Of a stretch of 64,000 bases of DNA, positions 1 through 64,000 are shown piece by piece. The notes below the pieces were generated by a model that saw only the letters and a program-made list of their open reading frames with translations, ran no database searches and was not told the origin of the DNA. The number at the start of each line of letters is the position of its first letter. Positions within the stretch are counted from its first letter, which is position 1. The translations under genes were made by a program, and so were the position numbers. The DNA is taken from NCBI GenBank assembly GCA_038321865.1, contig JBBQFH010000007.1:1-64000 (forward strand). Direction: 5' to 3'. This DNA is from Gemmatimonadales bacterium (GTDB taxonomy: Bacteria; Gemmatimonadota; Gemmatimonadetes; Gemmatimonadales; GWC2-71-9).

Positions 1-1005
1 CGCACCGGCTTCGGCCCGGCCAGCGTAGACCACGGTCCCCCCGGCGACGGCGTGGACCGGCGTGCCGTCAGGGTTGTTGAACTCGACCCCCTGATGCTGC
101 TGAAAGTTGCCGCCCATCGTCGACCCGTACCGGTACGTCTGGTCGATATAGGGATTGTCGCTCGGATCGATCGGCCGCCGGAACCAGACCGTCCTGGCGG
201 CGGCGGGCGCGGTTGCCGCCGGGGCACGCGCCGGCATGCAGGTGCCGGTCGCCTGCGCCCGGCGGAGCCCGCATCGCGTCTTCAGATACGCATGGCGTCG
301 GAGAAAGGTCAGCGCCCATTCGGCATCCGTAGGCTCGGGCACGCGCGCGGGGGTGAGTCGCCATGCGCCGCGCTCGTACGTCAGCTTGTCGCCCCCGCGA
401 AGGGTCGAGAGTGACGCGATCACCTTCGGCGTGTCGCGATGGAGGGAGGTCACGTACTCGCTCGGCAGGAGTGCCAGCGCGGTGTCCGCCGGGCCCCTGG
501 CGCGCGGTCCCGTCGTATCCACGATGGCCGTCCAGTGGGCACCATCGTCGGTCGTGATCTGCAGCCCGTCCGCCGTGGCGATGACCGTGGTGTCGCCCCG
601 CGTCACGATCCCGTCCGGAACGACGTACTGCCATTCTGGCCCGAGCTCGCGCAGTGACCAGTTGCGCCAGGTGCGGCCGCCGTCGGTTGACAGGCCCCAG
701 CCGTTGCCGACGGTTCCGTACCACACCTCACCGCGAGGCCCGAAGGCGATCGCGTTGACGAAGTCCCATGAGATCGCGGTGCCTGTGGTATCGCTGCGGA
801 TCCGTTGCCACCGCGCGGAGTCCGCCGGCAGGCGAAAGATCCCCTGGCCATAACTTCCGACCCAGACGGTGCCGCTCCGGTCCTGCGTCGCCGAGAGCAC
901 GTGCACGCCCCAGCCACTGCTGTCCGGAATCGCGGGGAGCGCCGTCTGGGCGCGAGCGCCGGCGGGCAGCAGAAGCAGCGGGACGATGAACAGGCGGCGT
1001 ATCAT
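1..1005 (-). CDS. Secreted M23-family peptidase-like protein with N-terminal beta-propeller repeats (3' end runs off the window)
   Basis: Not in the ORF track because it has no stop in the window. Translated by hand from ATG 1005: signal peptide MIRRLFIVPLLLLPAGARAQ, propeller-like repeats (VWVGSYGQG, VWYGTVGNG, STDGGRTW), then the M23-like segment QHQGVEFNNPDGTPVHAVAGGTVVYAG. Confidence 0.75.
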   Translation of the reverse strand, partial: MIRRLFIVPLLLLPAGARAQTALPAIPDSSGWGVHVLSATQDRSGTVWVGSYGQGIFRLPADSARWQRIRSDTTGTAISWDFVNAIAFGPRGEVWYGTVGNGWGLSTDGGRTWRNWSLRELGPEWQYVVPDGIVTRGDTTVIATADGLQITTDDGAHWTAIVDTTGPRARGPADTALALLPSEYVTSLHRDTPKVIASLSTLRGGDKLTYERGAWRLTPARVPEPTDAEWALTFLRRHAYLKTRCGLRRAQATGTCMPARAPAATAPAAARTVWFRRPIDPSDNPYIDQTYRYGSTMGGNFQQHQGVEFNNPDGTPVHAVAGGTVVYAGRAEAGA

Positions 1006-1039
1006 GGGAGGTCTCTCCGGTCGATGAGCTGAAGTCCGA

Positions 1040-1645
1040 CTAGACGGCCGGATGGTTGTGCGCGAGTCGAAGGAATTCATCGCGCGTCTTGGGATCGTCC
1101 CGGAAGGCGCCGCGGAGTGCGCTGGTCACGGTGCGCGAATTCTGCTTTTCGACCCCGCGCATCATCATGCAGAAGTGGGCGGCTTCGATGACGACCCCGA
1201 CACCCCGCGGGCGAAGCACGCTGGTGAGCGCGTCCGCGATCTGGTCGGTGAGCCGTTCCTGCACCTGCAGGCGGCGGGCAAACACATCCACTACCCGAGC
1301 CAGTTTGGAGAGGCCCACGATCCGCCCGTCGGGAATGTAGGCCACGTGGGCCCGGCCAAAGAACGGCAGCATGTGATGCTCGCACAGGGAGTACAGCTCG
1401 ATGTCCCGCACCAGGATCATGCCGTCGTGCGCCTCCTCGAATACGGCGTCGCCCACGGCACCCTCGACCGAGAGGTCGTAACCCTGGGTCAGCCAGCGCA
1501 GCGAGGCCTCGACGCGCTCCGGCGTTTTCCGAAGCCCATCACGATCGGGATCCTCTCCCAGCGCCGTCAGCACGTGGCGAATCTCGGCCGTGAACCCCGC
1601 CGGCGCCGGACCGGACGATGCGCTGCTATCCCTGGTATTCGACAT
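1040..1645 (-). CDS. folE: GTP cyclohydrolase I
   Basis: Motifs [28 protein letters not shown] and HFCMMMRGV. Start trimmed to ATG 1645, overlapping the PTPS gene end. Confidence 0.95.
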
Positions 1646-2036
1646 AGTTCCTCGGTGTTTCCCACAGCCGGAGGCGGAGCGACAGGCCCGCGGGCAGCGC
1701 GGGGGTGAGCTCCCGCCAGCAGACAAGGGCAATGTTCTCCGCCGTCGGTATCAGGTCGCGGAACCACCCGACGTCGGTGTTGAGGTTCTTGTGGTCCAGC
1801 CGCCGGAGCAACACCTCTTCCACCAGTTGCTTGAGGACGTGCAGATCCATGACGTATCCCGTCTCAGGGTCGATCTCCCCCTCGACCGTCACATCCAGAT
1901 CGTAGTTGTGTCCGTGAAAGTTGGGGTTGTTGCAGACGCCGAACGTGGTCTGGTTCCAGTCGGCAGGTCGGCTCGGGTTGTGCAGACGGTGCGCGGCGTT
2001 GAAGTGCACGCGCCGCGTCACGGCGCATCGGGGCAT
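1626..2036 (-). CDS. 6-pyruvoyl-tetrahydropterin synthase / QueD family (CX5HGH, PTPS-II-type motif)
   Basis: [32 protein letters not shown] and LWETPRN motifs. Start ATG 2036. Confidence 0.92.
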
Positions 2037-2089
2037 GCGGCAGTCCGTTGAACGGGTATGGAAAGATGCGCGGGGGCCGGCGGGAACGC

Positions 2090-2115
2090 AAAAACGCCGG
2101 CCCGAGGGGCCGGCG
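2090..2115 (-). terminator. Intrinsic terminator ending the ncRNA
   Basis: Minus strand CGCCGGCCC-CTC-GGGCCGGCG followed by TTTTT. Confidence 0.8.
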
Positions 2116-2276
2116 GAAGCGGAGCGACAACGAAGAGGATTATTGAAGCCCAATGAGAAAGCTTGGCACCCTCACCATAACGTCTGTCTTCCCCCGAGGG
2201 GCATGGCATCGGCTACAGCATGTGGGCCCACACTGGACCTGTTGGCTCAATAATGTGTCTCCGCGCTGCCGTCCGC
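2090..2276 (-). ncRNA. Structured non-coding RNA, probably 6S RNA (alternative: unknown leader RNA of the PTPS-folE operon)
   Basis: Bounded by a promoter and a terminator, ~187 nt. Long 5'/3' pairing: GCGGA/TCCGC, CGGCAGCG/CGTTGTCG, ATTATTGAGCCAA/TTGGGCTTCAATAAT. A ~11/10-nt bubble follows, then an inner stem TGGGCCC/GGGTGCCA. Confidence 0.6.
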
Positions 2277-2282
2277 GGAGTT

Positions 2283-2311
2283 AAGATAGGAAGACTGCAC
2301 TAGCGGGTCAA
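2283..2311 (-). promoter_or_regulatory. Sigma70-type promoter of the ncRNA
   Basis: TTGACC-17 nt-TATCTT on the minus strand. Predicted TSS ~2276 coincides with the base of the long stem. Confidence 0.75.
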
Positions 2312-2337
2312 CACTCATTTTTTTGGGGGTGAACGCC

Positions 2338-2496
2338 GTGCCCACACTCGTTGTCGCGCTCGTGTGCCTGGTCGCGTGGATGGCCCTGGTATTCGTCGTG
2401 CCGGTGACCGCCGGCGCGGTCCATCTGCTGCTCGCCGTGGCAACGACGCTCCTGGTCCGGTGGTGGGCGTTGCGGGACCAGCCCGCGGCAGGATGA
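2338..2496 (+). CDS. Small two-TM membrane protein (52 aa), lmo0937/DUF5670-like
   Basis: Below the ORF-track cutoff. Sequence MPTLVVALVCLVAWMALVFVVPVTAGAVHLLLAVATTLLVRWWALRDQPAAG, with a G-rich SD upstream and a GxxHLLL motif. Confidence 0.6.
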   Translation: MPTLVVALVCLVAWMALVFVVPVTAGAVHLLLAVATTLLVRWWALRDQPAAG

Positions 2497-2532
2497 TCCG
2501 CCCGATGCTCCGGGCCCTGGCGACGCCGCCGG

Positions 2533-3492
2533 CTAGATCTCCCAGTTCGACATCACGATCCCCGCGCGCGGACGGGCTTCGGCATAGCCATGCAGCGTCA
2601 TGCGCAGGTCGGTCCAGTGGACCCGGAATCCGGCGCGGACCAGCCACAGGTAGGCATCACCGAAGGCCGACTGGCACCTGATGGAGGTGCGCCGGACTCG
2701 CTCGACTTCGGCCGCCGCCTGCACCGCCTCCACGACCAGCCCGAAGGCCTCGACGTCCTCGGCGGCGATCTTCAGCAGGCGAACCTCGTCGCGCGGGCGG
2801 CCGGCGGCCAGCGCGGCCGAATGCCACAGGGCGAAGGCGGCGAGCCGGCCGCCGCGGCGCACCAGCGTGGTGTCACCGAGCGCGAGCTCGTGGGTCAGCG
2901 CCAGCTCGCGCGTGAAATCGACGCCCGGCTGCAGCCGGTCGGCGAGCGCACGACACTCCGCCAGCCGAGCGTCGTAGGTCGCCGGATCGTCTCCCAGGCG
3001 TTCGGGCACCTGGCCGATGCGGCGGCCCGCATCGCGCACCAGCGTCACGGTCAGGTGCCCGGGCTGCAGGCCGAGCCGGCTGTAGAATCCGATGTTGTCC
3101 ACCGTCCGCGGCATCGTTTCCAGTCCGATGGTCGTTGCGCCCTCCGACTTGAGCCATTCGATGCCGCTCTGCACCATCGTCGAGCCCAGCCCTTCTCCCT
3201 GGCGATCCGGGCACACGGCCAGCGGCCCCATCCAGCCTTCCGAGCCTGACCGGTGCACCATGTTGAAACCGGCGATCTGCCCCTCGCCGTCGCGCCACAG
3301 CATGGCGCCGTCGCCGGCATCCTCGATCGCATACCGCCAGACCAGCGGATTGAGGTGCGGCACCCGAACCCCCACCAGCCCGTCCCTCGTGTAGCGATCG
3401 GTAAAGGATTCCGAGAACACGCGGTTGAGCGCCTCCACGTCCCGCACCGTGGCCCGGTCGGGACCACGGATCGCCCGGTCAGGCCGCCACAT
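2533..3492 (-). CDS. GNAT-family N-acetyltransferase (tandem GNAT domains)
   Basis: Acetyl-CoA motif LAVCPDRQGEGLG and NIGFYSRLG; second degenerate domain ending YLWLVRAGFR. Overlaps the sbcC stop by 14 nt. Confidence 0.85.
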   Translation of the reverse strand: MWRPDRAIRGPDRATVRDVEALNRVFSESFTDRYTRDGLVGVRVPHLNPLVWRYAIEDAGDGAMLWRDGEGQIAGFNMVHRSGSEGWMGPLAVCPDRQGEGLGSTMVQSGIEWLKSEGATTIGLETMPRTVDNIGFYSRLGLQPGHLTVTLVRDAGRRIGQVPERLGDDPATYDARLAECRALADRLQPGVDFTRELALTHELALGDTTLVRRGGRLAAFALWHSAALAAGRPRDEVRLLKIAAEDVEAFGLVVEAVQAAAEVERVRRTSIRCQSAFGDAYLWLVRAGFRVHWTDLRMTLHGYAEARPRAGIVMSNWEI

Positions 3493-5899
3493 CGTGCCCG
3501 CCCGCGGACTCGTCGCGCACCAGGGACGTGCCGCGCGCGACGTCGTAGCCGACGCGGATCACCCGATCGAAGCCGTCGCGAACGGCGTCGATGTGCGTGA
3601 TGAGGATGACCTGCGGAAAACGATCGGCGAGGCTCCGGAGCAGGTCGAGCACGGAAGCGCGACGCTCTTCGTCGAGCGACCCGAAGATTTCGTCGAGGAT
3701 CAGGAGCGACAGGGGCTGGCCCGCGCGGTCCGCGATCATCTGACTGATCGCCAGGCGGAGCGCGAGGTTAGCCACGTCCTCTTCGCCCCCCGAGATGACG
3801 GTCTTGGGCTCGCCGTCGTCCATCAGCGTGGCCATATAACTCTCGTCCAGCTCGAGGTCGGTGTAGCGGCCATTGGTCAGGTCACGGAGGAAGGACGAGG
3901 CCAGCTCACCCAGCTCGGGACGCAGCGACTGGTTCAGGTCGGTGCGCAGGTCGGTCAGGGCGCGGTCGAGTTCCTGGTGCATGATCAGATCCGCGGCGAC
4001 GGCCGCGGCTTCGCGCGCGCGGGCGGCCGCCTCGGTACGGCGGCGGCTTGCCGCCGCCAGCGCCTCCGTCGCCGAGCTCACATCACCGCGCGCCCGGACC
4101 GCCGCGAGCTCGGCGTCGCGGCGGGCCCGGTCCGCCTTCGCCTCGGCCTCGCGCAGCGCCGTGAACGTGGTTTCGGCGTAATCCAGCGCGGCGATGCGGC
4201 CAACCAGTCCGGCAAGCCGCTCTTCGCACCCGCCGCACTCGCCGGCGGCCTGCCGCGCCTCGGCATCCAGCGCCTCCGCGCGCTGAGCCAGGCCCTCCAG
4301 CCGCGACACGGAAAGCGCAATCGGCTCGAGCAGCCTGATCTGGGCGCGAATGCGTTCGTGCGCCGCCGGATCGTACGACGCCGCGGACGCGCCCGCCGCG
4401 ATCTCCAGCTCTCCCGCGCGGCGCCGCAACTTGGTGCCTTCCTCCTCAAGCGCACGCCGTTCGGCGGCCTGCGCCTCGAGCCGCGCCTGTTCGCCGACCG
4501 CATCGGTCAGCTGGCGGTCAAGCCGGGTCCGCTCGTCCTCCAGCGTCACCAGGTCGGCCGGCTCATGCTCCAGCTGCTCGACGCGTTGGCGGAAATAGTG
4601 CCCGTTGTCCGTCACTTCCTGGAGCTGCCGGTCGAGCAGGCCGAGGACGCGGTCGAATTCGTCGAGCAGCGGTCGGGCGCAGGTGGGACAGACGCCGGCA
4701 TCTCCCGCGAGGACGATGCGCTCCCGCTGATCCTTGAGCTCCTGATACTGATCGCGGAGTGATCGCAGCTGCGTGTCCGCGTCCTGCCGGTCGCGCACCC
4801 AGGCAGTGCGGCGTTCTTCCACCCGCAACGCCGATACCGCCGATGACGCTCGGAGTTCGTTGACCCGGGCCTGCGCGTCGAGCACGGCAGCCGTCGTCGG
4901 GAGGCCGGACACGCGCCGGTCGATCACGGGCACCCGGGCTCGAACCTCTGCCAGCTGGGCGACCGCGCCCCGATGCGCCGAGTACGCCTCGGCGATGGAT
5001 TCATACCGCGCCGCGTCCTCCCGCAACGCGGCCAGCGGTGCCAGCTGGCGGCGGCCGGCTTCGAGTCCGGCCCGCGCCTCGGCCGCCTCGGCCGCCTGGC
5101 GCGCGAGCCCCTCGCCCTTCTCGCGCGCCGCCCGCAGCTGCGCCTCGGCCACGCGCCGCTCGGCATCGAGCGCCAGCGCGGTGTCGCGCGCCCGCTGTAT
5201 CGCGTCCCAGCGCGGTCGAAGCTCGGCGAGCGCCTGCTCGGCGCGCTCGAAACCTCCGGCGCCGGCCGCCAGCGCCGCTTCCGCGCCGGCCAGCCGCTCG
5301 CGGGCGCGCAGTTCTTCGGCGTCGAGCGCGCCCGCATCGGGCAGGCCGCTCTGCAGCGCGTCGAGGCGGGCCTTGCGCGCGGTGCGACGCTCCTTGAGCC
5401 GGTCCTGCGCCGTGCGAATCCGCTCGTAGCCGAGGACACGTGACAGGAACTGGGCGCGATCGGATGGGGACATCGCGGCCATGACCGCGAGTTCCTTTTG
5501 TCCCGTAAAATACGTATTGAAGAATTCGTCCCGCGTCATGCCCAGCAGTCGGGTCACCCGCTCCGTCACCGCTCCCAGGCTGTTGGCGATCGGGGCGGGC
5601 TCCCCGTCCTGGTACAGTTCCGCGGTGCTCAGCCCGCGGGTGACCCGATACTGGTGGGCGCCGAGCGTAAACTCGAGCTCGACCTCGACCCGCGCGCGGG
5701 GGGGGGCGCCGCGACGCCGGATGCTGTCCTTGCTGCCCCGCGCCGCCTGCGTCCCGTACATGGCCCAGGCGATCGCCTCGAGAAGGGTCGTCTTGCCCGC
5801 GCCGTTGGGCCCGACGATTCCGGTCAACCCCGCGCCCAGCACGAGCTCGGTGTCCTCGTGCTGGCGGAAGTTCACGAGATGCAGACGATTGATGAACAT
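3479..5899 (-). CDS. sbcC: Rad50/SbcC SMC-family ATPase
   Basis: Walker A GPNGAGKTT, long coiled coil, central zinc hook CPTC, signature ISGGEE, Walker B/D-loop LILDEIFGSLD, H-loop ITH. Confidence 0.93.
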   Translation of the reverse strand: MFINRLHLVNFRQHEDTELVLGAGLTGIVGPNGAGKTTLLEAIAWAMYGTQAARGSKDSIRRRGAPPRARVEVELEFTLGAHQYRVTRGLSTAELYQDGEPAPIANSLGAVTERVTRLLGMTRDEFFNTYFTGQKELAVMAAMSPSDRAQFLSRVLGYERIRTAQDRLKERRTARKARLDALQSGLPDAGALDAEELRARERLAGAEAALAAGAGGFERAEQALAELRPRWDAIQRARDTALALDAERRVAEAQLRAAREKGEGLARQAAEAAEARAGLEAGRRQLAPLAALREDAARYESIAEAYSAHRGAVAQLAEVRARVPVIDRRVSGLPTTAAVLDAQARVNELRASSAVSALRVEERRTAWVRDRQDADTQLRSLRDQYQELKDQRERIVLAGDAGVCPTCARPLLDEFDRVLGLLDRQLQEVTDNGHYFRQRVEQLEHEPADLVTLEDERTRLDRQLTDAVGEQARLEAQAAERRALEEEGTKLRRRAGELEIAAGASAASYDPAAHERIRAQIRLLEPIALSVSRLEGLAQRAEALDAEARQAAGECGGCEERLAGLVGRIAALDYAETTFTALREAEAKADRARRDAELAAVRARGDVSSATEALAAASRRRTEAAARAREAAAVAADLIMHQELDRALTDLRTDLNQSLRPELGELASSFLRDLTNGRYTDLELDESYMATLMDDGEPKTVISGGEEDVANLALRLAISQMIADRAGQPLSLLILDEIFGSLDEERRASVLDLLRSLADRFPQVILITHIDAVRDGFDRVIRVGYDVARGTSLVRDESAGGHDVAA

Positions 5900-7074
5900 C
5901 AGCCGGACAGATCGCGCTCGACCGTGTCCACCAGCTCGGTGCCGAGCGCGACGAAGCGGGCACGATCTACCTCCGCCGGAAGCGGCCGGCGCTGTAGATA
6001 GTCCGCCACGAGCTCCGGCAGCGTCTGCCGGTGCCCCGGCGCGCCGACGCCCACGCTGTTGCGGGCCTCGGGCCGGCGAACATCAAGATGAAAGTGCAGC
6101 GCCTCGGCCTTGAGGGCGCGAAGCGCCGTGTGATCGAGCCCCCGGGCGACGTGGCGCGGCACGTCGTGCACCACCAGCCGGACGACCTGGTCGGCAATGC
6201 CGCCGCGCACCGCGCGCACGCGCTCCAGGACGGTCGCGTCGATCTCCTCCGCCGTCAGGCCGGCTCCTTGAATCGCAGGGAGATCGAGAATCCGGCGGCT
6301 CGCCGCGACCGGCTGCGGCTCGACGGCACCCGTATCCAGATCCACGAGCAGCCAGCCCTTTCCCTCGACGCCGCGGTCCGCCTCGTCGCGCAGCTCGCCC
6401 CAGAGATTGGAGCTGACGTAGTCCAGCGCGCCGGCATACCAGGCGCGTGGTCCGATCTGATGCCGCACGTGATAGTGACCGAAGGCGACGTAGCTCCACT
6501 CGCCGCTTGCTATGTCGGCCTCGCTCAGCACCGCACCGCCGTATTCGACCGAGCTGCGGTCGGCCGGGAACACCCCCTCCATCTCGCCGTGGATCACGAG
6601 GACGTGCCGGGCTTCCGGGCCGTCGGGGCGGAGCGCGGGCCGCTCGCCGCCGATGAGCGCCTGATGGGGAACCGCGAAGACGCTCAACCCGAGTTCGGGG
6701 TAGGTGAAGCGGCGCGCCTCGTCCGCGGCGACGTCGATCCCGATGTCGGTGAATAATCGGAGAATGGTCCCCGTTTCGGCCGACCGGGGCGTATCATGGT
6801 TCCCGGCGATCAGCACGACCGGTACCTCCGGCAGCGCCTCGCGCAGGCGTTGCAGCTGGCGGAACGCGAACACGATCGCGGCATTGGTGGGACGCACGGA
6901 GTGGAAGAGATCACCGGCCACGACCACGATATCGGGCCGGGCGGCGATCACGCCGTCGATGGCGGCACGGAACGCCGCCGCCACATCCGCCTCGCGCTGA
7001 TTGATGCCGGCGGACGTCTGGCGGTGGTACAGCCGAATGCCGAGATGCGGGTCGGCGATATGCGCGAGCTTCAC
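5899..7074 (-). CDS. sbcD: Mre11/SbcD metallophosphoesterase nuclease
   Basis: Motifs DPHLG, AGDLFH, IAGNHD, IHG and FGHYH. Stop overlaps the sbcC ATG (TGATG). Confidence 0.93.
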   Translation of the reverse strand: MKLAHIADPHLGIRLYHRQTSAGINQREADVAAAFRAAIDGVIAARPDIVVVAGDLFHSVRPTNAAIVFAFRQLQRLREALPEVPVVLIAGNHDTPRSAETGTILRLFTDIGIDVAADEARRFTYPELGLSVFAVPHQALIGGERPALRPDGPEARHVLVIHGEMEGVFPADRSSVEYGGAVLSEADIASGEWSYVAFGHYHVRHQIGPRAWYAGALDYVSSNLWGELRDEADRGVEGKGWLLVDLDTGAVEPQPVAASRRILDLPAIQGAGLTAEEIDATVLERVRAVRGGIADQVVRLVVHDVPRHVARGLDHTALRALKAEALHFHLDVRRPEARNSVGVGAPGHRQTLPELVADYLQRRPLPAEVDRARFVALGTELVDTVERDLSG

Positions 7075-7080
7075 GGCAGG

Positions 7081-7109
7081 AGAATGGTGCTAACGCGCCC
7101 GAAGAGCAA
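7081..7109 (-). promoter_or_regulatory. Candidate leaderless sigma70 promoter of sbcD
   Basis: TTGCTC-17-CATTCT, 6 nt before the GTG start, with no SD. Confidence 0.5.
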
Positions 7110-7129
7110 GACTTACGATGTGTCGCACC

Positions 7130-7158
7130 TTGCCTTCGCCTGACGCGGCGGCTAGCGT
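7130..7158 (+). promoter_or_regulatory. Candidate leaderless sigma70 promoter of the ClC gene
   Basis: TTGCCT-17-TAGCGT, 7 nt before ATG 7166, with no SD. Confidence 0.5.
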
Positions 7159-7165
7159 GCGTTGC

Positions 7166-9019
7166 ATGGACCTTCTCCCTGATCCCGTGACGGCCGGCAT
7201 CGCGTGGCAGCCGCAGGAGCACCACGACAGACTGCTCCGCATCAGCGCCCTCTCCATCGCGATCGCCTTTGCCGCCGCCGCCGCCGCCGAGCTCCTCGTT
7301 GCGCTGATCAATGGCGTCACCAACGTCGCGTTCTTCGGCCGCTTCTCGCTCACCTTCACGCCGCCGTGGGCCAACCACCTGGGATGGTGGGTCATACTCG
7401 TCCCGGTCGCCGGCGCCCTGATCGTGGGCGTCATGGCACGCTACGGCTCGGCCGCGATCCGCGGACACGGCATTCCGGAGGCGATGGAGCGCGTCCTCTA
7501 CAACGAGAGCCGGATCCGGCCCAGGGTGACGATCCTGAAGCCGCTTTCCTCCGCGATCGCGATCGGGACCGGCGGCCCCTTCGGTGCCGAAGGGCCCATT
7601 ATCGCGACCGGCGGGGCACTCGGCTCGCTGGTGGGCCAGCTCCTGCACACGACGGCGGACGAACGGAAGACGCTGCTCGCCGCCGGAGCGGCAGCCGGCA
7701 TGGCTGCCATCTTCGGCACGCCGGTCGCCGCGGTCCTGCTCGCCATCGAGTTGCTGCTCTTCGAATACCGTCCCAGGTCACTCGTTCCCGTCGCCCTCGC
7801 GGCGGCCGCGGCGACGGCGGTGCGTCTGACGATGCACGGGTCCGACCCGGTGTTCGCGCTCTCCGGAATCGCCCAGCCAGGGGGCGCGGCGCTGGCCACC
7901 TACCTGCTGCTGGGTGCGGCCATGGGTCTGGCCGCCGTGTACGTCACGCGCGGACTCTACGCCATCGAGGATGCCTTCGAGCATCTGCCGGTCCATTGGA
8001 TGTGGTGGCCTGCGATCGGCGCCGTGGCGGTCGGCATCATCGGCTTCGGCGCACCCCGCACGCTCGGAGTCGGCTACGACAACATCGCCGCCATTCTCTC
8101 GGGCAGCATGGTGGGTACCACGCTCCTCGTGCTGGTGCTGCTGAAGCTGGTCTCCTGGTCCATCGCGCTCGGCAGCGGGACATCGGGCGGCACCCTCGCC
8201 CCGCTATTCACGATCGGCGGCGGATTGGGCGCCCTGGCCGGCGAGATGCTGCAACGGGCCGTCCCGACACTCGGGGTGGACCCCCGCGTGGCGGCCCTCG
8301 TCGGCATGGCCGCGATGTTTACCGGGGCCTCACGCGCGCTGCTGACCTCGATCGTCTTTGCCTTCGAAGCTACCCGCCAGCCAATGGGCCTCCTTCCGCT
8401 GCTGGCCGGCTGCACCGCTGCGTACCTGGTATCGCTGCTGCGCATGAAGCAGACGATCATGACGGAACGCCTCGCGCGGCGCGGCGCGCCGGTCCGGACG
8501 GAATACACGGTCGACTTTCTCCAGCAGATTCTGGTGCGCGACTGCGCCACGCCCGAAGCGACCGTCATACGAGCGGCGGACCGGGTATCCGATGTCCGTG
8601 GCTGGTTCGCATCCGGGGCGCCGGGATCGACGCACCAGGGATTCCCGGTCGTGAATGGCTCCAGTCACCTCGTTGGCGTCCTCACCCGGCGTGACATCGA
8701 GAACGCAGCGGCGGATCCGTCACAATCGGTGCAATCGCTGATTCACCGGCCGCCGGCGATCATCTACGATGACAACACCGCACGAGAAGCCGCCGATCAC
8801 ATGGTTCACGAGCACATCGGACGGCTGCCTGTGGTGTCCCGCGCGAACCCGCGGACCGTGGTCGGGATCATCACCCGGAGCGATCTGCTCGAAGCCCACG
8901 AGCGGCGGCTGCTGGCGCAGTCGAGAGCCGAACGCAGCCTCGATCTCCTGCCGGGGCGCTGGGCCGGGCGCCGGCAGCAGCCTGCCCGCACGCCTCACGA
9001 CGAGCGTCAGGGTCCGTAG
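7166..9019 (+). CDS. ClC-family chloride channel/transporter with C-terminal CBS pair
   Basis: GHGIPE, GAEGP and GGTLAP motifs, many TM helices, CBS motifs HQGFPVV and IGRLPVV. Confidence 0.92.
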   Translation: MDLLPDPVTAGIAWQPQEHHDRLLRISALSIAIAFAAAAAAELLVALINGVTNVAFFGRFSLTFTPPWANHLGWWVILVPVAGALIVGVMARYGSAAIRGHGIPEAMERVLYNESRIRPRVTILKPLSSAIAIGTGGPFGAEGPIIATGGALGSLVGQLLHTTADERKTLLAAGAAAGMAAIFGTPVAAVLLAIELLLFEYRPRSLVPVALAAAAATAVRLTMHGSDPVFALSGIAQPGGAALATYLLLGAAMGLAAVYVTRGLYAIEDAFEHLPVHWMWWPAIGAVAVGIIGFGAPRTLGVGYDNIAAILSGSMVGTTLLVLVLLKLVSWSIALGSGTSGGTLAPLFTIGGGLGALAGEMLQRAVPTLGVDPRVAALVGMAAMFTGASRALLTSIVFAFEATRQPMGLLPLLAGCTAAYLVSLLRMKQTIMTERLARRGAPVRTEYTVDFLQQILVRDCATPEATVIRAADRVSDVRGWFASGAPGSTHQGFPVVNGSSHLVGVLTRRDIENAAADPSQSVQSLIHRPPAIIYDDNTAREAADHMVHEHIGRLPVVSRANPRTVVGIITRSDLLEAHERRLLAQSRAERSLDLLPGRWAGRRQQPARTPHDERQGP

Positions 9020-10965
9020 GGATCATCCGGCGTGGGACGGCGCAGCGTCGGCACCGCACGGCGGGGGGCGGCGGGCTCGGCCGTCACGCGCCGGCCCAGC
9101 GCGGCGACGAAATAGGCAGCCGGATCGTCCGGCCGGGCCCGTCGGGTGGCGGCCAGCGCGCGGCGGACGTCGAGCTCGCGTCGGCCGTCGACCGCCGCCC
9201 GGATCGCGTCGGCCGAGATGCTGCGGTCGAGCCCCCGAAGCTGGCGGGCGACCGCATCGGCGAACGGCAGATCGTGCGCGGGGGGAAATCGTTCGACGCC
9301 TTCGCGACCGGTCATCACCGCCGGCTTCGGAAAGCGCACGAAGATCGGCTGCGTGAAATGCGGGTGACGAAGCATCAGCTCACCTTTGGGCAGGGTGCCC
9401 AGCTTGATCTTCGTGGCAGGCGAGAGGGTCGCGTACCCCGGCGTCGCGAGCTCGTCCATATCCATCCGGCCGTAGACGCTCGTCCCGGCATTCCCCACCA
9501 CGCGTCGCTGCACCTGCGAGCGAAACTGCTGCGCCGAGAACAGCACCAGGCCGAGATAGCGGCCGCGTTCCGAGAGGTCGAGCAGCATCTTCCGCACGTA
9601 GGTATCGGGGCCCTCCGCCGGGGCGTACTTGTTCAGCTCGTCCACGAACACCACCACATGATCGACGCCGAGGTCGCGGCGCTCGAGGTGCTCGCGCAGC
9701 TTCGATACGACGCGCGCGAACACCAGGTCCTGCGCCAGCGGGTCGAGCCCGGCGACGTCGATCACCTGGACGCTCCGGTCGGTGAACCGTCCCCAGGGCA
9801 GGTCGTTGGCCACTCCATCGTCGGTCACCAGCCCCTTGGACCGCGTGGAGATGTTGCTCAGCCGGTTGCGAACCTTCCGGATCGTGGCCACGTGATGCGT
9901 CTTCCACACCTCCCCGCCCTTCCCCAGCGCCTCCATGAAATCGAAGATCGCGCGGAAGAACTCCTCGAGATCGGCGAAGCTCTGCACGCAGAACGGTTTT
10001 CCGCGCAGCAGATCATCGTGATATTCATGGCCGACAATCCGCTCCGCCAGAAAATCGATGAAGGCGTCGGCCTTGGCGTCGACGTCGTCCCGGTTCATGA
10101 CGACTTCGGCGAAGTCGAGCACTTCGCGCAGCCCCCACACGAGCGGCTCGGTGTTGGACGACAGCGCCTCATGGGTGCGCAGGGTGTTGAGGTTCACTCC
10201 GTCCGGCTTGTGCGGCGCGAAGTAGCGTACGGCTGCGAACGGCTCCGGCGAGAGTCCCATCCGCGCGTAGAGCGCGCGATCGGCGTCGCCGATGCTGCCG
10301 GGCTGATCGAGGAAGCAGAGATCCGGGCCCTTGACGTTGAAGCAGACGGCCGCCACCGAACCCTTGTGGGCCGGAAACGTCTGAAAGATGCTCGAGAGCA
10401 GGAACTCGACGGCACTCGTCTTGGTCGCCAGCCCGGATACGCCCGAGATGTTGAGATGGGCCGCTTCGGGGCCCAGCAGGAAGTCGCAGTCGAGGTAGAC
10501 GGGCGATTCGTGCCCTCCGGCGGCGTAGACGCCGACCGGAATGCCGGTGGCGCGCTCGCCGACGGTGTAGCCGTCCATCCGAAGCGCAAGCACGACATCA
10601 TCGTCGGAGGCCAGCCGCACGGCGCCGAGCGGCACCGGCTGCAGCGGCTCCTCGGGGATCTGCCGCAGCACGGAAGCCAGATACAGCCGGATCTCCGCGC
10701 GTGCGCTCGGCTCCAGCCCGACGGCGGCCGGGTCACCATCGGCTCCGAGCACCGCATGCATCGGCGTCACAAGATCGGAGTAGGCGGCCGCATCGGTCAC
10801 CACGGCGAACACGATGCGCCCGGGCGCGTCCACCCGGATGATGGCGCCGATACCGACGGCTGATTCCCGGGCGGTCCAGAAGTAGAACTGGTGCGGCGTC
10901 GACGGCTTCAGCTCGGTCGCGACGACGCGACCGACCGGTGTTGCGGAAGTCATGATGTCTGGCAT
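9007..10965 (-). CDS. herA: HerA/FtsK-superfamily ATPase (HerA DNA translocase)
   Basis: N-terminal HAS-barrel-like region, variant Walker A HLNISGVSGLATKT, Walker B VFVDELNKYAP, arginine finger ERGRYLG, sensor SAQQ. Lies directly downstream of the nurA-like gene. Confidence 0.85.
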   Translation of the reverse strand: MPDIMTSATPVGRVVATELKPSTPHQFYFWTARESAVGIGAIIRVDAPGRIVFAVVTDAAAYSDLVTPMHAVLGADGDPAAVGLEPSARAEIRLYLASVLRQIPEEPLQPVPLGAVRLASDDDVVLALRMDGYTVGERATGIPVGVYAAGGHESPVYLDCDFLLGPEAAHLNISGVSGLATKTSAVEFLLSSIFQTFPAHKGSVAAVCFNVKGPDLCFLDQPGSIGDADRALYARMGLSPEPFAAVRYFAPHKPDGVNLNTLRTHEALSSNTEPLVWGLREVLDFAEVVMNRDDVDAKADAFIDFLAERIVGHEYHDDLLRGKPFCVQSFADLEEFFRAIFDFMEALGKGGEVWKTHHVATIRKVRNRLSNISTRSKGLVTDDGVANDLPWGRFTDRSVQVIDVAGLDPLAQDLVFARVVSKLREHLERRDLGVDHVVVFVDELNKYAPAEGPDTYVRKMLLDLSERGRYLGLVLFSAQQFRSQVQRRVVGNAGTSVYGRMDMDELATPGYATLSPATKIKLGTLPKGELMLRHPHFTQPIFVRFPKPAVMTGREGVERFPPAHDLPFADAVARQLRGLDRSISADAIRAAVDGRRELDVRRALAATRRARPDDPAAYFVAALGRRVTAEPAAPRRAVPTLRRPTPDDPYGP

Positions 10966-11018
10966 GGTGGAATGTCGCGGAGGGCCCGCGCCGCCGACAG
11001 GGGCGGCATCGGCGGCCG

Positions 11019-11774
11019 TCAGCTGCCGGCCCTGAGGTATTGTCCGACCGAGTGAATGCCGTAGAGGAGCCGGTCCCAACGGGCGTCGGGTGTGCTGAGC
11101 GGGGCGCGCTCCGCGAGGAGCCAGCGGGAAAGATCGTCTGCGACTTCGGGCGTACCGTTGGCGGGTGCCACTTCGACGCGGATCAGCCCGTGGAAGACGT
11201 CACGGTCCTGCCACGGCCAGAGTCGCAGCGCCCAGGCCCGGACTGGCGCGACGCGCCGTGAGCGCGGGGCGAAGATCGATGTCCGGTGGCCGAACGGCAG
11301 GCGCAGATACCGCTCGAGCTCTTCCCCGCTGAACGGCAGCGTGGCGTGACTCTTCACGACGCCCACAGCCCGCGCATCGTCTGCCCACGCCGGACTCTCG
11401 CTCAGCGTGCCGTCCACCACCAGCCAGGCCCCGGACGATGTCCGGTACCGGAGCCCCACCGCAACTTCGAGCGCCCCGCGCGCCCGATCGATCGCCCGGC
11501 CGGCGGTGCGGAGGTCCCGCGCGGGATGCGACGCCTCGGCATCGGCGATCACGACCCGGTCGAAGCCGTCGAACACGTCTCCCGCGGCATTGAGCGCGTC
11601 CTGCCGGGCGACCACGAGCGAACGCCGTTCGGTGACGACCGTCCGGAAAACTCGGCCGGTTCGCTCCCGAACCGCGGCCGCGATGTGCGCCAGGATGATC
11701 GGCGCAACCCCGGCGTACCCGACGATCTCCGCCCGCTGGGTCCCGTCAAGGAAGGCGACGGTCTCCGGCCACAC
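11019..11774 (-). CDS. nurA: NurA-like RNase H-fold nuclease (true start probably upstream, ~11942-11953)
   Basis: Acidic motifs AFLDG and LVVDGTL, plus VGVVKS. Adjacent to herA. The frame stays open upstream to 11957. Confidence 0.75.
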   Translation of the reverse strand: MWPETVAFLDGTQRAEIVGYAGVAPIILAHIAAAVRERTGRVFRTVVTERRSLVVARQDALNAAGDVFDGFDRVVIADAEASHPARDLRTAGRAIDRARGALEVAVGLRYRTSSGAWLVVDGTLSESPAWADDARAVGVVKSHATLPFSGEELERYLRLPFGHRTSIFAPRSRRVAPVRAWALRLWPWQDRDVFHGLIRVEVAPANGTPEVADDLSRWLLAERAPLSTPDARWDRLLYGIHSVGQYLRAGS

Positions 11775-11957
11775 TTCGGCGGGGCCGACCGCGCGGGTTT
11801 CGAGCGATGAGTGCTCGATCAGCTCGGCTGGCTGAATCGCGGCGTCCTCCGCCCGCCCCCTGCTCCACTCCGCCGGCGCTGCCGCACTGAGCAGGCCCTT
11901 CTCGCGAAGCTCTCGGCGGACGCGATCCGCGTGCGGGATCAGGATGACGTCACGCGG

Positions 11958-12467
11958 CTATTCGTCCTCGAACGCCGGGAACGGCGGCACGCCAGCAAGC
12001 CAGAATCCCGCGACACTTCCTTCCCGGTCCACTTCGATGAAAAAATGATCGGCGACCCGGACCACCTCGACCGAGCGGATAGGGCCGATCCGCAGATGGA
12101 ACACGCTCTGGGCCTCGTCGGTCCGCACCGAGAGCGAGGTGTCGACCTCCATCGAAGTGATCCCCGGGCGGGACGGGCGCTTTGCCGTGACGACCCGGCC
12201 TTCGGTGAGCTGGGCCGGGACCTGCAACCCGGGGGTGCCGGCCACTTCGGGCCAGACGACGATGTCGATGCCGCAGATGACGCCGTCCGTCACATCCAGC
12301 ACCGCTACCGACCCCACGTCATCCGTCAGCTCGACACTGCCCGTGAGACCCCCGATCTTCCGGCTGGCCTTGAAGGCGCCGGAGAGAATGTCGGTTTCAG
12401 GGTCCCAGCGCCATGCCACGGACGGCAGCTTGCCCGACAGCGGTTCGATGTGCGCCGCGAGCGTCAT
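11958..12467 (-). CDS. Hypothetical protein with two DUF2283-like repeats
   Basis: Clean ORF with ATGA overlap to the aminotransferase. Repeats WRWDPETDILSG...VLDVTDGVICGIDI and VRTDEAQSVFHLRI...FIEVDREGSVAGFWL. Confidence 0.7.
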   Translation of the reverse strand: MTLAAHIEPLSGKLPSVAWRWDPETDILSGAFKASRKIGGLTGSVELTDDVGSVAVLDVTDGVICGIDIVVWPEVAGTPGLQVPAQLTEGRVVTAKRPSRPGITSMEVDTSLSVRTDEAQSVFHLRIGPIRSVEVVRVADHFFIEVDREGSVAGFWLAGVPPFPAFEDE

Positions 12468-13690
12468 GAGGCGGTGCCGCTGCTCGACACGGGCGAGGCG
12501 AGACGATCGATCAGGCGGAGCACCCGGTCGAGCGCGGTCGAGAGCTCCCGATCGGACACGGAATAGCTCAGCCGGACCCAGCGGTCGTCGCCGAACGCGC
12601 CGCCCGGCACCAGGGCAACGCCCTCCTCCGCCATCAGCCGATCGCAGAAGGCAGACCCCGTCAGCGGCTCGCCCTCCCGGATCCCGTCCACCCGGAAAAA
12701 GAAGTAAAACGCGCCGTGCGGCTCGATAAATTCGATGCCGGGAGCCTCGGTGCGAAAGCGATCGACGAGGTAATCGCGCCGCTGGCGGAATGCCGCGACC
12801 ATGCGCTGCACGTCCTGCTCGACCTTCTCATCGGTGAAGGCCGCCGCCGCCGCCCACTGGGCCGGATGATTGGCGCCGGTCGTCGTGTGCGTCTGCAGCG
12901 CGGCCATCGCCTTGAAGAGGTGTACCGGGGCGTACGACGCGCCGATTCGCCAGCCGGTCATCGCGTAGGCCTTGCTCGCGCCGGCGATGATGACGGTCCG
13001 CTCCAGCAGCTCGTCGGGCAGGTCGAGCAGTGACGGCGCCGGCGCCGGTCCGTAGTTGATGCGCCGGTAGATTTCGTCGGAGATGATCCACACGTCGTGC
13101 GTCCTGGCCCACTCGGCGATCCCCTTGAGCTCGGCCAGCGTGTACACGGCTCCCGTGGGATTGCACGGTGAGCAGAGAATCAGCCCCTTTACGTTCTTGG
13201 AATAGGCGCGGTCGAGGTCACGCACGCTGACCTTGAGGCCCCACTCGACGTCGCCGGGCACGAGCACCGGTTCGGCGCGGGAGAGGTGGACGATCTGCGG
13301 ATAGGATACCCACGCGGGCGACGGAATCAGCACCCGGTCGTGCGGTCCGAACAGCGTAAAGCAGGTGTTGAACAACGACTGCTTCGAGCCCGAGCTCACC
13401 AGGATGCGCTCCCAGTCCACCGGACGGCCGCCCGAAAGCTGGGATAGCTTCGCCGCAATGGCGCGGCGCAGCTCCGGGATGCCCGCATTGGGAGGGTAGC
13501 GCGTCATGCCCCGCTGAATGGCACTGATCCCCGCCTGCGCCGCCGGCGCGGGCGTATCGAAGTCCGGCTCGCCGACACTCAGATCATAGACGTCCTCACC
13601 CAGGGCACGGCGCCGCCTGGTCTCGTTGCTGATCGCGAGTGTCTCGGAAGGCTTGAGCTGCTGGACGTTGAGGGACAGCGGGTCGGGCAT
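12464..13690 (-). CDS. PLP-dependent aminotransferase class I/II (aspartate aminotransferase-like)
   Basis: LSVGEPDF, SPCNPTG, ISDEIY and SKAYAMTGWRIG motifs. Start ATG 13690. Confidence 0.93.
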   Translation of the reverse strand: MPDPLSLNVQQLKPSETLAISNETRRRRALGEDVYDLSVGEPDFDTPAPAAQAGISAIQRGMTRYPPNAGIPELRRAIAAKLSQLSGGRPVDWERILVSSGSKQSLFNTCFTLFGPHDRVLIPSPAWVSYPQIVHLSRAEPVLVPGDVEWGLKVSVRDLDRAYSKNVKGLILCSPCNPTGAVYTLAELKGIAEWARTHDVWIISDEIYRRINYGPAPAPSLLDLPDELLERTVIIAGASKAYAMTGWRIGASYAPVHLFKAMAALQTHTTTGANHPAQWAAAAAFTDEKVEQDVQRMVAAFRQRRDYLVDRFRTEAPGIEFIEPHGAFYFFFRVDGIREGEPLTGSAFCDRLMAEEGVALVPGGAFGDDRWVRLSYSVSDRELSTALDRVLRLIDRLASPVSSSGTAS

Positions 13691-13819
13691 GCGGGGTCCA
13701 TGGAAAAAGCGGGAGCGACCGGCGCGAGCGGTAAAGCTCCGTCGGCTGCGGAGCGATGTCAACGGTGCTAGTTTCCCGCCTCGCGAGCGTCAGACGATTC
13801 GCCAGACAATCGAGGCAAC

Positions 13820-15289
13820 GTGCCGGGATTCGAGGAACTGCATGTGACGGCCGCGGCCGCGGCTGCACTCCATGCGCTGGGATGGACCACGGAGGATGCC
13901 GCGGCGCGCGAAGCGGCTCCTACGGCGGCGCGCGGCCACAACCTGGTCGTTGTCGCCCCGCCGGCTCCGGCGTACGCCGCCCCCGCCCTGGCTGGTCTGC
14001 TCGGCCGGCTTGGCGGCGACGGTGGCGTGCAGGGTCTCCTCCTCGCGCCCGCGGCGGAGCTCGATGAATGGGGCGCGATCGCGAACGCACTGGGTCGTGA
14101 CCTGCCGGCCCGGGTGCAGGTGGCGCATGGCGAGTCCCGCGCACTGCGGCGCCTCCGCGCCCGGGAGCTGGACCTGCTGATCACAACGCCGGAAATCGCG
14201 CTCGCCCTGGTGCGCCGTTCCGCGCTCAAGATGGAGGCCATGGGCGTCGTCTGCCTGGCCTGGCCCGAGAGCCTCGGGGCGGACGAGGCCCTGACGCCGC
14301 TGATGCACGACCTGCCGAAGGAAGCCCAGCGCATCATCTTCACGGCCGCCGCCGACCGCCTGGCCGATCTGGTGGAACGGTATGCCCGGAAGGCCATGAC
14401 GGTCGGCGCCGCTCCGGCCGAGTCCACGCCGCTTCCACCGGCCGGCCCGGTCCGGACCGTCGCGGTACCGTGGCAGCGGCGGGCCGCGGCGCTGTCGGAG
14501 GTCGTCGAGCTGCTCGATCCGGCGTCACTCGTCGTCTGGGCGGCCGACCTGAGCCACGAGGCCGCGATCGCCGCCGCCGTCCCGCTGGGCGATGCCGCCG
14601 TCACGCTCACCACCGATGACGCACCGAAGGCGTCGCTGATCATCGCGTTCGATCCCCCGTCTCCGGAACGCCTGCGCCAGCTGCTCGGCGCGGGCGACGT
14701 GGTCCTGCTGGTGCCGCCGACCGCAGATGCCTACGTCACCCGCATCGCGACGCCACGGCGGCCGATTCGCCTGTCCGGCCTGCTGGAGGCGGTGACCCAT
14801 GAGGCCGGCGCCCACCGCGCGGCGATCGCCCGCGCGATCGAGGAGAATCGCCCCGAGCGCGCATTGCTGACATTGGCGCCCCTCTTCGAGCGCTACGATC
14901 CCTCGGCCGTCGCGGCGGCGCTCTATGATTTGTGGGTCGCGAAAAGCGGTGCGGGCGTGCCCGGCGCGGTGCCGGACGTCCCCGCGACCAGCAAGATGTT
15001 AGTGGGGGTGGGGATGATGTACAAGTCGAAGGCCAAAGATCTCGTCGCGATCCTGACCAAGGAGCTGCGGCTGGACAAGGCGAAGATCGGGCGCATCGAG
15101 CTCAAGGACAGCTTCCTGCTCGTGGACGTGCCGGCGCAGGACGCGGAGCGGATCGCGGCGGGGCTGAACGGAGCGATGATCAGGCGGAAACGCGTCACAG
15201 CGCGGGTCGACCGCGGCGCGGCTCGACCGGCTGGACGCGGGGCGCCGGCACGGGGGGGTCCCCGCGGCGCGCCCCGGGCGCGCGACTAG
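13820..15289 (+). CDS. Degenerate DEAD-box-helicase-like protein with C-terminal DbpA RNA-binding domain
   Basis: DEAD-box scaffold ([23 protein letters not shown]) but Walker A and DEAD are absent. C-terminal [17 protein letters not shown] and an Arg/Gly tail. Confidence 0.75.
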
Positions 15290-15576
15290 CGCTTCTTGTT
15301 GACGAGGTCCTTGAGGGCCTTGCCGGCGCGGAAGGCGGGCACGGTGGACGCCTTGATGTTGATCTCCTTGCCGGTGCGTGGATTGCGCCCCTGGCGCGCG
15401 GCCCGGCGGCGCGCCTCGAAGTTCCCGAAGCCGCTGATCTGCACCTTGTTGCCCTTCCGGAGCTCGCCCGCGATCACGCCGCCGGCTGAAAAGAACAGAT
15501 CGACGTACTCAGCGGCCTTGGCCTTGGTGCAACCGAGCCGCTTCGCCACCGTCTCGACGAGACCCTGCTTGTTCAC
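15286..15576 (-). CDS. hup: HU family DNA-binding protein
   Basis: [10 protein letters not shown] and [36 protein letters not shown] before GTG 15576. Confidence 0.95.
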
Positions 15577-15680
15577 ACGTACTCCTCGCGTGGAAGGCGG
15601 CGGCGTGATGGCCGGCGGGCGGTGGACGGGAGCGAGCGGCGGAGAATATGCGCCGCGGTGCCGAATCGCCGCAAGACTGC

Positions 15681-15709
15681 TTGACCGCGCGTGCGCCGCG
15701 ACGTAAGCT
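15681..15709 (+). promoter_or_regulatory. Sigma70-type promoter of tdk-coaE
   Basis: TTGACC-17-TAAGCT. Confidence 0.6.
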
Positions 15710-15739
15710 CTCCCGCCCCCCGCACGGAGAACCTCACGC

Positions 15740-16366
15740 ATGTACCACAGTGCCCGCCCCGGCTGGATCGAAGTCATCGCCGGGGTCATGTTCAGCGGCA
15801 AGAGTGAAGAGCTGATCCGGCGCGTGCGCCGGGGCATCATCGCGCGGCGGCGCGTCCAGGTCTTCAAGTCCCATCTCGATGCGCGGTACGCGGGGCTGTA
15901 CAGCGTCTCCAGCCACAACGGCACCGAGGTGGATGCCGCGCCGGTCGATTCCGCGGCCGAGATCTATCGCCAGGTGCGTCCCGACACGGAGATCGTGGCG
16001 GTGGACGAGGTGCAGTTTCTCGATCATGGCATCGTCGGCGTGGTGACGGCGCTCGCCGCGCGCGGCGTGCGCGTCATCGTGGCCGGGACCGACACCGATT
16101 TTCGCGGCGAGCCGTTCGGCGCGATGGGCGACCTGATGACGGTGGCGGAGGCGGTGGACAAGCTGCAGGCCATCTGCGTCGTCTGTGGCGACCTCGCCTG
16201 CCGGAACCAGCGGCTGGTGGACGGAAAGCCGGCGCGCTACGAATCCCCCACGATCATGGTGGGCGGGCACGAGAGTTACGAGGCCCGCTGCCGCCACTGC
16301 CATGCCGTGCCTCGCCGGGACGAGGACCAGGCCGTCCTGGAGCTGCGCACCGCCGCGGCCGGCTGA
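15740..16366 (+). CDS. tdk: Thymidine kinase
   Basis: [24 protein letters not shown] and zinc ligands CVVC...CRHC. Confidence 0.95.
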
Positions 16367-16370
16367 GGGG

Positions 16371-16964
16371 ATGCGCGAGGTCGCGCTGACCGGGAACGCC
16401 GCCGCCGGGAAGTCATCAGTGGCCGAGCTGTTCCGGCGCTGGGGCACCACCGTGATCGATGCCGACCAGCTGGTGCGGGAAGCGCAGGCGCCCGGCACGC
16501 CGACGCTGGCGGCGATCGTCGGGCGGTTCGGCACCGGCGTGCTCGCCGAAGGCGGCACGCTCGACCGGCCGAAGCTTCGGGCCGTGGTCCTGGCGGATCC
16601 CGCGGCGCGGCACGATCTCGAGGCGATCGTCCATCCCGAAGTCGAGCGCCGGCGGGCCCGGCTCGTCGCCGACGCCCGAAACCGGGGTGAAGCCCTGGTC
16701 GTCAGCGACATTCCGCTCCTCTTCGAAGCGGGTGATCCGGCGGCGTTCGACGGCGTCATCCTGGTCGAGGCCTCGCCGGCGGTGCGCCGGGCCAGGCTGG
16801 TCGCGCGCGGCCTGCCGCCGGTCGAGGCGGACCGCCTGATCGCGGCGCAGACGCCGTCGGAGCTGAAGCGATGCCGCAGCACGTTCGTGATCGAGAACGA
16901 CGGGGTGATGTCGGCGCTCGAGCGGCGCAGCCGGGAGGTCTGGCAGGCGCTTCAGGATGCTTGA
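16371..16964 (+). CDS. coaE: Dephospho-CoA kinase
   Basis: LTGNAAAGKS, IDAD, LEAIVHP and DIPLLFE motifs. Start ATG 16371. Confidence 0.93.
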   Translation: MREVALTGNAAAGKSSVAELFRRWGTTVIDADQLVREAQAPGTPTLAAIVGRFGTGVLAEGGTLDRPKLRAVVLADPAARHDLEAIVHPEVERRRARLVADARNRGEALVVSDIPLLFEAGDPAAFDGVILVEASPAVRRARLVARGLPPVEADRLIAAQTPSELKRCRSTFVIENDGVMSALERRSREVWQALQDA

Positions 16965-16989
16965 TTTCGATTGACGGCACGCCTATCCT
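16961..16989 (+). promoter_or_regulatory. Sigma70-type promoter of gcvH
   Basis: TTGATT-17-TATCCT. Confidence 0.5.
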
Positions 16990-17019
16990 CACGCAGGTCC
17001 CACCAGCCCCGGAGCAACC

Positions 17020-17409
17020 GTGTCGAACGTCCCCGAAGAGATGATGTACACCACCGAGCACGAGTACGTGCTCAAGACCGATGCCGGTGATGTCGTGCAG
17101 GTCGGCATCACGGATTACGCGCAGGGCGAGCTGGGTGACATCGTCTTCGTGAGTCTTCCGAAGGTCGGTCAGAAGTTCGATACCCACGAGCCGTTCGGGA
17201 CGATCGAGGCCGTCAAGGCGGTGTCCGAGCTGTACAGCCCGGTCGCCGGCACGGTGACCGAGGTGAACGAAAGCCTCGATGCCGACCCCGCCGGCGTCAA
17301 TCACGACCCGTACACCACCGGCTGGATGGTGAAGCTCCGCGTGGCGGACCCGGACGAGCTGCACGGCCTGCTCGACGCTTCGGCGTACCGCAAGCACATC
17401 GGCGAGTGA
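17020..17409 (+). CDS. gcvH: Glycine cleavage system H protein
   Basis: GITDYAQGELGDIV, lipoyl-Lys motif EAVKAVSE, DPYTTGW. Confidence 0.96.
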   Translation: MSNVPEEMMYTTEHEYVLKTDAGDVVQVGITDYAQGELGDIVFVSLPKVGQKFDTHEPFGTIEAVKAVSELYSPVAGTVTEVNESLDADPAGVNHDPYTTGWMVKLRVADPDELHGLLDASAYRKHIGE

Positions 17410-17440
17410 CGCGGGGAGGCCCCGCGGCCCCGGAACTTTC

Positions 17441-17471
17441 GACGCCCCGGGAAGGTTTCCTCGGGGCGTTT
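17441..17471 (+). terminator. Hairpin between gcvH and gcvP (partial terminator or stability element)
   Basis: GACGCCCCG-GGAA...TTCC-T-CGGGGCGTT, followed by a short T run. Confidence 0.4.
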
Positions 17472-17517
17472 GTGCGTACCGCATTGTCTCTCTTTTCTGC
17501 AGGAGCCTGACCGAGTG

Positions 17518-20402
<2,885 letters not shown>

Positions 20403-20406
<4 letters not shown>

Positions 20407-21173
20407 CGGACTGGGCGTATTGGCTCGACCGCGATCCGCGGCCGGGCCCGCACAACATGGCCATCGATCGGGCCCTCCTGGACCTCGCGGACCGGGAGGG
20501 CCTCGCCGTCTTGCGCATCTATCGCTGGGCCCCGCACTGCCTGTCCTTCGGCCGAAACGAGCCCGCGCTCCGGCGGTACGACCGCGAGATGATCATGCGC
20601 CGGGGCATCCCGGTCGTTCGTCGCCCTACCGGCGGGCGCGCGGTCTGGCATGCGCGGGAGGTGACCTACAGCCTCGCGGCGCCGGCCGCGCGCTTCGGTA
20701 CGCTGCCGGCCGCCTATCTCGCAATTCATCGCGTGCTGGCCCAGGCGCTCTCCACCCTCGGCGTGGCAACCGGACTGGCGCCGCGGAGCGACACCGCGGC
20801 GCTGGACGCGGGCGCCTGTTTCGCCAGCCCTGTCGGCGGAGAGGTCGTGATCGCCGGCCGCAAGATCGTCGGGAGCGCGCAGCTCCGGCTCGGCAACGGG
20901 CTGCTGCAACACGGCTCGGTGCTGCTGGACGACGATCAGCAGCTCGTGGCCGAGGTGACCGTGGGGGTCGCCGCCCCGGGCCGGGACGCACCGCTCAACT
21001 CGCTGCTGGCGACGCCGGTCAGCTTTGAGGTGGTTGCGGCGTCGATCGCGCGGGCCGCGGAGCTGGCGCTGGCCGGCCGATGGTCGCCGGCTGAGCGCCC
21101 CGATCGGATCCTCCATGAGGCGGATGCGCACCTCCCACTGTTCGAATCCGACGCGTGGACCTGGCGCCGCTAG
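20403..21173 (+). CDS. Lipoate-protein ligase / octanoyltransferase (LplA/LipM family)
   Basis: [27 protein letters not shown] and LQHGS motifs. Probable CTG start at 20403 overlapping the gcvP stop; first ATG is at 20457. Confidence 0.9.
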
Positions 21174-21247
21174 CGCGTAGCCGGGCGCGCGGGGTCGGTG
21201 CTACATTCTTGAGGCCCCCTTCACATCCCCCGCTCGAGGACCGCGCC

Positions 21248-22876
21248 ATGCATCGGACGCCCTTCGTCCTCGCGATACTCGCCGCCGCGGCGTGTAGCCC
21301 GGCCGCCGAGCGCCCCGCGATCACGACTGCGGTCATCGCCGTGGGCGAGTCGGCGCAGCTGCCGGTGCCGGTGCTGCTGAGCTCGAGCGGGCGGTCGGCG
21401 GACGCCGAGGTTGCTGACCTGATGTTTCTCCGGCTCGCCGCGCTGGGGCCAACCCATGAAACCTCGGGCGATCGCGGCTTCGAGCCCCAGCTCGCCTCCG
21501 GGTGGACCCGCCGGGATTCGGTCACACTGGCGTTCGATCTCGATTCCCGCGCGCGGTGGCACGACGGACAGCCGGTCACGGCGCGGGACGTGGTGTTCAC
21601 GTTCGGGCTCGCCCGGGACACGATGTTCTCGGCGACGCTCTCCGGCCTGCTCCACCGAATCACGGATGTGAGCGCGGAAGGTGACCATCGCGTCGTCGTG
21701 CGCTTTGCCCAGCCCTATGCCGAACAGCTGTACGACGCCGCGTTCCACGTTCAGCCGCTCCCGGCCCACCTGCTGCAGGGCCAGTCGCTCGAGCAGCTCC
21801 TGCGCTCCGACTTCGTGCGAAGCCCCGTGGGCAACGGCCCGTACCGCTGGGTGCGCTCCGACGCCGGCAAGGTGATCGAGCTGGCCGCCGACCCCGCCTT
21901 CTTTCTCGGTACTCCCGGAATCGGACGGGTCCTGATCCGGACCGCCGATGACGGCGATGCGCGGCTCAACATGCTGCTCGCGGGCGAGGCCGATGCGCTC
22001 ATGGCCGTGGTTCCCCCGCTCGCCAACGTCGAGCGGGTGAACGCGACCGGCCGCCTCTCGCTCGTTCCCGTGCCCTCGACGACGCTGGGGTACCTGCTGT
22101 TCAACCAGCGCGACCCCACCGCGAGCTCGCGGCCACATCCGATCCTGTCCGACGTCCGGGTCCGCCGCGCGCTGGTGCTCGCGCTCGACCGCCGGGCCAT
22201 CACGCACGCCGTCCTGGGCCCGTACGGCTCGGTCCCCTACGGGCCGGTATCGTCCGTGCTCTGGATCTCGCGAATCTCCCCCGCCGCAGCGGCACCTGAC
22301 ACGGCGGAGGCGCGGCGATTGCTCGCTGCCGCCGGCTGGCGCGACAGCGACGGCGACGGCATTGCCGACCGCGGCGGGCGCCCACTGCGCCTGAGCATCA
22401 CGGTGCCCGCGCAGAGCACCACCCGGAAAGCGATGGCCGCACTGGTGCAGGAGCAGCTTCGGCAGGCGGGTGTCCAGATCGACCTCGCCGTCATCGACGG
22501 GAAGATTCAGGGCGAACGCCGAAAGGCCGGACAGTTCGACATTGATTTCTCGGGGGCCACCCAGGACCCCACTCCGGCTGGACTGACGCAGAGCTGGACC
22601 TGTCACGGCGGATCGAATGTGGCGCACTTCTGCGACGCGGTGGTCGATTCCCTCATCACTCTCGCCATCGTCTCGCCCACGCCGCCCAACGACCTGTGGA
22701 CGGCGGCGCTGGACCGGCTGGAAGCGGATGCGCCGGCCGCCTTCATGTACACGCCGGTGACGGTGTTCGGCGTAAGCAACCGGTTCGCCCACGTGGACAT
22801 TCGTCCGGAGTCGCCCTGGGTCGTGCTGTGGCGCTGGTCGGTGAAAACCGGTCGCGACAGTGCCCGCTCCCGCTAG
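21248..22876 (+). CDS. Peptide ABC transporter substrate-binding lipoprotein (family 5)
   Basis: Lipobox AAAC, WHDGQPVTARDVVFT, PVGNGPY, DVRVRRAL. Confidence 0.92.
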   Translation: MHRTPFVLAILAAAACSPAAERPAITTAVIAVGESAQLPVPVLLSSSGRSADAEVADLMFLRLAALGPTHETSGDRGFEPQLASGWTRRDSVTLAFDLDSRARWHDGQPVTARDVVFTFGLARDTMFSATLSGLLHRITDVSAEGDHRVVVRFAQPYAEQLYDAAFHVQPLPAHLLQGQSLEQLLRSDFVRSPVGNGPYRWVRSDAGKVIELAADPAFFLGTPGIGRVLIRTADDGDARLNMLLAGEADALMAVVPPLANVERVNATGRLSLVPVPSTTLGYLLFNQRDPTASSRPHPILSDVRVRRALVLALDRRAITHAVLGPYGSVPYGPVSSVLWISRISPAAAAPDTAEARRLLAAAGWRDSDGDGIADRGGRPLRLSITVPAQSTTRKAMAALVQEQLRQAGVQIDLAVIDGKIQGERRKAGQFDIDFSGATQDPTPAGLTQSWTCHGGSNVAHFCDAVVDSLITLAIVSPTPPNDLWTAALDRLEADAPAAFMYTPVTVFGVSNRFAHVDIRPESPWVVLWRWSVKTGRDSARSR

Positions 22877-22882
22877 CCGCGA

Positions 22883-23854
22883 ATGAGCCGCTGGCTGCTG
22901 GCGCGGGGGCTCCATGCCGTGTCCACCTTCATCCTCGTCGTCTGCCTGCTGTTTTTCCTGATGCGCGCCGTGCCCGGCGACCCGCTCTCCCGCCTGAGCG
23001 AGGATCGTCCCATGGCACCGCGCGAGATCGCCGCGCTTCGCGCCCGCTACGGGCTGGACCAGCCGGTCGGCCGGCAATTCGCCGCCTTCGTCGGTGGCGC
23101 CCTCCGCGGCGACTTCGGCACCTCGATCGAGTATCGGCGGCCGGTGACGTCGCTCGTGGTGGACCGCATCCCGGCCACGCTCCTCCTGGGCGGGACCGTG
23201 CTGGTGCTGAACTTCACACTCGGGCTCTGGCTCGGCGTTCGGCAGGCGGTGCGCAAGGGCAGCCGTACCGACCGGGCACTCGAAGCCGCGTCGCTGTCCG
23301 GCTATTCGGTGCCCTCGTTCTGGCTCGGGCTCCTGCTCGCCTGGCTCTTCGCCATCCACTGGCGGCTGCTCCCGCCCGGTGGCATGCACGACCTCCTCCT
23401 CGATCCCGCCGCCCCGGCGGCCACGCGCGCGTGGGACCTGCTCCGGCACCTCGCCTTGCCGGCCCTCACGCTTTCCCTGGTGAGCATCGCCGCCACCATG
23501 CGTTACCAGCGAGTGGCGATGATCGAAGCGCTCCGGTTTCCCTTCGTGCAAACCGCGCGCGCCAAAGGGATCACCGAACAGCGGACGGTATGGCGCCATG
23601 CGTGGCCCAATGCGCTTTTTCCGGTGATCACGCTGTTCGGGCTGTGGCTGCCGGTGCTGGTGACGGGCTCGGTGTTCGTCGAGCAGGTCTTTGCCTGGCC
23701 TGGCCTCGGGAGCCTTGCCGCCGGTGCCGTCAGTGCCCGGGATTATCCGGTACTGATGGGCACGTCGCTGCTGGTGAGCGGCATGGTCATCATCGGCGGG
23801 CTCGTGGCGGATGTCCTCTACGCGGCGCTCGATCCGCGGATCCGGCACGCGTGA
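22883..23854 (+). CDS. Peptide ABC transporter permease (OppB/DppB-like)
   Basis: PGDP, GDFGTS, TARAKG, HAWPNA and RDYPVL motifs. Confidence 0.93.
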   Translation: MSRWLLARGLHAVSTFILVVCLLFFLMRAVPGDPLSRLSEDRPMAPREIAALRARYGLDQPVGRQFAAFVGGALRGDFGTSIEYRRPVTSLVVDRIPATLLLGGTVLVLNFTLGLWLGVRQAVRKGSRTDRALEAASLSGYSVPSFWLGLLLAWLFAIHWRLLPPGGMHDLLLDPAAPAATRAWDLLRHLALPALTLSLVSIAATMRYQRVAMIEALRFPFVQTARAKGITEQRTVWRHAWPNALFPVITLFGLWLPVLVTGSVFVEQVFAWPGLGSLAAGAVSARDYPVLMGTSLLVSGMVIIGGLVADVLYAALDPRIRHA

Positions 23855-24690
23855 TCCCGCTCGCGCGCGTCGTGGGCAGCGCGGGACGCCGCGGGCCCGC
23901 GCGAGCCGGCGCGGCCATCCTGTGCCTGGTAATTCTCGGTGCCCTGGTCGCCCCGATCTTCCTGCAGAGCCCCACCGCGCAACCCGACATCCAGCACGGC
24001 GGCCAGCCCCCGAGCCCGGGGCACCTCATGGGCACCGACCAGTTGAGCCGCGACGTGCTTACCCGGGTGGCCAGCGGGGGCCGGGTGTCGCTGGCGGTGG
24101 CGGCGGTCGCCGTTGCGCTCTCGGTCACCATCGGTGCGCTGTTCGGGCTGGCCGCGGGATACTGGGGCGGCGCGGTGGACGCGCTGATCATGCGCCTGGT
24201 CGATGCGGCGCTCGCGATCCCGCGGCTCTTTCTGCTGCTCCTGCTGCTCGCGTTGTGGGAGCGCATCCCGCTGGCTGCGTTCATTCTGATCGTCGGCGCG
24301 ACCGGCTGGTTCGGGACCAGCCGCCTCGTCAGGGCGGAGGTCCTGCGCCTGCGGGAGACCGATTACGTGCGGGCGGCGCGCGCGCTCGGCGCGGGCCCGG
24401 GACGGATTATGTTTCGGCACCTGCTCCCCAACGCACTTGGCCCGCTGCTGGTCGCGGCCACACTGGGGATCGGGGAGGTCATTCTGCTCGAGGCCGGCCT
24501 CTCCTTTCTCGGTCTCGGCATCCAGCCTCCGACGCCGTCATGGGGCGGCATGATCTTCGACGCCAAGGAAGTGCTCGTGACCGCGCCGTGGGCCAGCGTA
24601 TTTCCCGCGCTCGCGATCGCGCTCACGGTCCTTTCCGTCAACCTCATCGGCGACGCCCTCCGCGACGCCCTCGACCCCCAGGGCGCATGA
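23851..24690 (+). CDS. Peptide ABC transporter permease (OppC/DppC-like)
   Basis: HLMGTDQLSRD, HLLPN, EAGLSFLGLG and GDALRDALDP. GTGA overlap with the previous gene. Confidence 0.93.
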   Translation: MIPLARVVGSAGRRGPARAGAAILCLVILGALVAPIFLQSPTAQPDIQHGGQPPSPGHLMGTDQLSRDVLTRVASGGRVSLAVAAVAVALSVTIGALFGLAAGYWGGAVDALIMRLVDAALAIPRLFLLLLLLALWERIPLAAFILIVGATGWFGTSRLVRAEVLRLRETDYVRAARALGAGPGRIMFRHLLPNALGPLLVAATLGIGEVILLEAGLSFLGLGIQPPTPSWGGMIFDAKEVLVTAPWASVFPALAIALTVLSVNLIGDALRDALDPQGA

Positions 24691-25658
24691 CGACATTGCT
24701 CGAAGTACGCGATCTCCGGGTGTCCTTTCCAGCGGCAGCGGGCCAGGTCTGGCCGGTGGACGGCGTCAGCTTCGCGCTCGAGCAGGGCAAGACCCTCGCG
24801 CTCGTCGGCGAGTCAGGGTGCGGCAAGAGCCTTACCAGTCTCGCCATCCTGCAGCTGGTCCCCGCTCCCGGCGTCATCGATCCCGCGAGCGCCATCCGCC
24901 TGGGCGCCACCGATCTGCTCGCGCTTCGGGGTGAGGCGCTCCGGCAGGTTCGCGGGCGGCGGATCGGCATGATCTTCCAAGACCCGATGACCAGTCTCAA
25001 CCCCGTCTTCACCGTCGGGGACCAGATCGCCGAGGGCATCCGCGCCCATTTCGACGTGTCCAGGCGTTCCGCGCTCGCGCGGGCGGAGGCGCTCCTCGGT
25101 GAAGTGGGGATCGGCGACGCCGCCGGCCGGCTCGGCGCATATCCTCACCAGCTCAGCGGCGGCATGCGGCAACGCGTGATGATCGCGATCGCGCTGGCGG
25201 CCGAACCGGAGATTCTGATCGCCGACGAGCCGACGACGGCGCTGGACGTGACCGTGCAGGCCCAGATCCTCGAGGTGCTCGACGGCCTCCGCGCGAGCCG
25301 GGGCATGGCGATCCTGCTCATCACCCACGACCTGGGCATCGTCGCGGGGCGAGCCGACCGCGTCGCTGTCATGTACGCGGGACAGATCGTGGAGGAAGCG
25401 CCGACGGCCGAGTTGTTCGCCCGCCCGTCCCATCCCTACACACAGGGGCTGTTCGCGTCGGTGCCACGCCTGACCGGACCGGTCGGACGGCTGACCCCGA
25501 TTCGTGGCAGCGTGCCCCCACCGACGGCGTGGCCCACGGGCTGCCGCTTCCGGCCGCGCTGTCCCATCGTCCATGCGCGGAGCGAGACGATGCCGCCGCT
25601 GCTCGCCGCCGGCCCCGACCACCGGATGCGCTGCTGGATCGCCGAGGACCCCCGATGA
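24687..25658 (+). CDS. Peptide ABC transporter ATPase (OppD/DppD-like)
   Basis: [25 protein letters not shown] and GCRFRPRC. Confidence 0.95.
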
Positions 25659-26680
25659 GCGGCGAGCCGCTGGTGATGGTCCGCGACCTGGTGAAGCACT
25701 ATCGGAGCGGCGGGATGTTCGCCGGCAAGGCACCACCGGTGCGTGCCGTAGAGGGTGTCTCCTTCGAAATCGCCAGAGGGGAAACGCTGGGCCTGGTGGG
25801 CGAGTCGGGCTGCGGGAAGAGCTCCGTCGGCCGCACCGTTCTCCGCCTGCAGGAACCAACGTCAGGCGAGGCGGTGTTCGACGGCGAACGCGTCTTCGAA
25901 CTCGGGCGTGAGCCGCTCCGGGCGCTCCGGCGGCGGATGCAGATCATCTTCCAGGACCCCTACAGCTCGCTCAATCCCCGGATGACCGTCGGCGCCGCGA
26001 TCGCGGAAGGGATCGAGATTCACCGGCTGGCCTCTCGAGCGGAGACCCCGGCCCGGGTCGCGGCACTGCTCGAGGAGGTGGGACTCGACGGCAGCTACGC
26101 CCGGCGCTACCCGCACGAATTTTCCGGCGGGCAGCGCCAGCGCATCGGCATTGCCCGGGCCCTGGCGGTCCAGCCGGCGTTCATCGTCTGCGACGAGCCG
26201 GTCTCGGCGCTGGACGTGTCGGTTCAGGCGCAGGTGTTGAACCTGCTGGCGGACCTGCAGCGCCAGCGCGGGCTATCGTATCTATTCATCGCCCACGACC
26301 TGGCCGTCGTCCGGCAGATCGCGCAGCGCATCGCCGTGATGTATCTCGGCCGGATCGTCGAGAGCGGCACGACCGACGCGCTGCTCACCGACCCGCGCCA
26401 CCCCTACACGCAGGCGCTGCTCTCCGCGGTGCCCGAGCCCGACCCGTCGGCCCAGCGGGACCGCATCGTGCTCACCGGTGATTTGCCGAGCCCGTCCAAT
26501 CCGCCGCCGGGCTGCGCATTTCACACCCGGTGTTTCCACCCGCTGCGGAGCGAGCGCTGCCGCACGGAGGTGCCGCCCCTGCGCCCGGTGGCGCACACGC
26601 TCGTGGCCTGCCATTACGCCGAAGTCCCGGCGCTGGAAGCGGTTGGCCGCGTCACGAGTGGGACCCTGCCGACGCGGTGA
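25655..26680 (+). CDS. Peptide ABC transporter ATPase (OppF/DppF-like)
   Basis: [25 protein letters not shown] and GCAFHTRC. Confidence 0.95.
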
Positions 26681-26780
26681 CGCTTCTCACGGTTTGGTCA
26701 CTCACGGCCGTCCATCTTGGATGCGCGCGCTCGGATGCGCGCGACAGCACGCAATCATTCCTTCGATGGAGGATGCAGCG

Positions 26781-27002
26781 ATGACCGACCACAAGGATCT
26801 CTACGATAAAGGCACTGAAAATCGGGTGAAGGGCGCCGCCAAGGAGCTGGAGGGCAAGGTGCGGTCCAAGGTCGCCGACGTGACCGACGACGGAAGCGAG
26901 CACGTGAAGGGGCTGGGCCAGGAGGTGAAGGGCAAGGCCCAAAAGGGGCTCGGCAAGGCGCAGCAGGCGCTGGATCCCAATCCCGGTCGCGACGACGTCT
27001 GA
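26781..27002 (+). CDS. csbD: CsbD-family stress protein
   Basis: NRVKGAAKELEGKV...EVKGKAQKGLGK, with a GGAGG SD upstream. Confidence 0.85.
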   Translation: MTDHKDLYDKGTENRVKGAAKELEGKVRSKVADVTDDGSEHVKGLGQEVKGKAQKGLGKAQQALDPNPGRDDV

Positions 27003-27166
27003 CCGACAACTGAGCGGAATCGACGATATGTGACGGGCCGCTCAAGGTGCGGCCACGTCACGGGATGGGAGCTCTGCCCGCCGGACTGTCCAGATGCTGG
27101 TCGGTCCGGCGGCATCCCGCCCCGTCGCTCATCATTGCTACGAAACGCGTTAGCACATGTAGCCCG

Positions 27167-27181
27167 TGGCACTCCGCGTGC
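27167..27181 (+). promoter_or_regulatory. Candidate sigma54 (-24/-12) promoter
   Basis: TGGCAC-TCCGC-GTGC with exact GG-N10-GC spacing, ~45 nt before ATG 27227. Confidence 0.45.
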
Positions 27182-27226
27182 CATGGGACGCTTTGGGCCC
27201 CCCCGGCCCACGAGGTGGAGCGCTGG

Positions 27227-27517
27227 ATGACGGGACTCCGGATTGCGACTTTGATCACCGTGATCGCCGCCTGCCAGGCTACGCGCGCCGCCGCCCAAGC
27301 GACAGGCACCGTGATGGCGTCGGTCACGGTCGTGGACACGAGGATCTCCGAATCGGCGAGCCGCATAGCACGTGTACTGGCTTCCGAACGGACCGGTAAG
27401 CGCTCGATCAGATTTGCCCGGGATGCCGGAGGCGTTTCGGTCACCGCACAGGCAGTCGCCTCGCCGGCAGGCCCCGCGAACGACCGACGCCGGGTGGTCA
27501 CCATCATTTTCTGGTAG
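27227..27517 (+). CDS. Small secreted hypothetical protein (96 aa)
   Basis: GAGGTGGAG SD, signal peptide ending AAA-Q, beta-strand-rich N and C termini. Confidence 0.6.
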   Translation: MTGLRIATLITVIAACQATRAAAQATGTVMASVTVVDTRISESASRIARVLASERTGKRSIRFARDAGGVSVTAQAVASPAGPANDRRRVVTIIFW

Positions 27518-27573
27518 GTCCCGCCCGTCGCCCAGCGCCGACTATCTTGCAGGGCCCAGACCCTGGAGGCTTC

Positions 27574-27972
27574 GTGCATCGCCAACGAGTGTCGACGGGC
27601 ACGGCGTGGGAGTCCGTGGTCGGCTATTCGCGCGCCATCCGCGTCGGGTCCGCCATTCATGTAGCCGGCACGACAGCCGTTGATGCGTCGGGCTCGGTCG
27701 TTGGTCCGGGCGATCCGTACATCCAGGCCGTCCACGTGCTGCGAAAGATCGAGCTGGCGCTGCGTGACCTGGGCGCATCGCTTGACGATGTCGTTCGCAC
27801 CCGGATGTTCGTGACCGACATGCGCCACTGGGAGGCCGTCGGCCGCGCCCATGGAGAGGCGTTCGCGGTCGCCCGGCCGGCCGCAACCATGGTACAGGTC
27901 GCGGCGCTGATCGATCCTGCGCTGCTGGTGGAGATCGAAGCGGACGCGATCGTGGACGGCCGAATGGACTGA
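27574..27972 (+). CDS. RidA/Rid family protein
   Basis: WESVVGYSRA, DVVRTRMFVTD, RPAATMV and LVEIEA. GGAGG SD before GTG 27574. Confidence 0.92.
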   Translation: MHRQRVSTGTAWESVVGYSRAIRVGSAIHVAGTTAVDASGSVVGPGDPYIQAVHVLRKIELALRDLGASLDDVVRTRMFVTDMRHWEAVGRAHGEAFAVARPAATMVQVAALIDPALLVEIEADAIVDGRMD

Positions 27973-27974
27973 CG

Positions 27975-28373
27975 TCAGGGCGCGGAGTCGGCTGCCACCG
28001 GGTGCACCAGCAGGCCGGTCACCAGCCCATCGCCACCCATGGTCCATTGCACTTCCACCGGGCGGGCCGCGCGCTCGAACTGTGCGGTGCGGGTGTAGAC
28101 CTCCGTCGAACCCAGCCGGGTCATGCGCTCCGTCGCCGTCCCGCGCTCGCGGCCCAGTTCACCGGTGGTCTGACCGACGAAGGCGGACAGCTCCGAGACC
28201 GACGGAAAGGTCTTCTGCATCTCGGGTGAGAAGCGCCCCCACAGCTTGTCGAATTGCCGCCCGAACAGCCACTCGGTATAGGTGCGGCCCTGCTCCAGTG
28301 CCGTCGGCCTGGGAGCGGCACTGGTACAGGCGGTTATCAGCGTCAGCGCTAGCATCGCACGGGTCCTGCGCAT
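27975..28373 (-). CDS. Hypothetical lipoprotein (DUF3887/NTF2-like fold suspected)
   Basis: Lipobox ITAC; FDKLWGRFSPEMQ...AQFE...GLVTGLLV pattern. Confidence 0.65.
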   Translation of the reverse strand: MRRTRAMLALTLITACTSAAPRPTALEQGRTYTEWLFGRQFDKLWGRFSPEMQKTFPSVSELSAFVGQTTGELGRERGTATERMTRLGSTEVYTRTAQFERAARPVEVQWTMGGDGLVTGLLVHPVAADSAP

Positions 28374-28442
28374 GGCGTCGTCCCTTGATGTTGACCCTCC
28401 ACCCTACCATGGTGGCGGGATACTTGGCAACCCGGAGCCGCC

Positions 28443-29267
28443 ATGCGGGTGTACATCTCGGTGGACATGGAAGGCGTCGCGGGGATCGCGCACGAGGATC
28501 AGACCGACCCAACCGATCCGCGCCACGCCGCGGAGTACGCGCGCGCCTGCCGTCTCATGACCGGTGAGGCCAACGCGGCGATCGAGGGCGCGCTGGCGGC
28601 CGGCGCGACGGCGGTCCTCGTGAACGACAGCCACTGGCTGATGCGCAATCTGATCGCCGACGAGCTGCACGAGGCCGCCGAGCTGATCAGCGGCGGCCCC
28701 AAGGTGCACAGCATGGTCGAGGGTATCGACGGGGGCTTCGACGCGGCGATGTTCATCGGCTATCATGGCCGCGCGGGCACCGCCAACGCCGTCATCGATC
28801 ACACCTACACCGACCGGGTGTTCGAGGTACGCGTCAACGGAACCGCCTTCGGGGAGCTCGGGCTCAATGCCGCACTCGCAGGCACCTTTGGCGTTCCCGT
28901 GGTTCTCATCAGCGGCGACCGCGCCGTTGCCGACGAGGCGTCGGCACTGCTGGGAGACCAGATCGAGGCCGTGGTGGTCAAGGAAGGGCTGGGTCGCTTC
29001 TCCGCGCGGAGCGTCGCGCCCGCCGTGGCTCGCCGCCGGATCCACGACGGGGCGAAGCGGGCGCTGGCGCACAGGCGCGCGCCCTTCACGGTCACGTCTC
29101 CAGTAACGTTCAGCGTCGATTTTGCCAAGACGCAGATGGCGGAGATGGCCCTGCTGATTCCCGGATCGCGACGCACCGCCGGGCGCACGGTGGAATACAC
29201 GCATGATGACTATCGCGAGGCGTTTCGCGCCTGGCGGGCGATGTACAATCTGGCCGCGACGGAATGA
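28443..29267 (+). CDS. M55 family D-aminopeptidase
   Basis: YISVDMEG, VNDSH, FIGYH, DHT and GELGLNA motifs. Confidence 0.93.
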   Translation: MRVYISVDMEGVAGIAHEDQTDPTDPRHAAEYARACRLMTGEANAAIEGALAAGATAVLVNDSHWLMRNLIADELHEAAELISGGPKVHSMVEGIDGGFDAAMFIGYHGRAGTANAVIDHTYTDRVFEVRVNGTAFGELGLNAALAGTFGVPVVLISGDRAVADEASALLGDQIEAVVVKEGLGRFSARSVAPAVARRRIHDGAKRALAHRRAPFTVTSPVTFSVDFAKTQMAEMALLIPGSRRTAGRTVEYTHDDYREAFRAWRAMYNLAATE

Positions 29268-29983
29268 CCGCGGCCTCCACCGTCGTCACCGGAGCGAGCC
29301 GTGGCCTGGGACTCGAATTCGTGCGCCAGTGTCTCGAGCGCGGCGACCGGGTGTTCGCGGGCACCCGCGGACCGGCGCCGGCACTCGCGAAGCTCAGCGA
29401 GCTCCACGGCGACAGACTGGTCCCCCTGATCCTCGATGTCGGGAACGAAGCATCCATCGAAGCGGCGCGGAACACCGTTGCGGGTCTCACGCCGGCGGTG
29501 AATCTGCTGCTCAATTGCGCCGGCATCTACTCGCGCCACAGCCGGAGCTGGAATCCCGCCGCGACACCACTCGCCACCGTGAGCAGCGCGGAGCTGGTAG
29601 ACGTGTTCCGGGTGAACGCCGCGGGGCCGATCCTGATGGTGCGCCACTTTCGTGACCTGCTCGAGGCGGGCCGGGCCCGGGTCCTGAATCTGAGCTCCCT
29701 CATGGGATCGGTGTCCCACAAGACGACAGGCGGCGAATATGCCTATGCCGCGAGCAAGGCGGCACTCAACATCATGACGCGCGCGGTGGCCGCCGAGCTG
29801 GCGCTGGCCGGCGTCGTTGCGCTCGCCGTCACGCCGGGCTGGGTCCGGACGGAGATGGGTGGCGCGGCGGCCTCACTCTCCCCGGAGGAATCGGTCCGCG
29901 GGATGCTGCAGGTGGCTGATCAGCTTACAGCTGCGGACAGCGGCCGCTTCGTGGACTATCGGGGTGTGCCACAGCCCTGGTGA
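29264..29983 (+). CDS. SDR oxidoreductase (CsgA/C-factor-like)
   Basis: TGASRGLG, SSLMGS, YAASK and PGWVRTEMGG. ATGA overlap with the previous gene. Confidence 0.92.
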   Translation: MTAASTVVTGASRGLGLEFVRQCLERGDRVFAGTRGPAPALAKLSELHGDRLVPLILDVGNEASIEAARNTVAGLTPAVNLLLNCAGIYSRHSRSWNPAATPLATVSSAELVDVFRVNAAGPILMVRHFRDLLEAGRARVLNLSSLMGSVSHKTTGGEYAYAASKAALNIMTRAVAAELALAGVVALAVTPGWVRTEMGGAAASLSPEESVRGMLQVADQLTAADSGRFVDYRGVPQPW

Positions 29984-29989
29984 ACGGGA

Positions 29990-30862
29990 TCACGCCCGCC
30001 GGAGTGTGAAAATCGGGAGCTCCGGGGGACAGAACAGGCGTGCCCGGATGGATGCGGTACCGATCCCGCGCGTCACGTACGTCGGTGCAAGCCCGTCGAC
30101 GTACCAGCCGCTCACGTATCGGCCGGAGCCGGGCGGGGTCACGAGGGTGATGCCCGGCAGCCGGATCTGACCGCCATGCGTGTGCCCGCAAAGAATGAAG
30201 GCGGGTTTCCGAGTGGTCATCGGAAGGGTGTCGAGATAGGCCGGCGCGTGGATCAGCCAGATCTCGACACCCCCATCATGGGCCAGCGCGCGAGCGGGAT
30301 CGGGTGCTCCGAGGACGGGGTCGTCGAATCCGGTGATCCTGAGCGCGGCACCACGTCGCGGCACCAGAACCGACGCGTTGTTGAGAAACGTCACGCCGGC
30401 CGCGGCATAGGCCGCGGACGCCGCCGCGCTTGAGACGCCCGCACGGTGCTCCCAGTTTCCCAGCACAGCGAGGGTATCGAGCGTTCCGCGCACGCGCGAG
30501 GCGAACTCGGTGAGCTGCGGGAGTGCGCTCGCGTGCTCGATGATGTCCCCGGTGATGACGACAATCTCCGGCCGCTCGCGTTCCACGGCCCTCGCCGCGT
30601 GCTCCGCCGCCGCCGGCGTGGCGGGCAGGTGGATGTCCGACACCTGCGCAATCCGGAGCCCGTCCAGCGCTCCTGGCAGGCCGGACACGAGCACATCATG
30701 ACGGGAGACATCCAGCCGGTACGGCTCGATCGCCCAGGCGTCGGTCAGGCCGGCGCCGATGGCGGCCATGCCGCCCGCAAGGAGCTCGCGGCGGCCGACG
30801 CGTCTGGTAGACGCGGACGGGCTGCGATAGCTTTCCGGTTCATCCATCACGTTGCGCTTCAT
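29990..30862 (-). CDS. Calcineurin-like metallophosphoesterase (YkuE-like), possibly Tat-exported
   Basis: GRRELL leader; SDIH, ITGD, LGNWE and GHTHGGQ motifs. Confidence 0.88.
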   Translation of the reverse strand: MKRNVMDEPESYRSPSASTRRVGRRELLAGGMAAIGAGLTDAWAIEPYRLDVSRHDVLVSGLPGALDGLRIAQVSDIHLPATPAAAEHAARAVERERPEIVVITGDIIEHASALPQLTEFASRVRGTLDTLAVLGNWEHRAGVSSAAASAAYAAAGVTFLNNASVLVPRRGAALRITGFDDPVLGAPDPARALAHDGGVEIWLIHAPAYLDTLPMTTRKPAFILCGHTHGGQIRLPGITLVTPPGSGRYVSGWYVDGLAPTYVTRGIGTASIRARLFCPPELPIFTLRRA

Positions 30863-30914
30863 CCTGCCTCAAGGCGCCCAGGCCATCACGCGCCGTCCGT
30901 ACCCGGAGTCGAAC

Positions 30915-33738
30915 ATGCGGATCCGCTTTTCCGGGCGCGCGTGCCGCGCTCGTGCCGTGCCGATTGTGCTCATGCTCGTGGTGGCCGGTGGCACACTGTC
31001 GGCGCAGGGGGGTGCCCCGGGCAACCGGTGAGCCGCGGGATTCTGCTGCGGGGCCCGGCTTCATGCCCGGCGCGCTGATCGACGCGCTCCCGGTCGACAG
31101 CGTAGGCGGTGCGCTGCTGCTCCAGCCGGGCGTCGGGCCCGGTGCTACCGGCGGACTCTCGCTGCGCGGGTCCGACGGCACCGAGTCGAGCGCCTACCTC
31201 GATGGCATCCCGGTGACGCCCGGCAGCCGCCGAGTGCGACTGATTCCGGGTACCAACGCCGTGTCGGACGCCGCGGTGCTGACGGGGCCGCTCAGCGCGG
31301 CCATCGGCAACGGCGACGCGGGTGCCGTCATTCTGCGAACGCGAAGCGTACGCGGCGCCCGGCTCAACTTCGAGACCGATGCCCCGCTGGGAGCGTCCAG
31401 CCTTGGCCTCAGCCGCGTCGAGGGCACGTTCGGCACCAGCCTCGGGCGGCGCCTGACGGTGTTCGCAGCCGCCACACTCAACGGGCAGAAGTCCGTCGAA
31501 CCGGGGTTCGGCGCCCGCAACGCGCCGATCTTCGTCCAGGCCGGGGTGGATACCACGGTGACCGTCGGGTCGGCCCAGGTCGACGTGTTCAACTACGCCG
31601 TGTCCCGCGGCAGCTGCGACCTGTTCGCGGCGAGCGCCAACGCCGGCATCGCCGACAACTATGGCCTCTCCTGCCATGGCGACCGCACGCCGCTGTCGGC
31701 GCAGTCGAGCCATCAGCTGCTGATGAAGGCGGAATATGGCACGGGCAGGTCGCAGATCGGGATCATGGCGCTCCGGAACCGCGATCAGGCCCGGCTGTTC
31801 GACTACCGCTCGTCCTACGTGCCCTCCACTGCGTTCGGCCAGAGCGCGACCAGCGACCTCCTCGCACTGACGCTCACGCACCAGCTCAGGGGCGACGGCA
31901 GCGTGCATGCGAGCCTGTCGCGCCAGGGCGACCGGCTGCTGGGCGGCCCACTCAGCCCGGATGGCGAGCTCGCCACCCGCGATCCGCGCCTGGGATTCAT
32001 GATCGGCCAGCTCGGATTTCAGTACGATTTCACCTCGTTCCCGGTGGACTCGGAGCTGATCAGCAACTATCGGAGCAACCTCCTGGGGAGCAGGCGCTCG
32101 CCGTACGATCTCGACAATACGGCCCAATACCAGACCATCTCGCAGTATCGCACCAACGCCTACGGCGCCACCGGGTTCGTCGAGGGCGGCGGCCCGGTCG
32201 GCCGGCTGACGCTGGAGCGCGAGCACCGGACAGTTGCCGCCGTCACCGCTGAATGGCCGGTCAGCCGGAACAGCCGCTTCCGGACCGGCGGAGAGCTCAC
32301 CCGCTATTCGGTCGATCACTATTCGCATCAGCTCACCAGCCAGGCATTCTCCGATGTGTACCACGTCGCGCCGACCGCATTGTCGCTGTTCGCCGAAGAC
32401 CAGTTTCAGTATGGGAACGTCACCTTCGCGGCGGGTGTGCGGTATGACCGGTTCTCGTCGAACGCCGATCGCGCATTCGACCTCGACACCGTTGCGTCCA
32501 GCGCCACCTTCAACACATACCTGCCCTTCCCGCGCATCACCAGCTACGAGGGGACATTCCAGGGCCAGCCGCTCGCGATCACTGTGCGGGACCAGCGGCG
32601 GTCCGCCGTGTCGCCGCGATTCCGACTCGCGTACGGGACGGGCTCGGCCACCGAAGTCCGGATCGGATATGCCCGCCAGGCGCAGCTGCCCGACTTCGAC
32701 CAGCTGTATGCGGGCATCAACACCGACATCGCAATCACGAATTTCGGCCAGACGTTCGGCGCGAGTATGGGACTGCAGAAGGCATGGATCGCGGAAGCCG
32801 GCGTGCGCCGCCGGCTCAGTCCCGCGACGACGGTGGACGTGGCGGTGTACGAGCGCCGGAACCTGAACGCCATCCAGGACCGGATCGTGCAGCGCCCCGA
32901 CCCGACGCGGCACAACTCGATCGCCGGGCTCCGGCAGTATGCCGATTCCGGCAACCTCCGCTATCGGGGCGCCGAGATCACGCTGTCCCGTCGCGCGGGC
33001 CCGCTGACCGGGCTGGCCGCCTACGCCTATCAGAAGAGCACCGGTGTCGGCCCAACCCAGCCACCGATGGCCGCCACCCGGCCGCACACGTTTACGGCGG
33101 CACTGGCGCTCACCGTCCGGAGCACGGCGGCCTACGCCGGATTCCGCATGGCGAGCGGCACACCGTACTCGAACTGTGAGACGTTGGGCAATGAGAGTGT
33201 GCTGAGCAACCAGGTCTGTAACCAGGGCCTGCTGGTACTCCTGGGCGCGCGCCTTCCCACCACCCGTCAGCTCGATCTCCGCCTCACCCAGTCCATCGGC
33301 AAAGGCACTCGTCCGATCACCGCGTACGTTGACGCCCGGAACCTGTTCAATACGCGCAATGTGGTGCTGGCCTATATCGTCACCGGGACGACGACCAGCC
33401 CGCTCGAGCAGCAGCTGGTATTCGCCGGAGACAGCGCCAGTCTGGCCAATGAGGCGACCGCCAACTCGATCTACCGCGCCGATGGCTCGGTCGACTTGAC
33501 GTTCGCGGGAGCGGGAACCGGCGGATGCGCCGGGTATGTCTCCAATGGCGGAAGTCCCGCGGCGCCAAACTGCATTTCACTCATCCGTGCCGAGCAGCGG
33601 TTTGGCAATGGCGACGGCGTATTCGATCTGGCGGAGCAGGGCCGTGCATCGAGCGCGCGATACGCCGTCGCCCGCGGCGAACAGGCGTTCACCACCGCAC
33701 CGAGGCGCGTCCGGATCGGCATCCAGGTCGGCCTCTAG
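30915..33738 (+). CDS. TonB-dependent-receptor-like outer membrane protein, frameshifted just after the signal peptide
   Basis: Plug-like LPVDSV/LQPGV/YLDGIPV, barrel motifs GVRYDRF and VSPR, C-terminal PRRVRIGIQVGL. The signal-peptide ORF 30915-31031 is in another frame and rejoins if the G6 at 31007-31012 is G5. Confidence 0.8.
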
Positions 33739-34538
33739 CGTTCGGGCGACTCGGACCGGCCTTCGTTCAATCGGCGGCCGAGCCGCGTGACCAGCCCTCT
33801 CGGCAGGAGGCGCGACGCGGTGACGGCGAGCCGGTTGGTCGCCCCCGGGACCACCAGCCGCTCACCCCGGAGCATTCCTTCGTAACCCGCGCGTGCCACC
33901 GCAGCCGCGCTCATCATGGGCTCCCGGCCGAGGAATCGCGCCGCACGCATGCGCGCGCGCGCCGCGAAGCCGGTCGCGGTCGGCCCCGGACAGAGCGTCG
34001 TCACGGTCACGCCCGAGCCATCCAGCTCCTCCGCAAGCGCCTCCGACCAGGAGAGCACGTACGCCTTGGTCGCGTAGTACACCGACATGTACGGCCCGGG
34101 CTGGAATGCGGCGACCGACGCGACGTTCAGGATCCGGCCTGCGCGGCGGGCCAGCATCGCGGGGAGGAGTGCCTTGGTCAGTTCCGTCGGTGCGGCGACG
34201 TTCAGCTCGATCATGGCCAGCTCATCGGCCAGCTTCGTTTCCGCAAATGCGCCGCCGCCGCCGAACCCCGCGTTGTTGACCAGCACACCCAGGTGAATGG
34301 CGGAACGGTGCAGCGTGTCGAGCAGTCGGCGCCGTTCGTCGGGCCGTGCCAGATCGGCCGGGATGCTCGTGACCGACGGCGCACCGATCGCCTGCAGCTC
34401 CGCGGCCGCGGCGGCCAGCGGCGCTTCGCGACGGGCGACGATCACGAGATCGGAGCCGCTCCGGGCGAGGCAGCGCGCCAGGTCCAGTCCAATGCCGGAT
34501 GAGGCACCGGTCCCCAGCGCGCCCGGCCGCGAGCTCAA
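33735..34538 (-). CDS. SDR oxidoreductase (DltE-like)
   Basis: TGASSGIG, LVNNAG, YYATK and LCPGPT motifs. Confidence 0.92.
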   Translation of the reverse strand: MSSRPGALGTGASSGIGLDLARCLARSGSDLVIVARREAPLAAAAAELQAIGAPSVTSIPADLARPDERRRLLDTLHRSAIHLGVLVNNAGFGGGGAFAETKLADELAMIELNVAAPTELTKALLPAMLARRAGRILNVASVAAFQPGPYMSVYYATKAYVLSWSEALAEELDGSGVTVTTLCPGPTATGFAARARMRAARFLGREPMMSAAAVARAGYEGMLRGERLVVPGATNRLAVTASRLLPRGLVTRLGRRLNEGRSESPER

Positions 34539-34792
34539 GGCGACCGGATGCGACGCGGCGCGCCGCCAGGCCGGGGCACAATGGCGGCGAGCGCCCGGAC
34601 CTCAAGGAGCGAGGCCCTGAGGGCGCGCGCGAGTGCCGCGAGCAGGAGCAGCAGCGAGCTGACGAGCGTGGAGCCGCTCCGGGGTGAAGGCCGCCGGCCG
34701 TGTCCGCGAGGCAGCAACACCCGCGGCGAATGCGAGGCGGAATAATCCGTTCGGGCCCGACGTCGCGCCAGTGGGCGCGCTGGATCCGTCAC
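34535..34792 (-). CDS. Possible small hypothetical protein (85 aa, one hydrophobic segment)
   Basis: GTGA overlap with the upstream stop and TTGA overlap with the SDR start. Composition is Arg/Pro-rich and unconvincing. Confidence 0.3.
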   Translation of the reverse strand: MTDPARPLARRRARTDYSASHSPRVLLPRGHGRRPSPRSGSTLVSSLLLLLAALARALRASLLEVRALAAIVPRPGGAPRRIRSP

Positions 34793-35388
34793 GGCGACCG
34801 TGCCGCCAGCGCCAGGTCGACGGTGCGGCGCCGCTGCACCATCGCGTTCTCCGGACCAGGAATTACGTAATCCTGCCAGTCCCCCCACGTGGCGACCAGC
34901 CGAAGGGGGCCGGCACCGGCCGGGACATCGAACCGCAGCCTGGTCGTGTAGCTGTCACCGGCGTTCAGCGGATCCTGCAGCGCGCCGCCGAGCGCGGCAT
35001 ACTCCTTCCCCGCGGCATCGCGGGCTCGAACGCGCAGGTGCGAAGGGTATTCCGGCTCCCGCCTGGCGTCGCTCCAGACTCGAAGCGTGACGGTCAGGCC
35101 CGTGTCCGATTTGACACCTACCACTGCGATGTGGAGGTGACAATCGAAGCCGCAGAATACCAGCGCGTCGCCAGGGGCAAGGCTGCGCCGAGGCGTCAGG
35201 ACCGGCCCCAGCAGCACGGCTGCTGCATAAAGGATCACCCACCCGCCGACGGCGGCCGCCGCGGACGCCGCCACGTGTCGGCGGTTGGTCGCCAGCCCGA
35301 TGACGATCACGATGGTGCCGACGGCGAGAATCGCCAGCGTGCCGAAGAACGCCAGCACACCGAGCATGCGCAGAAGCAGGGCGAGCAT
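34789..35388 (-). CDS. Hypothetical membrane protein with C-terminal Ig-like (DUF4352-like) region
   Basis: Start ATG 35388 overlaps the uppS stop. Two TM helices, then FCGFDCH and LNAGDSYTTRLRFDVP. Confidence 0.7.
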   Translation of the reverse strand: MLALLLRMLGVLAFFGTLAILAVGTIVIVIGLATNRRHVAASAAAAVGGWVILYAAAVLLGPVLTPRRSLAPGDALVFCGFDCHLHIAVVGVKSDTGLTVTLRVWSDARREPEYPSHLRVRARDAAGKEYAALGGALQDPLNAGDSYTTRLRFDVPAGAGPLRLVATWGDWQDYVIPGPENAMVQRRRTVDLALAARSP

Positions 35389-36167
35389 CAGAACCTCCGG
35401 GGGTGGGAGAGGGCGACGGCAGGTTCGGGACGACCGGACGGCGCGGGTGAAGACGGCACGCTCCCGAAGCGGCGTTGCCGCCCGCGGAAGTCGTCCAGCG
35501 CCGCGGCGAGATCGCGCGGTGCGAAGTCCGGCCACATACGGGTCGTGAAGTGGAGCTCGGCGTAGGCGCATTCCCAGAGCAGGAAATCGCTGAGGCGTTG
35601 CTCGCCGCCGGTGCGAATGAGCAGGTCGACGGGGGGTGTGGTGCCGCCGTGGTCCACGATCGACAGGAGCCGGCCGAACGATTCGCGCGAGGGAACCGTC
35701 TCGGGCGGCAGGCATTGCGCCGCGCGCAGGATCGCGTCGCGCGCCGAATAGTCCATGGCGATCCGGAGGTGCAGGCGGTGGCCGCCCGCGGTCGCCCGTT
35801 CTGCCGCTTCGACGGCGCGCAGCACCGGGCCGGGCATTCGGTCGCGCCGGCCGATGACGTTGAGCCGGACTCCGGTCACCACGCAGCGGGCGGCTTCGGC
35901 GCGCAGGTATTCCCGAAAGAGGCGCATCAGCCGCGCGACCTCGCGCTCGGGTCGCTGCCAGTTGTCCGCCGAGAAGGCGAAGAGCGTGAGCGTGCCGATT
36001 CCCTCGCCGGGCGCCGCCTCGACAGTGCGCCGCACCGCGGCCGCACCCTCCCGGTGGCCGGCCGCCCGGGGCAGCCCCTGGGCCGTCGCCCAGCGGCCGT
36101 TGCCGTCCATGATGACGCCCACGTGCAGTCCCGCCGGCGGCAGCGGGCGACAAGTGCTTTGTTTCAT
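35388..36167 (-). CDS. uppS: cis-prenyltransferase (undecaprenyl/decaprenyl diphosphate synthase)
   Basis: [48 protein letters not shown]. Confidence 0.94.
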
Positions 36168-36171
36168 AAAG
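36151..36171. promoter_or_regulatory. Candidate operator copy 2 (CTTTG-N5-TAAAG) over the uppS start codon
   Basis: CAAGTGCTTTGTTTCATAAAG, 15/21 identical to 37204-37224. Confidence 0.55.
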
Positions 36172-36197
36172 TTGCTCCTCAAAAAAAACCTCGGCGC

Positions 36198-36584
36198 TCA
36201 GCGCTCGCGCGTCGCCCGAATCAGTGCTTCCATGTGGTCGAGATACCGGGCCAGCGCGGTGCAGCCTTTGGCGCTGAGCCGGTAGACCGTCCGCGGCAGG
36301 CGGCCCTCGAACGACTTGGTGCAGGTGATGTAGCCCGCGTCCTCCAGCTTGCGGGCGTGCACGCTGAGGTTCCCGTCCGTGGTGTCGAGCAGCCGCTTGA
36401 GGTCGTTGAACGCCAGCGACTCGTTCACGGCCAGCGCGCTGACGATCGCCAGGCGCATCCGTTCGTGAATCAGCCGGTCCAGGTCCAGGGCGCCGGCCTC
36501 GCGACCTGGGCCCTTGACCCCCTTCAGCGGCGCCGGTCCAGGTGCGGCGCCGACCTTCCGAAGCGCGCTCGATCTAGCCACCAT
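36198..36584 (-). CDS. Winged-helix transcriptional regulator (ArsR/MarR-like, HTH_34 type)
   Basis: LDRLIHERMRLAI, TDGNLSVHARKLEDAGYI and RTVYRLS. Confidence 0.9.
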   Translation of the reverse strand: MVARSSALRKVGAAPGPAPLKGVKGPGREAGALDLDRLIHERMRLAIVSALAVNESLAFNDLKRLLDTTDGNLSVHARKLEDAGYITCTKSFEGRLPRTVYRLSAKGCTALARYLDHMEALIRATRER

Positions 36585-37179
36585 GCCTCTGTGCGATCAC
36601 GAGTCCAAAAATCACGTGCAGTGCGCCGAAGCCGAACGCCATCCACGCGGTGCCCCCCGCTGGGAACAGGAGCGCTCCGATCCCGACGCCCATGAAGCAC
36701 AGCCCCATTAACGGCACGATCCGGATGGAGAATGCTCCGCCGGTCACGACGCCCGTCCCGTAGAGCAGGAGCCACATCCCCGGGAGGTCGGCGCGGAGGC
36801 CGCCGCGGTACAGCACGACCGTCATCACCGCCCCGACGACGATCGGCGGCGTGTAACTCAGCAGGAACCGCCGGGCCGGCCGGGTGAAGATCGCGGCGCT
36901 GGCCCGACGGGACTTCCGGGCCAGCGCGATCCAGCCCACCGCCGCCGCCACGATCGCTTCCGCCATCCACACCAGCAGCCAGCTGTGCGCGTCACGCCGC
37001 GTGGCCGCCACGACCGAGGCCGCGAGCGCCGTCACCCCCATCGCCACCCCGCCCCACCCCGGCACTGCCGTGAACGCGGTCGCCCGCTCCATGGTGTCGC
37101 GGATGAAGGAGAGGTTGTCCATCGCCCGCGCGTGGAGCGCGGGCGGGTCCTCGGGAGGCTGCTGGTGCGGCAGGGCCAT
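36574..37179 (-). CDS. Hypothetical multi-pass membrane protein
   Basis: N-terminal AMDNLSFIRDTMERA and ~6 TM helices. Overlaps the regulator start. Confidence 0.8.
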   Translation of the reverse strand: MALPHQQPPEDPPALHARAMDNLSFIRDTMERATAFTAVPGWGGVAMGVTALAASVVAATRRDAHSWLLVWMAEAIVAAAVGWIALARKSRRASAAIFTRPARRFLLSYTPPIVVGAVMTVVLYRGGLRADLPGMWLLLYGTGVVTGGAFSIRIVPLMGLCFMGVGIGALLFPAGGTAWMAFGFGALHVIFGLVIAQRHGG

Positions 37180-37203
37180 GAGCTCCGCGGGCTAGGGGTG
37201 CAT

Positions 37204-37244
37204 CAAGTACTTTGCAGTGTAAAGCTGCAGGCCCCGCGGCGCAA
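37204..37244 (-). promoter_or_regulatory. Sigma70 promoter with overlapping palindromic operator (copy 1)
   Basis: Minus strand TTGCGC-17-TACACT. The -10 lies inside the near-palindrome CTTTACA-C-TGCAAAG. Confidence 0.6.
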
Positions 37245-37252
37245 GCCCCCGC

Positions 37253-37699
37253 TCACGCCGCCAGCGCTGACGTGCACTCGGGGCAGCGGCTCGCCCCCAC
37301 GGGAATCGGCATTCGGCAGAAGGGACAGTCCTTCGTGGTCGGGGCCGCCGCGGCCTCGGCTGGGCGCAGACGGTTGGCCGCGCGCACCACCATGAACACC
37401 GCGAACGCCACGATCAGGAAGGTCACGATGTTGTTGATGAAAGCGCCGTAGTTGACCGTAACGGCCCCGGCGGCCTGTGCGTCGGCGAGGGAGGCGTACG
37501 GTGGGGCCGTTTTCCCTTCCTTCAGCACCGTGAACAGATTCTTGAAGTCCACCCGCCCCAGCGCCAGTCCGATCGGAGGCATGATCACGTCGTCGACCAT
37601 CGACTTGACCACGGTGCCGAATGCGCCGCCGATGATGATGCCGATAGCCAGGTCGAGCACGTTGCCCCGCATCGCGAACGCCTTGAACTCCTTGAACAT
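37253..37699 (-). CDS. mscL: Large-conductance mechanosensitive channel with C-terminal zinc ribbon
   Basis: FKEFKAFAMRGNVLDLAIGIIIGGAF and YGAFI, ending CPFC...CPEC. Confidence 0.95.
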   Translation of the reverse strand: MFKEFKAFAMRGNVLDLAIGIIIGGAFGTVVKSMVDDVIMPPIGLALGRVDFKNLFTVLKEGKTAPPYASLADAQAAGAVTVNYGAFINNIVTFLIVAFAVFMVVRAANRLRPAEAAAAPTTKDCPFCRMPIPVGASRCPECTSALAA

Positions 37700-37723
37700 G
37701 CTGCCTCCTCTGGGGCGGGGACG

Positions 37724-38104
37724 TCAGCGCACCGGTTCCGGGTGCCTGATCAGGTAGGCCTTGGCATCATCCATATCATCGAACGACTTCAGCTGACGAC
37801 CGGTGAGGTGCATGAGAGTGTTGAATACCACCTTCATGAGGCCGGCCAGCCCGACCACGGCGCCGGCGCGCACATATGGCTTGTTGTGCTCCACCAGTTC
37901 CCGTATCGCCTTGAGGACACCGGAGTCGAAGTGTGAGCCCGTCACGTTGGTCAGCGTGAGCAGCGACCCGTCCGGCTGCTGGCGCCCGACCAGGGCGCGG
38001 GCCTCACTGACCGCCTCGATGGCCGACGACGGATCGGAGATGCCGGAGAAATCGAGCATGAGGATCTTGCGTCCCTCGAACTCGATGAACCGCGTGCGGC
38101 CCAT
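37724..38104 (-). CDS. Hypothetical protein, STAS/SEC14 (SpoIIAA-like) fold suspected
   Basis: Clean ORF with SD; LTLTNVT...AGAVVG...LKSFDDMDDAKAYL pattern. Confidence 0.7.
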   Translation of the reverse strand: MGRTRFIEFEGRKILMLDFSGISDPSSAIEAVSEARALVGRQQPDGSLLTLTNVTGSHFDSGVLKAIRELVEHNKPYVRAGAVVGLAGLMKVVFNTLMHLTGRQLKSFDDMDDAKAYLIRHPEPVR

Positions 38105-38146
38105 CAGGAGCGCTCCCGCCGTGTCGTGGAGTGAGGTACAGACCGG

Positions 38147-39577
38147 TTACGACGCGGCACTGGCTGCGACCGGATATCCGGCTGATTTCCAGGCGTTGAT
38201 GCCGCCGAGCAGGTCGACGACGTTGTCGATGCCGTGCGCGGTGAGCACGCTGGCCGCGATGGCGGAGCGACCGCCCGACTGACACTGAAGCACGACCATC
38301 CGGTCGCGCGGCACCGACTCGATCCGTTCAGCGAGCTGGCCCACCGGGATGTTCACCGCACCCGGCACGCGTTCTTCGGCGTATTCGGTCTGGGCCCGCA
38401 CATCCACCACCGCGACGTCACCCGCGCGCAGCCGCTCCGCCAGATCGGACACGGTGATGTGGCGGATCGAGCCGGCCGTGCCGCCCGCGGCCCAGCGCTC
38501 GAGCTCGTGGGTTCCGGCATATCCGACGATGCGGTCGAGCCCGATCATCGCGAGATCATGCACCGCGTCCCCGATGCCCTGCCTCCGGTCATCGGCCACG
38601 AGGTAGATGTCACGATCGAATGGCACGAGCCATCCTGCCCAGGTGCTGAAGCTCCGGTTGAGCGGGATGTTCAGGGAGCCGGGCAGGTGGGCCGCCGCGA
38701 AATTCGCCGCCGGACGGGTGTCCACCACCACCGCCCCGGCAGCCAGCGCGTCCACCAGGCGTTCCACACCGACGCGCACCGGATTCTGCAGCGCTCCGCG
38801 CATGCGGGGGCCGAGGCGGTTGATGCTCTTCATCGTCGCAAAGTAGGTTGGCGGCTCCGGCTGGCCGCCGAGCACCATGGCCACGAATTCATCCTCGTTC
38901 TCCACTGTGAGCGCCCAGTTGAAGAGCCGCTCATAGCCTAGCGTACTTTGCGGTACCGCGCTCAGCGACTTGCCACAGGCCGATCCGGCGCCATGCCCCG
39001 GCCAGATTTGGAGGTAATCGGGGAGAGCCATGAAGCGCTGAATGGAACGGAAGAGCTGGCGCGCAGAGCTCTCCATGGTGCCGGTGACCTTGACCGCCCG
39101 CTCGAGCAGGTCCGGCCGGCCGACATCCCCGACGAAGATGAAATCACCGGTGAAGGCGCCCATGGGCCGGTCGCCCGTCGCGGTGTCGGTCACCAGGAAG
39201 CTGAGGTGTTCCGGCGTGTGCCCGGGCGTATGCATCGCCTCGATCTGCACCGCGCCAACCCGGAAGGTGCTGCCATCCACCAGCAGCTGTGCCCCGGCCT
39301 CCCGCGCGAAGGCATACCGCCAGTCGTCTCCCCCTGCGTCCGACAGCATGAGCCGGGCGCCGGTCTGCGCTGCGAGTTCCCGGCTGCCCGAAACGAAGTC
39401 GGCGTGGATATGGGTTTCCGTGACGCAGCAGATCCGAAGATTCTCCGCCCGGGCCGCCTCGACATACTCCTCGTAGCCGCGGTTCGGGTCCACGACGAGC
39501 GCCTCGCCGCTGCGCGCGCAGCCGACCAGATAGCTCGCCTGCGCGAGCTTGGCGTCGTAGAACCGTCGAAAGATCAT
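38147..39577 (-). CDS. MBL-fold persulfide dioxygenase fused to two rhodanese domains (CstB-like)
   Basis: ETHIHADF, TPGHTPEH, FTGD, PGHGAGSACG and rhodanese CQSGGRS. Confidence 0.9.
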   Translation of the reverse strand: MIFRRFYDAKLAQASYLVGCARSGEALVVDPNRGYEEYVEAARAENLRICCVTETHIHADFVSGSRELAAQTGARLMLSDAGGDDWRYAFAREAGAQLLVDGSTFRVGAVQIEAMHTPGHTPEHLSFLVTDTATGDRPMGAFTGDFIFVGDVGRPDLLERAVKVTGTMESSARQLFRSIQRFMALPDYLQIWPGHGAGSACGKSLSAVPQSTLGYERLFNWALTVENEDEFVAMVLGGQPEPPTYFATMKSINRLGPRMRGALQNPVRVGVERLVDALAAGAVVVDTRPAANFAAAHLPGSLNIPLNRSFSTWAGWLVPFDRDIYLVADDRRQGIGDAVHDLAMIGLDRIVGYAGTHELERWAAGGTAGSIRHITVSDLAERLRAGDVAVVDVRAQTEYAEERVPGAVNIPVGQLAERIESVPRDRMVVLQCQSGGRSAIAASVLTAHGIDNVVDLLGGINAWKSAGYPVAASAAS

Positions 39578-39697
39578 CGGGGCGGATCCTGGCTCGGATT
39601 GGAGGTGTCCTGGTTACCCCAACGTGCGGTTGCCGCGGCGCGAGGGCAAGCTCACGGACAATTTAACATCGGAGCCGCCGGGGCGTCCCCAGCTCAT

Positions 39698-41257
39698 ATG
39701 CGATCAACCATCCTTCTCGCGGCCGGCCTCGTCACGGCGAGTCACCCCGCCGCCGCGCAACTCCAGCTCACACCTCGCGACTCCGCCCTCCATGCGCTGA
39801 ACCGGCTGGCGTACGGGCCCGCGCCCGGCCAGCTCGACTCGCTCGCACGCGGTGGCGTGATGCGCTGGATTGACGGACAGCTCGCTGCGCCCGTCCCCGA
39901 TCCCTCGCTGGTGCGCCTGGAAGGCCGATTTGATCTGCTGAAACAGTCTCCGGCCGAGCTTGCGGAACTCTTTCAGCAGGCGCGCCGGGAGCGGAGCGCG
40001 AGCGCCGATACGACGATGTCGGCTGCACCCCTGACGCCCACGCAGCGCAACCTGCGCCGGCTGCTCGTCGAGTCGGGGCAGCTCGCCGTCGCCCGGGCCA
40101 CGGTGGCCGACCACCAGCTCGCCGAGGTCATGACCGACTTCTGGGTCAACCACTTCAACGTCTTCGCCGGCAAGGGCATCGATCGGTACCTCCTGCCATC
40201 ATACGTGGAGCAGACGATCCGGCCCCGCGCGCTTGGCCGCTTCCGCGACCTCCTGATCGCGACCGCCGAGAGCCCGGCGATGCTCTTCTATCTCGACAAT
40301 GCACTCAGCGTGGCGCCGGGGGCCGTGCCTCCCGGCCGCGGCCGCGCGATGGCGGGCATCGCACCGCCCCGCCGGCCGAACGGCATCAACGAGAATTATG
40401 CCCGCGAACTCCTCGAGCTTCACACGCTCGGCGTGGACGGCGGCTACACCCAGCACGATGTGGTGGACGTGGCGCGCATCCTCACGGGCTGGGGCATCGA
40501 GCGGCCGCTCCAGGGAGGGGGCTTTCGATTCAACCAGTGGGCGCACGATACCGGGCCGAAGGTCGTGCTCGGTGTCACGTATCCGGCGGGCCACGGCCAG
40601 GACGAGGGACTGCGCCTGCTCGATCTCCTGTCGCGGAGCTCCGCGACGATACATCATGTCTCGGGGCAGCTCTGCGCGCGGTTCGTGTCGGACACGCACT
40701 CCGATGGGTGCGAGGACGCGGCCGTTGCCGCGTGGAAGCGGACGGACGGCGATATCCGCGAGGTGCTGCGGGCCATCTTCACCGCTCCGGATTTCTGGGC
40801 GCCGGCCGTCGTCGGGTCGAAGGTCAAGACGCCGCTGGAATTCGTCGTGAGTGCGGCCCGGGTGCTGGCCGCCCAGCCTGACACCACGCCGAGGCTGGCG
40901 CAGGTGGTCGGCCGCCTGGGGCAGCCGCTCTACCTGCAGAGCTCTCCGGCGGGCTATCCCGAGCGCCAGGATGCCTGGGTCAACAGTGGGGCGCTGCTCA
41001 GCCGGATGAACACTGCCGTCGCGATGGCGGACGGACGGCTGGCCGGCCTCACCGTCAACCTCGACGTGATCGCTCCGGTCGGACTCGCTCCCGACAGCCT
41101 GCTCGTCCTGCTCGACCGGCGCGTGTTGGGCGGCGGCATGACGGCCAACACCCGTGCCGTGCTCCGCGGCGAGATCCTGTCGGCCCCCGACCCGGCGACG
41201 GCACGCGCCCGCGCCGTCGGCCTCACCCTTGGCAGCCCGGAGTTTCAACGGCAATGA
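39698..41257 (+). CDS. DUF1800 family exported protein
   Basis: Signal peptide, HALNRLAYG, FWVNHF, NENYARELLELHTLG and C-terminal SPEFQ. Confidence 0.9.
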   Translation: MRSTILLAAGLVTASHPAAAQLQLTPRDSALHALNRLAYGPAPGQLDSLARGGVMRWIDGQLAAPVPDPSLVRLEGRFDLLKQSPAELAELFQQARRERSASADTTMSAAPLTPTQRNLRRLLVESGQLAVARATVADHQLAEVMTDFWVNHFNVFAGKGIDRYLLPSYVEQTIRPRALGRFRDLLIATAESPAMLFYLDNALSVAPGAVPPGRGRAMAGIAPPRRPNGINENYARELLELHTLGVDGGYTQHDVVDVARILTGWGIERPLQGGGFRFNQWAHDTGPKVVLGVTYPAGHGQDEGLRLLDLLSRSSATIHHVSGQLCARFVSDTHSDGCEDAAVAAWKRTDGDIREVLRAIFTAPDFWAPAVVGSKVKTPLEFVVSAARVLAAQPDTTPRLAQVVGRLGQPLYLQSSPAGYPERQDAWVNSGALLSRMNTAVAMADGRLAGLTVNLDVIAPVGLAPDSLLVLLDRRVLGGGMTANTRAVLRGEILSAPDPATARARAVGLTLGSPEFQRQ

Positions 41258-42498
41258 CCATCTCGCGGCGCGCGTTCATTCGTGGCGGCGGTCTGGCGGC
41301 GTTCAGCCTCGGGCTCGACCCCCTGTTCCTCGGGCGGGCGGCGTACGCGCTGGGCCCGCACCCGATTGCGACGCCGTCGGGGCGCACCCTCGTCTGCCTG
41401 TTTCAGCGAGGCGCCGTCGACGGACTGAGCATGATCGCCCCGCATGGCGAGTCCGCCTATTACAGCGAGCGCCCCCGGATCGCCATTCCGAAGTCCGAGC
41501 TGGTCGATCTCGACGGACACTTCGGACTGCACCCGCGCCTGGCGCCCCTGAAGCCCTTCTGGGACTCGGGCAGTCTGGCACTGGTGCACGCGGTCGGCTC
41601 GCCCGATATCACGCGAAGCCATTTCGACGCGCAGGATTACATGGAGAGCGGCACGCCGGGCGTGAAGTCCACGCCTGATGGCTGGCTCAACCGGCAATGC
41701 CAGCATGATCAGGAGCACGCCGCGACGCCGTTTCGGGCAGTCGCGTTCGGCCCCCAGCTCCCGCGGGCGCTGGCGGGACCGGCGCCGAGCCTCGCGATCA
41801 GCGACCTTCGAGCCTTCGGCGTCCGCGAGGAGCGGGGGGAGAATGATCGCCTCACGCGGGCGTTCGCAGCGCTCTACGAGGGGTCGGCCACCGGCCTGCT
41901 GGCGTCCTCGTCACAGGAAGGGTTCGCGGCAGTCCAGATGCTGAAGCATGCGAATCCCATGCAGTACAGCCCCGCCAACGGCGCCGAGTACCCCGGCGGG
42001 AGGCTCGGCATGTCGCTGCTTCAGATCGCGCAGCTGATCAAGTCGGGGGTCGGCCTCGAAATCGCATTCGCCGATGCGAGCGGCTGGGACACCCACGTGA
42101 ACCAGGGCTCGGCCGATGGACAGCTGGCGGTCCGGCTGGATGAGCTCGGACGTGCGCTGGCCGCCTTCAGCCGGGATCTGGGCGAGCGGATGCGCGACGT
42201 CGTAGTCCTCACGATGTCGGAATTTGGCCGGACCGTCGCGGAGAACGGGACCGGCGGAACCGACCACGGGCATGGAACGGCCATGATGGTGCTCGGCGGC
42301 GGCGTGCGCGGGGGCAAGGTTCACGGGCGCTGGCCCGGGCTGGGCCGTTCCGAGCGCTATGACGGCAGGGATCTCGCAGTCACGACCGACTATCGCGATC
42401 TGTTCTCCGAGGTGCTCGTGGGACATCTCGGCAGCCGTGACCTTGCCGCCGTGTTCCCGGGTCACCAGCCGAACTTTCCGGGCGTCATGCGGAGCTGA
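41254..42498 (+). CDS. DUF1501 family protein (Tat signal)
   Basis: SRRAFI, RGAVDGLS, RSHF, GWDTH, SEFGRT and GTDHG motifs. Confidence 0.9.
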   Translation: MTISRRAFIRGGGLAAFSLGLDPLFLGRAAYALGPHPIATPSGRTLVCLFQRGAVDGLSMIAPHGESAYYSERPRIAIPKSELVDLDGHFGLHPRLAPLKPFWDSGSLALVHAVGSPDITRSHFDAQDYMESGTPGVKSTPDGWLNRQCQHDQEHAATPFRAVAFGPQLPRALAGPAPSLAISDLRAFGVREERGENDRLTRAFAALYEGSATGLLASSSQEGFAAVQMLKHANPMQYSPANGAEYPGGRLGMSLLQIAQLIKSGVGLEIAFADASGWDTHVNQGSADGQLAVRLDELGRALAAFSRDLGERMRDVVVLTMSEFGRTVAENGTGGTDHGHGTAMMVLGGGVRGGKVHGRWPGLGRSERYDGRDLAVTTDYRDLFSEVLVGHLGSRDLAAVFPGHQPNFPGVMRS

Positions 42499-42605
42499 AG
42501 GGCTGGCGCGGCGCGCCAGCGGGTGCATCCTTAGCGTGAAGATGTGTACTGGGCCGCGACATTGCGCGTCTCCACTGCACTTCACGGCTTCGACGGGGAT
42601 CGCCC

Positions 42606-43748
42606 ATGACGCTGGCCCATGCGCCGCACAGCCGGCATCTTGCCGGGACTCTCCTCCTGTCGCTTTTCGTCGCCTGCACCCACAGCGACGCCTTCACCCC
42701 GCACGATTCCAGTACGTCAGAGCCCCTGGTCGCCGCCACGCCGACCCGCCTCACGTACAATCCCCAGGCAGACGTCGATCCGTTCTGGCTCCCCGATGGA
42801 ACCGGGATCATCTACGCGTGGGGAACGGGCGGCGCATTGCCGGGCGATCGCGACCAGTGCCTCGGCGAGCTGCCGGCGACTGGGGGGTCACTGCGGAACG
42901 TCCTCTGCAATCACGGTCCCTTCGCCTCCGACTCCATCGAGACGCTCGCCTGGCCGGCGGTGTCGCCAGGGAACCGGCTGGCCTACTCCCGCACATCGCG
43001 ATTTCGAACCGGCCTGGTAGACGCGACGGCCCTGGTCGTCGGTTCGCGAGCCGTCCCCGATTCCTTCGACTTCGTGCGCCGGTTCCCCTTCCAGATCGGA
43101 TCCAGCTTCTACCTCGCGCCGGCGTACACGTCCTGGCTGTCGGACAGTCTGCTCGTGTTCATCGGCCTGACCGATACTCCCGTCCCCTGCCCCGCTCCCT
43201 GCACCGGCATACTCGTACGCAGCGGCCGCGACATCCTGCGCGCGGACCTCCAGGGCGGAAGCGCCCTCGTCACAGCGGTCCCCGGAAGCGCGTGGGCCAC
43301 GTCCGTCGCCCGCGCGGGACCCGCGGACATCTACTTCACCACGGCCGGCTCGAGCCAGGTATTCCGCCAGGAGCTTGGCGGCGGGGCGAGTACCAGCGTG
43401 CATGATTTCGGCCCGGGGGGCATCGCGCGGGACGTCCAGGTGGCCAACAACCGGCTGGCGGCGATCGTCGGCGGCCTCGTCCAGCTCCGGCCCGACAACA
43501 CCAGCACGATTCAGGACGATATCGCCGGACGCCTTTTCATCGTCGACCTGGCCAGTGGCACCGAACGCGAACTGGCCGCGCCGGCGACGCTGTTCAGGCA
43601 CCCGGCGTTGTCACCGGATGGAGCCGAGGTGGTGGTCGAGGCGTTCCCGCTTCGGCTGGACGAAATCCGCGGTCCGGCCGGCACCCTCATTCGGGTCGAC
43701 ACGACGGTGACCGGCGGGCCCGATCTCTGGATGTTTCCGACCCAATGA
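42606..43748 (+). CDS. TolB/PD40-like beta-propeller lipoprotein
   Basis: Lipobox FVAC; repeats DPFWLPDG, PAVSPG and PALSPDG. Confidence 0.75.
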   Translation: MTLAHAPHSRHLAGTLLLSLFVACTHSDAFTPHDSSTSEPLVAATPTRLTYNPQADVDPFWLPDGTGIIYAWGTGGALPGDRDQCLGELPATGGSLRNVLCNHGPFASDSIETLAWPAVSPGNRLAYSRTSRFRTGLVDATALVVGSRAVPDSFDFVRRFPFQIGSSFYLAPAYTSWLSDSLLVFIGLTDTPVPCPAPCTGILVRSGRDILRADLQGGSALVTAVPGSAWATSVARAGPADIYFTTAGSSQVFRQELGGGASTSVHDFGPGGIARDVQVANNRLAAIVGGLVQLRPDNTSTIQDDIAGRLFIVDLASGTERELAAPATLFRHPALSPDGAEVVVEAFPLRLDEIRGPAGTLIRVDTTVTGGPDLWMFPTQ

Positions 43749-44869
43749 GAGGGGCGACCAGGGCCTCCGCGCTCGTGATCACCGTCGTCGCCATGACGGC
43801 GTGCGACCATTCCGGTGCGTTCGCGCCGGCTGACCAGCGCACGGCCGAGCCGCTGACGACCGGCTCACCGAGACGCATCACGTACAACGCCGGCGACGAC
43901 CGGACCCCCTCCTGGCTCCCTGACGGGAGCGGGATCATCTACTCCAGTGAGCAGATCAACCGCCGGGACCACGATCGCTGCCTGCAGGTGCTCCCGCCGA
44001 ACGGCGGAACGATCATGCAACGGCTATGCTACACCTCGGTGATCGCGTTCGATGACAGCACGGATCGCTACGAATCGCCGGCGGTGAGCTCATCGGGCCA
44101 GCTGCTCTACACCCTGGCCCGGGCCCGCATCGGCCTGCAGAAGGGCCCCCGCCAGGCACTCATGCTGGGGACGCTCGCGCAGCCCTTCGTCGGGGCGTCC
44201 GAGCTGACGCCGATCCCCTACTTCGCGTCGAGCGGGCGCACCCATTCGGCCATCGCCCAGCTGCAATGGGCCGGCGAGGGGCAGTTCGTCTATCTGGGCC
44301 AGATGCTGTTCTACGAGGGCTCCACTTTTCTGCCGGACACGTTTTACACCGGGCTCGACGTGGTCGTGGGCCGGCTGACCGAGTCCGGCGCCACCCTGAC
44401 GGCGGTGGCCGGCACCGACTACGCGTCCGGCGTCAGCGTCGATCCGCAATCGCCGGACATCATCTACTTCACGCTCGGCGGAGACTCCAGGGTCTACCGC
44501 CAGTCGCTCGCGACCGGCATCCGAACGACCCTCTTCGACTTCGGCGCCGGGCACATCGTGCGTGAACCCCAGGTCTTCGGCACCCATCTCGTGGCCGTCA
44601 TCGACGGAAGCGTCGAGTACGGCTTCGAGGACGCTCACGGGTTCGTGCAGCGCGATGAAGGCGGAGAGCTCGCCGTGGTCGACCTGGGCACCGGCATCGT
44701 ACAGCGGGACAGCCTTCCGGCCACCCTCTTTCGCCGGCCTGCGATTTCGCCGTCCGGTGACCGTGTCGTGGTCGAGGCGTCACCCCGGGTGCCGGTGCAT
44801 CTGGCCGCGCAGTCGGATTTCACCGCGATCAATCACCGTCCTGACCTCTGGCTCTTCGACCTCCCGTGA
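43745..44869 (+). CDS. TolB/PD40-like beta-propeller lipoprotein (paralog of the previous gene)
   Basis: Lipobox MTAC; repeats TPSWLPDG, PAVSSSG and PAISPSG. ATGA overlap. Confidence 0.75.
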   Translation: MRGATRASALVITVVAMTACDHSGAFAPADQRTAEPLTTGSPRRITYNAGDDRTPSWLPDGSGIIYSSEQINRRDHDRCLQVLPPNGGTIMQRLCYTSVIAFDDSTDRYESPAVSSSGQLLYTLARARIGLQKGPRQALMLGTLAQPFVGASELTPIPYFASSGRTHSAIAQLQWAGEGQFVYLGQMLFYEGSTFLPDTFYTGLDVVVGRLTESGATLTAVAGTDYASGVSVDPQSPDIIYFTLGGDSRVYRQSLATGIRTTLFDFGAGHIVREPQVFGTHLVAVIDGSVEYGFEDAHGFVQRDEGGELAVVDLGTGIVQRDSLPATLFRRPAISPSGDRVVVEASPRVPVHLAAQSDFTAINHRPDLWLFDLP

Positions 44870-47670
44870 CCACGCTCCGGAGATCCGACCTCATGCCCCT
44901 TCGACGTTGTGCAGTCCTCCTCGCGCTTGCCGCGGCGTCGCCGGCCGCACTCGCCGCCCAGGCCAGCGGCGCGCTCGGCGGCCGCATCCGGGACGCCGCC
45001 ACCGGACACGGCGTCGCCAACGCCATCGTGACGGTCGAAGCTGGCCGCCGGGGCGCGATTACCGATACGAGCGGCGCCTACCGCATTCGCGAGCTGAGGA
45101 GTGGAAGCTATGCGGTGCAGGTGCGCGCCATCGGGTATGCGCCCGCCACCCGCGACAGTGTGATCGTTCAGGGCGGACAAACTACCGTGCTCGACCTTGC
45201 CCTGCGTGCGGAAGCGGTGCAGCTGGCGCCCGTTGTCGTTGAGAGCCAGGACCCGGTGCTGGATCCGATGGCGACGGCGACGGAGCAGACGGTCACCGCG
45301 CAGGATCTGCATCAGCTGCCCGTCAGCTCCGTCGAGGAGGCCATCGCGCTCTCGGCAGGCGCGGTGGGGGAGAGCTATCGCGGCGGCCGGCTGGGGCAGG
45401 AGTCGTTCATCATCGACGGACTTGGCGTCAAGAACCAGCTTGACGCCTCGACCGGGTCGTTGGGCATCCGGGTGCCTCCCGACATCCTCACGGAAGCGTC
45501 GCTCGTCACCAACGGCTTTTCGGCCCGCTATGGACAGGCGCTCTCCGGACTGATCAACGTCGTCACCAAGGATGGGGGAGAGCGGTGGGCCGGCCGCGCG
45601 GCGTACGAAACCGATCGTCCGCTGAGCCAGGCGAACGATCTGGGACTCGACCGCGTCGTGCTGGAGGCGGATGGCCCGCTGATCGCCGGCATTCGTGCGC
45701 TGGCATCGGTCGATGCCACCGGCCGGCTCGATGCCGACCCGGTGAACGCGCCCGCGCCGGCCGACCCGCTCGATCCCCGGAACGACAATCCGCACATGCT
45801 GCCGCACAACAGCGGCGAACAGGTCAACCTCGCGGGCAAGCTGACGATCCCGTTCGGCTCGCACGAGACGCTGCGGCTGTTCGGCCTGCGCTCGACCGAG
45901 CAGCGCCTGTTGTACGATCCCGCCTTCAAGTACGACCCGAGCTTCGCACCTGGCAGCCGGACCGCCGGCATGCTGACCAGCGCCCACCTCCAGCACAGCA
46001 GCGGACCTGCGGCGCGGACTCCCCTCGTGGCCGACCTGCGCGTGGCTTATTTCAGCCGGGATTTCGTACGGGGCGAGCTGACGGCTCAGCCGGATCTCGC
46101 GTTCGGCGCCTTCAGCAAGAACCGATTTCGCTTCGTCGGCGAAGACATCGCGCGCGCGCAGGACACGACCACGGCAGCCGCCGCGATCACCGGATTTGGC
46201 CGGCCCCAGGCGAGTGAGAACAGCCCGTGGGGGGTGCCGGCATTTTTCCTGGGCGACGCGTCGCGGGGAGATATCGCCTGGAACCGGTTCGGGGAGCTCC
46301 GCACCCAGCTCGACCTCACGCTCGGCATCGGGGCCCGGGCCGATCTGTACGCGGGCGGCGAGGTGGTCCGGCAGAACGTCGAGACCTTCCAGCGCGTCCT
46401 CGGTTATCTGCCGGTCGGCGACAGTGTCCCCGCCGCGACCGCGTCCAGCTTCAAGCCGCTCGCGACGGCCGGATACGTGGAAACCCAGATCCGCGCGACC
46501 GATCTCGCGCTCACCGCCGGTATCCGGTACGACCGGTTCGACACCCGATCCGATCTGCCCGGGCGCACCGGCGGCCCGGCTCAACGCATTAATCCGCGCA
46601 TTGCCGTGTCCACCGTGCTCAAGGGCGCGACGGTCGTGGCCAGCGTCGGGTCGTTCAGCCAGGCGCCTGATTATCAGTACCTGGTCGACGCGGCATTTGA
46701 CGACACGACGCGGACGGGCCGCTTCCGCCAGGGCAACCCCGATCTCGGCTTCGAGCGCTCGTGGCAGTACGAGCTCAGCGTACGCGCCCGGCCGAAACCG
46801 GGGATCTCGGTTCGCACCGGCGTGTTCGTCAAACGCCTGCAGAACCTGGTGTCATCGGTGCCGCTGGGCGCGAACCCCGATTCCTCATTCTTCGGGAATG
46901 ACGACGTCGGGACCGTCCAGGGCGCCGAGCTGCTGGTGGAGCGCGAGATTCGGGGAGGATGGGGCGTCAAGCTCGCCTACTCGTTCCAGCGGGCCGAGGC
47001 CACTTCCACCAGCGCGTTCCTGCTGCGGCGCACCATTACCGTGGACCCGCTGACGCACGACACCACCTTTCCGGCCAAGGTTTCGTTCCCGCTCGATTAC
47101 GACCGGCGCCACACGGTCACCGCGATCCTCCGTGGCCAGGTCCCGGAAGGGACGGGTCCCCGCCTCCTTGGAGTGCGGCCCCTGGCGGGATTCGAAGCGG
47201 CGGTCATCGGGCGGTATCTGTCGGGGCTGCCGTATACGCGACGGGATTTCGGGGTCGATACCCTGCTCGGCGGCCCGAACGGCTCGCGGCTGCCGGCCAC
47301 TTCCAGTGTGGATCTGCTCCTCCGCCGGCCGCTGCGGATCGCCGGCGTGAGAGGCAGCGTGTATCTCGATGCGCGGAACCTGCTCAACCGAAGGAACATC
47401 GTCGCCGTGCGCCGCGATACCGGCGTGCCGGAGCCCAGCGACACCATCGTGGCGACCATGGCGCGCTCGGCGTACCTGGCGCATCCCGAGCCGATCCCCT
47501 ACGAGTCGCCGAGGTATCGCCGAGCGGCGGACATAAACGGAGACGGCCTGATCCAGGGTCAGGCCGAGTTGTTGCCGCTCTACCTTGCGGCCGCTCGAGA
47601 CTTTACCCAGCCGCTGTTCGCGTACGGGCCGCCGCGGGTAACCCGGATCGGCCTGGAGCTGGTGTTCTAG
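44866..47670 (+). CDS. TonB-dependent receptor with N-terminal carboxypeptidase-regulatory-like domain
   Basis: Signal peptide, GRIRDAATG, TDTSGAY, plug GFSARYGQALSGLINVVTK, GIRYDRFD, GNPDL and C-terminal LELVF. Confidence 0.9.
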   Translation: MTTLRRSDLMPLRRCAVLLALAAASPAALAAQASGALGGRIRDAATGHGVANAIVTVEAGRRGAITDTSGAYRIRELRSGSYAVQVRAIGYAPATRDSVIVQGGQTTVLDLALRAEAVQLAPVVVESQDPVLDPMATATEQTVTAQDLHQLPVSSVEEAIALSAGAVGESYRGGRLGQESFIIDGLGVKNQLDASTGSLGIRVPPDILTEASLVTNGFSARYGQALSGLINVVTKDGGERWAGRAAYETDRPLSQANDLGLDRVVLEADGPLIAGIRALASVDATGRLDADPVNAPAPADPLDPRNDNPHMLPHNSGEQVNLAGKLTIPFGSHETLRLFGLRSTEQRLLYDPAFKYDPSFAPGSRTAGMLTSAHLQHSSGPAARTPLVADLRVAYFSRDFVRGELTAQPDLAFGAFSKNRFRFVGEDIARAQDTTTAAAAITGFGRPQASENSPWGVPAFFLGDASRGDIAWNRFGELRTQLDLTLGIGARADLYAGGEVVRQNVETFQRVLGYLPVGDSVPAATASSFKPLATAGYVETQIRATDLALTAGIRYDRFDTRSDLPGRTGGPAQRINPRIAVSTVLKGATVVASVGSFSQAPDYQYLVDAAFDDTTRTGRFRQGNPDLGFERSWQYELSVRARPKPGISVRTGVFVKRLQNLVSSVPLGANPDSSFFGNDDVGTVQGAELLVEREIRGGWGVKLAYSFQRAEATSTSAFLLRRTITVDPLTHDTTFPAKVSFPLDYDRRHTVTAILRGQVPEGTGPRLLGVRPLAGFEAAVIGRYLSGLPYTRRDFGVDTLLGGPNGSRLPATSSVDLLLRRPLRIAGVRGSVYLDARNLLNRRNIVAVRRDTGVPEPSDTIVATMARSAYLAHPEPIPYESPRYRRAADINGDGLIQGQAELLPLYLAAARDFTQPLFAYGPPRVTRIGLELVF

Positions 47671-47689
47671 CCGATCGCACCCGAACATG

Positions 47690-47724
47690 AAAGGAGCCCG
47701 CCGGTCATCCGGCGGGCTCCTTTT
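47690..47724. terminator. Bidirectional intrinsic terminator
   Basis: AAAGGAGCCCGCCGG-TCAT-CCGGCGGGCTCCTTTT between convergent genes. Confidence 0.9.
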
Positions 47725-47742
47725 GCCTGGTCCTGCGGGCCG

Positions 47743-48510
47743 TCAGGGAAAGAACGGCGTCACGATGGCCAGCACCTGCGCCGCGGTCAGCGGCTCATCG
47801 AAGGCCTCCGTGCCCTGATTGGTCGCATCGGTGGTGACACCAGCGTGCAGCGTGGCGTTCTCGCCCGCGTAGACCGGCGCGATGGCGTTCACATCAGTGA
47901 AATTCTTCGTAATCCATGACTTCTGGCCACGCAGCCGGCGAACCTCGGCGGCGTGACGCGCCTCCACCGAGTGAATTCTCAGCGCGGTGCCCAGCGTGCT
48001 GGGCGACACCAGCAGCGCCGGGGCCGCTCCCTTGTAGGCGCGGACGCCGGTGTCTTCGAGCGCCTGCGACACGGCCTTGAACGTTGAGTAGTTCGAGAGC
48101 ACGTCGCCGAAGGCACCCCGTGCGGTCAGGTCGATCGCCGGTTTGGCGATGGCCGCGGTGCCGAGCACCGATTTCAGCAGCGCGATATGGGCCGTTTCGT
48201 GCTTGTTGATCTGGGTGAACACCAGCCGGTCCGCCGTCGGGATCAGGCCGCTCGCGGCCAGCCCCCTGGTGTAGAAATCCCCCTCGAGATACTCGAGCTT
48301 GAGCGCGAAGTTGAGCGTGTCGATGACCGACTGCGGCAGGCCGCCCTGGGCGAACGCCTCTTTCGCCATCAGCGCCAGCGCCACCGGGACCGACGCGGCC
48401 GCCATGGCCGCACCCATCGAGCCGCCACGACGGAAGATGTCGCGGCGCGAGACGATCCGCTCGGCGATCTCCGGGTCTTCGATCGTGTCGAGAAAGGTTT
48501 GATTCTTCAT
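47743..48510 (-). CDS. Ferritin-like domain protein (Ferritin_2, desiccation-associated type)
   Basis: LNFALKLEYLE, HETAH, EDTGVRAY and SVEARH motifs; SRRDIF leader. Confidence 0.9.
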   Translation of the reverse strand: MKNQTFLDTIEDPEIAERIVSRRDIFRRGGSMGAAMAAASVPVALALMAKEAFAQGGLPQSVIDTLNFALKLEYLEGDFYTRGLAASGLIPTADRLVFTQINKHETAHIALLKSVLGTAAIAKPAIDLTARGAFGDVLSNYSTFKAVSQALEDTGVRAYKGAAPALLVSPSTLGTALRIHSVEARHAAEVRRLRGQKSWITKNFTDVNAIAPVYAGENATLHAGVTTDATNQGTEAFDEPLTAAQVLAIVTPFFP

Positions 48511-48524
48511 GATCGAGTCCCCGG

Positions 48525-49223
48525 TCAGGGCAGTGAGGAAGTGATGGTCGCGTGCGTCAGGTCGGTCGCGCTGGCGAGCACCTGCGATGGCAGGGCGCTC
48601 CGGTCGAGGCCGTTTACATCCACCACGTCGTCACCGGCGAAGCCTGCCGCCGCGTTCTTCGGGGCCAGGATATCCCGAAGCACGGCAGCGTGGCGGGCCT
48701 CCACGGACACGATGCTTCCGAGTGCGGCGAGCAGATTCGCGTCGGTCAGAAGTGGACCGGCGCCGTTGTACGCGGAGACTCCCAGGTCCTCGAAGCCCTT
48801 CGCCGCGTTCAGCACTTCGGAGCGGGACGTGAAGTCGATGTTGGTAAAGTCGAACTCCAGCTTCGAGACCGCGTCGGCGCCGAGCGCGGTTTCGAGGAAA
48901 TCGCGGTGGATCACCTCATGGTCGCGAATGTCGGTGAGAATCTGCAGTTCGGGCGTGGTGATCCCGGTGTAGGGCGTTCGGGCCACCTGGATATAGAACG
49001 CGGCCTCAAGCTGCTCCAGCACGTATGCGTAGTTCAGGACGGCGGTGTCGCCGGTGCCGAGGGAGACGCTGTCGCCCGGGCCGGCCACGTCGGTCTTGCA
49101 ACCGACCGCCGCCACACCGAGCGTGATCCCCGACCACTTGAGAAAGGTCCGGCGCGAGGAGACCTGGGCGAGCCGGGAAAGGAACGCGAGTTCCGCACCC
49201 CCGGACTCCTGACGTGAATGCAT
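48525..49223 (-). CDS. Ferritin-like domain Tat lipoprotein
   Basis: SRRTFLK...AVGC leader; LNYAYVLEQLE, HEVIH, FEDLGVSAY and SVEARH motifs. Confidence 0.9.
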   Translation of the reverse strand: MHSRQESGGAELAFLSRLAQVSSRRTFLKWSGITLGVAAVGCKTDVAGPGDSVSLGTGDTAVLNYAYVLEQLEAAFYIQVARTPYTGITTPELQILTDIRDHEVIHRDFLETALGADAVSKLEFDFTNIDFTSRSEVLNAAKGFEDLGVSAYNGAGPLLTDANLLAALGSIVSVEARHAAVLRDILAPKNAAAGFAGDDVVDVNGLDRSALPSQVLASATDLTHATITSSLP

Positions 49224-49307
49224 GCGAGATGACCCCCGATGAAGTGAACGAGACCCGCCGGACGGCCCTGCAATAATAGCTGGAATGACTCCTGTCGGCC
49301 CTGCTGA

Positions 49308-50252
49308 CTAGCCGGGAGCTTCCGCGTCGGACACGACGGCGCCGCGGCGAGGGCGGTCCAGATCCTGGCGGGCGAGGAGGGTATTGATCGATACCGCTGC
49401 CTCGGCGCCCTCCGCGGCGGCGACCACGACGAGCTGCGCGTCACGAGAAGCGTCACCAGCCACGAATACGCCCGGCACGTTGGTGCCCTCGCCCTGACGG
49501 GTCGCGACCGCCCCGGCCTCGGTGAAGCGGCAGCCAAGCTTGGCGGCGAGCCCCGATCGCTGGCGTTGCGAGGTGCAGAAGAATAGTGCCGAGCGCTTCA
49601 GCACGGAGCCGTCGGCCAGGACGACCTGTTCCAGCTTGTCCCCCCGCCCTTCCAGCCGAACGATCTTCTCAGGGCAGACCTCGATGCCGTGGGCGGCGAG
49701 CTCGGCCGAGAGCTCCGGGTCGACCCCGGGGAACCCGTCGGTGCACAACACGATGTCCCGCGTCCACACCAGCATGCCGAGGGCATAGCGCGCGGCCGTG
49801 TCGCCGCAGCCGTACACCGCGATGGGCTGATCGCGATGCTCCCACCCGTCGCAGTACGGGCAGTGGTGAACCGTACGCCCATAGTATCGCTCGATGCCCT
49901 CGATCACCGGCACATCGTCCACGACCCCGGTGCACAGCAGGAGCGTCCGGGCCTCGTACTGGTCGCCGCCGGTGAGCGTGACACGGAACCCGCCGGCGCT
50001 GGGTTCGGCATCGGCCACTTCGGTGTCGCGAAGCACGATCTTCCGGTAGGGCGCCAGCTGCTCGCGGGCAACGCGTAGAAAATCCGCCGGCGACAGGCCA
50101 TCACGGGTCAGATACCCGTGCATGCTCGCGGAGCACTGGTTTCGCGGCGTTCCGGCATCGAGCACGAGTGCCGAGCGGCACGCCCGACCGAGAATGAGCG
50201 CTGCGCTCAGTCCGGCCGGGCCGCCGCCCACGATGATGCAGTCGTACGTCAC
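49308..50252 (-). CDS. Thioredoxin-reductase-like NAD(P)/FAD oxidoreductase
   Basis: GGGPAGLSAA, HCPYCDG and TNVPGVFVAGD motifs. Confidence 0.92.
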   Translation of the reverse strand: MTYDCIIVGGGPAGLSAALILGRACRSALVLDAGTPRNQCSASMHGYLTRDGLSPADFLRVAREQLAPYRKIVLRDTEVADAEPSAGGFRVTLTGGDQYEARTLLLCTGVVDDVPVIEGIERYYGRTVHHCPYCDGWEHRDQPIAVYGCGDTAARYALGMLVWTRDIVLCTDGFPGVDPELSAELAAHGIEVCPEKIVRLEGRGDKLEQVVLADGSVLKRSALFFCTSQRQRSGLAAKLGCRFTEAGAVATRQGEGTNVPGVFVAGDASRDAQLVVVAAAEGAEAAVSINTLLARQDLDRPRRGAVVSDAEAPG

Positions 50253-50324
50253 GGAATCGATACGACGGTTATACAGCAGGAAGCAGCATTCCGGAAGAGC
50301 TCACCTGCGCCGGAATCTTGGGCC

Positions 50325-51062
50325 TCAGCCGCGAGCGGGAGCTGGCTCCCCCGATGGAGCGCCGGCCCCGGCCTCAATGACCTGCTTGAACCGGCGGAGG
50401 TCATCCGCGATCTGCTGCGACGGCGCCTCGCCCAGCAGGCGGGCGACCACGTCACCGAGGCGGCCGGCGGGCGGCTCATAGCTCAGCACGACCCGGACCT
50501 CGGTCCCGCCGCCGCCGGGCGCCGCCCGGAAATGGACCGATCCGGCGTTGGGAATATCGGAGCCCGGAAGGGACCTCCACGCGATCAGCTCGTTGGGAAT
50601 CTCGTTATGGATCTCGGCATCCCATTCGACTCTCTGCCCGGCGGGCGCCTTGGCAACCCAGTGCGAGCGGCGGGCGTCGATCGTCGTGACGCTCTCCAGG
50701 TGATCCATGAATCGCGGCAGATTTTCCAGGTCGCGCCAGAAGCTGAACAGCTCCTCCGCCGGCCGGTCGATGGTGACGCTCTGCTCGATCTTGACGCCCT
50801 GCCCCCGCCCCACGCTGGCCACCGGGCTCACCCGGTCGTCCGCGCCGGAAGCGGTGTTCCGGCCAATCGCTGCATTGACCGGGCACCGGCCGGTGGCCGC
50901 GCGTGCGAGCAGCCCGCCGCCGATCGGCAGCAGCAGTCCGCGCAGCCGGCGCTGCCGAAGGCTGAATGCGACCAGGGCCGCGCCCGCGAGGCCCGAAATG
51001 ATGCGCTCCGTCCGGCCCACGTTGACGCCGAGCTGGGCCTCCTCCGCCGTGTTTCTCGCCAT
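50325..51062 (-). CDS. SRPBCC/cyclase-family protein with N-terminal DUF2892-like segment
   Basis: NVGRTER, ATGRCP, WRDLENLPRFM, SHWVAKAPAG and DLRRFKQ. Confidence 0.88.
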   Translation of the reverse strand: MARNTAEEAQLGVNVGRTERIISGLAGAALVAFSLRQRRLRGLLLPIGGGLLARAATGRCPVNAAIGRNTASGADDRVSPVASVGRGQGVKIEQSVTIDRPAEELFSFWRDLENLPRFMDHLESVTTIDARRSHWVAKAPAGQRVEWDAEIHNEIPNELIAWRSLPGSDIPNAGSVHFRAAPGGGGTEVRVVLSYEPPAGRLGDVVARLLGEAPSQQIADDLRRFKQVIEAGAGAPSGEPAPARG

Positions 51063-51063
51063 A

Positions 51064-51936
51064 TCAGTTCTCTCCTTCCGCGGTGAGCATCGCTTTGAGC
51101 CGCCCCAAATCGTCGTGCAGCCGGAGCGCAGGGTCGGCGCCGAGCAGCCCGGGCTGGCGCATCGCCGGCGCACCGGGGCCCGGAGTGTAGGCGATACGGG
51201 CGTCGATTCGCGTCCCCGAGCCGGACGGGGAGAAGCGGATCGTGCCCACGTGCTGCACCGGGCTGTCCGCATCGCTCTCCCACGCCAGAAAATGCCCGGG
51301 CTGATCACCGGTCAGGTTCGCCGTCCAGATTACCGGTGCCCCGGCAGGACCGTCCATGGTCCAGCGCGATTTACCGGCCCCGAGGTCCTCGACGCGGGTG
51401 GCATGGGACAGCAGCCGCGAAAGATTTTCCCAGTTCCGCCAGAAGCCGTAGGCCGCCGCCGGGGTCGCGGCCACGTCGATGGAGCGCTGGGCCTCGACCG
51501 TCCGTCGGCGCTCCCGCAACAGTCCGCTCGGAAGGCGCTCGAGGTCCCTGAGTCCGGCGGCGAGCAGGCTGCCGCCGACGGAGCGCATCGCGCCGCCCAG
51601 CGGGCCGCGGCGGGCGACCCCGTAGAGCGCGAGCGCGCCGCCGGCCACACCGAAGGCAGCGGCGGAGCCGCTCAGCCGTCCGGGGGCAGCCTCACCGGTA
51701 CGCAGGCGGTGGGCGTCGAGTCCGTCGATATCACCCCGACGCGTACGCAGCGCCGACTCCGCACCGGGGCGGATCAACGTCCCGATTCCGCCAAGACCAC
51801 CGGCGCTGAATTCGGCACGAAGCTGCTCCACGCGACTCCGCACGCGAGCGCGGCGGCGTTTCCCGTGGGCAGGGTCGAGCAAATAGACCGCAGCGGCGCC
51901 GGCCGCAAAGCCGGCGAGAAACGACTTTCGTGCCAT
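51064..51936 (-). CDS. SRPBCC/cyclase-family protein with N-terminal YLLDPxxGxRRR segment
   Basis: YLLDPAHGKRRR, WRNWENL, SRWTMDGPAG and DLGRLK. Confidence 0.8.
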   Translation of the reverse strand: MARKSFLAGFAAGAAAVYLLDPAHGKRRRARVRSRVEQLRAEFSAGGLGGIGTLIRPGAESALRTRRGDIDGLDAHRLRTGEAAPGRLSGSAAAFGVAGGALALYGVARRGPLGGAMRSVGGSLLAAGLRDLERLPSGLLRERRRTVEAQRSIDVAATPAAAYGFWRNWENLSRLLSHATRVEDLGAGKSRWTMDGPAGAPVIWTANLTGDQPGHFLAWESDADSPVQHVGTIRFSPSGSGTRIDARIAYTPGPGAPAMRQPGLLGADPALRLHDDLGRLKAMLTAEGEN

Positions 51937-52077
51937 ACCTGCTCCCTTCGAGCCGAGCCCGACGTTCGACGGCTGTACGGTGTGAGTCAATAGTGGGTGT
52001 CGCGACCGCTTTCCCCTGTGACAAGGCTCACACAAATGTCGCGGCCACCCAGTCGTGGGCGCACCCGCCCGCCCTTC

Positions 52078-53376
52078 TCAGCGTGGCGGGGCCTGCTCGG
52101 AAAGTATGGATTCGGCCCGTTCAACCACGCGGGCGCGATCTGCCGCCCCCACGATCGAGCCGGCCTCAGCCCGCATCGCCTCGGCCTCGTCGCGCAACTT
52201 GCCCCGCAGCTCGTCGGAGCGGGCACACGCACCCACCGTCTCGATCGCGCCGAGCAGGCGGAGGGACACCTCGGGATAGTTCCGGGAGTAGCGGCGAATC
52301 GCATCCAGCGCGGCGGCGATGACCTCCGCGGGGCGGGCCGGCGTGGTCACCAGCCTGAGCATGCCGTCGCCATCGTAGCGGAACCCGGAGACCTCGTCCG
52401 CCTCGGCCAGCCGGCACAGCACCGACGAGAGATAGTCCACGCAGACGATCGCGGTAAACGGATCGTTCGTGGCGGAGGAGAGCGCGCGCACGCCGATCTC
52501 CACCAGCTGACCGACGGCGGCGCTCACATCGTGCAACGGTGTGCGAGCGCGCCCGATGAAGAACCGGCTCTGGATGTCGCGCATCACCCGCGCGCCACCC
52601 GGCTTGCCGTGTACGCGGACCAGCACGTCTCCCGCCCGGACAAATCTCCCCGGTCGCGCCAGCAGCTCCAGCACCAGATCGTGACGCCGGGCGAGGTCCA
52701 GCAGCCCCAGCCCATCGAGGCTCTCCACGTACCCGGTGCGGCGTGATGCGACGGCCGGACCCGCGGGTGGCGCCAGCTCCAACTCCGGGCCACCGCGCCC
52801 GATCAGCCTGGGGAAGAGCTCCCTGATGGTCGCGTCGGCTTCCCGGGTCGCAGCGGCAATCACGTTTTCCACCTGGATCATCGAGGCGACGTGATGAATG
52901 AAGTAGATCAGCACGCCCAGGCTGAGGATGGCCAGCGCGATCGCGAGCGACACCGATACGTGCGGCACGAAGCGGTCGCTCTCGTCGCCGCGCACGCCCT
53001 GCAGCACCAGCAGGCAATACAGAAACGTCGAGATGAAGGTGCCGAGGACGAATTCGTTGCCGGTGTCGCGCAGGAAGTTGCGAAGGAGACGGGGACCGAA
53101 TTGCGATGACGCGAGGGACAGGACGAGAATGGTGATCGAGAAGCTCACGCCGGCAACCGTCATAATGGATCCCGCCACGGTGGACAGGAGCCAGCGGGCG
53201 CCCTCGGCCGTCCCCTGATACAGCCAGTTGAGGCTGTTGATCTGGCCTTCGCTCAGGTGCCGGTCGAAGTTCAGCGCCGTGACGGCGAGCCCCGCGCTGA
53301 TCGTGGTCATGACGCTCGGCACGAGCCAGTAGCTCGCCCTGGCCCGTTCCCAGAAGTGACTCAGGCGGGCCGGCAC
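52078..53376 (-). CDS. DUF2254 family membrane protein
   Basis: SYWLVP, LASSQFGPRLLRNF, YFIHH and RALSSATNDPFTA. Confidence 0.88.
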   Translation of the reverse strand: MPARLSHFWERARASYWLVPSVMTTISAGLAVTALNFDRHLSEGQINSLNWLYQGTAEGARWLLSTVAGSIMTVAGVSFSITILVLSLASSQFGPRLLRNFLRDTGNEFVLGTFISTFLYCLLVLQGVRGDESDRFVPHVSVSLAIALAILSLGVLIYFIHHVASMIQVENVIAAATREADATIRELFPRLIGRGGPELELAPPAGPAVASRRTGYVESLDGLGLLDLARRHDLVLELLARPGRFVRAGDVLVRVHGKPGGARVMRDIQSRFFIGRARTPLHDVSAAVGQLVEIGVRALSSATNDPFTAIVCVDYLSSVLCRLAEADEVSGFRYDGDGMLRLVTTPARPAEVIAAALDAIRRYSRNYPEVSLRLLGAIETVGACARSDELRGKLRDEAEAMRAEAGSIVGAADRARVVERAESILSEQAPPR

Positions 53377-53378
53377 GC

Positions 53379-54998
53379 TCAGGCCCCGGCCGACGGGTCA
53401 GGCTCGTTGCGCAGCAGCATCGCGTAGGCCGGCACGGTGAGGAATTCGGCGAACTCGTCGGCCGTGACCAGGCGGTCGAGAATCAGCGCGGCCTCCTCGA
53501 AACGAGTCCCGCCCCAGCGCGCATCGCCCACATCGCGCCGAAGCGCATCCATCTCCTCACGGCGCAGACTCCGGTAGAGCTCCGCGGTGACGAGCGTGCC
53601 GTCGTCGAGCGTGGCGCCATGCCGGATCCACTGCCAGATCTGGCTCCTCGAAATCTCTGACGTCGCCGCATCCTCCATCAGGCTGAAGATCGGCACCGCT
53701 CCCTGTCCCCTCAACCAGGATTCGAGGTAGCGGAGCGCGACGGCGACGTTGGTGCGCAGTCCCGCGCCGGTGATCGTCCCCTCCGGCATGGCGAGCAGGT
53801 CCCGCGCGCTGACCTGCACGTCGTCCCGCAGCCGGGCAATCTGGTTGGGCCCCGGCATCCGCGCGTCGAACACCTCCTGCGCCGTCGCCACGAGGCCCGG
53901 ATGGGCCACCCAGGTGCCGTCGTGTCCTTCGTCCGCCTCCCGCTCCTTGTCCGCCCGGACCTTGGCGAAGGCGCGCTCGTTCGCCTCCGGATCGTTCTTG
54001 ATCGGAATCTGCGCGGCCATTCCGCCGATCGCATGAATGCCGCGCCGGTGGCAGGTCTTGATCGCGAGCTGAGCGTAGGCACGGAGGAATGCGCGGTCCA
54101 TCGTCACCTGGGCGCGATCGGGCAGGACGAATTCCGGGCGATGGTTGAACTTCTTGATGAAGCTGAAGATGTAGTCCCACCGCCCGCAGTTGAGGCCGGC
54201 GCTGTGCTCCCGCAGCTCATACAGGATTTCGTCCATCTCGAACGCGGCGAGAATCGTTTCGATCAGCACAGTCGCGCGGATGCTTCCGCGGGGAATGCCG
54301 AGCGCGTCCTGTGCGGCCACAAACACATCGTTCCACAGTCGCGCCTCGAGGTGACTCTCGAGCTTGGGGAGGTAGAAGTAGGGGCCGCTGCCGCGCTCGA
54401 GCAGAGGCCGCGCATTGTGGAAGAAAAACAGCCCGAAATCGAACAGGCTGGCCGAAACCGGCGCGCCGTCCAGCAGGGCATGACGCTCATCGAGGTGCCA
54501 GCCCCGCGGCCGGACCAGGAGGGTCGCGGTCTGTTCGGCGAGGCGGTACTCCCTGCCGTCGGCCGAGCAGTATTCGATGCGGCGGCGGACGGCGTCGATG
54601 AGGTTGAGCTGCCCCTGGATATTGTTGTCCCAGGTCGGGCTGTTTGCGTCCTCGAAGTCCGCCATGAAGACCTTCGCGCCGGAGTTCAGCGCGTTGATCA
54701 CCATCTTCCGCTCCACCGGACCGGTAATCTCCACTCGGCGGTCCACCAGGTCGGACGGGATGGGCGCCACCGTCCACGCGCCCTCCCGGATCTCCCGTGT
54801 CTCCTCCAGAAAGTCCGGCAGGCGACCGCCGTCGAGCGCCGCCTGCACGGCGATGCGGCGAGCCAGCAGCTCCCGGCGGCGCGGCTCGAAGCGCCGGGCA
54901 AGCGCCGCCACGAAGGCCAGCGCCTCGTCCGTGAGTACCGTTTCGTATCCCCGCCGGCGCGGGCCGTGCAGTTCCATCGCGGTGGTGCCCTGGGTCAC
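53379..54998 (-). CDS. aceB: Malate synthase A
   Basis: [33 protein letters not shown] and [12 protein letters not shown]. Confidence 0.96.
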
Positions 54999-55135
54999 GT
55001 GAAGCTCCCGAACCGTGTGCGAATCAATGCTTCCATCGTCGAAAGGTGCACCGCGGGCGCCGACGCGGACAAGTGAGCAAAACGACCGTACGCTGGATCA
55101 CCGTCAATTCAGCTCCGATCCTGCCAGATTTGTGC

Positions 55136-56173
55136 ATGACCCTGCTCCGCCTCACCGACCGCGGCCTGTATTGCGAGACCGGAGACTTCTTCATCGACCC
55201 GTGGGGGCCCGTCGACCGGGCGCTCGTCACGCATGCGCACGGAGACCACGCCACCTGGGGCTGCCGCGAATACGTCACCGCCGCTCCGGGCGCGGGCGTC
55301 CTGGGCCGCCGAGTGGGGCCGGACAGCCACATCACCGGCGTACCGTACGGTGAGACCTCGGTCCTCAACGGCGTCCGGGTGTCGTTTCACCCCGCCGGCC
55401 ACATTCTGGGCTCGGCCCAGATCCGCGTGGAGTCGCGCGGGGAAATCTGGGTCGTCTCGGGCGACTACAAGACTGATCCCGATCCGACCTGTACCCCGTT
55501 CGAGCCGGTCCGGTGTCACACCTTCATCACCGAGTCCACCTTCGGCCTGCCGGTCTATCGCTGGCCGGCGCAAACGGAGGTCTTCGCCGAGATCAATGCC
55601 TGGTGGCGGGCCAACGCGGCGGCCGGCAAGACCTCGCTGCTGTATGGGTATGCGCTGGGAAAGGCGCAGCGCCTGCTGGCGGGACTCGACCCATCGATCG
55701 GATCGATTCTGACTCATGGAGCCGTCGAGCGGATGACCGGGGCCTACCGTGAAGCCGGCGTGGCGCTTCCGCCGACCACGCACGCCGCGCTGGTCACGGG
55801 CCGGGGCGCCACGCGGGGGGCGATGATCATCGCCCCGCCCTCGGCCGAAGGAGGAACGTGGGCCCGCCGGTTCGGCCCGTCGTCCCGCGCATTCGCATCT
55901 GGTTGGATGCGCGTGCGCGGGGCCAGGCGGCGGCGCGCGCTCGATCGTGGCTTTACGCTTTCGGATCATGTGGATTGGCCGGCGCTGCTCGCTGCCATCG
56001 ACGCGACCGGGGCGGAGCATGTATGGGTAACCCACGGATTTACTGGCGTCGTCGTACGGTGGCTGCAGGAGCACGGGCTCGACGCCAGAGCGATCGCCAC
56101 GCGATTTGAGGGTGAGCGTGACGATGTCCCGGCCGCCGAAGCTCCGGCCGACGAAGGTGGAGGCTCGGAGTGA
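55136..56173 (+). CDS. Ligase-associated DNA damage response exonuclease (MBL/beta-CASP)
   Basis: THAHGDH, PAGHILGS, SGDYK, ITESTFGLP and LSDHVDW motifs. Confidence 0.92.
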   Translation: MTLLRLTDRGLYCETGDFFIDPWGPVDRALVTHAHGDHATWGCREYVTAAPGAGVLGRRVGPDSHITGVPYGETSVLNGVRVSFHPAGHILGSAQIRVESRGEIWVVSGDYKTDPDPTCTPFEPVRCHTFITESTFGLPVYRWPAQTEVFAEINAWWRANAAAGKTSLLYGYALGKAQRLLAGLDPSIGSILTHGAVERMTGAYREAGVALPPTTHAALVTGRGATRGAMIIAPPSAEGGTWARRFGPSSRAFASGWMRVRGARRRRALDRGFTLSDHVDWPALLAAIDATGAEHVWVTHGFTGVVVRWLQEHGLDARAIATRFEGERDDVPAAEAPADEGGGSE

Positions 56174-57777
56174 AGGCGTTCGCCGCGCTCTACACTGCGC
56201 TCGACGAGACCACCGCCACCAACGACAAGACCGCGGCGCTCGTCGCCTACTTCCGCGATGCGCCTCCGGCGGACGCCGCCTGGGCGGTGCATTTCCTGAG
56301 CGGGCGCCGCCCCAAGCGCCTCGTCCGGGCGGGAGACCTGCGCGGGTGGGCCGGCGCGGAGGCCGGCGTGCCCGACTGGCTGTTCGAGGAATCGTATCAC
56401 GCCGTAGGCGACATGGCGGAGACCATCGGGTTGCTCCTGCCGGACGGGGGCGGCGGGGCGGATCGGCCGCTGGCGTACTGGGTGGAGGAGCGGCTCCTCG
56501 CGCTGCGCGGACTCGACGCCAATGCCCAGCGCGAGGCGCTGGTCGCGGCCTGGCGTGAGCTCGGAGGGCGCGAGCGCTACGTATGGAACAAGTTGATTAC
56601 CGGCGCGTTTCGCGTCGGCGCGTCCCAGCGGCTCGTGGTGCGCGCGCTGGCGGAGGTCAGCGGCATCTCGGAGGAAGTGATCGCACATCGGCTCATGGGA
56701 GCCTGGGAGCCCGGTCCGGAATTCTTCGCGCGCCTCGTGGCCGCCGACACCCGCGACGCGGACTGGAGCCGCCCCTACCCCTTCTTCCTCGCGCACGCGC
56801 TCGAACAGGAGCCGGCGGCCCTCGGCGACGTCGGCGAATGGCAGGCGGAGTGGAAGTGGGACGGAATTCGCGGCCAGCTGATCCGCCGGGCCGGACAGAC
56901 GTTCGTGTGGTCGCGCGGGGAGGACCTGCTCAACGGCCGGTTTCCCGAGGTCGAGGAGCTGGCAGCGTTCCTGCCTGCCGGCACCGTGATCGACGGTGAG
57001 CTCCTGCCGTGGCGCGATGGGGCGCCGCTCCCGTTCGCGCAAATGCAGCGGCGCATCGGCCGGAAAACGCTGGGCCGGAAAGTGCTGAGCGACGTACCGG
57101 TGGTGCTCGTCGCGTATGACCTGCTCGAGGAGCGGGGCGTCGACATCCGGGAGCTCCCCCTGGCCGAACGGCGCGCCCGCCTCGCGACGCTGGTGGGCGC
57201 GTTGCCGACGGGCGCGAGCATCAGGTTGTCACCGGTCGTTGCCGCGGATTCATGGGAGATGCTGGCGGCCGCTCGCCTCGCCGCGCGCGAGCGCGGCGCC
57301 GAAGGACTCATGCTGAAGCGCGCCGGCTCGGCGTACGGCGTCGGCCGGCGGCGCGGAGACTGGTGGAAGTGGAAGGTGGATCCGCTCACGGTGGATGCCG
57401 TGCTGATCTACGCCCAGGCCGGCAGCGGCCGCCGCGCGGGCCTGTTCACCGATTACACTTTCGGCGTGTGGGATGGCGACCGCCTCGTTCCCATTGCGAA
57501 GGCGTACTCCGGCCTCACGGATGAGGAGATCCGCCAGGTGGACGCGTTCGTCCGGCGGAACACACTGGAAAAGTTCGGCCCTGTCCGCGTCGTGAAGCCG
57601 GAGCTGGTGTTCGAGCTGGCCTTCGAGGGCATCCAGCGCTCGACCCGCCACAAGAGCGGCGTCGCGGTGCGTTTCCCCCGCATGGCGCGTCGGCGTCCCG
57701 ACAAACCGGCGTCGGAGGCCGACACGCTGGAAAACGTTCGCCGCATGATCGACGCCGACGCCCCGGTGGTCAAATGA
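56170..57777 (+). CDS. ATP-dependent DNA ligase
   Basis: Motif I EWKWDGIR, IDGE, YDLL, EGLMLK, WWKWK and VRFPR. Confidence 0.95.
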   Translation: MKAFAALYTALDETTATNDKTAALVAYFRDAPPADAAWAVHFLSGRRPKRLVRAGDLRGWAGAEAGVPDWLFEESYHAVGDMAETIGLLLPDGGGGADRPLAYWVEERLLALRGLDANAQREALVAAWRELGGRERYVWNKLITGAFRVGASQRLVVRALAEVSGISEEVIAHRLMGAWEPGPEFFARLVAADTRDADWSRPYPFFLAHALEQEPAALGDVGEWQAEWKWDGIRGQLIRRAGQTFVWSRGEDLLNGRFPEVEELAAFLPAGTVIDGELLPWRDGAPLPFAQMQRRIGRKTLGRKVLSDVPVVLVAYDLLEERGVDIRELPLAERRARLATLVGALPTGASIRLSPVVAADSWEMLAAARLAARERGAEGLMLKRAGSAYGVGRRRGDWWKWKVDPLTVDAVLIYAQAGSGRRAGLFTDYTFGVWDGDRLVPIAKAYSGLTDEEIRQVDAFVRRNTLEKFGPVRVVKPELVFELAFEGIQRSTRHKSGVAVRFPRMARRRPDKPASEADTLENVRRMIDADAPVVK

Positions 57778-60551
57778 CGGACGACACCCCGCAACGCTCC
57801 GGGTATTCGCTCGGCCGCCCGGTCGCGCCCGGCACGCCCTTCGTCGACCTGATTCCCCCCAGGGAGGCCGGCGAGCCGCCGACGGGGTCATCCTCGCTCG
57901 CAAAGGATCTTCGACGGGCACGGGCACTGCGGAAGCGGCAGGTAAAGGCCGCGACGCACGGCAGTCGCCGGACGGCAGCGGCACCGCTGGATCGTGCTCC
58001 CGAGGCGCGCCGCGCACTTCGGCAATACGCCAAGCTCGATCCCGAGTCGGCCGTGCGGGCGTGGTTCGCGGCGCACGAGTGGCAACCGGTCGCGTTTCAG
58101 GAAGAGGTCTGGAACGCGTACGCCGCGGGCGAGAGCGGACTGATCCACGCCGCGACGGGAACGGGCAAGACCTACGCCGCCTGGATGGGTCCCGTGCTCG
58201 AATGGCTGCGCGAATATCCCGGTTCCCCGAGGCGGACCGGCGCGCCGCCACTTCGCGTCCTCTGGATCACGCCGCTCCGGGCGCTCGCAGCGGACACCGA
58301 GGCGGCGCTGCGGGCGCCGGTCACCGATCTCGGCCTTCCCTGGACCGTCGAGAGCCGGACAGGCGATACCAGCCCCGCCATCCGGGCCCGCCAGCGAACC
58401 CGGCTCCCCACCGCGCTCGTCACCACGCCTGAGAGCCTCTCGCTGCTGTTGACCCGCTCCGACGCAGCCTCGCTTTTCGACGATCTGCAGTGCGTCATCG
58501 TTGACGAGTGGCACGAGCTGATGGCAAGCAAGCGCGGGGTTCAGACCGAGCTCGATCTGGCCCGCCTGCGTCACTTTTGCCCGAAGCTCCGCACGTGGGG
58601 CCTCTCGGCCACGCTCGGCAACATCGAGATCGCCCGGGACACCCTGCTCGGCGTCGCTGCCGATGGCCGGCCCGCGCGCGGCCGCCTTGTGCGGGGGCTC
58701 GTCCCCAAGGCGATCGAAGTCGACTCGCTCTTTCCCGCGACGATCGAGCGCTTTCCCTGGTCCGGTCAGATCGGGCTCACGCTGCTGCCTCAGGTGATCG
58801 CGGCGATCGAGGAAGGACGCAGCTCGCTCGTCTTTACCAACACGCGCGCCACCGCGGAGATCTGGTTCCAGGCGCTGGTCCAGTGCGGCGTCGCATGGGC
58901 CGATCGCATCGGGCTCCATCATGGGTCGCTCGACCGGGCCGAACGCGAACGCGTCGAGGATGGGCTCCGGAGCGGGGAGCTCCGCTGCGTCGTCTGCACG
59001 TCCAGCCTCGACCTCGGCGTGGACTTCACGCCCGTGGACCGGGTGCTCCAGGTCGGCAGCCCCAAGGCGGTCGGCCGGCTGGTGCAGCGCGCCGGGCGAA
59101 GCGGACACCGGCCCGGCGCGGTGAGCCGCGTGACCTGCGTCCCGACGAACGCACTGGAGCTGGTGGATGTGGCGGGCGCGCGTGACGCGTTGCTGGCCGG
59201 CGCGATCGAGGCGCGGCCGCCGGTCGAACGCCCCCTCGACCTACTGGCGCAGCACGCCATCACTGTCGCGCTCGGGGGGGGCTTCCGGGCCGACGAGCTG
59301 TACGACGAGGTCCGGACCACGCATGCCTACCGGGATCTCGACGCCGATGAATGGGCCTGGGTCCTCGACTTCATCACCCGTGGCGGCGAGGCGTTGCGAG
59401 CCTATCCCGAATATTCGAAGGTGGTCGAACAGGACGGGGTGTATCGGGTCACCAGCAGAATGATCGCCATGCGCCACCGGATGTCCATCGGTACGATCGT
59501 GAGCGAATCGTCGCTGACGGTGCGGTACGTACGTGGCAAGGCGCTCGGGACGGTGGAGGAAAATTTCATCGCCCGCCTGCGCCCGGGCGACCGGTTCACC
59601 TTCGCCGGCAAGCCGCTCGAATTCGTCCGGGTGCGGGACATGACCGCCTGGGTGCGCAAGGCTCCCAGCGCGGAGGGCGCGGTGCCCAAGTGGTCCGGCA
59701 TCCGGATGGCCCTGTCTCCCGAGCTGGCACTCGCGGTGAGGGTAAAGCTCGACGAAGCCCGCCGCGGCATCTTCGCCTCGCCGGAAATGGAGAAGGTGCG
59801 TCCCGTCCTCGAGCTTCAAGCGGCCTGGTCGTGCCTCCCGGCGCCGGACGAGCTGCTGATTGAGCGCACCGAAACGCGGGAAGGGCATCACCTGTTCGTG
59901 TACCCGATCGAGGGCCGGCTGGTGCACGAAGGGATGGCCGCGCTTTTCGCGTATCGCATCGCACAGCTCGGGCCGATCACGTTCACCCTGGCCGCGAACG
60001 ACTACGGATTCGAGCTGCTTTCCACCGAGCGGGCACCCCTCGATGAGGCGCTCGAGCACGGGCTGCTCTCCAGCGAGTTTCTCTTCAACGACATTCCCGC
60101 GAGTCTCAACGCGGCCGAGATGGCGCGGAGGCAGTTTCGGGAAGTGGCACGGGTCGCAGGGCTGATCTTCCAGGGGTTTCCGGGCGCGGCAAAGTCGGTC
60201 AAACAGCTGCAGGCGTCCAGCGGGCTCATCTACGAGGTGTTCGCGAGATATGACCCCGGAAACCTCCTGCTGCGACAGGCAGAGCGCGAGGTGCTCGAAC
60301 GGCAGTTGGAGCAGAGCCGGCTGGGCCGGACGCTGGCGCGACTCGCCGCCGGCCGCGTCTCGGTCGTCGAGGTCGAGCGCCCGACGCCCCTCGCATTCCC
60401 GCTCATCGTGGACCGCGCACGCGAAGAGCTGAGTTCGGAGAAGCTCGCGGATCGCGTCCGCCGCATGGCTGAGCCGCTCGAGCGGGCGGCGGGGCCGGCC
60501 ATTCCGCGCTTCGCGAACCTCCGGTCCGCGCGCCCACGGGAGCGCTCGTGA
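57774..60551 (+). CDS. Ligase-associated DEXH-box helicase (Lhr-core)
   Basis: ATGTGKT, TTPESL, DEWH, SAT, HHGSL and QRAGRSGH motifs. Confidence 0.93.
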   Translation: MTDDTPQRSGYSLGRPVAPGTPFVDLIPPREAGEPPTGSSSLAKDLRRARALRKRQVKAATHGSRRTAAAPLDRAPEARRALRQYAKLDPESAVRAWFAAHEWQPVAFQEEVWNAYAAGESGLIHAATGTGKTYAAWMGPVLEWLREYPGSPRRTGAPPLRVLWITPLRALAADTEAALRAPVTDLGLPWTVESRTGDTSPAIRARQRTRLPTALVTTPESLSLLLTRSDAASLFDDLQCVIVDEWHELMASKRGVQTELDLARLRHFCPKLRTWGLSATLGNIEIARDTLLGVAADGRPARGRLVRGLVPKAIEVDSLFPATIERFPWSGQIGLTLLPQVIAAIEEGRSSLVFTNTRATAEIWFQALVQCGVAWADRIGLHHGSLDRAERERVEDGLRSGELRCVVCTSSLDLGVDFTPVDRVLQVGSPKAVGRLVQRAGRSGHRPGAVSRVTCVPTNALELVDVAGARDALLAGAIEARPPVERPLDLLAQHAITVALGGGFRADELYDEVRTTHAYRDLDADEWAWVLDFITRGGEALRAYPEYSKVVEQDGVYRVTSRMIAMRHRMSIGTIVSESSLTVRYVRGKALGTVEENFIARLRPGDRFTFAGKPLEFVRVRDMTAWVRKAPSAEGAVPKWSGIRMALSPELALAVRVKLDEARRGIFASPEMEKVRPVLELQAAWSCLPAPDELLIERTETREGHHLFVYPIEGRLVHEGMAALFAYRIAQLGPITFTLAANDYGFELLSTERAPLDEALEHGLLSSEFLFNDIPASLNAAEMARRQFREVARVAGLIFQGFPGAAKSVKQLQASSGLIYEVFARYDPGNLLLRQAEREVLERQLEQSRLGRTLARLAAGRVSVVEVERPTPLAFPLIVDRAREELSSEKLADRVRRMAEPLERAAGPAIPRFANLRSARPRERS

Positions 60552-61225
60552 ACGATGCCGTCACCGTAATTGCCGGTGAAGCGGTGCGCCTCCTCGCGGA
60601 ACGTGCGCTGTACTGGGAGCGGGAACGCGCGCTCATCGTCGCCGACCTGCACTGGGGCAAGGCGGCCACCTTCCGCGCCGGCGGAATTCCGATTCCCGGT
60701 GGTACCACCCGCGAGGACCTCGGCCGGCTCGCCGCGGCCCTTCGGCGTACCGGCGCAAAGCGGCTCATCCTCCTGGGCGATCTCTTTCACGCCCGGGAAG
60801 GCCGCGCTGCCGCCGCCACCCTGGCCACGATCAGCGCGTGGCGGGCGGCCCATGCGACGCTGGACGTCCTGCTGGTGCGCGGCAATCACGACGTCCGGGC
60901 CGGGGACCCCCCTGATGCGCTCGGCATCAGCGTCGTGAACGCGCCCCACCTGGTCGCGCCTTTCGCGCTCTGCCACGAGCCCGGCGTGTCGCCGGACGGC
61001 TACGTCCTCGCGGGGCACATCCATCCGGGCTACGTGGTGTATGGCGCCGGCCGGCAGTCGGCCCGCCTGCCCTGCTTCGTGCTCGGCACGCGGGGCGCCA
61101 TCCTTCCCGCGTTTGGAAGCTTCACGGGCACGATGGTGATGGATACGCGAAAAACCGACCGGATCTACGTCGTGGCGGGCGACGAGGTGATTTCAGTACA
61201 CCGTGAGGGAATCCGGGGCGCTTGA
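60548..61225 (+). CDS. pdeM: Ligase-associated metallophosphoesterase endonuclease PdeM/MPE
   Basis: ADLHWGK, LGDLFH, GNHD, GHIHP and LPAFGSFTG motifs. Confidence 0.92.
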   Translation: MNDAVTVIAGEAVRLLAERALYWERERALIVADLHWGKAATFRAGGIPIPGGTTREDLGRLAAALRRTGAKRLILLGDLFHAREGRAAAATLATISAWRAAHATLDVLLVRGNHDVRAGDPPDALGISVVNAPHLVAPFALCHEPGVSPDGYVLAGHIHPGYVVYGAGRQSARLPCFVLGTRGAILPAFGSFTGTMVMDTRKTDRIYVVAGDEVISVHREGIRGA

Positions 61226-62128
61226 TCAGCGCCGCGGTGCGCCGGGATGCTGCCGCTGGTACAGGGTCGGGTAGGCGACGTCCGCGGGGGCGCCGCCCTC
61301 GGGCCAGTCGCGCTCCTTGCCCGGAAAATCCGGCCGGGGTTGGGCCGTGATGTAGGCCGCGACATCGGCGGCCTGCTGATCGGTGAGGGTCCCCGGCCGA
61401 TCGAAGGGCATGTTGTAGCGGATGAACGCCGCGGCCGTGCGGGCGCGGGCCATGCCGGCACCGATGTTGAACGAATGCGGTCCCCAGACCGGCGGCGCGG
61501 CAGCCGTACCATCGCCCTTCGGCCCATGGCAGCGAGCGCAGGAGGAGTCGAAGATCGCGCCACCGCGAGCGGAGTCGCCATGCGTGACTGACAGCATCCG
61601 AAGCCCCTGCCCGCGCACCACGGCGCCCACCGGCACTCCACGGGACAGGAATGCGAGGTAGGCGACAATGTCGCGCATGTCCGGCCCGGCCGGATCGAGC
61701 GCCGTTCCGTTCATGCTCCGGATGAAACAGTCGTTGACGCGATCTTCGATCAGCCCCACCGAAGCGCTCCGCGCGCGGTACTGCGGATAGCGTGCGTATA
61801 CGCCGACCCAGGGCATCGCATCGGGCTGCCGCCCGTCGTTGGGGTGGCAGCTCACGCACTGCAGTGCGGCGCCCACGTGCGCCGGCAGGCTGTCGCGCGT
61901 GTGGGCGAGGAGCGCACGCCCCCGCTGCGCCGCGCGAGTGGCCGGGCCGTCCGGCTCCGTGGAGTCGGCCGGTGGGCTGAAGGCGACGGTATCGGGGCCG
62001 CGGGTGCGAGCGCCGGTGGCGCGCACCCTCGGCGCCGGCGATGAGCAGGCGGCGAGCGCGAGGGCGAGCACGCCCAGCGATGAGCGGCGATGGAAGGCGT
62101 TCACGAATCTCCCGGTGACGGCGGACAT
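61226..62128 (-). CDS. tsdA: Diheme c-type cytochrome lipoprotein, thiosulfate dehydrogenase TsdA-like
   Basis: CVSCH and CARCH, RVNDCFIRSMNG (Cys ligand region), SFNIGAGM, YNMP, lipobox LAAC. Start is ATG 62128 or GTG 62104. Confidence 0.78.
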   Translation of the reverse strand: MSAVTGRFVNAFHRRSSLGVLALALAACSSPAPRVRATGARTRGPDTVAFSPPADSTEPDGPATRAAQRGRALLAHTRDSLPAHVGAALQCVSCHPNDGRQPDAMPWVGVYARYPQYRARSASVGLIEDRVNDCFIRSMNGTALDPAGPDMRDIVAYLAFLSRGVPVGAVVRGQGLRMLSVTHGDSARGGAIFDSSCARCHGPKGDGTAAAPPVWGPHSFNIGAGMARARTAAAFIRYNMPFDRPGTLTDQQAADVAAYITAQPRPDFPGKERDWPEGGAPADVAYPTLYQRQHPGAPRR

Positions 62129-62230
62129 GGCTGCGGCTGCACAGTATGACGGCTCCGCGCGCCCGGCAAGCAGGTCCATTGTGGCCGCGGCCCGGCGCCC
62201 GTAGCTTGGCGGCACATTCCGGAGACGCCG

Positions 62231-63547
62231 ATGTCCGACCTGCTCGCCGCGCGGGGCCAGATGGCCATGTCGCTCGGCTTCCACATCATTTTCGCCGCGG
62301 TCGGCATCGGCATGCCGCTGCTCATGGTTTTGGCGGAATGGCGCTGGCGGCAAACCGGCGATGCGATCTACCTCGACCTGGCCCGGCGCTGGGCCAGGGG
62401 AACCGCGATCCTGTTCGCGGTCGGCGCGGTCTCCGGCACGGTGCTCTCGTTCGAACTGGGTCTGCTGTGGCCCGGCTTCATGGCGTTCGCCGGTCCGGTC
62501 ATCGGCATGCCCTTCTCGCTCGAGGGCTTCGCGTTCTTCACCGAAGCGATCTTCCTGGGCATATACCTGTACGGCTGGGACCGCGTCTCGCCCCGGGCGC
62601 ACCTGCTCGCTGGCGCTGCGGTCGCGATCAGTGGCGCGGCGTCGGGCGTGTTCGTCGTCATCGCGAACGCGTGGATGAACACGCCGGCGGGGTTCGAGAT
62701 GACCGCCGGCCGGGTCACGGCGGTCCACCCGCTGCAGGCGCTGGCCAACCCCGCTGCGTTCCAGCAGACACTGCACATGACGATTGCGGCGTACGTCGCC
62801 ACCGGCTTCGCGGTGGCCGGCATCCACGCCTTTCTGCTCCTGCGTGATCCGGCGAACGGCTTCCATCTGCGCGCGCTTCGGGTGGCCCTCGTGGTCGCGG
62901 TGCCCGCCGCCATCATCCAGCCGCTTTCCGGCGATCTCAGCGCCCGATTCGTCGCCGTGCAGCAGCCGGGGAAGCTGGCCGCTCTCGAATCGGTGTTCAT
63001 CACCCGGCATGGCGCCCCGCTGACGATCGGGGGATGGCCCGACCCGGATGCACGAACGGTCCATTTCGGCCTCCGCATCCCCTATGGACTCTCGCTCCTC
63101 GCTTTCCACGATCCCGATGCCGAGGTGGCCGGGCTGGATCGAGTTCCCCGGGATCAGTGGCCCCCGCTCGCGGTCGTGCACGTTGCGTTTCAGGTGATGG
63201 TGGCGCTGGGAACCTGCCTCGCACTGATCTCGGTCTGGGCCGTGTGGGCGGCCTGGCGGAGGCGGAGCCTCGCCGCCAATCGCCGGCTGCTGCGTGCCAT
63301 TACCGTCGCGGCGCCGTTCGGGTTTCTCGCCGTCGAAGCCGGCTGGGTGGTGACGGAGGTCGGGCGCCAGCCGTGGATCATCTGGGGCGTGCTGCGTACC
63401 AGGGATGCGGTGACACCGATGCCGGGCATCATCGTGCCGTTCGTGTTGTTTACCCTGCTGTACGTCGCGTTGTCGGCCGCGGTCGTCTGGCTGCTGTACC
63501 GCCAGATCGTCCGCGCGCCCGTCGGCCCCGCGGTCGCCCATGCGTGA
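62231..63547 (+). CDS. cydA: Cytochrome bd ubiquinol oxidase subunit I (short Q-loop)
   Basis: SLGFHIIF, FFTEAIF, QPGKLAALE and GWVVTEVGRQPW. Confidence 0.95.
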   Translation: MSDLLAARGQMAMSLGFHIIFAAVGIGMPLLMVLAEWRWRQTGDAIYLDLARRWARGTAILFAVGAVSGTVLSFELGLLWPGFMAFAGPVIGMPFSLEGFAFFTEAIFLGIYLYGWDRVSPRAHLLAGAAVAISGAASGVFVVIANAWMNTPAGFEMTAGRVTAVHPLQALANPAAFQQTLHMTIAAYVATGFAVAGIHAFLLLRDPANGFHLRALRVALVVAVPAAIIQPLSGDLSARFVAVQQPGKLAALESVFITRHGAPLTIGGWPDPDARTVHFGLRIPYGLSLLAFHDPDAEVAGLDRVPRDQWPPLAVVHVAFQVMVALGTCLALISVWAVWAAWRRRSLAANRRLLRAITVAAPFGFLAVEAGWVVTEVGRQPWIIWGVLRTRDAVTPMPGIIVPFVLFTLLYVALSAAVVWLLYRQIVRAPVGPAVAHA

Positions 63548-64000
63548 ACTCGGGCTGGCCGACCTGCTGGCCGGGGTGCTCGTCCTCGCGCTCAATGCCT
63601 ACGTGCTGCTCGCCGGCGCCGACTTCGGAGGCGGGGTGTGGGACCTGTTCGCCTCGGGACCCCGCAGGAGCCGCCAGCGGGCGCTGATCGCCGACGCGAT
63701 CGGGCCGATCTGGGAAGCGAACCACGTCTGGCTGATCCTGGCGGTGGTGCTGCTGTTCACCTGCTTTCCGGTGGCGTTCGCGAGGCTCACCACCGTGCTG
63801 CACGTGCCGCTGGTGCTGGTGCTGGTCGGGATCGTGCTGCGCGGCTCCGCCTTCACCTTCCGCTCGTACGACAGCCGGCGCGACACGGTGCAGCGCCGCT
63901 GGGGCGCCGTGTTCGCGAGCGCGAGCGTGGTCACGCCGCTCCTGCTCGGCGTGGCGGTCGGCACCGTCGCGACCGGGCGCGTCCTCGCGCCGGCCGGCGG
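63540..64000 (+). CDS. cydB: Cytochrome bd oxidase subunit II (truncated by the window end)
   Basis: Translated by hand from ATG 63540: YVLLAGADFGGGVWD, IGPIWEANHVWLI, LRGSAFTFR. Confidence 0.93.
   Translation, partial: MRELGLADLLAGVLVLALNAYVLLAGADFGGGVWDLFASGPRRSRQRALIADAIGPIWEANHVWLILAVVLLFTCFPVAFARLTTVLHVPLVLVLVGIVLRGSAFTFRSYDSRRDTVQRRWGAVFASASVVTPLLLGVAVGTVATGRVLAPAG

What the first reader, a model, noticed from the sequence alone, without database searches (positions are those of the whole stretch)
2533..13690. Archaeal-style NurA-HerA-Mre11-Rad50 end-resection cluster in a bacterium, with extra coupled genes
Seen: co-oriented aminotransferase, DUF2283-like gene, nurA, herA, then sbcD/mre11, sbcC/rad50 and GNAT. 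Several junctions have overlapping start/stop codons, and only one inverted ClC gene interrupts the run. Established: herA-mre11-rad50-nurA is the archaeal double-strand-break resection operon, while studied bacterial NurA-HerA (e.g. Deinococcus) is usually treated separately from SbcCD. Inference: this lineage may use a complete four-component resection machine instead of or alongside RecBCD/AddAB, with two uncharacterised accessory proteins. Best candidate for an undescribed system in this window.
Basis: partly seen in the sequence, partly recalled or inferred. Interest (0 to 1): 0.8.

Follow-up and report, generated by a model that had tools for sequence, protein, structure and literature searches.

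The report
Bacterial NurA-HerA-SbcDC cluster with dispensable NurA
This Gemmatimonadales bacterium carries nurA, herA, sbcD (mre11) and sbcC (rad50) side by side, and the usual break-trimming enzyme AddAB/RecBCD was not found in its 90%-complete genome; the layout has a published bacterial precedent, and because relatives repeatedly lose nurA or nurA-herA while keeping sbcD-sbcC, it is likely two neighbouring DNA-end modules, not one obligatory four-part machine.

Summary
The cluster is real. The NurA call, which no Pfam or NCBIfam model supports, is confirmed by fold and profile, and NurA-HerA is of the bacterial (Deinococcus) type, not the archaeal type. All four genes lie within 20 kb in 58 of 63 nurA loci read from relatives. 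A bacterial nurA-herA-sbcD-sbcC cluster is published (Oceanithermus, PMC5448004), and this scan reported it at least seven times on other DNA.

Survey of 194 genomes in two Gemmatimonadales families: AddAB found in 34 (96 of 103 genomes outside the order), RecJ in 191, HerA in 177, NurA in 157. Of these, 21 keep HerA without NurA and 16 lack both. Where NurA is lost, HerA's NurA-binding loop erodes (8 independent pairs, p about 0.03) while its ATPase core stays intact. Junctions show three modules: aat-DUF, nurA-herA and sbcD-sbcC-GNAT; the DUF and GNAT genes survive loss of nurA-herA. This window's nurA lacks a standard start codon and a conserved Glu.

Verdict: a known kind of system. 'Obligatory four-part AddAB replacement with two accessory proteins' is not supported. 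The testable remainder is a NurA-independent role for HerA.

The parts
12464..13690 (-). Class I/II PLP aminotransferase (aspartate aminotransferase-like); neighbour, not part of the repair module
   Evidence: Pfam PF00155 E=7e-70; stays at the locus when nurA-herA are deleted
11958..12467 (-). 169-aa Gemmatimonadota protein with a weak DUF2283 resemblance; coupled to the aminotransferase, not to nurA
   Evidence: PF10049 E=0.019, below cut-off; ESM Atlas neighbours are Gemmatimonadota clusters, one named DUF2283 (low recognition score); gap >300 bp at aat|DUF in 2 of 48 loci vs DUF|nurA in 32 of 41
11019..11945 (-). Bacterial-type NurA nuclease (RNase H-like fold), about 308 aa. Motifs LDG70-72, VDG181-183, K202 and R293 kept (numbering from the open frame at 11957). 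No standard start codon at the homologue start (ATC at 11945), and Gly305 where homologues have a conserved Glu
   Evidence: AlphaFold model pLDDT 83.6; Foldseek top hits TM1739 E=2.5e-11, D. radiodurans NurA 3.2e-10, S. solfataricus NurA 6.4e-6; family profile hits drNurA E=8.9e-13; Glu in 109 and Gly in 7 of 120 close homologues
9007..10965 (-). Deinococcus-type HerA translocase, 652 aa: HAS barrel with intact NurA-binding loop (residues about 59-96), Walker A GVSGLATKT175-183, Walker B DE442-443, ERGR466-469
   Evidence: phmmer to drHerA 7f6d E=4e-46; motifs; loop intact
7118..9019 (+). ClC chloride channel/antiporter with CBS domains, inserted antisense between herA and sbcD; passenger
   Evidence: PF00654 E=5e-81, PF00571; at this junction in only 7 of 107 other loci
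5899..7074 (-). SbcD/Mre11 metallophosphoesterase nuclease, 391 aa; motifs DPH8, GDLFH54, GNHD91, H162, GHYH199 intact
   Evidence: PF00149; best PDB hits are archaeal Mre11, E=3e-14; motifs
3479..5899 (-). SbcC/Rad50 ABC ATPase, 806 aa; Walker A, Q-loop, zinc hook CPTC404, signature, Walker B, D-loop and H-loop intact
   Evidence: PF13476, PF13558; PDB Rad50 E=8e-30 vs E. coli SbcC 1e-8; hook in 75 of 75 relatives
2533..3492 (-). 319-aa GNAT acetyltransferase overlapping the sbcC stop; tightly coupled to sbcC across Gemmatimonadales; substrate not identified
   Evidence: PF00583 E=8e-12; gap >300 bp at sbcC|GNAT in 3 of 96 loci; kept where nurA-herA are deleted; no match at E<=1e-10 in 5 of 5 genomes outside the order

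Best explanation
The region holds a bacterial-type NurA-HerA pair next to an SbcD-SbcC (Mre11-Rad50) pair with a coupled GNAT gene, and the two pairs likely act as separable DNA-end-processing modules that back up a RecJ-RecQ/RecFOR pathway in a lineage where AddAB is mostly not found. Shown here: gene identities, intact ATPase and nuclease motifs of HerA, SbcD and SbcC, the modular junctions, the gene-loss pattern and the recombination inventory. Inferred from characterised relatives: SbcD-SbcC would bind and clear blocked or hairpin ends. A HerA hexamer would thread duplex DNA and, where NurA is present, feed it to a NurA dimer docked on the acidic HAS-barrel loop, degrading mainly the 5' strand. 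RecJ with RecQ would do the routine resection for RecFOR-RecA loading. Inferred from this survey: HerA has a NurA-independent job as a motor, since its ATPase core stays conserved after NurA and its docking loop are gone. In this genome NurA is possibly weakly expressed or impaired. The aminotransferase, DUF2283-like and ClC genes are passengers.
For: Junction gaps >300 bp over 107 loci: sbcD|sbcC 0 of 102, sbcC|GNAT 3 of 96, nurA|herA 5 of 81, aat|DUF 2 of 48, but herA|sbcD 59 of 94 and DUF|nurA 32 of 41. In 194 genomes of families f1+f2: both NurA and HerA 156, HerA only 21, NurA only 1, neither 16 (absences rechecked with a NurA profile, 4 of 4 positive controls found). SbcD is kept in all 17 HerA-less genomes, and 8 HerA-less loci read show aat-(DUF)-sbcD-sbcC-GNAT without nurA-herA. 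RecJ in 191 of 194; this genome has RecJ, two RecQ, RecO and Ku and no AddA, AddB or PF12705 domain. HerA loop 59-96 is 36-37 aa in 95 of 95 parsed NurA+ sequences (6 more not parsed) but altered in length in 14 of 20 parsed NurA-less ones. Leave-one-out conservation is 0.96 vs 0.62 in the loop and 0.95 vs 0.95 in three ATPase/helical regions; 8 independent pairs, about 6 in the same direction and 0 opposite, median p=0.03. That loop aligns with drHerA D78/E80/D81 (counted by hand), which are needed for NurA binding (PMC9960219). Precedents: T. thermophilus HB27 has a truncated nurA, yet hepA mutants are UV-sensitive (PMC5448004); DrHerA stimulates RecJ and NurA blocks this (PMC4663267 abstract).
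Against: herA has stayed on the same strand upstream of sbcD across two families and in two loci outside the order (L173, L237). An independent HerA subfamily forms the same four-gene set in 4 of 5 loci read from families f6-f8. Such recurrence argues for a shared pathway, not mere adjacency. In Sulfolobus, HerA co-precipitates with Mre11-Rad50 (PMC2288612 abstract). RecJ of this genome has only 14 residues past the TIGR00644 model, so it lacks the Deinococcus C-terminal domain that binds HerA. No activity was measured. The genome is 89.85% complete, so addAB could be unassembled.
Confidence: 0.55

Rival explanations
1. One reading: NurA, HerA, SbcD and SbcC form one archaeal-style resection machine that has replaced AddAB as the main double-strand-break pathway in this order.
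For: Four genes in order in 58 of 63 nurA loci. AddAB in 34 of 194 genomes of f1+f2 (at most 67 of 194 have any PF12705 match) vs 96 of 103 outside the order, where the orthologous HerA is found in only 2 of 103. An AddB tree of 24 sequences puts the order's copies in two clades of their own, consistent with repeated loss after the cluster was in place (FastTree only). SbcD and SbcC score best to archaeal Mre11/Rad50.
Against: No compensation inside the order: AddAB in 27 of 156 NurA+HerA+, 6 of 21 HerA-only and 1 of 17 HerA-less genomes. G039, G067 and G216 (99% complete; 5, 1 and 20 contigs) show neither NurA-HerA nor an AddAB pair (other long UvrD-family frames there were not examined). Four-gene clusters in f6-f8 coexist with AddB in 4 of 4 genomes. 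No SbcD or SbcC-head position erodes in more than 2 of 5 HerA-less lineages, unlike the clear HerA-NurA signal. An antisense ClC gene splits the run in this genome.
Confidence: 0.17
2. The conserved core is a three-part HerA-SbcD-SbcC unit: HerA drives DNA for the SbcDC nuclease (at stalled forks, hairpins or converging replication ends) and NurA is an optional second nuclease.
For: HerA kept without NurA in 21 genomes vs NurA without HerA in 1. All NurA-less loci read keep herA upstream of sbcD (17 of 17; G089, G134, G078, G238). ATPase core stays conserved. Archaeal HerA-Mre11-Rad50 co-precipitation.
Against: herA|sbcD is the loosest joint in the cluster (59 of 94 with inserts). SbcDC persists without visible change where herA is deleted. 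In 57 loci of another HerA subfamily from many phyla, 50 have nurA next door, none has an sbcD match, and only one has a weak SbcC-profile hit, about 6 kb upstream (41 have at least 5 kb of downstream flank).
Confidence: 0.17
3. NurA-HerA here serves foreign-DNA handling (degrading phage or plasmid ends, or DNA uptake/donation) and not chromosome repair; it sits beside sbcDC by inherited gene order.
For: Thermus hepA mutants are defective in competence and DNA donation. T. kodakarensis HerA-NurA cuts both strands, and the authors doubt a simple resection role (PMC12977600 passages). A 2026 review ascribes a defence role to bacterial NurA-HerA (PMC13748450 passage). Frequent loss fits an accessory function.
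Against: Fixed chromosomal position among housekeeping genes (tk, HU, aminotransferase, PTPS, folE) across two families; G+C like the rest of the window; no PADLOC match for NurA and only a partial mads_8 match (E=8e-7) for HerA.
Confidence: 0.11

Closest known systems
Deinococcus radiodurans NurA-HerA complex (PDB 7F6D, 7WRW/7WRX; PMC9960219) and Thermotoga maritima TM1739 (PDB 1ZUP)
   Same: Same HerA subfamily with the GxSGxATKT Walker A (E=4e-46), same NurA fold and K201/R309 equivalents, nurA directly upstream of herA, host with RecJ-RecQ and no RecBCD/AddAB found.
   Different: Here sbcD-sbcC-GNAT follow on the same strand; NurA is shorter (about 308 aa), is repeatedly lost, and in this genome lacks the C-terminal-helix Glu; RecJ lacks the Deinococcus C-terminal HerA-binding domain.
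Oceanithermus profundus nurA-hepA(herA)-sbcD-sbcC cluster (Blesa et al. 2017, PMC5448004)
   Same: Bacterial herA followed by sbcD and sbcC; the authors proposed an archaea-like DSB function.
   Different: One genome noted in passing, against an order-wide arrangement here with mapped losses, a coupled GNAT and frequent inserts at herA|sbcD.
Archaeal herA-mre11-rad50-nurA operon (Sulfolobales, Thermococcales; PMC13748450 section 7, PMC2288612)
   Same: Same four protein families clustered; SbcD and SbcC score best to archaeal Mre11/Rad50.
   Different: HerA and NurA are bacterial-type; the run is often interrupted; nurA and herA are dispensable here, whereas they could not be deleted in T. kodakarensis.
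Bacterial SbcCD (E. coli, T. maritima Mre11-Rad50)
   Same: All catalytic motifs, zinc hook, translational coupling.
   Different: Short 806-aa SbcC of the Rad50 type; GNAT overlapping its stop codon; below every NCBIfam SbcC/SbcD/Rad50/Mre11 cut-off.

Membership tests
Bacterial (Deinococcus-type) NurA-HerA | HerA with HAS barrel, RecA-like ATPase, Walker A Lys/Thr, Walker B DE | tested here: met
   Walker A, Walker B and ERGR motifs in 78 of 78 relatives
Bacterial (Deinococcus-type) NurA-HerA | NurA RNase H-like fold | tested here: met
   Foldseek top four hits are NurA structures; profile hits drNurA and TM1739
Bacterial (Deinococcus-type) NurA-HerA | NurA catalytic residues: two DG motifs, drNurA K201 and R309 equivalents | tested here: met
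   D71, D182, K202, R293 present; K201/R309 mapped through the alignment; D71 = drNurA D53 is inferred from motif I, which lies outside the displayed drNurA alignment
Bacterial (Deinococcus-type) NurA-HerA | Conserved Glu in the NurA C-terminal helix (present in drNurA and TM1739) and a standard start codon | tested here: not met
   Gly305 here; Glu in 109 and Gly in 7 of 120 homologues; no in-frame ATG/GTG/TTG at the homologue start. A catalytic role for this Glu was not found in the sections read
Bacterial (Deinococcus-type) NurA-HerA | Physical 2:6 NurA-HerA complex through the acidic HAS-barrel loop | tested here: inconclusive
   Indirect only: the loop is intact here and erodes when nurA is lost; no binding assay
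SbcCD / Mre11-Rad50 | Five phosphoesterase motifs in SbcD; Walker A/B, Q-loop, signature, D-loop, H-loop and CxxC hook in SbcC; coupled genes | tested here: met
   no gap >300 bp in 102 of 102 loci
Archaeal herA-mre11-rad50-nurA operon | All four genes clustered on one strand | tested here: met
Archaeal herA-mre11-rad50-nurA operon | HerA and NurA of the archaeal sequence/structure type | tested here: not met
   No archaeal HerA at E<=1; NurA closer to bacterial structures. No tree with archaeal sequences was built
Archaeal herA-mre11-rad50-nurA operon | Uninterrupted co-transcribed operon | tested here: not met
   Antisense 1.9-kb ClC gene between herA and sbcD; inserts in 59 of 94 loci. Gene layout only; transcripts not examined
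Archaeal herA-mre11-rad50-nurA operon | Joint retention of all four genes | tested here: not met
   156 both, 21 HerA only, 1 NurA only, 16 neither, of 194
Archaeal herA-mre11-rad50-nurA operon | HerA interacts with Mre11-Rad50 | not testable with these tools
   Needs pull-down or co-precipitation; the sequence proxy found no SbcD/SbcC-head patch eroding in HerA-less lineages
HerA-based anti-phage systems (PADLOC models) | Match to defence-system models; variable, island-type location | tested here: not met
   (only partial mads_8, E=8e-7); fixed housekeeping neighbourhood
DUF2283 (PF10049) | Pfam gathering score | tested here: not met
   15.6 bits vs 23; ESM Atlas cluster name is a lead only

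The most novel reading that the evidence does not exclude
Gemmatimonadales is a large bacterial order that gave up AddAB many times over. Within it, a NurA-free HerA has arisen independently about eight times, shedding its nuclease-docking loop while keeping a conserved motor. That HerA would drive another nuclease, most plausibly the neighbouring SbcD-SbcC, giving a three-part HerA-Mre11-Rad50 end-processing unit not described in the papers searched. The GNAT overlapping sbcC could acetylate the complex. This genome would be caught early in the same loss of nurA.
Probability: 0.17. Interest if true: 0.7.

Novelty: new member of a known kind. Interest (0 to 1): 0.4.

Why it matters
The biological role of bacterial NurA-HerA is described as controversial (PMC9960219), and a 2026 review states that bacterial nurA genes lack stable four-gene clustering (PMC13748450). 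This order contradicts that statement. It also supplies a natural series of states (both genes, HerA only, neither; with or without AddAB) that makes two questions directly testable: what HerA does without NurA, and how an AddAB-less order resects breaks. The loop erosion is independent evolutionary support for the NurA-binding site mapped in Deinococcus. The cluster itself is not a new kind of system.

Tried and rejected
Pfam, NCBIfam and PADLOC gave nothing for NurA and nothing useful for HerA. Single-sequence and close-alignment PDB searches missed NurA; a wider profile and the fold found it.

Complex prediction of HerA(1-605) with SbcD: 'no answer', score 0.00; not evidence either way.

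Sequencing runs: no RNA holder listed. The one DNA run, probably the source sample and so not independent, matches 10932-13337 with no other letters, so the nurA start and Gly305 are not contradicted there.

Promoter/terminator scan: 1 and 6 sites against 0.9 and 3.7 expected; uninformative.

The AddB profile missed two genomes that have AddA next to a PF12705 gene (G244, G272), so 34 of 194 is a lower bound and 67 of 194 (any PF12705 match) the upper bound.

Search for a HerA-contact patch on SbcD and the SbcC heads: none found, only 7 sequences in 5 lineages, coiled coils not examined.

Considered and rejected: DUF and GNAT genes as NurA-HerA subunits (they outlast nurA-herA); strict AddAB replacement; recent archaeal transfer of nurA-herA. 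I first read Gly305 as decay unique to this genome, but it recurs in 6 other close homologues, so it may be a tolerated variant.

Iyer et al. 2004 (PMC521647) and Constantinesco et al. 2004 (PMC390275) were not held. From memory, the former discusses bacterial HerA gene neighbourhoods and may already cover such clusters. Nineteen further regions for a larger held-out check were not obtained; loci already held were used.
Full report
Observation. The genes, strands and overlaps are as described. Named homologues place the genome in Gemmatimonadales; it is 89.85% complete. An antisense ClC-CBS gene separates herA from sbcD.

Identities. SbcD, SbcC, GNAT, ClC and the aminotransferase hit Pfam. HerA and NurA hit no Pfam or NCBIfam model. 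HerA matches Deinococcus HerA (E=4e-46) and no archaeal HerA at E<=1. The NurA model matches TM1739, Deinococcus NurA and then Sulfolobus NurA; a 34-sequence profile hits drNurA at 8.9e-13. SbcD and SbcC have all catalytic motifs and a zinc hook and score best to archaeal Mre11/Rad50; no tree with archaeal sequences was built, so their origin is open.

Synteny. I read 80 loci from relatives, picked for long contigs and genus spread, 17 of them because NurA was not found. 75 have herA-sbcD-sbcC, and 58 of the 63 nurA loci have all four genes in order within 20 kb. The wider order tk/HU/helicase-like/aat/DUF ... GNAT/PTPS/folE is also conserved, so adjacency alone says little. Junction gaps over 107 loci show three tight modules: aat-DUF (inserts in 2 of 48), nurA-herA (5 of 81) and sbcD-sbcC-GNAT (0 of 102; 3 of 96). 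The joints between modules are loose: DUF|nurA 32 of 41, herA|sbcD 59 of 94.

Distribution. A sample of 300 genomes of the phylum was searched; kin are not independent. In families f1+f2 (194 genomes): HerA 177, NurA 157, RecJ 191, AddB 32 plus two found through AddA, any PF12705 match 67. In the 103 genomes outside the order: AddB 96, PF12705 103, orthologous HerA 2. This genome has RecJ, two RecQ, RecO and Ku, one UvrD, and no AddA, AddB or PF12705 domain. An AddB tree suggests two ancestral paralogues, each lost repeatedly (24 rows, FastTree). The swap seen between orders does not hold within the order: AddAB is in 27 of 156 NurA+HerA+, 6 of 21 HerA-only and 1 of 17 HerA-less genomes. Some HerA-less genomes are fragmented, but eight loci read across the site show aat-(DUF)-sbcD-sbcC-GNAT with nurA-herA absent. 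One genome (G108) keeps a nurA with an altered motif I and no herA.

NurA loss and HerA. A NurA profile found nothing in the 21 HerA-only genomes, with 4 of 4 controls positive. On an SbcD+SbcC-head tree NurA status changes 9 times among HerA+ rows, and several near relatives of this genome are NurA-less. The HerA HAS-barrel loop 59-96 aligns with drHerA D78/E80/D81, which are required for NurA binding (PMC9960219 section 'Mapping'). The loop is 36-37 aa in 95 of 95 parsed NurA+ sequences and altered in length in 14 of 20 parsed NurA-less ones. Six NurA+ rows and one NurA-less row were not parsed (the latter visibly shortened), G078 was not recovered, and L241 was classed as NurA-less from its locus alone. 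Leave-one-out conservation is 0.96 vs 0.62 in the loop and about 0.95 in both groups for the ATPase and helical regions; 8 independent pairs, median p=0.03. Two NurA-less HerAs (G235, L241) keep the loop intact, and one (G238) is split by a frameshift. The reading is that NurA docks on this loop in this lineage and that HerA is kept for something else as well. The same test on SbcD and the SbcC heads in HerA-less genomes gave no comparable patch (small sample).

This genome's nurA. D71, D182, K202 and R293 are intact, and the HerA loop is intact. The start codon is non-standard, and a Glu conserved in drNurA, TM1739 and 109 of 120 homologues is Gly. Gly occurs in 6 other homologues, so impairment is possible, not shown.

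Elsewhere. A second, more Deinococcus-like HerA subfamily forms herA-sbcD-sbcC-nurA or nurA-herA-sbcD-sbcC in 4 of 5 loci read from families f6-f8, all four with AddB. In 57 GTDB loci of a further subfamily (Bacteroidota, Bacillota, Chloroflexota and others) nurA-herA is a two-gene pair with no sbcD match in the flank. Four-gene clustering is thus recurrent in bacteria but not general.

Literature, and what I saw of it. PMC5448004 (abstract, passages, section 3.1): Oceanithermus cluster; truncated nurA in HB27; hepA phenotypes. PMC9960219 (passages; Background, Mapping, Key residues, Conclusions). PMC13748450 (passages, Genomic context): says bacterial nurA lacks four-gene clustering. PMC2288612 and PMC4663267 (abstracts). 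PMC12977600 (passages). Eight searches listed no paper on this cluster or on AddAB loss in Gemmatimonadota; I judged this from titles and abstract starts. Two key 2004 papers were not held, and no supplements were read; the alignments in the supplements of PMC9960219 could bear on the Glu. This scan's earlier reports describe the same cluster in other genomes. I reached the same core reading before opening them. Two of them call it phylum-wide, which my sample does not support (orthologous HerA in 2 of 103 genomes outside the order).

Mechanism. Most likely (0.55): separable NurA-HerA and SbcD-SbcC modules assisting RecJ-RecQ/RecFOR repair, with HerA also working without NurA. Rivals: an obligatory four-part AddAB replacement (0.17), a HerA-SbcDC core (0.17), foreign-DNA handling (0.11). 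All biochemical steps are inferred from relatives.

Verdict. Real and correctly named, but a new member of a known kind. Interest 0.4, for the order-wide scarcity of AddAB and the repeated NurA-free HerA, not for the cluster as such.

Noticed in passing
window 13820-15289 (+): DEAD-box-helicase-like 489-aa protein with a DbpA RNA-binding domain but no GxGKT, DExD/H, SAT or HxxGRxxR motif; kept at this locus in 75 of 107 relatives at about 32% median identity. Possibly an inactive helicase homologue.
   Followed up: partly
L081:7176-8123 (oriented) and 22 other f2 loci; a similar one- or two-gene insert in 6 f1 loci: A roughly 280-aa protein with a signal-peptide-like N-terminus sits between herA and sbcD in 23 loci; an earlier scan note names it DUF6263, which I did not test.
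   Followed up: partly
L101:3564-3842 (oriented) and 16 other loci; L116:2444-3079 and 8 others: A 92-aa protein resembling an Lrp/AsnC ligand-binding domain (17 loci) and an O-methyltransferase-like protein (9 loci) recur upstream of nurA (names from my reading of the sequence, not from a family search).
   Followed up: no
family f6 genomes, e.g. G196, G058, G082: RecJ found in only 9 of 23 f6 genomes, while many f6 genomes have two AddB copies: the opposite inventory to Gemmatimonadales.
   Followed up: no
L047 (G217) nurA; L261/L262 (G238) herA; L170 (G091) sbcC: Broken copies in relatives: nurA split by a frameshift in G217, herA split in NurA-less G238, sbcC in two pieces in G091. These could be assembly errors.
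   Followed up: partly
window 1040-2153 (-): folE (GTP cyclohydrolase I) and a 6-pyruvoyl-tetrahydropterin synthase follow the GNAT gene in most relatives, always after a gap of more than 300 bp, so the GNAT is coupled to sbcC more tightly than to them.
   Followed up: partly
G000:C6:91035-91574: The genome encodes Ku, so non-homologous end joining may be a further route for break repair; LigD was not searched.
   Followed up: no
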